In this document: positions 1 through 64,000 of the stretch, one piece after another
Layout of the letters: each line of letters starts with the position of its first letter
Position numbering within the stretch: the first letter of the stretch is position 1
Assembly (NCBI RefSeq): GCF_032062105.1
Contig: NW_026933486.1
Span: forward strand, 124,001 to 188,000
DNA: 64,000 nt
Direction: 5' to 3'
Source of the DNA: Saccostrea cucullata
Taxonomy: Eukaryota
The notes under the pieces: model-generated
What the model saw: the letters and a program-made list of their open reading frames with translations, nothing else
Databases searched by the model: none
What the model was told of the DNA's origin: nothing
Translations under genes and position numbers: made by a program

Positions 1-411
1 GTTTTGTTTATTAAGCTGTAAGCTTCTAACACTCAGACAGGAATTCACAAGTTAACCAGGTGAAATAAACATTAGATAAAAATGTACATTTTAGTTGTAG
101 TTTTAGTTTAGCATCATTGACCCTTCAATGAGGGAAGAGGGCAGAAAAAAATATTTTCTTAATCTTTACCCCCCCACCCCCACCCCCTGGATTTGGATTT
201 AGCATTATGGTAAGATTTCTCCAATGACAGAGAGCCAAAGGGAACTGCTTGGGTCTGGAGGTTTCTGTTCTGGGGTACAGAAGCTTTGGGGATGGGGGGG
301 TGGGGGTTAGTAATTGGGTCTTGTGACTCTTGTCAGCTGTGTCTGAGAACCATAGTATGACTGTGGTCCTTTTAAGTCCTGGAATCTCAGGGACAATGGC
401 AGACAGCCTAC

Positions 412-492
412 CTCCTTCCTTGGTCAGGTCCTCTTCGTGAGACTTGGCGTAAACTTGCGTTCCATCCACAGATACCACGTCTTTTTCTTCAT
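412..492 (-). CDS. FGFRL1: FGFRL1 acidic linker exon (DEEKDVVSVDGTQVYAKSHEEDLTKEG); gene continues beyond the left edge
   Basis: Pyrimidine-rich acceptor ending AG at 494-493 and donor GAG|GTAGGC at 411; 81 nt, phase 1-1; gives ...TLIVV-DEEKD, the acidic linker expected between Ig1 and Ig2. Confidence 0.82.
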
Positions 493-3400
493 CTTAAAAA
501 TAACGTAAAAAGAGAAATAATGATCATAATCTGCTGCAAGACAGCCCTACTGATAATGTACGCTCCATTGATATTGGGTTGGGTTTCATAAACTGATAAA
601 CGAGAAATGTTTGGGAAAATAAAGCTGTCATTAGTTCAATGTACCTACACTGGGAAACATCCATTAAAACTCAATATTTACAACATTTCCGCAGAGCAGT
701 GTATAAAAATGCACAAAAAAGCACGCCAACACAGCATCCTGGCATGTGCTTTTTACCCTCACGAAATGCATCACAAAAAACGTTTGGCAGACCTTTTTTT
801 TTTTAATTTTTCCTGTTAAAATTTTAATTCAAAAAGTACACCAGCTTCCTGCCTGGCTCAGCTGGGCTTCCTCCATTATTCCCTCCCCAGGGACGCAACA
901 ACAATGTGCTGAGTGTGACGTCCCACAGCGAGGATAAAAGCTTTAAAACACTTAAAACTTTTTTTATCAACTAATTTTGAAATCAGATGATAATTTGTCG
1001 GTGCATAGCTCTAATCTAGTGACGACAGGAGGCCAGATAGGCAGCCGGTCGTGGAAGCAAGGAATTCTGGTCTTTCTGCCAACGGCCAGTAATTCCATGA
1101 AGAAATGGCGGGTCTTACGAGGAAACAACCATTAGGGTGCTGGGTTTTAAAAATTAACAGTTATTGGTGTGTCAGTGTGATTCTGAGTATAGACAGACTT
1201 TGTGGCACTTTTTTACTTGTCTGAAAATTTGGGTAGATTAAAAAAGAACTAGAAAAAATTACAAAAAAAAGGAACAAAGCAAAATTTCATCAAAATACAA
1301 AAAAAATATCTTGAAAAAAATAAGTCATGGAATTTAGGTCATATAAAATTTATTATAACTCCAAATGTCTTATCTACAAAATAAATTCTGAAAAATCTTG
1401 CTTTGCAACACTGGATTGAAAGAATTTTTTTTAATTCAAATTAAATTAAAATCTAAATTCTGAAAATAAATATACACAAGTACACACAGGCAAGCTAAAG
1501 AGTCCATGGGCCTATCATAATTAATGTAATTAATATCAGATGATTGTAATAAAGCTTATAACCATTTAACTGCTATCAATCAAATCTCTGGAGGGGGGCA
1601 GAAAGAGACACAATAGAGAAGTTGTTCTGAGAGGGAGGGATCAGTAGATAATGACAAAGAAAGTGTTTAATTAACCCTAAATGGGTCTCCCACACTGCTC
1701 ATACCGACTCAACAGGACAGTACAAAAAGATCAAGTGTCAATTCATAAGAAACAATGATAACACTTTTTAAAAAAAACTGACTATTTTATGCAAAAAGAA
1801 AAGTAAAACATTAGCATTAAATTCATTCATCTTGTACTAGATGATGAATCCAGCTGAATTAGAATATTTTCATTGATATATATGGGAGTGATGGATGTTT
1901 TATTAACGTACATGCTATTATCAAATTTAAGGTAATTAGCCCTGAACTCCAGCGTGGATTTCCCTCCTTCTCGTTAATATCTTACTGATCAGAGAGGACT
2001 GTATAAAATTCAGCGTAACTTAATATCCTTGATTTTCAAAACAAACACGCACAACCCTCACTACTGAACACAGGTTTAAATTTTCTCTTGTGCGCTTTTT
2101 CTCTTTTTCTTATCAAACGTCTATCCACTTTCTTGTAAATCTCCCCTCAGCACCCCCCTCTGGTTTGGGTGGGCCACGAGATGATGTTTCAACCCGAACT
2201 TTTCTCCTATTACATGGGTACATTTTGAACATTAAAAAAAACCTTCACTTCCATTTTTATTTCTACCCTAAAATAAGCTGCATATGTATAGGATATAAAA
2301 TATAACACATTATATCTCCTCTTTAAAAACTATTACACATTAAATATTCTTCACAGAGTTCTTTTACAATCCTTACAAGGGATCAGATTTCCTGTACATA
2401 AATCAAAAAAAAAGTCTTTAAAGGAAAATGAAATTCTACACAATTGGCCTTTTAAGCTTCTGATAATCTCTCGCACATTAAGGCTGTTGGATAAATCTGA
2501 TCACAGCGTTGTTAACAGATCTTCATAACATTGTTAACATCACTAGAAGCAGTAAAAATGTGACTATTATCACCCTCGGAATCAGCCAGTCATATTTGCA
2601 TACTCTACGCTCTCACAAAGACTGGACCACGGAATATGGAGAAATATGACCGAGCTATATCAGACTTCACTAGTCGAGATACGCACTCGTAGATAATCAT
2701 CGACTCTGTACCCAAACAAAATACACCTATGAAATCGGAGAGAAAAGAAAAAAACTGGAGGAATCTTAATACCCTCATGAAATATTCACCGATCCTAAGG
2801 CGTAGTGACAGTCATGATTTACTTGACAATATTAGAACTCAGATGCTTGTCTTGTAACAACTTATTAAAAAGTCCCATGATGCTACTGAATGGTAGACAT
2901 GTTGTTTAGGGTTTACTTCATTTATCTCCAAGCTCCTTCTAATTAAATCTAATAACATCGACCGCAGGCCCCTATATACAAAATATCAGGTCAAAAATAT
3001 TAATTAAACACATTCTTTATAAAAAGTATTAGGGAAGAATGAAAATTTATAACAAGCTGAACTCAAAAACATATAATTAAAGTCAATTTATACTTTCAAG
3101 AAAATTCTTCACTGGTAATCTAATGAATATACGAGGGCTCGAAACCAGAAACTGAGAAATTGAATGTATGTGCAACAAGCACCTGCAAAACGTAGAAATT
3201 TCAGGAGAAACTAGGTTAATATCGACAGAATTGACAATTTATGCATCATATAGCAAAATAGAAAAAAGAAAACAAAGCCTGGCAGAGATGATGCAGTCCT
3301 GAACATTACAAGATAGGCTCAAGTCCAAGGCTGGATTTGTCGAGACGATGCGAGGATAATTATTGCATAATACACATCAACTATTAAATAACAAAGATGG

Positions 3401-6400
3401 TGTCACTAATAACTGTAAAATGCAGCAACTACTGAACGAGATTCTATCTCTGCAGTAAAACCATATATAGTGTGAGATGTGGAGTACAAACGACCTAGAT
3501 GACATTAATTACTGTTAATTGAACATCAGAAAAATGATCTTAATGTATCTTTGTCTAAATCTGTGAGGGATTTAATCCCCCTACTGTTGTGTCACAAATT
3601 TTAAAGTTGGTGTCAAAAGCACAAAAAATCCAATGCTAAAATGGTATTTTTATTGAAGTTTTGGTTGAACAGTGAATTTTTAAGTGTGATAATTGTTATT
3701 GTGTGAAAGGAAAGTCTAATCCGGGTGATTTTTACTTTAGATTTGTATCCAAATTACGAGATTTACTTTGACAAGAAGAGCTCAGACCTGGACAGTAATA
3801 GGACGTCAGATTTTGTTCCGTTTCTTTGGCCCAGGTATGGATGATAATTAACGCTGGACTTGTAAATCCCCCGACTTACGCAGCCCTGACAATAAAACCA
3901 GGGTCAACAGGTCTCAGAACCTGACCCCTTGTGACTAACATAGTCAAATTCATTCAACATCTAACGCTGGAATTTCAGATGAATTTTTTTTCGTCATTCC
4001 TGAGGATTTTTTTTTTGTGGATTAATCATCAGATCAGAGAGAATTGTGAATTGGATATCCCTGATTGGTGTTGCTGTCTCTCAGCAGCTTACTGGGATAT
4101 CAGCTCTGGTAGCTACGGAAAACTCAACTCCCCCTTCTCCGTACAATGTACATATGTCATCACCCCGAGGAATCCAATTTTCCGACTCCTTTTTGTATTT
4201 ATATACATCCCTGATTAATGATGATTGTGATAGAAATCAGATCTCTGAGCCCGACAAATCTCAGGCCACCATTTCTCTACTCAAGTGGCTCTCAGAACCT
4301 TCCTTTTTTTCTAATGGTGTTGTTTTAGCTTTCACAATGACAATTCGTAAGAATGTGTACCACACTCTGAATGGGCTTGAATGACATGCCCTGTAGGTAT
4401 GGGATAAAACTCTGCGGATTTTATCAGCCAGTTTCACTCAATAGTGCCAAAGAAATATTAAAAGTCAATATTTTGATAAGATGGCAGAACTGGGGACAAA
4501 GAGAGCTGAGCCTTTTGTGGTGGACTGAGGGCCAGAAGCCCTCAATGGAAAAGAATGTTTATTTATAATTATCCTTCTAAATCTGGCAGTCCATTGGACA
4601 CAGACCAGGGGCTTCATTTCCTCCTCCTCCCCGCCATGTGTTTATAGAGAGACTTCACATTGACACCGTGTAAAATAAGATGACATGCATTTACATTTTC
4701 TCCGACCCTCTACCCCCCCCCCCCCCCAATACCACTGCACCTTCAATGAATAATTATTAAGTCTTCACAATGCCACCAAAATTTCTCATCACAGACAAAT
4801 CAATACAGTGCGTAGCTTTTTTTTTACTAACTACCTCCATTATTTTTAATCTTGGTGTGAGGAATTTAGTTAAGGGCCACACTGTTGACAATGGGACCCA
4901 GTTTTCCAATCAAAGAAATGAGATTAGGCATTGATACAATGGGAGAAAGACTTGTTGATGCTGGACTCTCAAACTCTGTGGTTCAAGGAATGAAAAGGGG
5001 GCTAGTCAATATAAAGTTAATAATAAAAGAATAAGATTAGCAGCCACTTCTGATCTGGGCTGTGACACCTTATCATGATCATGTCTGGGCCTAAGAAAAC
5101 ACAGGTCTTAAATATGAGTTAGTTACCACATTTAGAAAACATTTATTGTACAAAAGACTCATGATGCACTTAAAAACTTTTTTTTTTTACATAATTAAAG
5201 AATATACATTAATATTATTTTGAAGTTTTCCAATATAAAGATATTAAAATTTCTTCTAAAATTAACAAAAATTATGAATCTAATTCAAATTTATATGCAG
5301 GTATACTTGACAGGTTTGATTTTAAAGCTAACAAAATTGACACCTAAATGTGACAATGCTAATTCATACTGAAAAAAGTTATGGCATTTAGATCTTTAAT
5401 ATCTCATGCTGTAAATCATGACATCCAAATAAATTAAGTTTTGAGAGGTGCGAGCAACACGGCTGCCATTTTATCACAAAAATAACGGCAAAAACAAAGG
5501 GTGTCGCAGGCGACTGACGATAACAGCTTATCAAGTGTGTTTGACTTTCTCAACTCGCGGACCCCTAAACGTCAACTCCACGTCTCAAAATGTACAAATA
5601 ATTGTCCTTCAATTGAATGTGCAAATGTTCATTTTTGTTAAATTAGCAACTAGATGTTTGAAAAATACTTAATTTGGGCTGAGGAACAGAAATAGATTTG
5701 AGTTTTCGTCTTTCTGGCCCCTGACGTCGCAGGTATTGAGTGAGTCGTGTACGACAATCCTGGAATCCAGTGTCGCGAGAGGAAGATTTTGTTTACACAC
5801 AAAAAACGGGGGATTTTCTTAAATCCAGCTTCATCTGTTACCAAATTTTTTTAAAATCCATGAAGAAATATTACTTTTTTCACAGAGTAATGAGTTAAGT
5901 ATTTATAGCAATATTTTATTTTTAAAATCATTCGCAGGGTGGTTTTTCAGGGACCAATTAAAACATAGATGCAAATTCAAAATCAGCATTTTACTTAGTC
6001 AACTAAAAGATCAATAATAAAAGTTTAAAAACAAACTGATAAATTTATAAGAAAATAAGCTTGAACCTATTAATACAAAAAAACTAAATTTTTATGAAAA
6101 TAAGCTTGAACCTTTAAATACAAAAAAAATGTCATTCTACATGATTGGCCTTCCTAACTGTTAACCATTACAATTCAGTCAAGGATAAACTGCTATCAGT
6201 TATGACAGAATTATGATGGGTCTCTGTTAATGACCCTGACATCCCAGCTGGCCAATAAAATCTCACCACAGTCCAGTCAGACTGATCAGACCAGACTAAA
6301 ATGACCACCGAGAGAGAGGCCATAAATCTCGTAAATTATCACCTCTACAGCGGGTCAGCTAAGGAGAGAGGGGGGGGTTAAGTCAGGAAACTGTTAATGC

Positions 6401-8512
6401 CAACAAGACATTGGGAGCAGGGTTAAACCAAGGAAACTGTAAAACATTAACAAGACAGCAATAACAATAAATGATGCTCAGTGGTGGATCCAAAAATCTT
6501 GAAAAGGGGGGCCCAACCACTCTTGGGTCAGGGTAGGGGTCCACCGCCACACCATAAAAAACATTAATTTATCAAATCTTGTGTATATTTTCTTAATCCG
6601 CGAGTAGTTCTGATAGAGCAACCTTGGATAGGAATAGCTCCAAATGATGCTTCAATAGAGCAACTCTTGGAGATTTGGAGATTAAGTAATACCATTCATG
6701 GGGGCTAATTGAATGTGTAACAAAATGTCTTAATTAGAGCATTACTTTATCTAATAAAGTCTTTCAGTCTAAAAATTTCTTTTGGCTCTACTAATGTAGT
6801 AAATTTTGCTTCTCATTCATCAAAGAGCTCTCTCTATTTCTTTCTAGTATCAATATAAAGTTATTATGAACAGCTAGATTGACAAGAAATAAGTTTTTAT
6901 CATTTTCGAACCCTAGGGTGCTCCCCTCCCACTTCCCCTGCACCAAACTCCACCCCTCAAATAAAGAAGACCCCTTCACTAAATGTGACCTCATTTCTAT
7001 AATTTTCTAATCTTTATCCAAACTCCCGTATTTGTTTAATAAACAGGGAAATGGTAACACAATAACACTCCATCTGAATCAACAGACCCAGGATACAAGA
7101 ATAATTACCCCCCAATCCCTCCACAAACCCCTCACGTCAAAAATCCGCATCAGCAGAATCTTATATCTAAAATAATGTTTGTTTTTCAGCCTAAAATTAG
7201 TCTCGTTAAAACGTTAACAATTTGTGAGAATAACGAGGCCCCATTTACTCCATTACTGTGATGGGGATGGATGAGGAATACGAGGGAGATGGACAGGAAC
7301 TGACCGAGTCCAGAGGAAGGGCCGAGAATCGGGTCAAGTCTGAAATAATTGGTTCCAAATGCTCCAATCAGAGACTTGTAGACCGAACCTGGAAATATGT
7401 TCAGTGACTGTTTATGACACAAGAAATCTGCAATTTCCTTTCCATATGTAGTCCAGCAATTGATTTTCCATCTTCTACCATAATAACCTTAAAACCTTTC
7501 CTCAAGTCCTATTATCCGATGAACAAGTTGATTCCAGTCGATTTTTACAGGAAATGGACATACTGATGATGGGAATTTTCTCTGTGTGTGTAAGCCAATT
7601 AGGAACAAGAAAATGCGGACAAGAAATGTTTATCACCCGGCTTATAGCATCTTATTGCCACCACAAGCAGATTCAGTCCAATTTACCAATCTTTTCATTA
7701 ATAAGAAAACCAAGAGGATTTCCCCTGGAAGACTCCGGTCAGAAGACTGATTCACTGTCACGTTTATACAATGACTAACACTCAGTTACTGCAAAGGATA
7801 GTTCTGGTCACTAACAGGTGTTAAAAATTAAATTCAAGTTTTCAATATGCAAAATATTTGACATTTTTACAAAAGCTAAGTGTGTGAATGTGTGCTGGGA
7901 GGGGGTGTCCAAATTTAATATGTACAATTTTCTCTTTTGTTTCAAAAAAACCTCAGACAAAAATAAAACCCAAGAACATATAGATTTTGAGGCATCAGCT
8001 TAGCTTACAAACCTAGGATTTCATTTTTACAAGACTAATTAGTAAAGGGAACCTTATTAGTCATTTCCAGATGAAGACTGAGACATTCCTGATAGATCAA
8101 TTTCATCTGTTGTCCATTATAAAAATGGCCATCTAACTTATAGCTCTATATCCCCCATCCATCACTGCCCAGACAAACCCAGAACCACATCAGTTTTCTG
8201 AAGAACACTTCCTTTCTTTGTCAAACACATCAATAGAAAAACAAGACAGATGGACCCTAACAAAGATTTTGATACACACAGAATCCAGTTTTGCATAAGG
8301 CAGACTTTAAGATAATGGAGGTCATTTCCCCTTATTCACAAAGCACATTGGCTTATAAACATAAAATCCAAATTGATTCTTTTTGACATTCAATGAAGTC
8401 ATCAAGTGAATTTCTGCCAATGAAGTTATCTATATGATCCTACAAGAGGTTGTTCCCCCTTTTAATTTAACATATAGGAGTTAGCTCCCTTCAATAAAAA
8501 ATGTTAACTTAC

Positions 8513-8788
8513 CAACAACGATTAGTGTATAGTTAACACTGATGCTGCCGAATCCGTTGGTCGCTTTACAGACGTATCTCCCAGCATTCTCTACTTCTAT
8601 CTGTTTAATCCGTAAAGACCCGTCCTTTAGCACTTTATGATTTTCCCATAATTCATTTATACTTTCACCGTCTTTCTTCCATTCTATAAATGGAAACGGA
8701 TCTCCTTCCACTTGACACAGTAATTTTTTCGTATGATTCACTTTCGCTATTTGTCTCCCTTTGCCGTCACCGACATATTTTGGAGGAC
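8513..8788 (-). CDS. FGFRL1: FGFRL1 Ig-like domain 1 exon
   Basis: 276 nt, phase 1-1, acceptor ttttgatttttccAG and donor GTAAGT. Translation GPPKY...LLCQVEGDPFPFIEWKKDG...AGRYVCKATNGFGSISVNYTLIVV matches FGFRL1 Ig1 as I recall it (CPVEGDPPP..W.KDG ... YVCKATNGFGSLSVNYTL). Confidence 0.93.
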
Positions 8789-11700
8789 CTGGAAAAATCA
8801 AAACAAAACATTTATAATCGAGATATTAGTCATAATACGCAGCATACCATGTCTTCTATAATGTCTACCTCAAGGCTTTATAAATGGCAGAAACTGGGTC
8901 AAACAGAATTAATAATTCTTGTACCATAAACCAAATCATTAGTGAAGAACAGGACAACTGACTTTCCTGTGATTATAAATCTGTGTTTTTGTATTGATTA
9001 TAAAATATTTCTTCTCTTACTCACAAAAAAAGTCAACTTATTCATTTATGTAATGTCTGTTACATACGTAAACTCAAGGAAAGCTGATAATCTGATTGAG
9101 AAATGACAACAAAATAATTAGCCAGGCAGAAAAAGACCTAGCAGAAGAGGCCTATCATAGAGATGTCATGTGATACTTGATGACAATGTACATAAGCTTT
9201 TCTATCAATACGAGGACCAGGTCTTGTTCATTTTTGGGGGATGTTTTACAGAAGGTTAATGGTTTGAGTTACAACATTTCCCCATGTTTTTGTTATTGGA
9301 CAATAGCAGGTGCCCCTTATTCAATCTCTAACAGACACCAGTCTTCATTTCTGTTTAATACCACACAACACATGTACACCTCCATTGTACTTTTATCAAT
9401 TTAAAACTTTTTTTGTTACATTTTTTGCTCCGATACCGTAACACAGGCTATCTCTCTCATCAGTGTGCACACGTCTTACTCTAATTCTTTTCATTTTTAC
9501 TCTCGAATTCCCAAGTTTTAGGATTTGGAGCCAAACCAGGCTTCGACGGTGTTAGTTTTTTGTATATGCTGGAGCCTTAAGTGGCCAGAAATGCCGATAA
9601 TGTGTAAATAGCCAATTATCCTTTTCAAAAACTAAAATTAAAAAGTTGTGTAACATGATGGAGCATGTGCTATCTGAGAATTACAACACTTGAGAAGCTG
9701 CTAGTCCTTGTCAGGTGGTGTAATGGAAACATCCCTCCCGCTTCATAAAGCGCCGCTCACAAATCATAATTCTCACCAATAAATCCGAGGGGGATGGCAA
9801 ATGCAGTTTTAATGTATCAAAAGTTTAACAGGTTTAAGTGCAGGCAGCAGGCATGGAATGCTAGCCTGGCTTCCAAGGAAAACAGATTTCCTTCACCCAT
9901 GTCACGTCCCTGCCAAAGATAAAATGGTCGACCTTGTCAAGTATAATGGATCTGTCAAATGAAAAGCTTTAACATTCTAATACACAAAACCAATCAGTGA
10001 CTGAAGTCATCCACTCTAAATGGGCCCTGTTCTGCAATTCATTGCTGCTGTTTTAATATTCAAACCTTTAGAAAGCTATTTACTGCTGATAGCTAATAGA
10101 GAATATTTCTAATTTATTCAAGGGTTTAATAGAGTTGCAGTGATTATCGGCCTGCCAATATTGCATGTTCTCAGCATGTAGACCTTTCTGGCATTTATAC
10201 ACAGCCTTAGCACCAGCTGTTCTGGGGGACCAGTCATTATTCCGGCTATGTTACCAGCTGTTCAGGGGACCAGTTGTTATTTTGGCTATGTTGCCAGGGC
10301 TGTCAGGGAAACTACTCCAATCAGTTTTAAGAATTTCTTGTAACTATTAAGATCTTAATGCAGTGGTAATGATTATAATGGGTAACTTGTGTTTTAGTTT
10401 TAATGGGGACAAGTCGCGGAATAAGGCTGGGAAGGCGGAAGATTTTTACATTGTCTGATGGAGAGAGGAGGGGAGGATATTCCAGGGAATTACGTTCATA
10501 CAACTAATGGTGTCTCAACAATTGTCTGAGTTTAGTTTTGAAAAGCATAAATGCATTTCAATTAATGCCTTCTTTATTGCTGATTTACAACTGAATGACG
10601 GAAATATCTAATTTATGATAAAATGTGATGGACAACAAAAAGAATTTTAAAAAATTTTTGAAAAAAAATATTTTAAAAAGGTAAATCTTCAATTGTTAAG
10701 ATACGTAAAGCTTAGATAAAGAAGAAAAATAGGGAAGAAAACAGTTATCATTCAATAATTTAATGATTTCAGAAAACTTCCTGCCTCACACAGAACAAGG
10801 AGGAAAAAAAATCACTTAGGATATCAAAGATGGCAGAACTTGATACCTTACTCAGAGCAGTTATTGTTTGGAGTTTCTAGACTTGAGCTAATGGCTCCTA
10901 AATGATATTTAGTAATTAATACCACACATCTCCCCACTTCATACAGATAGCCCCCCCATCAAAGTAAATCTGGGCTGTTATTATTTGATTGGGGGACCCC
11001 TCACCAGCGCTTTCTCTGCTGATAAAGATGCCTCCTATACTGTTAACAGAGCAGTGCTTTCTATGATAAAAAGATGTACAGATTCTTCCACTAAGTTTTC
11101 ATATAAATTGCTTTCTAATAGTAAATATGTGTAACTACTGTTTGGGATGTGAGCATGGTTTCTCCAGAATTTTGATAAGATTTTATGGTTACACAGCGCT
11201 GTTTCTGGGGGGAACGTGATATTGCTGCCTTACATGACCAGCGGCCATTACGGACTTGAGTCATTTACTAATTGGGGTCCAGTGACTGGTCAATGAGTGG
11301 TCACCGTGAGTAATTAACCCTTATAAGCCTCCAATATTTCCTCTGTTTAATTAATCCCCTGGTCTCAGATTCCCTTCCCTGATGTACTAGCTGCCAGGAA
11401 TTATGTCAATATACTTTTCTCAGTAGTTTTATGAACCAGCAAGAATTAAAAACCTATCTTTCCTTTAACATACTAATGCTGACTAGTAAATTCTTCCATG
11501 TGAAAAACCCTTTTCAATTGTAAAATGATACCTTTGGAGAATGATAATATTTTGCAGCTGCATTTATATACTACTATTAGATTATAAAAATTGCAGATTT
11601 ATTTTTTCCTGCACATTAATTTTACTGTAAACAGTGTCACATTTTAAGATTCCTATCTTGGTGTAGCGATACATGTCTGTTCCCATAATTCCCTGGTGTC

Positions 11701-13742
11701 TATACCCCGTACCCAGTATTTATCACAATTATACACCAGTCTACAGCCCTAGCTTTGATATGGCTTTCCTGGCATATTGAGCTACTTTTTTCTTCATCAG
11801 AGTCTGCAGCTAAGTATGTGTAACTGTGGGTATCCCCCTAATTCGATTACCCAAGCCTCCTATCCCCTTAATTCATAGCTATATCAACGTAATTCAATTA
11901 CCAGAAGAACCGTAATTTTTTTCTTCGTTTTTTACTGCTACATTTATCACAACATAACATTCAGATCATAAACATGCTAATCAAATTTCTTGCGATTCGA
12001 TTACTGGAAATTATTTCTGTACCAGGCAGACATTTCAAGAAAATTAAATGAAAACAATAGCTTCTAAAAAACATCACAGGAAAAATCGGGAGAAAATTGG
12101 TAATAGTGCAGAATGGCACAGCTATATAACAATGCCGATTATTTGTCTAAATTATTTGTCTGCACTTTGATTATTGCTATATACCCACACATTTCATTCT
12201 GCTAAAGTTAGATCATAAAATACCAGTTATCTGTAAACTTTGGCATCTCTTAGTACTAAATGCTACACCAACACAAAACCAAACATCCCTTAGAACAACA
12301 TAATAACAAAAAAACATGACAAGTTACACAAGAACTGCATTTATAGCTCGTTAAAAACACCACTTATTAATAGAGCCTAAACAGAGCCATTTATCCCCAA
12401 TACCAATATTTTTATGAAATAAAAATGTCTCAAGAACTTAAAAATAACACTGGGGACCTGTGCTGGCCATAAATAATGCATTAATCAGCTTCCTGAGAAG
12501 TAAAAACCCCAAACAATTAACGGGATGTAGCTGTGTTTGCTTCACCCCCCACTGCTCCGCGAAAGCTCTACAACATCCAGAGTGTATAAATTTGTCAGTT
12601 TCTGTTTCCCTGTACAGATCTTGATGTTTAACCCTCGTCTGTCATTCCAGGCCAGGTCTCGGGAGTTCTGTTTCTGACCAACCAATGACAAACGGCCTTA
12701 GCAATCGCAGGGTGATGAAAAAGATCGACCAACGAGGAGGTGATGAAAAAAGTTCTTGTAACTCGTGAACAAAAGCATGGTCCTCCTAAAGATCAGAGGA
12801 ATTCATGTAGAAAAACACACACCTAGCCGGAGAATCAACGCTTCTCGCAGGTGCTTAAACTTAAACACCTAGATGAATGAGCTAAAACACCAAAGGCCAA
12901 TTCCTGGAGAAATTACAGTAATTTTCTACCTTAATAAGATAATTTTTACATCAAGAATTGCGTGAAGATAAATGCGCATTTCCAGGCCGTTACACACATT
13001 CTGTTTAACTCTGTGGTAGTCTTTGCTAGAGCAAGCATTTCATCCCATGTTTGTCACAGTATGACCTTGACCTTTGACCTTGGTTCCCATCACCATACTG
13101 CTTATTCCCACCCAGGTAGAAACTGACAATGGGGCGCGATCACGACTCACTGTCACTACAATTACACCATCTGCTAAGCATCCAGAATTCCTTCTCTTTT
13201 TTTAAATTTCATTTGTCATCCATCAAATAACTTGTTTGAAAAAAAATAGACCAGGCGGAATTGATAATCCTATTTCCACAGCTGCAAAAGTTGCATTTTA
13301 ATTAAAAGAAATAAATTAACAAGCCTAAAATAATTAACTTTTATATACTGCCCACATCTGAGAAAATATAAAATTTTCAGATTAACTTTTTTGAGAAATT
13401 AAAAATAAATTAATTTCTACATCCTGCATGGTGACTCATAAGTACTAATTAGTCACTAAATTATACCCACATTTCTCATTAGCAGGATTAGTTCTAACAT
13501 TTACCATTATATTTGAAAAATCTAAATTGTTTGGTTATGAGTGTAGAATTTAAGAGCTTTAATTTTGTAATTAATTTGTTTCAGTTGTTGATGAGAATAT
13601 CCAAAAAGGGGGCTAAATATTGTCAAGTTTTAGAGAAAAAAATACATGTACATCTTACTGAACAAATACCCTCAATGAAATTTTGACCAAGAGTCCTCTC
13701 TCTCTATTTTTTTAATTAGTTAAGAAACACTTCAAGGAGACC

Positions 13743-14200
13743 ATGCAAGCTAGATTTAGAACAGCAAACCATAAATTACCCATTGAAACAGGAAGATGGG
13801 AAGGTATTGAAAGAATTAATAGAATATGTCTTTTATGTAAAAATGATCTTGGTGATGAATTCCACTATATTTTATGTTGTGAAAAATTAAAAGATGAAAG
13901 AAAATTGTACATTCCGAAATATTATTTTACAAGACCAAATATTATCAAATTTAATGAATTGTTTTCTTCAAAAAATGTTGGACTATTGAGTAAACTCTGT
14001 TCTTTTATTAAAATTTTAAACGAGAGAGTCAAACCTCCAGGTTAACATCAGTGTAAACATATATGGAAATACTTGATTATAAGCACACTTTGTATATCAT
14101 ATATATGCTCACGCATGTATGTATATATGTTATGATAATATGTATTGATCTCTGTGTTGTTAAATAACAACCAAAGAGATGTTAATAAACTGGTAAACTG
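13743..14200 (+). mobile_element. 3' end of a non-LTR retrotransposon (RTE-X-like) in an FGFRL1 intron, antisense to the gene
   Basis: ORF2 C-terminus RFRTANHKLPIETGRW...RICLLC...GDEFHYILCC...RPNIIKF with a CCHC-type knuckle, followed by a 3' UTR ending AATAAACTGGTAAACTGG. Confidence 0.8.
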
Positions 14201-16937
14201 GTTATTTGCCTAAGGACAGTAAGTTTTTTTATTGAAGGATTTTTTTCTGTAGATAAATAGATCCACTTTTCAGATTTTAAAATATTTTATTTATAAGCAA
14301 CAAACTTTAACATTTCTTTTTACCTGAAAAATAAAGTTTAAAACAAGATGTTCATTGTTTTATGAAACATACTGTTCTGAAAGTGTTTTCACTAGTCATT
14401 AGTAAAAAGACAAGAGATGGGCACACAATATTTCTCCCGTGTATAATTGTAACAAACAAGAGATGAGATATATAGGTGTTGATGCAGTGTAAATCAGCTG
14501 TAATGGGTGTCGCCCCGCGCTGTCCTACAAACGGAGCAACAGTAGCCCCCAGACACCACAAACATTCCTCTGTCGTCCATAATCATTACGTCTTTTTAAT
14601 TTGATTAGACATCATCATAAATATCCCCCTGCCACATCTTAAATCTACTGCAGGCCAGTGTACAACTTTTCTCATTCTCTCATATATCTTACATAATTCT
14701 CTACAAAAAAACACAGCTCTGGATTTATCAACTTTTTCGCGGCAAACTTTCAGTGATTCATGACTCAAAAAGATACAATTTTCCTATCTAATATTTGCTT
14801 GAGAACATTTTGAATGCTGTACAATTATATACAATTGACAATTTTTTGGAGGATTTTTTTGCTCTGGGTTCGAGACCTGACAGATACACCATAGATACGG
14901 TTCCTAAATATCCCCCCACCACTGGTTCCGATCAGGAACATCTGCCATCAGAACAAGAAATGAAACATCTGTCCCAACCTAAGAATGTTTACATTAACTA
15001 CAATATTGCCTCCATTTATTACAATCTGACATATCCAGTTTATATATACTTTTTATCTACGGCAACTTTACGCGGCATAGCTGACGATCTATGTAGATAT
15101 CCCAGGACCCCTTTTATTCGGACATAAGGCGACCATAATTTGATTTTTAGTTTTACGGATTTTTTTTCAAGAAAGGTCAAGTTGGAGGACGAAAAAAAAA
15201 AAAAAAAAAAAAAGACAAAAATCATGCTAGCAACGACCTTTTTCACAAATAAAAAGTCACACATTTCACTGTAGCATAAAACAAAACAAAAAAACAACTT
15301 ACAAGATATGTTTTTTTTAATATTAATACACATTACATGTATAAATGTTGTTATTTATAAAAATTACAACTTTTAATTCAAACATTGTTTAATATGAGTA
15401 CCATGTAATATTTGAAATTATAAAAATTTAATTATGTTCTTCACTGTATAGTTTGCACATTCATTTGAGTGTCATTTGAATAATATTCAGGGTAAATATC
15501 GAAGTTTAACTAGGCAATTAAACGAATTAATAATATTCTGCAGACGGTCTGAGTTTCCAGCTTTTAACTGATGGATGAATGGATTTTTCTCATTATGAGG
15601 AGCAAGAGAATTGTTTCCTGGATTTAATAAAGATCTGAAATTGAAGAATTGGAAACCTGTTAGCCAAACTTAAAACTTAACACATTTTTTTTATGAATTT
15701 GATGGATTCTGAATGTGCATTCTTTTTTTTTTTACTCTTAGTACATATGATATCAATAATCAAAGCATTAAGTCCTGTTCCAATCTGCTAATATTATATT
15801 TTGAAATTATTGTTTAGCTACATAAATTCGAAGAAGTCTTCATAGAGGTACTGTCAAGTTGCTCTGCAGTTTCAAGGGCTTTTATATGCTGGTGTTGATG
15901 TAGGATTTGCTAAACTGAATCTCATAATCCGCGGTGTTCCCTCTGCAGACTCTTTATTAGTTACCTGTACTTGCTTTCATTTCCTCTTTAAATTAATAAT
16001 AAAGTACTGGTCCTGATCACCGTATTATTTATGGAGGAATTGTTTTGTTTTAGGCGCATATAAACTTGTTTGCAGCAAAGTATCAAGTAAATTCAATCGT
16101 TATTTACCGTCCTTTTTTGCAAAATTTCCACAATCTCTGTCTTTGATAAAAAACACTTTTTATGAGGAATGAGCAATTCTGCATTACATCTGGTAGCAGT
16201 TGACACCTTGATTATCACCTGTTATCAGTGGCAATAAGGGATCATGACCGCCATTTTTTTTTTGACTTGTCGGTATTTTACAAATAAATTTTAGCAATTA
16301 AAAAAATAGAGAGAGACATGCAATGGGGAGGGTTCAGAATTGGTAGACTCTCGATAAAATCAAAGTTGACAGCTCACCTTCTTCTACCATTCTGCACATG
16401 TGTTTTTTTTACGTTTCTGAAATTTTGAAAAGAAAAATTCCGATTTTAATTATTTTACTGCTAAGCTGGTTCTCAAGAATATTCTGTGAATTGAAATAAT
16501 TAATATTATTTATAATATTCAATAGATGTTTTTATATGGTCTTCAAAGAATTTTTATATAATGTTCCTTCACACAATGTCATTATAATTCCACAATCTTA
16601 TGGTAATTAATAAATGTGTGATTCAAAGAATAAAATTCAGATTTATGCATGTTTTAAGGCAGCGTCAAAAGAATATAATTAACCACAAAATGCAAATTTC
16701 CAAGATATACATGATTCATGTTGAAATCTCTGACATTTTCCTTCTCTGCTTTGCCTATTTCCGACCAAAGTCAAATTTTTCATCTGCCAAATCAAAAAGA
16801 AGGCCTGACGTCTCCTTAGATTTTAATCTTATACATTAAGACAAATATCCATGCAAATTAATATTGCAGAAATTATTATTCCTAGTCAGGCCTCTTAGAA
16901 AATTAAGGTGGCATAGGACAGGAAGTTTGAATCATCT

Positions 16938-16951
16938 GTTACCATGGTAAC
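16938..16951. promoter_or_regulatory. Palindromic RFX X-box in an FGFRL1 intron
   Basis: GTTACCATGGTAAC; function not shown. Confidence 0.4.
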
Positions 16952-19900
16952 TAATGAATTTACTCATCACTTGACCAGCGGTCACCTGAGAAATCTAAGG
17001 TGACAATTATCGTTTGTTCTCTTCATCCCCTTCATAAACTCTGGACAGGATTACAAGAAATCCTGATGAAAAATTAATCTGCCTGTCGCTGTCCGCTGGT
17101 GAAAGCTTGAACCTTGTAAATGGCCGTCAGGGGGAGAACATTGTTATAAATATGTGTAAAAATCTCTGGCCTTTATATCAACCAACAAAAAACCTCCTCA
17201 CAGATCTAGTGCAAGTCAATTAAATAGAAGAATATATGTACAGCTAATTATTCACAATTTAGCACAACTAAGGCTTGAAAGGGAAAATCTGTGTACAGAA
17301 CAAATATTTGGACATAAAAGTTCTCCTAATTTTATGACAGAATTTGTTTTATTTTGACATAATCCATTGACCAGTCAGATATTATAAATGACATATCTCC
17401 ACAAACGTTAATACAAAGAAACTACGCCCCAACCTTTAAACTTTCACCACAGTTGTATAAATATAATGCACTGAACAAACTACAGTGAACGACAAAAAAA
17501 AGGAGGAAAATCTTACTCTCGGAGCCTATGGGCTGTAGTAGGTGCTTAAATGAATGATAGTCACATTAAAAGGAGTCATTACCATCTACCACAAAAATAT
17601 CAACCATTTACAAGCTTTCTCTTTTCTTTCTTTTTTTTTTTTTGTAAGAAATTCTGAATTGTTTCATAAATTCAATGAAAGCTGAATTAGGCTTTCTATA
17701 TAAATAAAACTGTGAAAAATGTTTTTTCGTGATTCTTTTTAAAACTCTCTCTTTTGTAGTAGGATTTTTAACGGAAAATTGAACCTTGACTTTGTAAGAA
17801 TGTGCTTTACGACCTGCACTGATCTATGCCATGTTATCTTATTTTGATGTTACCCTAATCTTTTACTTGAAATAAACTTGATCAAGACAACTTGTTTGAC
17901 CAATCATTCGAAAAAACAGAACTAAATACAGAGATTGTCTGATGAAGAAAAAGACAACAAAAGTATGCACTTATTCTACTTTCCCTCCGACAAGTAGAAA
18001 AAAAAATTGTCCTAGGCTTGAGAGCTGCTAGAAATGGAGGCTGGAGTGTCCATTATGTTTCATTACCTCGAGAGCTCTGTGAGAGCCTGAAGTATTGACA
18101 GCACCAGAGAGAAAGTCTCAAGTACTCCTAACGCTGATTCTAAAGTGTTCATAATGCAATAAGGATATACCGCAACAGTCATCTCAGTATTTTACAAGCT
18201 TCAAATGTACTTCAAATTGATTTCCTAGTACTTCCTAAATGCTTAATGTAAAAGATGTATTGGTGCTGACTTTCCTTATACTATTCTATGGATGTGAGTA
18301 ATACTTATAAAAAAATCTCTTAATTTTGTCTTCCTGTACAAATTATCCATGCTGGTATTTTTTATCCCAAAGTTTGGTGGCCCTGTCCCTGTTATCGCGA
18401 GGCTTTACAGCTCGTGGCAGATTCATGACTTTTTCCGAAGATTTTTAAAGTAAAATATGTGGTGGTTAAGTGCCGCATTTGACAGTACCAAGACGCAGAT
18501 TGCTCGCCATGACAAAACACAGTGTCCAGAACTGCCCTGAGAAGCTTTACATTGTATAGCTATGATATTATATCAGTAAAACACTCGAAAGAGCCAGATC
18601 TGCACTCTGTCACTGCCGATTTAATTGGCTAAATATGAAATATAGACTAACCAGCTGCTAATTACTACAACTAAAAAAAACACGGATGTTAAAGTGATCG
18701 AGGAATATGGGAAAATATTTACCATCTAAACAGCCTGAAAATTCTGACCAAAAATTGCACACAACAAAGTTAAACTAACAAAACTTTCTTTTTGATAAAT
18801 TAGTCTTTCTACTTTACTTTCATCCAAGTTTCTACTAAAAAAATTATCTGATGTTTAAACTTAATTTATGGTCATTTAATAATTTTACTAAATGACATAA
18901 AACATGTCCACAAAAATCTGTGTTCCTTGTCATTTGTCAAAATTTATCAGCAGAACCTTTTGAGATGGAATGAAAATGCTTGTTATTTCTGTATATTACA
19001 ATCTACAACACATTTAAGGGCAGTATCTATCTTATCAAAGTAAAGCAATAATGAAATTTTTTTTAAAAAATTCATGTTTCTTCAGTTGTATAGTATAGCC
19101 TTGGGCAATATTTATTAATCATCCAAATATTTTGAATTGTGTCTCAAATGTACTTATCAGAAAATGACTTATTAAAACATATCAAAAATTTAAAACGAAA
19201 TTCACAAATACTAACACAAGATTTTTTTCATCTTTTTTAGAATTCAAAGTTTTTTGGATGCCTTGAAATACTACAACAATGGCAATGGTATTAAATGATT
19301 GTCATGTCAAACTTAATTAACTTATATCTTGAGGGCATTATACACCGATCACATGTCATGAAGTTTCACAGTTTTACTGAAAACTACAGGAAAAGAAAAA
19401 TTCAATCTGACACAAATTAAAGTAATTATAGCCTATTTATTCACATGTCAGGGAGGAAATCACACCGAACGATCAGTATCAGCTAAAAAATATATATTGA
19501 TTTTGTGGCATGAAAATTTATACTCTGATTTTAGACTTTTAATTTAAAACTCTTAATTATAAGAGGGTATAGCAATGACACACACAACCTCCAAGGTCAC
19601 AGTTTCAGGCCCCTATATTCTCTACCTTTCATCCACCAACTGACATGTTAAGGCACTTTTTTTCTTTCATATTTTTCAATGAATAATTTTCCCTAATCGC
19701 ATTAAATATTCTAATACTAGGTTTTGCATATTTTTTCATTTGGTATTCACAGAGAACAAGTCCTCCAATTTAATCCTGTATCTTGAGTTTGCAGGGACAA
19801 AAATTTGCCTCAAACAGTTAAAACTTGTACTCTTTGGAACCACATTGATTTTGTTTAAAAGTTAATTCAAAAAGTTAATCTCATTTACTGCACTAACAAC

Positions 19901-20515
19901 AGGCATTCAGGGGAAACTCAACAGCGTATGAAGCGACAACGGGATAGAACGAGAATCAATAGCACTGCCCGAAAGAGAGGGACCAAATACAATTAAAAAC
20001 AGTCCCCCCAACAAAAACTAGCCCAGGGTCATCTAGTGAACTCATCTCACTACAAATTAACAAATTCCCAGAGAAAAAAAAACCAAATCAAATAAACACA
20101 AACTGCCCTCGTTCCTAAAGCTGAAAGAAGTTATAACTTACAGCACAAAATCTCATTTACCAATAACACAGTCTACTTAAATTTTGGTTTCTTCAATTAT
20201 TTAATATTTGTTATATTACGGTTGGATTCCTAACAAAAAATCTAGAGCAATCCCCCTGGTTTCTCTCATTAAATCCCCCATCTGCTATTTACAACATTCT
20301 GGGCCTATCACAAAATACCTGTAGGATGCAAGAACTGAAAAAGGTAAAAATTATACCTAGAATAAATTGTGATGTCCCTTGATATACCTTTAGATATTCG
20401 CTGAATTAATTAGAACCTGTTGGAGAATGCACACCTGTGATGTGGGTCCAATTGATAATTTAAGAACAAATGGCGGAAATTAGATCGTAAATTAAAGCAA
20501 GGAAAAGACCAGGAA

Positions 20516-20531
20516 AGGTCAAGCGAGGTCA
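20516..20531 (+). promoter_or_regulatory. Perfect DR4 nuclear-receptor element in an FGFRL1 intron
   Basis: AGGTCA agcg AGGTCA, about 190 bp inside the intron following the signal-peptide exon; function not shown. Confidence 0.4.
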
Positions 20532-20722
20532 GGCACGCTCAAACAAGAAGAAATGGTATACTTTTTTTACCTGCGAAATTGACACGTTTTTATCATGACG
20601 AATGCCTATCTAATGTCAACAAACTAACAACTATCATTCATTACTGCAATTAAAACAATACAATTTTAGGGGATCGCAAAATTAAATGAACAGTCGGGGG
20701 ACATATTCCAGGGACAACTTAC

Positions 20723-20788
20723 CTAGTGCAGAGATCGTCACCACAGTGGATACCAAGACAGCCAAAATCAGCATCCTCTCGAATTTAT
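20723..20788 (-). CDS. FGFRL1: FGFRL1 signal-peptide exon (NKFER-MLILAVLVSTVVTISAL-G)
   Basis: Acceptor tgtttctgttttAG (20790-20789) and donor GTAAGT (20722-20717); 66 nt; hydrophobic signal peptide starting at ATG 20774; phase-1 end matches the Ig1 exon (G|GT CCT CCA = G-P-P). Confidence 0.85.
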
Positions 20789-21732
20789 CTAAAACAGAAA
20801 CACAAATTTTATAACTTAATATTGCTTTCAAGGAATATTGTGTAGCAAAATATACTACTAATAAATAGACAATTCTACAAGTAAACACACTATCTAGAAC
20901 GTGTGACCACCTTGTCCGCGCGGTACTCATGCCCGGAAGCTGAGTATTTCCCGCCAAATTGTCAGCGGGTGTTGATAGAAAACTTTTTTTTTTTATTTTT
21001 GACTAATGTCATCATCGTGTTATTCTAAACTTCAACATTTCCACTCAAACTGACAAAAACAAACGTTATGGCCACAATGCGTTAATTCAGCACTTTAATG
21101 GATTATTGTAATATATTATAACGGACGCTAAACGTTATCGCTGTGTTCAGAACTATGTTCGCTACATTAAACGAACATTATTTCCGTCAAATCGATTTTC
21201 CCTTCTGCAAATTAAAAATCGGCATTTGATTCTAGCGATGTAAATTCACATGTCAAAAATCTGCCCAAGGCAAAATAAGTCAACATTTTTGTGTAAAAAG
21301 AAATCTGCGACAAAATGAAGCAGCAACTGCATTTTTAATAATACCATGATTGAGTTTTGAATGTGGTGAATTTGACGGACTTTGAATTTGACTGACCAGG
21401 TTTAATTATTATTGCCAATCACGGCCGTGCCGCGGACAATAATGTACCTGTATTATTCGCCATCCTCCAATGACGTTGTATCGCCGTCCGTGCCTTTCTA
21501 GAGTCTGTTCACTTGTTATTATCATATAAATTAGATTTTGGCCAACAGAATATTTGGATTGATTGACCCTCTAATGGAAAAATTCGCTCGTCTAATCAAA
21601 ATATATACATGTTAAAAGATACTACAGAAAGAGAAAGAAAGAAAGAGATTCGAATACTCAAGAAATCAGCATGGAACATATATTCTTTCGTTCAAATCGA
21701 TAAAAATATTTTCTTGGCGGCGAAAAACTTAC

Positions 21733-21760
21733 TTGAATTTGAACACTTGTCGATTTCCAT
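21733..21760 (-). CDS. FGFRL1: FGFRL1 probable first coding exon (MEIDKCSNS + 1 nt)
   Basis: ATG at 21760 in TTTACCATGG context; 28 nt to donor GTAAGT (21732-21727); phase 1 joins in frame to the next exon (A|AT AAA TTC GAG AGG ATG = N-K-F-E-R-M). Confidence 0.6.
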
Positions 21761-24700
21761 GGTAAATCTGACATAAGGAGGGATCATATTAGAAGATAAA
21801 TCAAAGCCAGGGTTTCATCACTATCCCAAACAGTGTCAATTTCCACATGCTTCCCTAAACTCGATAAGACATAAATCGTGTTCCTGCACCCGTTAAAATC
21901 CGACAAATGTCACCTATAATTTTCCTCTAACACCAAATTAACAGACTGTTGATAAACAATAAAAACTCTCCACCTCAGTTCTCCATCAAGATTTAACTGC
22001 CAATGTCGCGTGCGGCTTCAGTCTATCTCATTCACAAGGGGGAGGTACTTCTGTTGAATCCAGCATCGGTGTTAAAAGGAAATCTTCACAAAAGAGTTAT
22101 GATAACCCACTATCAAACACTGTTATTTGGTTGGAAACGTTTACCATTTATAATTATTCTTTTTTTTTCTTTAAGCGTTCTAAGCTGTCGATTTCCAGCG
22201 TTTCGCTTCCTAGTCACTTGACAAATAACATTCAGAATGTCGCTAACCGTCACTCAAAAGAAACGAATTTTTCTTAGTTGTACAGAGCGAAAAAGTGGGC
22301 GGGCCCAAATGCAATGTGTACACATGCTCCCCGTGAGAAGAATACTCCCTCCCAAATGAATATTAAATCTTTATGTTTATGTTACGGATATGGACTGTTA
22401 TTTTGTACCCAGTGTATCAATAGGAAGTTTATCTACAATTCTGTCGAGTGTAAATGTAAAGATGTTTTTTTCAGTGCGCTCTTTGACACCCGTTGTTCCG
22501 TGAACCTATTGTCCATTACGGTGTTTATCTACATTGCCCTCTGATCCTAGGTCGTTATTTTTGTAAACATTATTAAGATGGCCCCGATTACTTCATTAGT
22601 TAATCTGATTAGAAGGGCATTTGATATACCCACGTCGAAGGCTTGTTCCATGTTTTACGTGCTGTGCAAGTTTATTTTAAGCTCCAAAATGATAATAAAT
22701 AGTAGGCCACTGGGTGCGAGAGAGACTCAGAGAGAAAGGGGGAGAGTGTGGAAGGGCTGAGGGTTCCAGTATAACTGAGAGGGAACAACTTTACAAAATA
22801 CAGAGAATAAATAGTTCTGGTAAACTTTAAAAAAGTTAAACAAGAAGAGATGGCAAATTAAACCACAGTCCAGAAAAAGTTAAAGAATAGCATCTAATTC
22901 CTTATTTGACTGCGGCTCAATATATACCCAATTATTACTTAACCCCTGAAAGTGGCATTTCCTCTAGTAGATTACAGAAAGGCGTTTCGTCAACACTTCA
23001 AATGAATTTCAGAGTAAATATTGTCCTTTCCTCGCAGACCAGTATCAAAGCTTGGTAAACCCTGTTACATCACACTCACTGTATATACACAGTGACCATT
23101 CTCTGGGATTGACCACGGATTCCTTCACAGACCAGCTCCTGATGACTATTCTTGTAGGGAAAAACAGTCCGCGTCTATTTTTGGACACAACAGTTGTTTG
23201 AGAGACTTTAAAAATTTTAAGAATTAAGAAAAATATTGAACATGTTGCTGCTTTTATTGACAGAATGGAGAAGTGGTCAATTAGAGAATGGTTTTCAATG
23301 ACAGGAGCAAGAAAACTTACCTATGTCGGTAAATCCTAAATGTCAATACAAGACAATCAGGGCAGACTCCAGAAGTCCCTTCAACTTATGTTAGTCATCT
23401 GTTATTATTAAGTTTTTAATATCTAGATATTTTCTAAGTAAATGTGCATTTAATCTTTTTCCTGTTTGACAAATTGCATTACATGATCGTTGGACAAATT
23501 CATGCCAAAAACATGTCCAAAATGATGTAAAAATAATTTCAGTGCGCGCCTGTGGGATGTCAAAAGATTAACTTGTTATATCAGGTATAGAGTTTTTACG
23601 ACAAAGGAAACAAATCTATTATCTCCACTGACAAATAACATCATATTTTGACAGATAAAACGAATTACAAAGTCTTCTGGGTATTTTCATCTACAACTAA
23701 AGCCAGGCCAGTGCTCGCTGAACTTGATTGGTTGTCACATCAGCCCAGCCCGGGGGACATGATGATCCGAATGACAACAGGGACAACAAAGTTCGGGGAA
23801 GTCTTATGTAACACGAACGTAAATATTGATACAATTAATTGATTTACTCGGGTTCGGAAACAATACAGAGAAAACAGGAAATGCTTCTTGTTTTGAATAA
23901 AGGGAGATAACGCGATCAACGCTTCCAGATAAAGGGAGATTATCTAACGACACAATCGCCTATCACAGTAATAATACTCTTTTATATACACAACAACTTT
24001 AAGGGATAATCTAACATGTTTCTTTTATCAAAAGAAAGAGAGTTTTAGAGAGAGTAGATTTAGTTTTGGTGAAATAATAGTAAAGATTCTTTTATGGATG
24101 TCAAATATTTTCGCTCGTGTGTAGAAGTTTATCAGGAAATGTTTTCGCGTGGTTGTATCGTGACCTTTGTTTGACACAACAGGACAGTTATTCTAAATTA
24201 CGCTAACATGAAATAAATGTGATTTTCATGTTCATCGTTCGCTAACAAGCGGAGTTTGACATTAAACACGTCTGTTGGTAGTAGTCAGGGCGAGCGACTA
24301 GCGCCAAGCTTTTTTTAAATGATAAAAACATACAAAAAATCCTAGAAATATTGTTATAAGATAAATATGTACAGATGTATGTAGATTTTCTAAGTCATGT
24401 GACTTCAGTGCATGTATAAAAATATAAAATATAAAACAATATGACAGACCAATACTTATTTAAATATAAACCCTCCATTTAGATGTAGTATTCATTAATG
24501 CTGGATATTTCCAATTTATTATTTTTTATTTATTTTATTTTTTTCGAGTACAGATGTACACGAATTGAATTCTTCTGTGATACTGCCCATGCGTGCTCTT
24601 ATAACATTCTTAAACTGGTAAAGTGTGTTTCTGACCGTTTTATACCCTTACATTATCAGAATTAATCAATTACAATCAATTCACTTCATCATTGCCTATA

Positions 24701-27464
24701 CCATTATAACTTGTCATTCCTAATAGCCCAGTTAGCTTTTTTAAAACCCTATTTAACATTTTAGTTTATCAATGACACATCTATAGAACTGTCAAAATTT
24801 AACTGAAACCTAAATTGGCATTTTTTTCTTTTTTAAACGCAAATAAAAGCCACAAAACTATTGATAAATATATACACTAACCGTTATCGTGCTTATAATC
24901 CATGATCTGCTTTCTAAGTATAGTGTATTCAGACCCAAAGAAATAAAACTAATAAAGGCAGTGCCCGGGTACCTGTGTGTTTTTTATCTCCCCTTGACCC
25001 CCATCAAAGTGACATTAGTCAAATATGAACATGTCATCTAAAAATCGAATTTCAATAGACGCTGATTAAAAACTGTTCTGGTGTCATATACCGTTATACC
25101 AATCAAGGCTGGTTATAGCGTAATTAACCTTCGTTCATTAACACCCTATCTCCATTGGCGTAATTAGGTGACCAGTTGTTATATACCGTTATTTCCCAGG
25201 TATAACGGTTTTCTTTAACGGAAATTAATCATAAGTGTGAAAAACTACAGAAATTTATTGGAGAATTTTACCGATCTGTTTCATTTTTCTCCTATAAGGA
25301 AGTCTGCATCTATTTCAATTTTAATTTGAAATAATAATTTAGAGAGAAGTTTTTACTCACCACTTTCATCATTTTATATTTCTATTAAAGTTAAGAGTTC
25401 GTATATTTTTTAAAAAATTGTGACAAGAGACATCTTTTCCTTTCTCCTGTCATTTATAAAAAAAAAATTCAATTAACCTGGGACAGGATTTAATTTTTTC
25501 AATAAATCAAAATCCTAAGAAATCTGTGTAGTTTTTTGGCTTACGACAGGTAATTTCCGCGTACCAGCGTACCAGAGGATGAAGGATATAAATCTAGCTC
25601 TGTCGTAACTCACGCTTCGCCCCCCGCCTATCAAGACCTGTTTGTTTAGCTTTTAAGTTCGCGGACTTTTTACAAAGGTTTACAGTCTCTAATAGCTCCA
25701 TTAAGATAGCTCTATAGAAGCATGTTTACCTTGCGGACAGCCGATCCAATATAGCCAGAATTTACTCCGTTACAATGTGTAGAAGACTCTCAATACACTC
25801 TACCTATTGCAAACTTCCTGGCACCCTATAAGTCACTGTTTTCCCGAACAGCTGCGCGGTCTGTCCGTTAGATATATTGGTACAGGTATTTTTTCAACAG
25901 GTGAGTTGAACGGAATTCCTGATAAAACGATTTCAAAACTGAAGTTCCATTCACATTCGCTAGGGCCTGCTCACGTATTAAATATCCATTATACAAATAA
26001 AGAACAAACAAAATTAATTATGTCACCCCAAGGTTGTTTCTCCGTGAAAAATAAAATCCCTGGGCACAATCAAGTCTAAAGTTAAAATCTCCATAGACTC
26101 CGGGATTTCTTCTTCTTGGTCAACTGAAAAATAGCAAAGTCCAGAGCGATGACAACAAAGCTCTCATGGCCGTTAGAAGTTTCCACGTGATAACCAAATA
26201 CCAAGTTAGTTTAGATGTGGCCAGGACTAGCGGCTTTACCAGTGAAGAAAATTATCAATAGCTGGCCTAGATTAGCTATCGGGACCCTATCTACCCCAGC
26301 CTGCCGTGTAATGTAGAGGACCGTCAATACATGCACGTCATTTCCAGGCGCAATATTTTTTCGACGGGTGATAAATTAAAAAAATTGGAGATAAGTTTCA
26401 AGGTTTTTATTTATAGCAAAGCCAAGGTGTTTTGACTGAGATCCGTATTTTGCAAACAGTCCATGGTCTTCGGACTTTTGCGGAATTCGTATTCCAACGG
26501 CTAGACGGCATCAGGCCTGTGACATCCCACTTATCAACAGTACACAGTGTTTCACGTTTTTTCTTCATTATTAAACTCTTCAGTCTTTGCTTTATTAAAA
26601 TATTTCCGTCTGTTACATCATAGAGTTGTTTAATATTATCCTTTCCTAGACAATGTTCCCTTCTTAATACCTGTGGTATCAGAGCAGGCGCCTCGGTACC
26701 CAGACACAAGGCATCAACTTTTTCTTTAAAAATTAATACGTCCCTGTTTAACTTACAATTTTTTAAATAAAAGAGAGAAGGGGGCCGTGGGAGGAATACA
26801 CATCATACCGATGTATCAGGGCAGAGTAAGAAGTAATTACATACATGTTATGATGAAGGAGGGAACGATCTCAACAGAGGTACACGGGGGTGACTCTAAT
26901 AACATAGCAAGGCTTTAAATAATATACATTACATGTGCCTGTTTTGAGATCCGCGCCTCGTACGAAGCTGATAATTAATTTATCTGCTTTGAGATCCGCT
27001 CGCCTGCATGGAGATAAATGCAGATATTGCTTTGACAACGATATTTCATAAATGTCATAAATGTGCTTTCAGTCCCTTGCCCAAAATGGATTTAACATGA
27101 AGTACTTTGTTAAAACTGAGCTCGTCATTCAACACTACTGGATTGAGTCATCATTTTATTATCACAATATAATGTAATATATAGACATATTGACACATTC
27201 AAATCATCAACATATCTAATGTAAACAATTTTAAATATGCTATCTCCTACAAAGAGATACTTATTCAATGAATTGATATCATCATACACTTTCTAATGTC
27301 CTTAAAGTGTCTACTAGTTCTAAGAAAGTCGAAGCTGTAGGGGGTTATGGGTTCGAAAACATTCTACCGCAATTTATTAAAGCCCTGCATTCCTAAAGGT
27401 AAAAAGTACAAAAACCAAATTATCGCCCTGCTTAGATGATATATCTCATTTACATTCGTTCTTA

Positions 27465-28316
27465 TTCGGGTGTGATCGACTGAGGTGACATCTCATTAAT
27501 AATCGTATATACTCGGGTGTGATCGAGAGAGGTGACATTTCAATGTTATTTGTTAATACTCGGGTGTGATCGAGTGAGGAGACTTTTCAATGTTATTTGT
27601 TAATACTCGGGTGTGGTCGAGTGAAGAGACTTTTCAATGTTATTTGTAATACTCGGGAGTGATAGAGTGAAGAGACTTTTCAATGTTATTTGTAATGCTC
27701 GGGAGTGATAGAGTGAAGAGACTTTTCAATGTTATTTGTAATACTCGGGAGTAATAGAGTGAAGACTGAAGAGACTTTTCAATGTTATTTGTAATACTCG
27801 GGTGTGATCGAGTGAAGAGACTTTTCAATGTTATTTGTAATACTCGGGAGTGATAGAGTGAAGAGACTTTTCAATGTTATTTGTAATACTCGGGTGTGAT
27901 CGAGTGAAGAGACTTTTCAATGTTATTTGTTAATACTCGAGTGTGATCGAGTGAGGTGACATTTCAGTATCATTTGTTAATACTCGGGTGTGATCGAGTG
28001 AGGTGACATTTCAATGTTATTTGTTAATACTCGGGTGTGATCGAGTGAAGTGACATTTCATTGTTATTTGTTAATACTCGGGTGTTATCAAGTGAGGAGA
28101 CATTTCAATGTTATTTGTTTATACTCGGGCGTGATCGAGTGAGGTGAGTATAAACAAATGATATTGAAATGTCATTGTTATTTGTTAATACTCGGGTGTG
28201 ATCGAGTGAGGTGACATTTCAATATCATTTGTTTATACTCGGGTGTGATCGAGTGAGGTGACATTTCAATATCATTTGTTTATACTCGGGTGTGATCGAG
28301 AGAGTTGACATTTCAC
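27465..28316. repeat. Minisatellite, 46-47 bp unit, about 18 copies
   Basis: Unit ~AATACTCGGGTGTGATCGAGTGA(A/G)G(A/T)GAC(T/A)TTTCAATGTTATTTGT(T) repeated head-to-tail. Confidence 0.95.
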
Positions 28317-28339
28317 TCTTAGAGAATCAGATATACCCT

Positions 28340-30190
28340 GGTAACACCAGGCTTCTGCAAGATATCCAAATCTTACAGGAGTACAAGATTGCGGTTAAAA
28401 ACAAATACTAAGCCGTACAGGAAATAGGTGAACTAACAACAGTTGAAGATCATTGGAAAGTGATAAAAGAGACCATCACAACAAGCTGCTATGAAATACT
28501 AGAAGTAAAGAACCGTTATAAAGAGTGGATCACAATTGACACACTTAGGAAAGTAGAGGATAGCACCTAAAGCAGAACAAACTGCAAAAGCAGGAAACAT
28601 GAAATACCTGTATGACATCACCAAGAAACTAGCTGGGAAGCGAATAGATAAGAACGACCAGTGAAAGACAAAGCAGGGAAACAACTAGTAGGGGAGGAAG
28701 AACAAAGAAAGAGATGGAAAGATGAAACATATGGAGATAGCAAACAGCACAAGATAAAAAGTCCATAAAACAATACAAAACAGGAGCAGAGCAATCATGG
28801 ACCTCCAAAACATCAGAGGTTGGATCACCTGCCGACCGGTCCCCACCGCCGTGTGCTCCTTGTCATGATCGGGAAATAACGGGAAAATCCGTCGTCAATT
28901 CAGTGTACATGTATAAATAATGGGAGTAACAATTAGTATGAAAACGTCAGTCATCATTTGACTCAATGATGAATTGTGTTTGATGACAAGGTATTTGTAT
29001 CAACCATAGAACTCACGAAATGATGAATTTAAACGAGACTGCTGGTATTCTTGTTTCATCAACTTGTTTGTCAATAATTTACCACTTTTTAAAAATTGTT
29101 CGTGTGTATCGAATCAAATGAGATATACCGAGGTATAAATTCTGTATGTAGGTGATGAAGATATACTGCTGAATAATAAGGGAAGTTGACGATAGAAAAA
29201 TTGAAGTCATCACAATTATCATAGAGTTTGGTTGTTAGATTACCATTGATGTCTTTTTCAAGTAAAATATCCAAATACGGAACAGATGTGTCAGACTCTG
29301 TGGTGTCTTTTATCTCAAGCCCACCACGAATCGATATGTCATATCGACTTAAGAATGGAAATTATCATTGTTAATTGACAAATACGTCGTTGATTTTATC
29401 TAAATGTTGAGTTGAAAGCCACAACAAGTGTTTTCCTCTTTTGAAAAATTATTGAATAGGCCAGTTGCATCTAACCTCCCAAAAATACACCAGCAAAAAT
29501 AGCAATAAACAGATGAGGAATGGCAAGTCATCAGGGCCTGATATCACCCCTTTCGAGGCACTTAAAGCTGATTTTGACAAGTCAGCTGTCTTTTTTTTTT
29601 TTTAAAATATGGGAGGTAAAAAGCTTCCAGATAAATATTGAAAGAAGGATACCCCATTAAACTTCCAAAAAAGGAGACCCCAGCGATTGTGCCAACTATA
29701 GTGGAATAACACTGTTGGATGTTCCAGTAAAGGTATTTAACAGGATCAGACTGAACAGAATGAAAGAAGAAGTGGATGATAAGCTACGTGACCAACAAGC
29801 TGGATTTCGTAAAAATAGATCTTGTACAGACCAGATAGCAACATAGCTTCATAGATTTTGAGAAAGCCTTTGACAGCATTGACAGAGAGACAATATGGAA
29901 GCTTCTGCAACATTATGGTAAATTGGTTAATATCATCCGCAACTCTTATGAACACCATGTCGCAGAAGTTTCCATTGTAAACTGGTATAAATTTCAACCG
30001 CAACTCTTATGAACACCTGACATGCAGGGTCATACGTGGAGGACAAGTGACAGAGTCATTCGAAGTAAGAACAGGAGTTCGTCAGGGATGTCTACTGTCA
30101 CCATTTCTGTTTCTTCTTGCAATAGACTGGATAATGAAATCATCCACAGAAACAGAGAAATGAATATAGTGGACACCATGGTTACATAGT
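28340..30190 (+). mobile_element. Decayed RTE-clade LINE ORF2, interrupted by a Penelope-like insertion
   Basis: Broken frames give GNMKYLYDITKKLAGK, RPVKDKAGKQLVGEEEQRKRWK | FEKLLNRP, LPKKGDPSDCANYSGITLL, LRDQQAGFRKNRSCTDQIAT, FIDFEKAFDSIDR, TGVRQGCLLSPFLFLLAIDWIM. Confidence 0.88.
28728..29440 (-). mobile_element. Penelope-like element (Naiad-type), 5'-truncated: RT C-terminus + 3' UTR
   Basis: LDILLEKDINGNLTTKLYD..DDFNFSIVNFPY, then the shared 3' module; sits inside the RTE LINE. Confidence 0.85.
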
Positions 30191-30649
30191 GACAACAAAA
30201 CAATTTTAACATTTTCATACAAAACTGCAGTATAGTTCGAATTATTTTGCCACTTCAAATGGAAAAGTTTTGGATGATCTAATTTCAGGCACAGAAGGGC
30301 TAATAGATTATACAAGGTTTGTTAGGAATGTTTTGTTGTGGTAGTAGTAAAATAATATGTAAGGAATACAGGTTCCCTATATTTTGAGATGACAGCTTAA
30401 GAATATGCGCTCCTCAGCTAGGAAGAATAATTTCTAAAAGCCTTATCTGGTTTTAAAATCTCAAAGAAAGCTTGAAAAATGATATCTTTTCTTGCAACAT
30501 TTTCCATTTCATATATCTCATTATGATTAAAGGTTCTTTGAAGATCTTATACAGTTTTAAAGGAATATAATTTTATATTAGCAAACGTATTATTATATTT
30601 TTTTCTAAATACAAAGCAGATTTATTCAAAATCACATACAGGAGAAAAT

Positions 30650-30990
30650 ACGTGAGTTTCTGATTGACAATCTGAATTACCGAAAGGATTTATTATAAAT
30701 TTCCTGATGACTTCAACTTTTCAATCGGCAACCTCCCTAACCTGTATACATAGCAATATATATAATAGTACCCCCATCATCTATATTTTGGGATATATTT
30801 CTCTCAGTTGATTTGATACAAATGAACATGTTCTATGTAGAACCAATTTCTAAAACCAGGCAATTGACAAAAGTTGATGAAGCAAGATTATCATCAGTCC
30901 CGTTTAAAGTCATAACTTGGAAGTTCTATGGTAGAATAATTGCCTTGTCAGCAAATGCAGTAGTATCATTAAGTCAAATGCAGACTAATT
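30650..30990 (+). mobile_element. Highly decayed Penelope-like RT fragment
   Basis: gatgacttcaacttttcaatc..., ttgacaaaagttgatgaagcaag..., cgtttaaagtcat...aagttctatggt and cattaagtcaaatgc match the other copies. Confidence 0.7.
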
Positions 30991-33900
30991 TTTTTTCATT
31001 CTAATTGTTTAACCATATATTTACACGTTAGTCAACATTTGACCGAAAGAAAGATTGTAAACTTGCGAAATGATGACCTCAAATAAGGCGGTCGCTTAAA
31101 CTTTAAAAAATTTTGAATCCATTTGAAAGTGGAAATGCTTTTTGAAAAATTGAAATGCATAAAATGAAAATTGTTGCACGAAAATGTTTCATTTTCAAGC
31201 TCCATTTTAAGACTTTCTAAATGAACTAATATGAAAAGCCATCCTTCCTGGCTGAAGAGGGGGTATCCTTAAACATACGAAGACAGCTCACTCTTTTGTG
31301 CCCAATGAATATATACTTTTTTAAATGGATTGCTCTCTGGTCTCGTCGATCCAGCCAAAATTCTCTTAGACAACTGAGGCACTCTGTAAGTCTGGTTAAA
31401 GTCATACTCACACTTAGGTCTCAAGTGACTGGACCAACAAGAATTTGAATTTTGAGAACGTTAAAAATGTTTCTATTTGAAACCACCTGGGGCTCTATTC
31501 ATCTTTTTTTTTCACACGAAGGGCCACCAAGATTGCAAACCTATTACATAAGCTTATATCATGGAAGGATTGCCACGCCACCGAAGACATACAAGATAAA
31601 CAGTAGCCCTGGCTGAGGCCAAGCTAGGTCACAAATATTTAATGTGATATTCTAATTGTACCAACTCCGCCATTAACGCGTCACTTCCTGTCAGAGTTAC
31701 GTAAACAATCAGCGTCTAATTCAGGCTACTTTGACTTCAAGATAGATTGTATTTATGAAAATCGCCCATTTCCAATTACTGATAACACATGTTGCCAAAA
31801 AAAAAACTGCAACATAACACGAGCAAGTTTGAAACCTTGCAAACAAGAGATTTTTTGTATTCGGTAAATGTATTAATAGATATTCCCCATTTAAGGAATT
31901 GAGAATTTCAGGCTTTAAAGACTTCCTCATGTAACGTGCTTAAAGTTACATTACATAATTTAACCATGGCTATCACTTTTAGGATAAGTTTAGTAACATA
32001 ACCAATATCATTTTTTCTCAAAGAACGCCGGCTCAAGGTTGTGGTCATTATACTTTACAAAATTATAAGTGTTGTGTTAAGGGATTTAGATTTCTTCTTT
32101 GTGGCAAAGATCACTAAAACGTTTGTTGAATTCAGTTTGAAAGAAGCGACACGTACCTACTCATGTTGGGCGACAACGAAAAAATGATGAAAACGAGGCA
32201 GTTCGGAAACTCCTCATTGGGAATGACTAGGATTAAACACCTGGAACAGAGAGCGGACCGGATGGACCAGAGTTAGACTTCCCCGGAAGTCATAGGTACT
32301 ATTCTGTATCGAGACGTACAAAACAAAACCCTGACATGACCGACAAACATCTACCACTATACACTATAGTAGTACTATATCTATGTGTATATGTATGAAG
32401 ACTGATAATACACACAGTGGAGATGATTTTAATCAAACAATCTCTGTCATTCGAATGTTTATATTGACCGATAATCCCCCTGTATGGAAATGTATGGAAT
32501 GCAAATCCTATACACGAACACGCCACTTTGTTTCCATTGCAGGGCGTGCTTTTTGTTTCCATGCCAGAACGTGCGGATGTTCTCGATGATTACTTGCCGC
32601 TTTTGTTTGGCCTCCAATCAAATCTGTCATATTTATTGATAACTGCTTAGATTAGAGTCTGTCCACTGACCACTTATAGCAACACTAGAACAAACGTTCG
32701 TGGGACTTAGGTTCTCCTATGGATTACGTACCATGCACCCTGGAGTCTAATCTCGTGTTGTCTCGCGTTATCTCATTTCAAATTTGTTATCACCAAATTT
32801 TGACGCGCAATACAGAAGTGTCAACCAATTTTCACTTAGATTTATTTATTTTTTTATTTGCTGATTAAACATGTCAAAGTTGTGTATACTTGTCACTCAT
32901 ATGACGTCACATCAGACAATTTGTCGTCTGCTCACCTGCGCCAAATTCAGCAAGGTCACCAGTATCAACAATATGAAACGTACACGGTGGCCATTTTTAA
33001 AACTTTACTTCAAATAATAATTTACAATAAAATTCACTGCCTTGCATTACTTTTCCTATCAACTTTGACACATAATTAATTGGCTGGGATGTCGTGCATT
33101 TCAAGCATGTCACAATTTGTGACTTCAAAGCCAAAACTGACATATGAAATACCAATCTCAACAAAGCGATGTTGTGCGACTAGCATTTAAACGTTCTCCC
33201 TCTCTGTTTATAATGATTCTCTGCGTCCGTAGCCAAAAATTAATCAACTAAAAGGGAAACTTGTAGTGTTTACCTGGCTGACGCTGGTCCCTCTAAATCA
33301 GATTAATAAGGGTGTAGCAGGTTATGGGGACGTGATGAATTCATTTTACATAGCATACAGGTAACACCGCGGGCACCTGTTGCCAGGACGGCGGAATTTT
33401 TAATATTTACTAACATTGTACATAAGAATTTACTGAGAAGCATAATGTAAGACAAACGTTATTTTGGCTAATGCCTAAATACTGAAGCTAGACATACTTC
33501 GATATTTTCTTTTTTTTTTTTCTGGTCTATTTAATAAAACAAATTGATTCTAAAACATTGTATCATTTATTTAAAGGAATATGATGGAATGTAAAAATTA
33601 CACTACTCAATATTTTCCATTTGTATTGCATGTTTTTTACCCATTTTTGTCGTATAGTTTTTTTATTTTACTGTATTCAGTATTTACTTGTATATACTTT
33701 GAATTTTTAATATTCCATTTGCGTTGTATCATTTTCAGATTTGTATTAAAATAAATAAAAATAATTAAAAAATTAAATAATAAAAAATTTAAACTCTAAT
33801 TATTCTGTTATTTCTATTTGTTTACATAATTTTCTTCTATTATTTCCATTTCTGTAGTTTAATCTTCATTTTCCCTTTTGAATTCTATAATTTTCTAGAT

Positions 33901-34265
33901 GGAAAAGATGCAATAAATACATGCAAAGTAATACCATACAAGTAGGAAAATTATATAAAAAAGTATACCATTCGAATGGAAAATTATTCAAAACAAATTG
34001 AAAATTATAATATACAAATGGAACATTGTAATACAAATGGTAAAAAAAGAGCCATAAACTTTCATATAAAATAGTAAAGAAAGCAAAACTTATGCGAACA
34101 TAATGCAGCTAAAATATACTTATACAGAGATTTTTTCTTCAGGAGGTTAAAAGATTCACATTTTCACATAGTCTAATTTTGTAAAAATTAGACTATTAGA
34201 CTAAATCAGAACAACAACTACGCCACTTTATGATCAAGGATGTTACCTGCAAAACAAAAAGAATG

Positions 34266-34267
34266 AC

Positions 34268-34304
<37 letters not shown>
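34266..34304. repeat. (GATT)n microsatellite
   Basis: About 9 perfect GATT units, close to the 3' end of a Penelope-like copy. Confidence 0.95.
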
Positions 34305-34307
<3 letters not shown>

Positions 34308-34339
34308 AATAAAGAAATTGAGGCTTAAAAACAAAAAAG

Positions 34340-35885
34340 AAAAGAAATAACGAACAGTAAAAGTCTAATGAAACAATTCAAATCAGGAGCAGACCAATCA
34401 CGTACCTCTAAAACCAATGATAGGATGAGGGGCTATGGAGGAGTGAGCATCCCCTGACAGCCGATCACATTCGCCATGTGCTACTTGTCATAATAGATCA
34501 AACTGAAAAATTCGTAGATTTAGCTATATGTAGTAAAACGTCAGCCAGCATTCGACTTTATGATATATTGTATATACTTGATGACAATGATATTTTATTG
34601 ACCATAGAGTTTGCGAAATGTTGACATCGAGATTGTTGATATCCTAGATTCATCCATTGGTTTATCCCTAATTAGTTTCTTTATAAAAATGGTCCTAGAC
34701 GTAGGTAGAATATAATCTTGCGTATGAAATCAGAATATCGGCAGTCTAGTTTAAAGTCATCAATTCTAAAGTTCTATGGTCGATACAATGACCTTGTCGG
34801 CAAATACAATTTATCATTGAGTCAAATGCTGACTGACGTTTTCTTTTTCATAATAATTTTAGTCCATTATTTATACACTGAATTGACGACGAATTTTTCC
34901 GTTATTTCCCGATCATGACAAGGAGCACACGGCGGATGTGACCGGTCGGCAAAGGATGCTCACTACTCCATGGAACCTGATCCCACCTCTGATGTTTTGG
35001 AGGTCTGTGTTTGCTCTGCTCCTATTTTGTTTTGCTTTATGGACTTTAGATTTTGAATACTGTTCGTTATCTCCATTATTATGTTTTATCAACTCATTAA
35101 CTACTTATGATAAGCATTGTTGTAAGATTACCAACGCCCTTTACTAGCAAAATATCCAAATATAAAATGTTTCAGACTCTGTGGTATCTTTTATTTTAAG
35201 ATCATTGGGATATATCTTGTTGACATATGATGAAAATATTGATAATTGATGATACGTCATATTGTTAATTGATAATACGTGGTTGATATACTAGTATCTA
35301 CATGTTGAGTTGAAGACAACAGCAAGTGTTTTCTTTTTTACGTATGTCTTTGAATATATTCTGCACATAAGGATACAAAAAATAGGCCTGCTTATATTAC
35401 GGAGAACAAAGAAACTACATAGATATCTTCAACAGAAATTCAAGCATCATTTTTACATAAATCCCAAGTACTTCTTTGTACAATCAAATGAATATTTTTT
35501 TTCAAAATTATTTAGGAAATGACTAATAAAAAGGGAAATTTACGAGCTGCATTTTTATTTGAAATAGCGGCTGTCAAAGATGTCAACATCGTTGGAAACC
35601 TATGGTGTCGGTCTCACGAGATCGACCGAGGGTTTCCGAAGATGAGATGTCAAAGCCTGGGCTAATTTATCGTGGGAATAGTATATAGAGTTGATAATGA
35701 ATAGTCCCATGTTTTGATGTATTGGTTTTGGTAAGAGTTTTTAATTTCAAATTTTCTAAACGGTCCTTGTTTTAAATGCCTAGGATCCATATCTGATTTA
35801 CAGTAGTCTTGAAGTTTCTCCTTCACTGCTGTTAATATACGTATTTTGAGGAGCAAAGAAAGAGGCTTGGTAGAACATTTACTGC
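34340..35885. mobile_element. Cluster of Penelope-like fragments in alternating orientation (~34340-34670 -, ~34720-35080 +, ~35085-35380 -, ~35660-35885 -)
   Basis: ORF remnants LKSSILKFYGRYNDLVGKYNLSLSQMLTD (+) and KIRILTAVKEKLQDYC...KTWDYSLSTLYTIP (-), plus two 3' modules. Confidence 0.82.
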
Positions 35886-36019
35886 ATGGATGTTAAAATG
35901 CATTCCTCGTAAAAATACAATGTACATGTATTAGTGAGCTGACATTCTTCGGATTAGATAGAATGTTCTATCGTTAAAATGATATTGTCCTACGGACCCG
36001 GTTTAACGAAGACCGTGTA

Positions 36020-36308
36020 TTCGTAATGTAGCAGAAAGAAACACGGGCGATAACTGCATAGTGCATTTACTAGGAACAATCTTGAGAGTTCCGAATGTAA
36101 ACATGGAGGTAATTTGAATCGAGAGAATAACGTTGAGAAAATGAATGGGATTTTCGTATTTATATGGATTGTTTTTTTGGGATAAAAGGCATAAGCAATC
36201 TCAAAAAGGTTTGTTATGATTAATTTGCAAGTTATTTTCAGTGCAAATCCGTTTGTATCCTTCAAAATCGTTTCGGTGCGATTCTGCAATTTTTTGCTAC
36301 ATTACGAG
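36020..36308. mobile_element. MITE with ~18-bp TIRs and TA flanks (Tc1/mariner-type)
   Basis: TA|TTCGTAATGTAGCAGAAA ... TTTTTGCTACATTACGAG|TA. Confidence 0.7.
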
Positions 36309-38894
36309 TATATAGGCGGTATTCTAACTGTGGTGAGGGCTTGTACCGAGACACAGTTAGATTATTCTAACTATCTTCGGATAAAAAAAGAGCTAAGCTA
36401 GAAGACAGGTACATGTACTATGCTCCAGTCGGTCCTTGTATAAATATCATGAAATATTTAAAACATTAAACAACAAACAAACAAACCCACTGGGATTGAA
36501 CTCTCTGGGATTGTAACAAAGTAATAAAGTAAATCGAGCTTTTAATTTTAAATGTTTTCTTAAAAGAATTTCACATTCAATTGCTTTCATTTATAAGTAT
36601 CTAGAAAATAACTAAGTAAATCAAGTACATTTTGAAAGTGTTTTATTTAAAAGAAAATGAAATTGTATTCAATTGCTTTCCTTTATTTTTGTGCAGAAAG
36701 AAAAATAGATTCCATGAGAATTGTAAAGTAGGAAAACGGGGTGGCCATATTGCATTATCAAAGTTATTTATGAATGATGAAAGCCAAACATTTCATTGAT
36801 ATTAAATTATCTAGACAAGTAGATTGAAACCTCTAAACATAAGTACGATTCACCCGATTTAAATAAATTCTGAATCCAATAAATTCAATCTTTTGATACG
36901 ACTGGGAACCCCGGAAGGCATCAGAGAGAATCATTTGTTTCAATTCTATGACGAGTCGGATTAACAGTGGAAATAATAGAATAAAAGTGAAATTAAACAT
37001 CCAAGGTTTGAAACGCATCGGCGGAGGAAATCACGCGATATCTACATTAGAAATGATTCTGCTTCCTGATAAATCTCCGCCGTACAAAATAAACCCATTG
37101 TTGATCTATCAAAATGATTCGATTTTGTTTTATATTCACATATCTACTTATGGTACAAAGGGCGCCTTGAAGTCTACATAAAAACCTTTTTCCCATGTAA
37201 GGTATTGATAGAGGGCAATGGGTATTATGAAATAGAAATTTCTCTTCATCTTAAGCGCAATAAGGCTCTTTATGTTTAGTTATTGAAATCTGTAAATTCA
37301 TATCTACTAAGCAGCGAAGATCCGTATTGATAAGAAACCAAAGCATACTAAACAAAACGATGCTGAAAAGCAGTTCAATGTAAATGCTTTATAAGAAATA
37401 TACCAATTATTGGAAATGTCTATCTTTAAGGAAATACTAAATTCAAGATAAAGCACTTTTTTCGTGTTGACATTACAAATCAAATCCTTTTAGAGTAATA
37501 TTTTTTTTTAATTAATGTAAAAAAAAAATCAATTCAAGATTTTAAAAGGCTTAAAATTTTTTCAAAATTCATTATTTTGTTGAAGGAAAAGATATAATTT
37601 GGTCAAAGCAAGAGGCAATATTGATTCTGTAAATTTTTAAAGGTAGCAAGGTTTCAGCTAAACTTTATTGCGACTATATAGTGAGAAAATTGAGATTTAA
37701 CGAAAATTTTTACCGATTCCTTTGATAAACAGTGTGATTTGGGGTTCAAACACAACAACACACGCACACACTCAAATAAACTGGATTTGGATGAGTTCAA
37801 TTCAATTTGTTCTTTTGATTTTGTCATCTTTTTCCAGTTTTAAAATTGATCTTATGAAACAATTTTTGTCTTAAAACTAAATAAAGTTTCCGAATCATGG
37901 ATGTACGTGTGACTTTTATTCTGAGGGAGGACATTATCAAATCAAAGATATGAAAATGACATTAAAATATGTGGAATATTACTTAAAATAGCTGTTAACG
38001 GAAGTCACATGCATGGCTGATAGTTGTTTCACAGACTAGCAGTACCAAAGTGCAATGAGGTCGTGTTTATATTAGATACGACAAAACCAAGTCTGTTAGA
38101 TGTAGATTTTTTCATTTAATGAGCGTCAACTCCTCCAGTCTGCTTTAACGGTATCTGGAAAACAAATATCCTAATATCAGCATAATTTTCTTCTCCATTA
38201 GTGACGGCAAGCGTCACGTGGTGCGCGGCTCGAGCTCTCCATGACAACAATAACAGACTCACGCAGCAGGTATGATTCAAAATGGCGTCCATTCGAATCC
38301 CACCCATCGCTCCCTAATGGAGGCTGCAGTTTTGCACCGATATCTACAAGAATTAAGCTAAAAAAGAGATGGAATTTGACGGATTCAATGAAAGGTTTTT
38401 CCTACTTTACCAGCGTGGCCTCTGTATATCATACCTGAAAACAGAATGTTATCAACGGAAATTCCGGGAAAAAAGAAAACGTTTGAAACATGATTCATAT
38501 TTTGAAAGGTTTTCTTTAATTTTATTTAGTCATTAACCAATTTTTATCCATTCATAATTATTCGTTTTCTTTTCAGTCAAGGACTATTAATTCAAGATTC
38601 CATTCTGGTTGGTAAATTTTAGAGACAAACATTCATTTTTAATATCTCTGGTTTGGCATGTCAAAAATCGCTCAGTTTCCTTGATTTCATTGTTCTTTCC
38701 TCTCTCTGCTGTTTCTGGGGTCGTTCTTTGTTCCGGACCCAGCTTTATATATATAGTTCTGATGGACTTTTGAGCTTCAATACTGTTCATCATCTTATTA
38801 CTGGTATTTCATCTCAAGTCCTTACTTACAGAAAAATAACAAAGCCTATCTGCAAAACACATCTAGTACAGCAATATCCGAAATAGTATTTATG

Positions 38895-39520
38895 GAGGTC
38901 TTCCAAAATGTTTTTTTTTAACCTTCCATGGGAACCAATTGTGTCCCCCTATAGGCAAACCTGTTTTTGTTCCTCCATGAAGAAATGAAAATAATCAGTT
39001 TCTTGCGAAAGACACCAACTGACATAACCGTTTCTATCGTCATCCCCTCGTACTAATGTAGCAATATACCTTTATAACCTGTACATGGGGCTTGTGTCAC
39101 CCATTAACTTCCAAGTTGATTCGATTTAAACGTAGCAAACTATGGACAAAAAATATTTGATGAAACAAGAAGACTAGTATCAGCAGTCTCGTTTAAAGTC
39201 ATCATTTCGTTAAGTTCTATGGTCGATACAATGTCCTTGTCAACAAATACAACTTATCATTGAGTCGAATGTTGACCGACGCTTCCATACTATTTATTAG
39301 GTCATTGCTTACACATTTAATTGTCTAAGAATTTTTTCGTTTTCTCAACAATGACAAGAACACGGCGGACATGGCCTGTCGGAGCTGGATGCTTACTCCT
39401 CAATGACACCTGATTCCACATCTGATTTCTTTAAAAGTTCCGTGTTTGCTTTGCTCTCGCTGTGTATTGTTTTGATGAACCTTTGAGTTGGATTACCGTT
39501 TGTTTTCTTCATATCTACTT
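38895..39520 (+). mobile_element. Decayed Penelope-like copy (RT remnants + 3' module)
   Basis: ccatgggaaccaattgtgtccc (MGTNC motif), cgtttaaagtcatcatttcg...ttctatggtcgatacaat, and the 3' module at ~39350-39460. Confidence 0.8.
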
Positions 39521-40023
39521 CTATATATCGCTTACCTTTAATATCATGACCAATATATTTAAATATTTTCAGTCATGCGATGATTCATTGTATTTCATTA
39601 AACCTTAAAATGAAACGACAGAAATTGAAACCTGTTTCATTTTTTGACGTCTAACAATAAAAAGGCATTGATGGCAAAGAAGTATCCTTTTTTTACTAAT
39701 ATTAAATAAAACGAAAACTAATTAAATTTCTATAGCCAATTTCACTCACACAATTATTACAACTATATACATTGACATGCTAGAACATATTAAGAATATT
39801 AACTATCGGTATTTCTAAACGGATAGAAGCTCTTGCCAAACAAGATAGGGATACAAGGGTATAAACAACCTCGTTATAAATCAGTCGAAAAATCTGTGGT
39901 TGCATGATACAATGACAAATTTTGCAAATACAATCAAAATTTAGAATCCCAACCACCGATATCTTGGATACCATGGATGAAATATGTAGAAATAACGAAC
40001 GGTATATTTAAACAATAAAATAC

Positions 40024-40134
40024 TTTCTTTGGTTGTTAGTAAGGTAGTAAGCGTTGCAGCTCTTGCATAAAAAATACATATCCTTTTTCTGACGTAGCTG
40101 CGACGTTATTACCTTACTAACAACCGAAGAAAGA
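40024..40134. repeat. Imperfect inverted repeat (~38-bp arms)
   Basis: ctttctttggttgttagtaaggtagtaagcgttgcagct versus agctgcgacgttattaccttactaacaaccgaagaaag. Confidence 0.8.
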
Positions 40135-40299
40135 CATTTACTTTTTTATATTTATATCTGTATAGATAATCGTTAAAAGTAGGATTAAAAAAGATTAATT
40201 ATTGTATTATTGAAATGTACGTTGTAGTACGTTTCATTGATAGAACAGCCATAGATCATAATTATCTATACAGTTGATAGCCTATTCGCCATTCATGAA

Positions 40300-40790
40300 C
40301 TGATAAACGTCAATGGTTTTGCAAAGAAATAAAGGATGATAAATATTCAGTGAATGTATATATTTTGGCATTGCCATAACGATCAAGATATTTTCGAAAT
40401 GTTGACTTTAAATGAGAATAAATCTGTTTAATCAACTTATTAGTCACTAGCTTGCCTCGTTTTTTTTAAATTGTTCGTATCAAATCAACTGAGAGACATA
40501 ATCTCCATATGCTGGTGAAATGGGTATTTTGCTACATACAAAATGGAAGTTGACGATAGATAAGATCTGGATGTTAAGCTACCAATGACGTTTTTTTCTT
40601 TTAAAATACTCAAATAAAGAGGTGCATGTGTCAGACTCTGTGGTAATTTTTATTTCTAGTTTTCTGAGATACTGTATATGGAGTCGACATATGCATATGA
40701 TTAATTATTGTTTTGATACGTCATCGATATAACAAAATAAATAGTTTAAGGTCACAGCAAATGTTATCTCCTCATGTAGAGAAAAATCCA
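40300..40790 (-). mobile_element. Decayed Penelope-like RT fragment
   Basis: atgtgtcagactctgtggt, ggaagttgacgatag and atcaacttattagtcac match the minus-strand copies at 29 kb and 45 kb. Confidence 0.7.
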
Positions 40791-50953: not shown

Positions 50954-53689
50954 ATGGCGGATAGTTTGTTGCCAACCTGTGGAAACGAAACTGAGGAAGA
51001 TTGTGAAGAGAATTTACTTGAGATTGAGAGAGACTCAGATGAGATGGAAGATTTCTTTCAATACATTCTTGATAACAACGTAGAGGGAATTAAACTGAAA
51101 CTGGAAGATGGGTACAATGCTTTGTCGGTGAGTGTACATGGTGATATGGCTCTTCATTTTGCAGCTTTGAACAGTAAAGTGGACGTGTTACGTGTTTTTG
51201 AAAATCAGTTGCGGAACAAGTCAGCAATAAACACTGTGCATGTTAAAGATATTGACGAATGTGGCACGGCTCTTCACACAGCTATGGACGGCCAAGTGTC
51301 TGTGGAAACTGTGCTATTTCTCGTAGAATGGGGTGCTGATGTTAACGCAAAGGATATCCGTGGAGGATCCGTTCTCCATGAATTGATAGACATGGCATGG
51401 ACGGATTTCGAAGAAGACTTTGATAGGGAGAAATACCTAGCATCAAATCCCCAGGACGGACAGAGTTATCTGACAAAATTATCCATTCTTCATCAGCATG
51501 GAGCAGACATGAATGCAAATCATGAGTTGACAAGTCTTACCCCACTTCAAAAATGGTGCCAGCAATCCTTTTGGTGCACAGAAAAATGTGAACATACGGG
51601 ATGTATTCCAGACTGGTGTTTCATGTTCTTAAACAAAATGCTTGAATATGGATGCGATGGGAAATCTGTGAATGATCGAGGAGAGAACCATCTGTATTAT
51701 TTCGCACAGAGGCGCTACAAAGAGACAGACCATCGCTTTATGGTAGATTATGGGAGAATGTGTGAACTTCTAGTTAAGTGTTGTGATCTTAAGCAGAAAA
51801 ATATCAACGACCACACCATTCTTCATGCTGCAGCAGAATTTTCAAATGTCGTGATCATAAGAGAACTTCTCAAACATGACATAGACGTAAATGTGAGGGA
51901 TAAATTTGGACTAACAGCGGTTCATCTAATCACACACAATATAACAGACGATGAGAAAGGGTTGGTGACGGGAATTCTTGACTTGCTTCTTCAACATAAT
52001 GGTGATATAAACGCTACCGACAATCATGGATCTACGCCAATTCACCATGCAATAAGCATGCAGAACTCTACGGCAGTCTCTTATCTTATTCAACATGGTG
52101 CTAATCTGAAGCTGAGAGATAACAATGGACTTGACGCATTAGAACTAGCAGCTATAACTGGTAAAAGTGAAATACAGAAACACTTAGGAATATTATACCA
52201 AAGGTCCCAGCCGGAAGTTGTTCCTGGGGTCACCGACTTTGATACTGGTTATTACTACCCTCGGTGTTGTCGGTGGACCGGAAGCGAAACCTCATTCAAC
52301 GAACAGGCGGACATTATCAAGAATCACAAATTCTTGTCTTATCTGAAAAGCTTTTGTTTTTGTCCACATAATACAAAGTTCATTATTCAAAACTGTCTGC
52401 CGTTTTATGACAAAAAACAAAAACACTATTTCATGAAAGATTTCAATAAACTTCAAGAGGAATTGATGGATGTTATGGAAAGAGTTGTTACCGCAATGAA
52501 TACCGAAAATAAATTATTTCATTGTGATTTCATTCTTGGGGGCAGTAACGCTGAAGGGACAAAAGTAGGGGCCCCTGATGAATTTGACTTTTTGTTTATT
52601 TTGAAGACCTTAAGCAAAGTTCTTGTACCCGAAGAAAATGAAGAATTCCGAGGATTTGTCAAACTGAAAGTTAAAGATGGAGACCCTATTGCGTTAAATC
52701 CATCAATTACGAATGAAAATGGATACGTCAAAAGAGAAGCATTGAGTTGCCATTTTCATAAGCTGCTAGAAAAGGTGCTTCGAAGGAAGGAAATATTTGA
52801 AAACACATGTTTTGAATCCCACAATGGAACGGTAAATGCTGAAGGTGAATGTTGGGACATAGGACAACTAAATCTGAAGTGGTATGGTCCATTTAGAAAG
52901 AGGCAAATGGTCAAAATTGATATTGTACCAGTATTGCAGATACCTAATTGGCGATCAATGTTCTTAAACAAAAATATTAGCATTATAGATTCACAAACGA
53001 TGCAGTCCGTAGAATGTTTTCTTGTAATGAAAGATGTCAGACGGGAAATATCCAACCTTACTTCAGCAGATATTGAGGACAATGATTTAATTGAAACGGA
53101 GAATCAATTATTTCAAATATCATTTTCTCAGTTAGAACATGCAGTTATCTTTCAATTGCCAGAGGAAGTGAGAGATGGTTTGAAAGTCGCGAAGACAATA
53201 CTTCTGCAAAGTCCAAGGATAGCCTGTGAACGGGTAGAGTTTAACGAACACGGAATCTGTGACCAGGTTTTACAAACAGCAGACGGATCGCTATTTGTGA
53301 CCAATGTCCATCACTATTTGACCAGCTATAAGATCAAAACAGCTTTACTTCACGTGTTGGATGATTTGAAACATAGGATAACTCTTTCTAAAGAAGATTT
53401 GCAGCCAGCTTGCTGGAATAAAGTAGTGACGGATGCAAACACACTTGAACCAAGAGAGAGCAACCTGTGTGAAGCTTTAAAGTGGACAAAAAGAATCTAC
53501 GAAAAACTTCACCATCTTGCAAAACGCAAGGGACACGTTCCGGATTATTTTTTATCTCGTCAGAAAATGACAGGAAACAGTGTTACTGCTCAAAACGAAT
53601 CCAGTGTATTGGCGGAGTATTGTGAGGTCATGTTACGACTGACTGAAAAATTCAAAGTACCCGATCACATCACCTCATTTACTGATTAA
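50954..53689 (+). CDS. Ankyrin-repeat + Mab-21/cGAS-like nucleotidyltransferase (cGLR-type protein), 911 aa, uninterrupted CDS
   Basis: ANK motifs GDMALHFAA, GTALHTAM...GADVNAKD, HTILHAAA...DVNVRDKFGLTAVH, GSTPIHHAI...GANLKLRDNNGLDALELA (aa ~60-410). NTase motif LGGSNAEGTKVGAPDEFDFLF (S531, E543, D545), third acidic residue in KIDIVPVL (D656), FQISFSQLE, LTSYKIKTALLH and VPDYFL correspond to cGAS/Mab-21 motifs. Confidence 0.93.
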   Translation: MADSLLPTCGNETEEDCEENLLEIERDSDEMEDFFQYILDNNVEGIKLKLEDGYNALSVSVHGDMALHFAALNSKVDVLRVFENQLRNKSAINTVHVKDIDECGTALHTAMDGQVSVETVLFLVEWGADVNAKDIRGGSVLHELIDMAWTDFEEDFDREKYLASNPQDGQSYLTKLSILHQHGADMNANHELTSLTPLQKWCQQSFWCTEKCEHTGCIPDWCFMFLNKMLEYGCDGKSVNDRGENHLYYFAQRRYKETDHRFMVDYGRMCELLVKCCDLKQKNINDHTILHAAAEFSNVVIIRELLKHDIDVNVRDKFGLTAVHLITHNITDDEKGLVTGILDLLLQHNGDINATDNHGSTPIHHAISMQNSTAVSYLIQHGANLKLRDNNGLDALELAAITGKSEIQKHLGILYQRSQPEVVPGVTDFDTGYYYPRCCRWTGSETSFNEQADIIKNHKFLSYLKSFCFCPHNTKFIIQNCLPFYDKKQKHYFMKDFNKLQEELMDVMERVVTAMNTENKLFHCDFILGGSNAEGTKVGAPDEFDFLFILKTLSKVLVPEENEEFRGFVKLKVKDGDPIALNPSITNENGYVKREALSCHFHKLLEKVLRRKEIFENTCFESHNGTVNAEGECWDIGQLNLKWYGPFRKRQMVKIDIVPVLQIPNWRSMFLNKNISIIDSQTMQSVECFLVMKDVRREISNLTSADIEDNDLIETENQLFQISFSQLEHAVIFQLPEEVRDGLKVAKTILLQSPRIACERVEFNEHGICDQVLQTADGSLFVTNVHHYLTSYKIKTALLHVLDDLKHRITLSKEDLQPACWNKVVTDANTLEPRESNLCEALKWTKRIYEKLHHLAKRKGHVPDYFLSRQKMTGNSVTAQNESSVLAEYCEVMLRLTEKFKVPDHITSFTD

Positions 53690-53819
53690 ATCTATCAATA
53701 CGTTCGGGAAATGTAGAAATACGCCTTTGAATTGATTACCATTCCTTGTTGTGATATTTATATTGTAAAACTGAATATTTCTTATATTAAGTTCACACAT
53801 TGTATAAAATGTGTGGAGG

Positions 53820-54440
53820 CAACGATCAGTATTAATCTCAGAAGTACATTAATCAACACAAATTTTTGAGCAGAGCATACAAGGACCTCTAAAACACTGT
53901 TAATTAAAGTCCAGGCTTCTTGATACCAATGACAGCTGGGGTTTTTTTTCAATACAAATGAAACTCATTAATTTACTTACCTTGTCATTTGTCATTTGCA
54001 AATATATTTTATCAAAGACCATTTTTATTGTACACAAGTACTCTGAAGTTGATATTAAAAAGGTGCTTGAGTTTCTGATTGACAATATTTATGCGGTCTT
54101 TGGAGACCAGTTCTTCCGACAGTCTGTTGAAATTTCCATGGGTACGGTCGCACCCTTTGATTATTATTGTCAGCAAGACATCTATCATTAAGTCAAATGC
54201 CGACTTACGTTATTTTATACCAATTGTTCAATTATTCATTATTCACATACTTAACCATCTACGATTTTTCCCGATCATATCAAGGAGCACACGTGGGTGT
54301 GACGGTCGACAGGGGATGCTTACTCCTCCATAAAACCTGATCCCACCTTTGATATTTTAGGTCCATGTTTCCTCTGCTCAAAATTTGCATTGCTTCAATG
54401 GATCTTGAGATTGAATGCTAGTAAGTATTTCCATATTTCT
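53820..54440 (+). mobile_element. Penelope-like fragments just downstream of the ANK-cGLR stop codon
   Basis: Short inverted 3' piece (53820-53900), then HKYSEVDIKKVLEFLIDNIYAVFGDQFFRQSV and the 3' module at ~54270-54380. Confidence 0.82.
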
Positions 54441-54873
54441 TTGAGTACAACAGTGAGATATTTTGAAAAACGATGGGATGAACATAGCCATTGTTACAAT
54501 GTATTTGAAACATTTTGATTGTACACACATGTACTCTGAAGTTGATATTTAAAATGATGCTTGAGTTTCTGATTCACAATATTTATGTGGTTTTTGGAGA
54601 CCAGGTTTTCAACAATCCATTGAAATCACCATGTGTACCTATTGCGCCCCGTTATGAGCAGATCTATTTTTGTATTCATATGAAACGGAAATAGTTCAAA
54701 ATCTTATAGGTATGCAAGAGCATGCTCTACATGAGAAAAATTTCTAAAACGAGGTAAAGTATTGACAAACAAATTGATGAAACAAGGATATCATCAGTCT
54801 CGTTGAAAGTCATCATTTCGTAAGCTCTATGGTCGATACAATAACCCTCTCAGCAAATGCAATATATCATTAA

Positions 54874-55590
54874 GGTTTCGTCAAAGGTCAACTTGACTAA
54901 AAAATTATTTTTACAATAGCTCCAAAACTATGTGTGGTATAAAGTCAAAACGTTTATAGTTTATAAATATATCATTGATTAATAGATAGAAAGTATCGCT
55001 TGATAACAAATATTTTTAAAAAGATATTTTTTGAGAAAAATTGTATCAGAAAATGTGCATATTTAAAGAAAAATGCACCTGCTTAATTATGTCTTTTTTG
55101 TGAAAACCATTATTGCAGAAATAAAATATGTTTATCATTGAAGGGCAAGTTGGACGTGAATGGTCTCTGAAAGGCTGTTATTGAAAGCATGACATGTATA
55201 AAGACAAGACCCCTATAAAATACGCCATTTGCAATGTACTTTCAAGTCTTAACATTTGGACAAAATAAACAGGGAAACAACTTTCTAGAGGTTATCCAAG
55301 TCCAACTTGCCCTTTATTGATAAACATATTTTGTTTCTGAAATAATGGTTTTCACTAAGAGCACGGAATTAATTAGGTGTATTTTTGGAAAATATATGCA
55401 TTTTTAAGAAGAATTTTTCTCAATAAATATTTTTTCCAAGTATTTTTTATCAAGTGATACTTTCTATCTATTAATCAACGATATATTTATAAACTGTAAA
55501 AGTTTTAACTTTATACCCCACATAGTTTTGGGGTTATTGTAAAAATAAATTTTTGGACATGTTGACCTTTGACGAAACCGGCCACCTTTA
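54874..55590. mobile_element. Foldback MITE with ~300-bp inverted arms next to TTAA (Kolobok-like ends)
   Basis: TTAA|GGTTTCGTCAAAGGTCAAC... mirrored by ...GTTGACCTTTGACGAAACC at 55561-55579; arms align over ~54874-55179 and ~55277-55579. Confidence 0.8.
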
Positions 55591-55924
55591 GTGCAGTGAG
55601 AACAAAATGTAAACATTTCTTCAAATGGCTAAAATACATTATATTTTGATCAAATTTTAAGTCGTTATGATAACGATACAATAAATATGCATAGCTGAAT
55701 GCATGTTGTGCATATATAATTTAATTTTAGTTGTAACACGTCATTTGATTGGTTAAACGGTTTTATCCATTTTGTATAATATGACTTGCCTATGTCACAG
55801 TGAGTTACGTCAAAAACGTATTACTCTGCTTGACGTTAACTTTTAAAATATGCGATATTTGAAGCCTTCTTCCGAAGGACAAAATGGAAAAAATTGTCTC
55901 ATTGTCTACATTGAAATCAAATTA

Positions 55925-56079
55925 TAAGGAATGAAGCTTATTTCAACTTATGTTATACGATATAACATAACTTGGGGCAGTTTACGCTTTTTTATAAACC
56001 GCTTTGCGGTTTATAAACGTAAACTGCCCCAAGTTATGTTATATCGTATAACAAGAGTTGAAATAAGCTTCATTCCTTA
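55925..56079. repeat. Near-perfect 155-bp palindrome
   Basis: taaggaatgaagcttatttcaact...ggggcagtttacg..ttataaaccgc ttt gcggtttataaacgtaaactgcccc...agttgaaataagcttcattcctta. Confidence 0.9.
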
Positions 56080-56589
56080 AATAATCTATACTTTTACAGA
56101 AAAATGCATTTGATATGCTCCTTAGAATTGCGCAGCTACAGAATTCAGCAGAGCGTTAAAAAACCCAAAAAATATGCAAACTGTGCGTTAATGTTCTGTC
56201 TACAACCATTTGTTGAGAAAATGTCTAAATTTTGCACTTTTAGATGATAATTTCAAGTTCAAAACAAGGTACCGTTGACTTCAAAAAGAGTGTAAAGAAC
56301 CATGAAAGTAGTTCATGGATAGCAGCACGTGGTCTATTTTTAGCACAGAATTTTGTTTTCCAGACCTCTTCTTAATATGGAGGGACATAACAATCTTTAA
56401 ATGTAGAAGAGAATTACAGTTGCAAAATATTTCAAATAATATGAACACTTTTAAAAGAGGAAATGTATTATAGTGTAGCTTGAAGTAATTTATTTAGTAT
56501 TATCTTGGACAGGCGCAATAAATGAAACAAAAATTCTTATGGGTTTTATATTTATTTGGCGCTATTGGGCACGGCTGAATTACACAAAA

Positions 56590-56890
56590 TATTATTTCGG
56601 GCCTCCAAAGCAACGGGTAGGCCCAGCAACAACAACAACATTTCATTTCAACAACAACAACAACATTTCAGTACAACATCAACATACAACATATCAGGTG
56701 ACCTTGACCCTGGGAGATGCAGAGGTCAAGGTCACATAATAAAAACTTGCAATGCAAGAATAATATTCACACATCCATGACTCTGGGAGGTGCAGAAGTC
56801 AAGGAAGCAAATAAACATAGTTTTGTTTACACTGTCACAATATTTACATGGTATTCAACTTTGACCCTGGGTGGTGCAGCGGTCCAATAA
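56590..56890 (+). mobile_element. Possible Helentron-associated (HINE/DINE-1-like) element remnant
   Basis: Short inverted repeat GGGCCT..AGGCCC, then (CAA)n, then the hairpin GTGACCTTGACC...GGTCAAGGTCAC and degenerate gaccctggg repeats. Confidence 0.45.
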
Positions 56891-57540
56891 TGAACAAATA
56901 TTATATGATAGTTAAATTGATGTATGCCGCTCAGTTCACAAGTTCACAGACAATCTTCAAAATGACAGCCGTGCCGGATATTTAGGTAAAGATGACCTCT
57001 TGCCTTGTATTTTCCACTGAAAAGAAATAACAGAAACACCAGCAGTATCTATTCAACAATGTATATTTGGGGGATTAAGGGGAGGGAGGGATTTTAAATC
57101 TCTATACTTAGTCGTTTTCTAAAATTTGAATAACACCAACCTTGCAACTAGCGTGTAGCCGGCAAAGAGAGAGTTTGCCGCATGAGTGCTTTCTTTATAT
57201 ATAACTGAAGGTTTGATAACTCGTGCCAAAATAAGGAGAGGTAACTGCGCCAAAAAAATTGCGCTGCCAAGATAAAAGCATCTTATTCGCATATAGGCGA
57301 GATAGATGCCATATTATTATCGAACAGTTGTTAAATAGTGTACGTATTGATATTAAAAAAAAATCTTAAACTCTTTGATTCCAGGTAAGGAAAAATGAGC
57401 ACCATCAAAGTTAAAAATTAAGAGTTTGTAAGTTTGCCACAGACAACTTATATTATCTATCAAAATTTTAATTATCACTAGTGAAACACAAAGACACATA
57501 AAATCGATATAAATGACCTTGTTTTAGTATACCTACTGTA

Positions 57541-58079
57541 CGAGGGGTGATCAAAAAGTTCGCGAACTATCTCTATATCTACAAGACCAGAATTCAGATT
57601 AGAAACAAATTTGATGCACACATAGCCAAACACAAGTTCTATAAATAGCATATGCTGAATAAAGTTTTGCTCCTTGTTTGTGACGTCACAATGTGAAAAT
57701 TACGTCATTATGCAGGTACTTGTGACGAAAAATGGTTGTGGAACTCGTTCAACAAACGACTATAATATTTATGGTATATCTAAGAAATGCCTTTGAAGTA
57801 GCGTATAAGAATTTGTTCACAGTTTATTAAGACAAATGACTTCCTATAATTTCAATCAATGATTGGATAGATCGTTTTAGTGAAGGAAGGCAGATGGTTA
57901 AATATGATACTTGTTATGTTGCCCGGTGAAAGCAAGTTTGAAAAGGGATGTGATTTGAAAAGCAATATGCTATGATAATCAAAGACCTAAAATTTACACT
58001 TTAAAAGATACTTGAATATTTCAACAATAATATAACTATCAAATACCTAAGATATCGTTTACTTTTTGATTAACCCTCG
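57541..58079. mobile_element. Mariner-type MITE
   Basis: TA|CGAGGGGTGATCAAAAAGT ... ACTTTTTGATTAACCCTCG|TA; TA target duplication. Confidence 0.85.
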
Positions 58080-58629
58080 TATATTGTGTCAAATACTAGT
58101 AAACATTTACAATTTTCATTACCGCGGAGCAACATTTGAAAAGGAATAAAATCATTCAGGAGTGGGTTAGGAGATTTAATGAATATCGCAGTTTTAACAT
58201 GATTAATTTCCTCCTAATTAAAACAAAATAAACTTAATTATTTACTAATTTTGGTCTCTAACAGTAGGTAATTAGTGCATTAGCATTTTGAGTAACTTTG
58301 GGCTAGTTTTGTAGAGTATTAAGCGCATTCTTGGTATTTCTTAATTTACACCAGACTAGATCCAATATGGCTCGTACATCCCCCTTAAGTCAAATGCTGA
58401 CTTGTGTTATACGGTAATTATTGACCATTATGTACCTACTGTATTGTCGACGGATCGTTCCGTTATTTCCCAATCATTACAGGGAGCACACGACGGGGGT
58501 GACCGGTCGGCAGGGGAAGCTTACCTCTCCATGGCACCTAATCATACCTCTGATGTTTAGAGGTCCACGTTTACTCTGCTCCTGATTTGTATTGTTTAAT
58601 GGAATTTTGAACTCGAATACTGTTCGTTG

Positions 58630-60434
58630 TGTCTTTCCTGATATACTTTATTTTATCAAATAAGGGGGAAGATAGTCATGTTGTATATTTTATTTGATAA
58701 AATAAAGTATATCAGGAAAGACAGTTATGATTAATGACTATGTATGTGTACCGGTATATGTGTCCTTATTAGGTATTAACATAGTGTAGAATAATGAAGT
58801 AGTATTGTAGATTTTCTTGTTTAAGTAATATTTTTTTATTATTATTTTTTCTTGTATATAGTACAGCAGTATTTCATGTATTTTCCGGGTTATATGAGAT
58901 TAAGTATGAAAGATTTATATAAAATAATTTTTACACTTACGTACATAAATTAATGTCAATTCAGTTTGCCAAAAAAAAAAAATGTGTTATTCAAGACAAA
59001 TAATTCAATCTGTTCAATTTACTTATCAAAACTTCATCAGTTAGAAATGTTTGGTAACAATGGCACAAAAATGTATAATGATGTAATTTGTTATTCAGAG
59101 GTTAGAGTGAATTTGCAGTTAGGTGTTAAGTTGTTTGCAATTGTCCTTTAGGGTTTCCTTTCATCTTTTTTTACCTAGTGTCAAAGTCAAGATATACTCA
59201 GGTGTCAGTAGATTTTTCTTTGTTAGGGGATTACCTGTGTTAGAGTCAATTAATTGATAATGGTCAGTGTCCGGAGATCACGGTCACGTGATCTACTTAA
59301 TAGCGATTTCAATTAACAAAACTATTCGAGAACAAAGAAACTAAATTTTGATTGGCCGAAATTGACCAGGGAAGCCCGGGTCTCCGATTTAGATTGCGTA
59401 CCCTTTTTTTGGTCATTCTTATCGGAGACCTGAATAAAGCAGTATATTTTACTTAGCACTTCCCTGTGTCTAATTTCAGGTAAAATGGTTTATATATTTT
59501 TTTTTCTTTTCTTTTAAAAGTAACTGCAAATTATTATTATGTTTTTTAAAGTTAGTTAAAGTATTTGATTTTGTTTTTGAGAAATTTGAGCTTTCATTCA
59601 AAATAAAATTCTGTTTTAAATAATTAATTACAAACAAAAACTAGTTATTCAGTTTTAAGGTTTATTGTTTAAACTTTTTATAAAACTAGTTCTCAGTCAA
59701 TATTCATGGCTTATTGTTATTATTTTGGTTCAAACCAGCAAAGTTCGGAAATAATTTGTTCAGTTTAGGTTTTGGGTTTTACTATTTATTAAACGGGTTT
59801 TCACTTTTCACAATGTTGAACAAACAAACCATGCGGCGAGTGAATTTTATATTGTAAGTTCTTTTAAGTATTTCTTTGATTGATCAAGTAGTAGGATGTT
59901 TTTGATAAAATAATGGTTTTTATAATTCTTCTTATTTTGGGTTAAAGTTATTTATTTTGATAATGTTAGCTTAAACTTGTTTACATTTTGTCAGTTCGAA
60001 TTTCCTTAGCCAATGTTTACCTTCACTACTTATTTAGTTAAATGACTTTGTTTCGATTTTTTTATACAGAGTGAGTATTTTCATATTGTTTGATCACTCT
60101 ATTAGTCACCAGAGTTAAGTAAGTTAGGGCACCAACCTTTGTAATGCGTTATGCAGATAGAAATATAATTTTTATTGTACCTGGTGACTATATATATTGT
60201 GCATTCTTATCGGAGACCTGAATAAAGCAGTATATTTTACTTAGCACTTCCCTGTGTCTAATTTCAGAGTAATTGTCCCAAACCTATTTGGACTGGACAT
60301 TACGTCATTAAGGGTCCTCTACACTGCCAGCGAGCCAAGTTCCCCAACTATTCAAATCGTACAAAAACACGACACGATAACTATAGTCATGTTGTATATT
60401 TTATTTGATAAAATAAAGTATATCAGGAAAGACA
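58630..60434. mobile_element. 1.8-kb TGT...ACA element with 34-bp terminal inverted repeats and a 4-bp TSD (Ginger-like non-autonomous element or solo LTR)
   Basis: GTTG|TGTCTTTCCTGATATACTTTATTTTATCAAATAA ... TTATTTGATAAAATAAAGTATATCAGGAAAGACA|GTTG. Confidence 0.85.
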
Positions 60435-60659
60435 GTTGTCTCCTTATATTTCATATTTACGTCTTTGATATATCTTAATGTTGAATTAAAGACCACAGAG
60501 AGATATTTCTTTTAATGTGAAAGTGTATTGATAAATTCTGTTTCATATGACTGCAGATATAGGTCTGCTATTAATAGGGCAAAATTGGGCTTAAAGGCTG
60601 TCATTTGCAATTTGTATATAACTTCTAAGTGGACGGACTCAGTATGTTCAATAAGAGGG

Positions 60660-61065
60660 AACCACACCAGGTACAACTGTAGCGCAATCCTTTAACCACT
60701 CCTATTTTTTCTATTTATTTCTGATTTGTTGGAGTATGTGTCCAAGCATTCAACTGTCGGACAGTTTGCGGATGACTGAGCTAGCTCTGTATAGAGACTT
60801 CAAAATGAGGATAATGTCATATAGCACAAGAAAGACATAGACGAGCATCAAAGATGAGGAAAAATGTGGATGATGGAATTCCATCTTGGAAAAGGTCAGA
60901 TCTTCGAAAATCACATGTACCAAGAAAGGGTAGGTGGTCTATGAACCATAAGTGATCCATGGTCAATGTTATCAAGGTGTGATGTGGAACAACCACATTT
61001 ACACCAATGCAAAGACTGTCAATTCCACCGTCGCCATTTTGAGACGTAACTTGCATTGCAGACAT
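60660..61065 (+). mobile_element. Decayed CR1/L2-type LINE RT fragment
   Basis: PLLFFLFISDLLEYVSKHSTVGQFADD and YQGVMWNNHIYTNAKTVNSTVAILRRNL resemble the CR1 motifs STVRLFADD and KAN.TLGFLRRNL. Confidence 0.7.
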
Positions 61066-61194
61066 TGCAATTTACGTCAGACTGAGTGTCCATCAGAAAC
61101 AAAGGGCGTTATGCTATCTGAGCTTAGTCAGGTCCCTCCCCTCTTGAATATGGAGTCTGGGCTCCCTACACCTGGGACGGTATTGGCAAACTAA

Positions 61195-64000: not shown

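What the first reader, a model, noticed from the sequence alone, without database searches (positions are those of the whole stretch)
50954..53689. Ankyrin-fused cGAS-like receptor with an intact catalytic triad: candidate invertebrate nucleotide second-messenger immune sensor
Seen: roughly 7-9 ankyrin repeats (aa ~60-410) fused to a Mab-21/cGAS fold with G-S531, E543-F-D545, D656 (KIDIVP), SFSQLE and SYKIKTALLH. Known: cGLRs use hG[GS]x9-13[DE]h[DE]h plus a third acidic residue to make cyclic dinucleotides that activate STING, and the family is expanded in bivalves and cnidarians. The segment after SFSQLE (HAVIFQLPEEVRDG) lacks the H/C zinc-ribbon that vertebrate cGAS uses for dsDNA. Inference: ligand recognition or auto-inhibition may have moved to the ankyrin array, making this a protein-sensing rather than nucleic-acid-sensing cGLR. 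Alternatively the repeats could bind a nucleotide signal, as RNase L ankyrins bind 2-5A made by the related OAS enzymes. I cannot tell whether this exact architecture has been characterised.
Basis: partly seen in the sequence, partly recalled or inferred. Interest (0 to 1): 0.85.

Follow-up and report, generated by a model that had tools for sequence, protein, structure and literature searches.

The report
Oyster ankyrin-fused cGAS-like receptor
This is an intact oyster gene for an immune-type signalling enzyme related to human cGAS with an ankyrin-repeat arm attached; the design is already catalogued in many invertebrates but I found no test of its trigger or product, and this copy belongs to an old, conserved branch whose nearest named non-oyster relative is, oddly, in a feather star.

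Summary
Observation confirmed. One 911-codon frame encodes about nine ankyrin repeats and a cGAS-fold domain (model pLDDT 90; Z 26.7 to mouse cGAS) with G530-S531, E543, D545, D656 and the triphosphate-binding lysines intact. The genome is Saccostrea cucullata. The S. echinata orthologue is syntenic, 84% identical, dN/dS 0.15. The architecture is not new: Li et al. 2023 catalogue ANK-cGLRs, including a member of this subfamily (KAH3721497.1); this genome has at least seven more, and the scan noted such paralogues in other windows. The missing zinc ribbon proves nothing, as nucleic-acid-activated invertebrate cGLRs lack it too. Better support for a non-nucleic-acid trigger is the acidic enzyme domain (pI 6.1; known sensors exceed 8.5) and a conserved ankyrin binding face. 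Two things I did not find described: an invariant CC-x30-C-x-H linker motif (candidate zinc site), and a crinoid gene closer to the oyster gene than any named bivalve copy is (100/100; AU p 0.0004). Old transfer, hidden paralogy and contamination are not resolved. Verdict: new member of a known kind.

The parts
50954..53689 (+). ANK-cGLR coding sequence, 911 aa, one open frame (no intron in the CDS)
   Evidence: the S. echinata orthologue is annotated with the same length and a contiguous CDS
50954..51049 (+). Acidic, disordered N-terminal tail (aa 1-32; 13 D/E, 1 K/R)
   Evidence: acidic in most subfamily members, sequence not conserved (dN/dS about 1)
51050..52189 (+). Ankyrin array, cap plus nine repeats (aa 33-412); repeats 3-5 have insertions with conserved W149, W201, R242, R253
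   Evidence: dN/dS 0.14
52265..52369 (+). Linker motif C438-C439-x30-C470-x-H472, candidate zinc site specific to this subfamily
   Evidence: present in all 12 members whose gene model covers it; a loose pattern for it matches only 2 of about 140 other relatives; model confidence low here; metal binding is inferred
52412..53653 (+). cGAS/Mab-21 nucleotidyltransferase domain (aa 487-900): spine helix, NTase lobe, helical C-lobe; pI about 6.1
52541..52546 (+). G530-S531 activation-loop motif
   Evidence: invariant in 45 relatives
52580..52588 (+). E543-F-D545, first two catalytic acids
52919..52921 (+). D656, third catalytic acid
   Evidence: invariant in 45 relatives; the profile places this strand on the cGAS third-acid strand
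53114..53137 (+). Q721-I-S-F-S-Q-L-E728; Q721 stands where 35 of 45 relatives and cGAS have Arg
53192..53194 (+). K747, likely triphosphate-binding lysine
   Evidence: at least 90% conserved in 45 relatives; role inferred from knowledge of cGAS
53324..53338 (+). S791-Y-K-I-K795 motif (cGAS SYHVK)

Best explanation
A working oyster ANK-cGLR: a cytosolic, metal-dependent nucleotidyltransferase that makes a cyclic dinucleotide (or related nucleotide) signal, most likely read by one of the oyster's STING proteins, and that is switched on by something other than long dsDNA or dsRNA. Shown: intact frame, cGAS fold, complete active site, purifying selection, STING genes in the genome, acidic enzyme domain, conserved concave ankyrin face, conserved Cys/His linker. 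Inferred: the ankyrin array, tied to the spine helix by the (probably zinc-binding) linker, holds the enzyme off and releases it when a conserved protein or small-molecule cue binds; because the binding face is conserved, not diversifying, the cue is more likely a fixed partner (the enzyme's own domain, a guarded host protein or an invariant microbial molecule) than a fast-changing pathogen protein. Product identity is unknown; Q721 in place of the usual Arg hints it need not be 2'3'-cGAMP.
For: Fold. Active site; triad intact in 44 of 45 relatives. Selection: dN/dS 0.15 overall, 0.085 in the NTase lobe, 0.14 in the ankyrins. STING matches on at least 8 contigs. pI 6.1 with 6 basic and 7 acidic residues on the spine helix, against above 8.5 for nucleic-acid sensors (PMC9980059); 141 related NTase regions have median pI 5.5 and only 7 exceed 8.5. 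Concave-face positions 0.66 conserved against 0.45 for outer-helix positions, p 0.003; only 3 of 54 face positions differ between the two oysters. Linker motif.
Against: No activity, ligand or expression data. Only 15 of 140 cGLRs screened made the active model panel, so an intact triad does not guarantee cyclic-dinucleotide synthesis. Shrimp Mab21 proteins act without nucleic-acid binding or cGAMP (PMC12928593). The model does not fix the ankyrin-enzyme contact (linker pLDDT below 50, pTM 0.73, 10 sequences). pI is a coarse proxy and my regions are not cut exactly as in the paper. Several relatives are frameshifted in their assemblies. A concave face is normally more conserved than outer helices in ankyrin proteins, so that contrast is weak evidence.
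Confidence: 0.55

Rival explanations
1. An ordinary nucleic-acid-sensing cGLR; the ankyrins only localise it or recruit partners.
For: dsDNA and dsRNA are the only known cGLR ligands, and oyster dsDNA sensors exist; they lack the zinc ribbon too. The new Cys/His motif lies just before the spine helix and could help bind nucleic acid; the linker is mildly basic (pI 8.6).
Against: Enzyme-domain pI 4.9-6.6 in most full-length members, 7.7 at most, and no basic excess on the spine helix, unlike all known sensors.
Confidence: 0.12
2. The ankyrins bind a nucleotide signal (as RNase L ankyrins bind 2-5A), making the protein a relay or amplifier of another cGLR's product.
For: The modified repeats 3-5 hold invariant W149, K175, W201, R242, R253, the residue types that stack bases and bind phosphates. 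The genome has at least 150 Mab-21 matches that could supply signals.
Against: RNase L is not among the top 60 sequence or the listed fold matches of the ankyrin part; the array is acidic overall (pI 5.4); no pocket was modelled.
Confidence: 0.13
3. The protein works mainly as a scaffold or makes no STING ligand (Mab21L1-like or shrimp Mab21-like), possibly in development or housekeeping.
For: Shrimp Mab21 proteins act by binding IKK-epsilon without making cGAMP. Slow evolution and one copy of this branch per oyster genome are unusual for an arms-race gene.
Against: GS, three acids, K537, K747, Y792 and K795 are kept across the subfamily and the class, which argues for catalysis.
Confidence: 0.17
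4. A silent or decaying gene copy.
For: No transcript evidence was obtained; retro-element fragments lie on both sides; some relatives are broken.
Against: Full 911-codon frame in two species at dS 0.55 with dN/dS 0.15 and no indel.
Confidence: 0.03

Closest known systems
ANK-cGLRs of Li et al. 2023 (PMC9980059; Fig 1C, S2, Table S2), notably Dreissena KAH3721497.1
   Same: Same architecture (N-terminal ankyrins, C-terminal cGLR domain with triad). KAH3721497.1 is in the same subfamily (34% identity, clade 100/100).
   Different: Listed only as domain hits. The five ANK-cGLR accessions I checked are not in the biochemical screen table (not exhaustive). The Cys/His linker motif and the crinoid link are not mentioned in what I read.
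Cv-cGLR1 (oyster, PDB 8GJW) and Sp-cGLR1 (coral, PDB 8GJY)
   Same: Best PDB matches of the class profile (E 1e-27, 4e-27); same fold (Z 25.0 for 8GJW); no zinc ribbon.
   Different: No ankyrin array in the matched chains; the characterised nucleic-acid sensors are basic (pI above 8.5), this domain is acidic; about 18% identity.
Acidic auto-active cGLRs such as Pd-cGLR (pI 5.0)
   Same: Acidic enzyme domain, proposed non-nucleic-acid ligand.
   Different: No ankyrin array in the screened construct; relationship to this clade not tested.
Vertebrate cGAS
   Same: Fold (Z 26.7, rmsd 3.2 A, 316 residues) and catalytic residues.
   Different: No zinc ribbon, no basic DNA-binding spine, Q in place of the guanine-binding Arg, 110-residue spacer before the third acid, ankyrin array in place of the basic N-terminal tail.
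RNase L
   Same: About nine N-terminal ankyrin repeats in front of an enzyme of nucleotide-signal immunity (own knowledge).
   Different: No kinase or KEN domain; no specific sequence or fold match beyond generic ankyrins.

Membership tests
cGLR (Li et al. 2023 definition) | Predicted structural homology to cGAS | tested here: met
   AF2 pLDDT 90, pTM 0.90; Foldseek E 7e-14; Z 26.7 over 316 residues
cGLR (Li et al. 2023 definition) | G[S/G] activation-loop motif | tested here: met
   G530-S531, invariant in 45 relatives; preceded by Gly as in Tc-cGLR 7LT2
cGLR (Li et al. 2023 definition) | [E/D]h[E/D] plus a third acid (catalytic triad) | tested here: met
   E543, D545, D656. Spacer is 110, outside the written 50-90, but it is class-wide (106-116) and the authors' own list holds a subfamily member.
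cGLR (Li et al. 2023 definition) | Pfam Mab-21 above curated cut-off | tested here: met
   50 bits against 24.1. Mab-21_C not hit, but the C-lobe is covered by the fold match (model 11-419)
cGLR (functional) | Synthesis of a cyclic dinucleotide | not testable with these tools
   needs biochemistry
ANK-cGLR architecture class | Ankyrin repeats and cGLR domain in one chain | tested here: met
   one open frame; same fusion in orthologues
Nucleic-acid-sensing cGLRs | Basic enzyme domain (pI above 8.5) with a long positive ligand surface | tested here: not met
   pI 6.1; spine helix 6 K/R against 7 D/E; electrostatic surface not computed
Vertebrate cGAS | H-C-C-C zinc ribbon after the SFS motif | tested here: not met
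   no insertion and no Cys/His cluster at aa 729-747
RNase L | Pseudokinase and KEN ribonuclease domains after the ankyrins | tested here: not met
   only Ank and Mab-21 families hit
RNase L | 2-5A-binding residues in ankyrin repeats 2-4 | not tested
   no residue-level comparison made; RNase L not among the top matches

The most novel reading that the evidence does not exclude
This branch is an ancient, slowly evolving ANK-cGLR with its own zinc-binding linker that makes a nucleotide signal only when its ankyrins meet a conserved non-nucleic-acid cue, and it passed long ago by horizontal transfer between an oyster-line bivalve and a crinoid, i.e. an immune receptor moved between animal phyla.
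Probability: 0.12. Interest if true: 0.75.

Novelty: new member of a known kind. Interest (0 to 1): 0.36.

Why it matters
No non-nucleic-acid activator of an animal cGLR is known from the papers I could read, and I found no functional study of any ANK-cGLR. This gene is a good test case: intact, one coding exon, single copy of its branch, conserved across bivalves, with an acidic enzyme domain and clear residues to mutate (triad, CC-CxH linker, W149/W201/R242/R253). If the crinoid placement is real transfer, it would be a case of an innate-immune enzyme crossing between phyla. The architecture alone is ordinary.

Tried and rejected
Architecture is new: rejected (seven paralogues in this genome; 95 of 99 long hits have an ankyrin match). 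Missing zinc ribbon as evidence of protein sensing: rejected. Pseudogene: rejected. Recent transfer between oyster and crinoid: rejected, synonymous sites are saturated (pS 0.82). Viral carrier: no relative in viral contigs. Gene inside an intact mobile element: no transposase ORF; flanks are collinear with S. echinata. Crinoid scaffold as Saccostrea contaminant: its 3' flank matches this genome almost only in a simple repeat; another contaminating animal is not excluded. A test of the scaffold's origin through a LINE fragment gave nothing at the strict cut-off I chose. Hosts of the ENA contigs could not be identified. Synteny across bivalves: no shared neighbour within 10 kb. Full-length fold searches returned only generic ankyrins. 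The first large IQ-TREE run timed out and was replaced by FastTree and smaller careful trees.

Full report
Observation. The window is AT-rich animal DNA (GC 30-37%) with one long ORF, 50954-53689 (+), 911 aa. Pfam finds ankyrin repeats (Ank_2 E 2e-27) and the Mab-21 nucleotidyltransferase domain (aa 534-731, E 5e-13), but not Mab-21_C. An AlphaFold model of the whole chain shows a cap and nine ankyrin helix pairs (aa 33-412), a low-confidence linker (aa 414-485) and a two-lobed enzyme domain. The enzyme domain, modelled with 45 relatives, is confident (pLDDT 90) and matches cGAS and Cv-cGLR1 best (Z 26.7, rmsd 3.2 A, 316 residues). G530, S531 and D656 are invariant, and E534, K537, E543, D545, S723, E728, K747, Y792 and K795 at least 90% conserved, in those 45 sequences.

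Organism and family context. A paralogue from this genome is identical to XP_062568582.1 of Saccostrea cucullata, on a contig of the same length, so the window is from that rock oyster. The genome has at least 150 Mab-21 matches, seven more long open frames with ankyrins plus Mab-21 at 22-27% identity, and STING-domain matches on at least eight contigs. The S. echinata orthologue is 84% identical, the same length, and has collinear upstream DNA. dS is 0.55 and dN/dS 0.15 overall, 0.14 in the ankyrins and 0.085 in the NTase lobe. The gene is under purifying selection.

What is known. Li et al. 2023 (PMC9980059) state that 87% of cGLRs are single-domain and that some carry ankyrin or TPR modules; ANK is a class in their Fig 1C and S2, and Table S2 lists dozens of ANK-cGLRs. 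The list includes Dreissena KAH3721497.1, which falls in the same subfamily as this gene. The five listed ANK-cGLR accessions I checked occur only in the domain table, not in the biochemical screen, and my searches found no functional study of an ANK-cGLR; the library lacks most subscription papers. Other readers in this scan noted ankyrin-fused paralogues elsewhere in this genome; the lengths fit copies I found myself.

The zinc-ribbon argument. The ribbon is absent, but it is also absent from Cv-cGLR1 and Sp-cGLR1, while oyster and coral cGLRs respond to dsDNA and dsRNA. It says only that this is not vertebrate cGAS. Charge is a better guide: nucleic-acid-sensing cGLRs have pI above 8.5, and acidic ones are thought to respond to other ligands. 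This domain has pI 6.1 and no basic excess on its spine helix; full-length subfamily members range 4.9-7.7; 141 related NTase regions have a median of 5.5 (regions cut differently from the paper's).

The subfamily. An exhaustive profile search gave a sharp group of about a dozen strong hits above a broad background of ANK-cGLRs. Named members come from Saccostrea, Tegillarca, Potamilus, Dreissena, Mya and the crinoid Anneissia japonica; others sit on unnamed animal-like contigs in metagenome assemblies. No Crassostrea, Ostrea, Mytilus or scallop member was named, but the word-based searches miss relatives below about 40% identity and most background hits were not identified. All 12 members whose model covers it share C438, C439, C470 and H472 in the linker; a loose pattern for this matches only two other relatives. 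This is a candidate zinc site, unrelated in position to the cGAS ribbon; metal binding is inferred. In the ankyrins, concave-face positions are more conserved than outer-helix positions (0.66 against 0.45, p 0.003), and the inserted repeats 3-5 keep W149, K175, W201, R242 and R253. That fits a fixed partner better than an arms race, though such a contrast is common in ankyrin proteins.

The crinoid oddity. Anneissia XP_033116531.1 is 58% identical in the ankyrins and 48% in the NTase lobe; the named non-oyster bivalves reach 37-47% and 35-42%. It groups with the two oysters and one unnamed contig at 100/100. Holding the six named bivalve sequences together is rejected (AU p 0.0004; three unnamed ingroup rows were left out, and the group was named after I had seen a first tree). 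The oyster-crinoid path (0.95) is shorter than that between Dreissena and Mya (1.04), two clams of one order (order and ages from my own knowledge). Synonymous sites are saturated, so any transfer is old. The crinoid copy has a one-base frameshift near codon 747, with the rest of the C-lobe in another frame. Its scaffold is 165 kb, carries an intron-containing mitochondrial-carrier gene, and its 3' flank has no oyster-like DNA beyond a simple repeat and one weak 114-base match. My odds: hidden paralogy with slow rates and many losses 45%, old transfer 35%, contaminant scaffold 20%. The root inside the subfamily is unresolved, so no direction can be given. This concerns the family's history more than the oyster gene.

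Mechanism. Shown: frame, fold, active-site residues, selection, STING genes, acidity, conserved ankyrin face and linker. Inferred: a metal-dependent cyclic-dinucleotide synthase held off by its ankyrin array and released by a conserved non-nucleic-acid cue, signalling through STING (0.55). Rivals: scaffold or non-STING role as in shrimp Mab21 proteins (PMC12928593; 0.17), nucleotide-binding relay (0.13), nucleic-acid sensor (0.12), dead gene (0.03).

Limits. 

Verdict. A real, intact, new member of a catalogued but apparently untested class, with two side observations worth following. Interest 0.36.

Noticed in passing
L001:10001-12758 (Anneissia japonica scaffold VUNX01052830.1): Crinoid copy is the nearest named non-oyster relative (65% DNA identity over 956 bases of the ankyrin part); one-base frameshift near codon 747, so the annotated 765-aa protein lacks the C-lobe that follows in another frame.
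   Followed up: partly
window 44200-44560 and 44675-44684: Non-coding block highly conserved with S. echinata (far above the 77% of the whole 750-base match, no other copy found in the genome), 6.4 kb upstream, with a conserved kappa-B-like site GGAAATTTTC beside it. May be a first exon or promoter; which gene owns it is unknown.
   Followed up: partly
window 8481-8801 (-): Exon-sized frame with an immunoglobulin I-set domain (E 5e-17); looks like an FGFR/FGFRL1-type ectodomain (from memory, untested).
   Followed up: no
window 49326-49787 (-), about 54000-54600, 61236-61655 (+), 13743-14045 (+): Fragments that look like retro-element (Penelope- or LINE-like) coding and repeat DNA around the gene; no Pfam hit for the three frames scanned.
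   Followed up: partly
L011, L012 (G000:C13106:125500-143000): Tandem array of three intact ANK-cGLR paralogues (899, 894, 932 aa); two have a long insert inside the C-lobe.
   Followed up: partly
L025:2232-12997 (Mya arenaria) and L018:3125-11836: The subfamily is tandemly duplicated in Mya (two 998-aa copies) and on an unnamed animal contig next to an amiloride-sensitive channel gene.
   Followed up: no
L026:10001-12720 (Tegillarca granosa): The ark-shell copy is spread over three frames with a stop in the linker; the annotated 560-aa model skips parts of it. Pseudogene or assembly error.
   Followed up: partly
P0013, P0014 (Mercenaria, Ruditapes): Proteins of about 2,270 aa with ankyrins and two cGLR-like stretches.
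   Followed up: no
ESM Atlas hits: Several clusters join ankyrin repeats to an MTPAP-like nucleotidyltransferase, a parallel ankyrin-NTase fusion.
   Followed up: no
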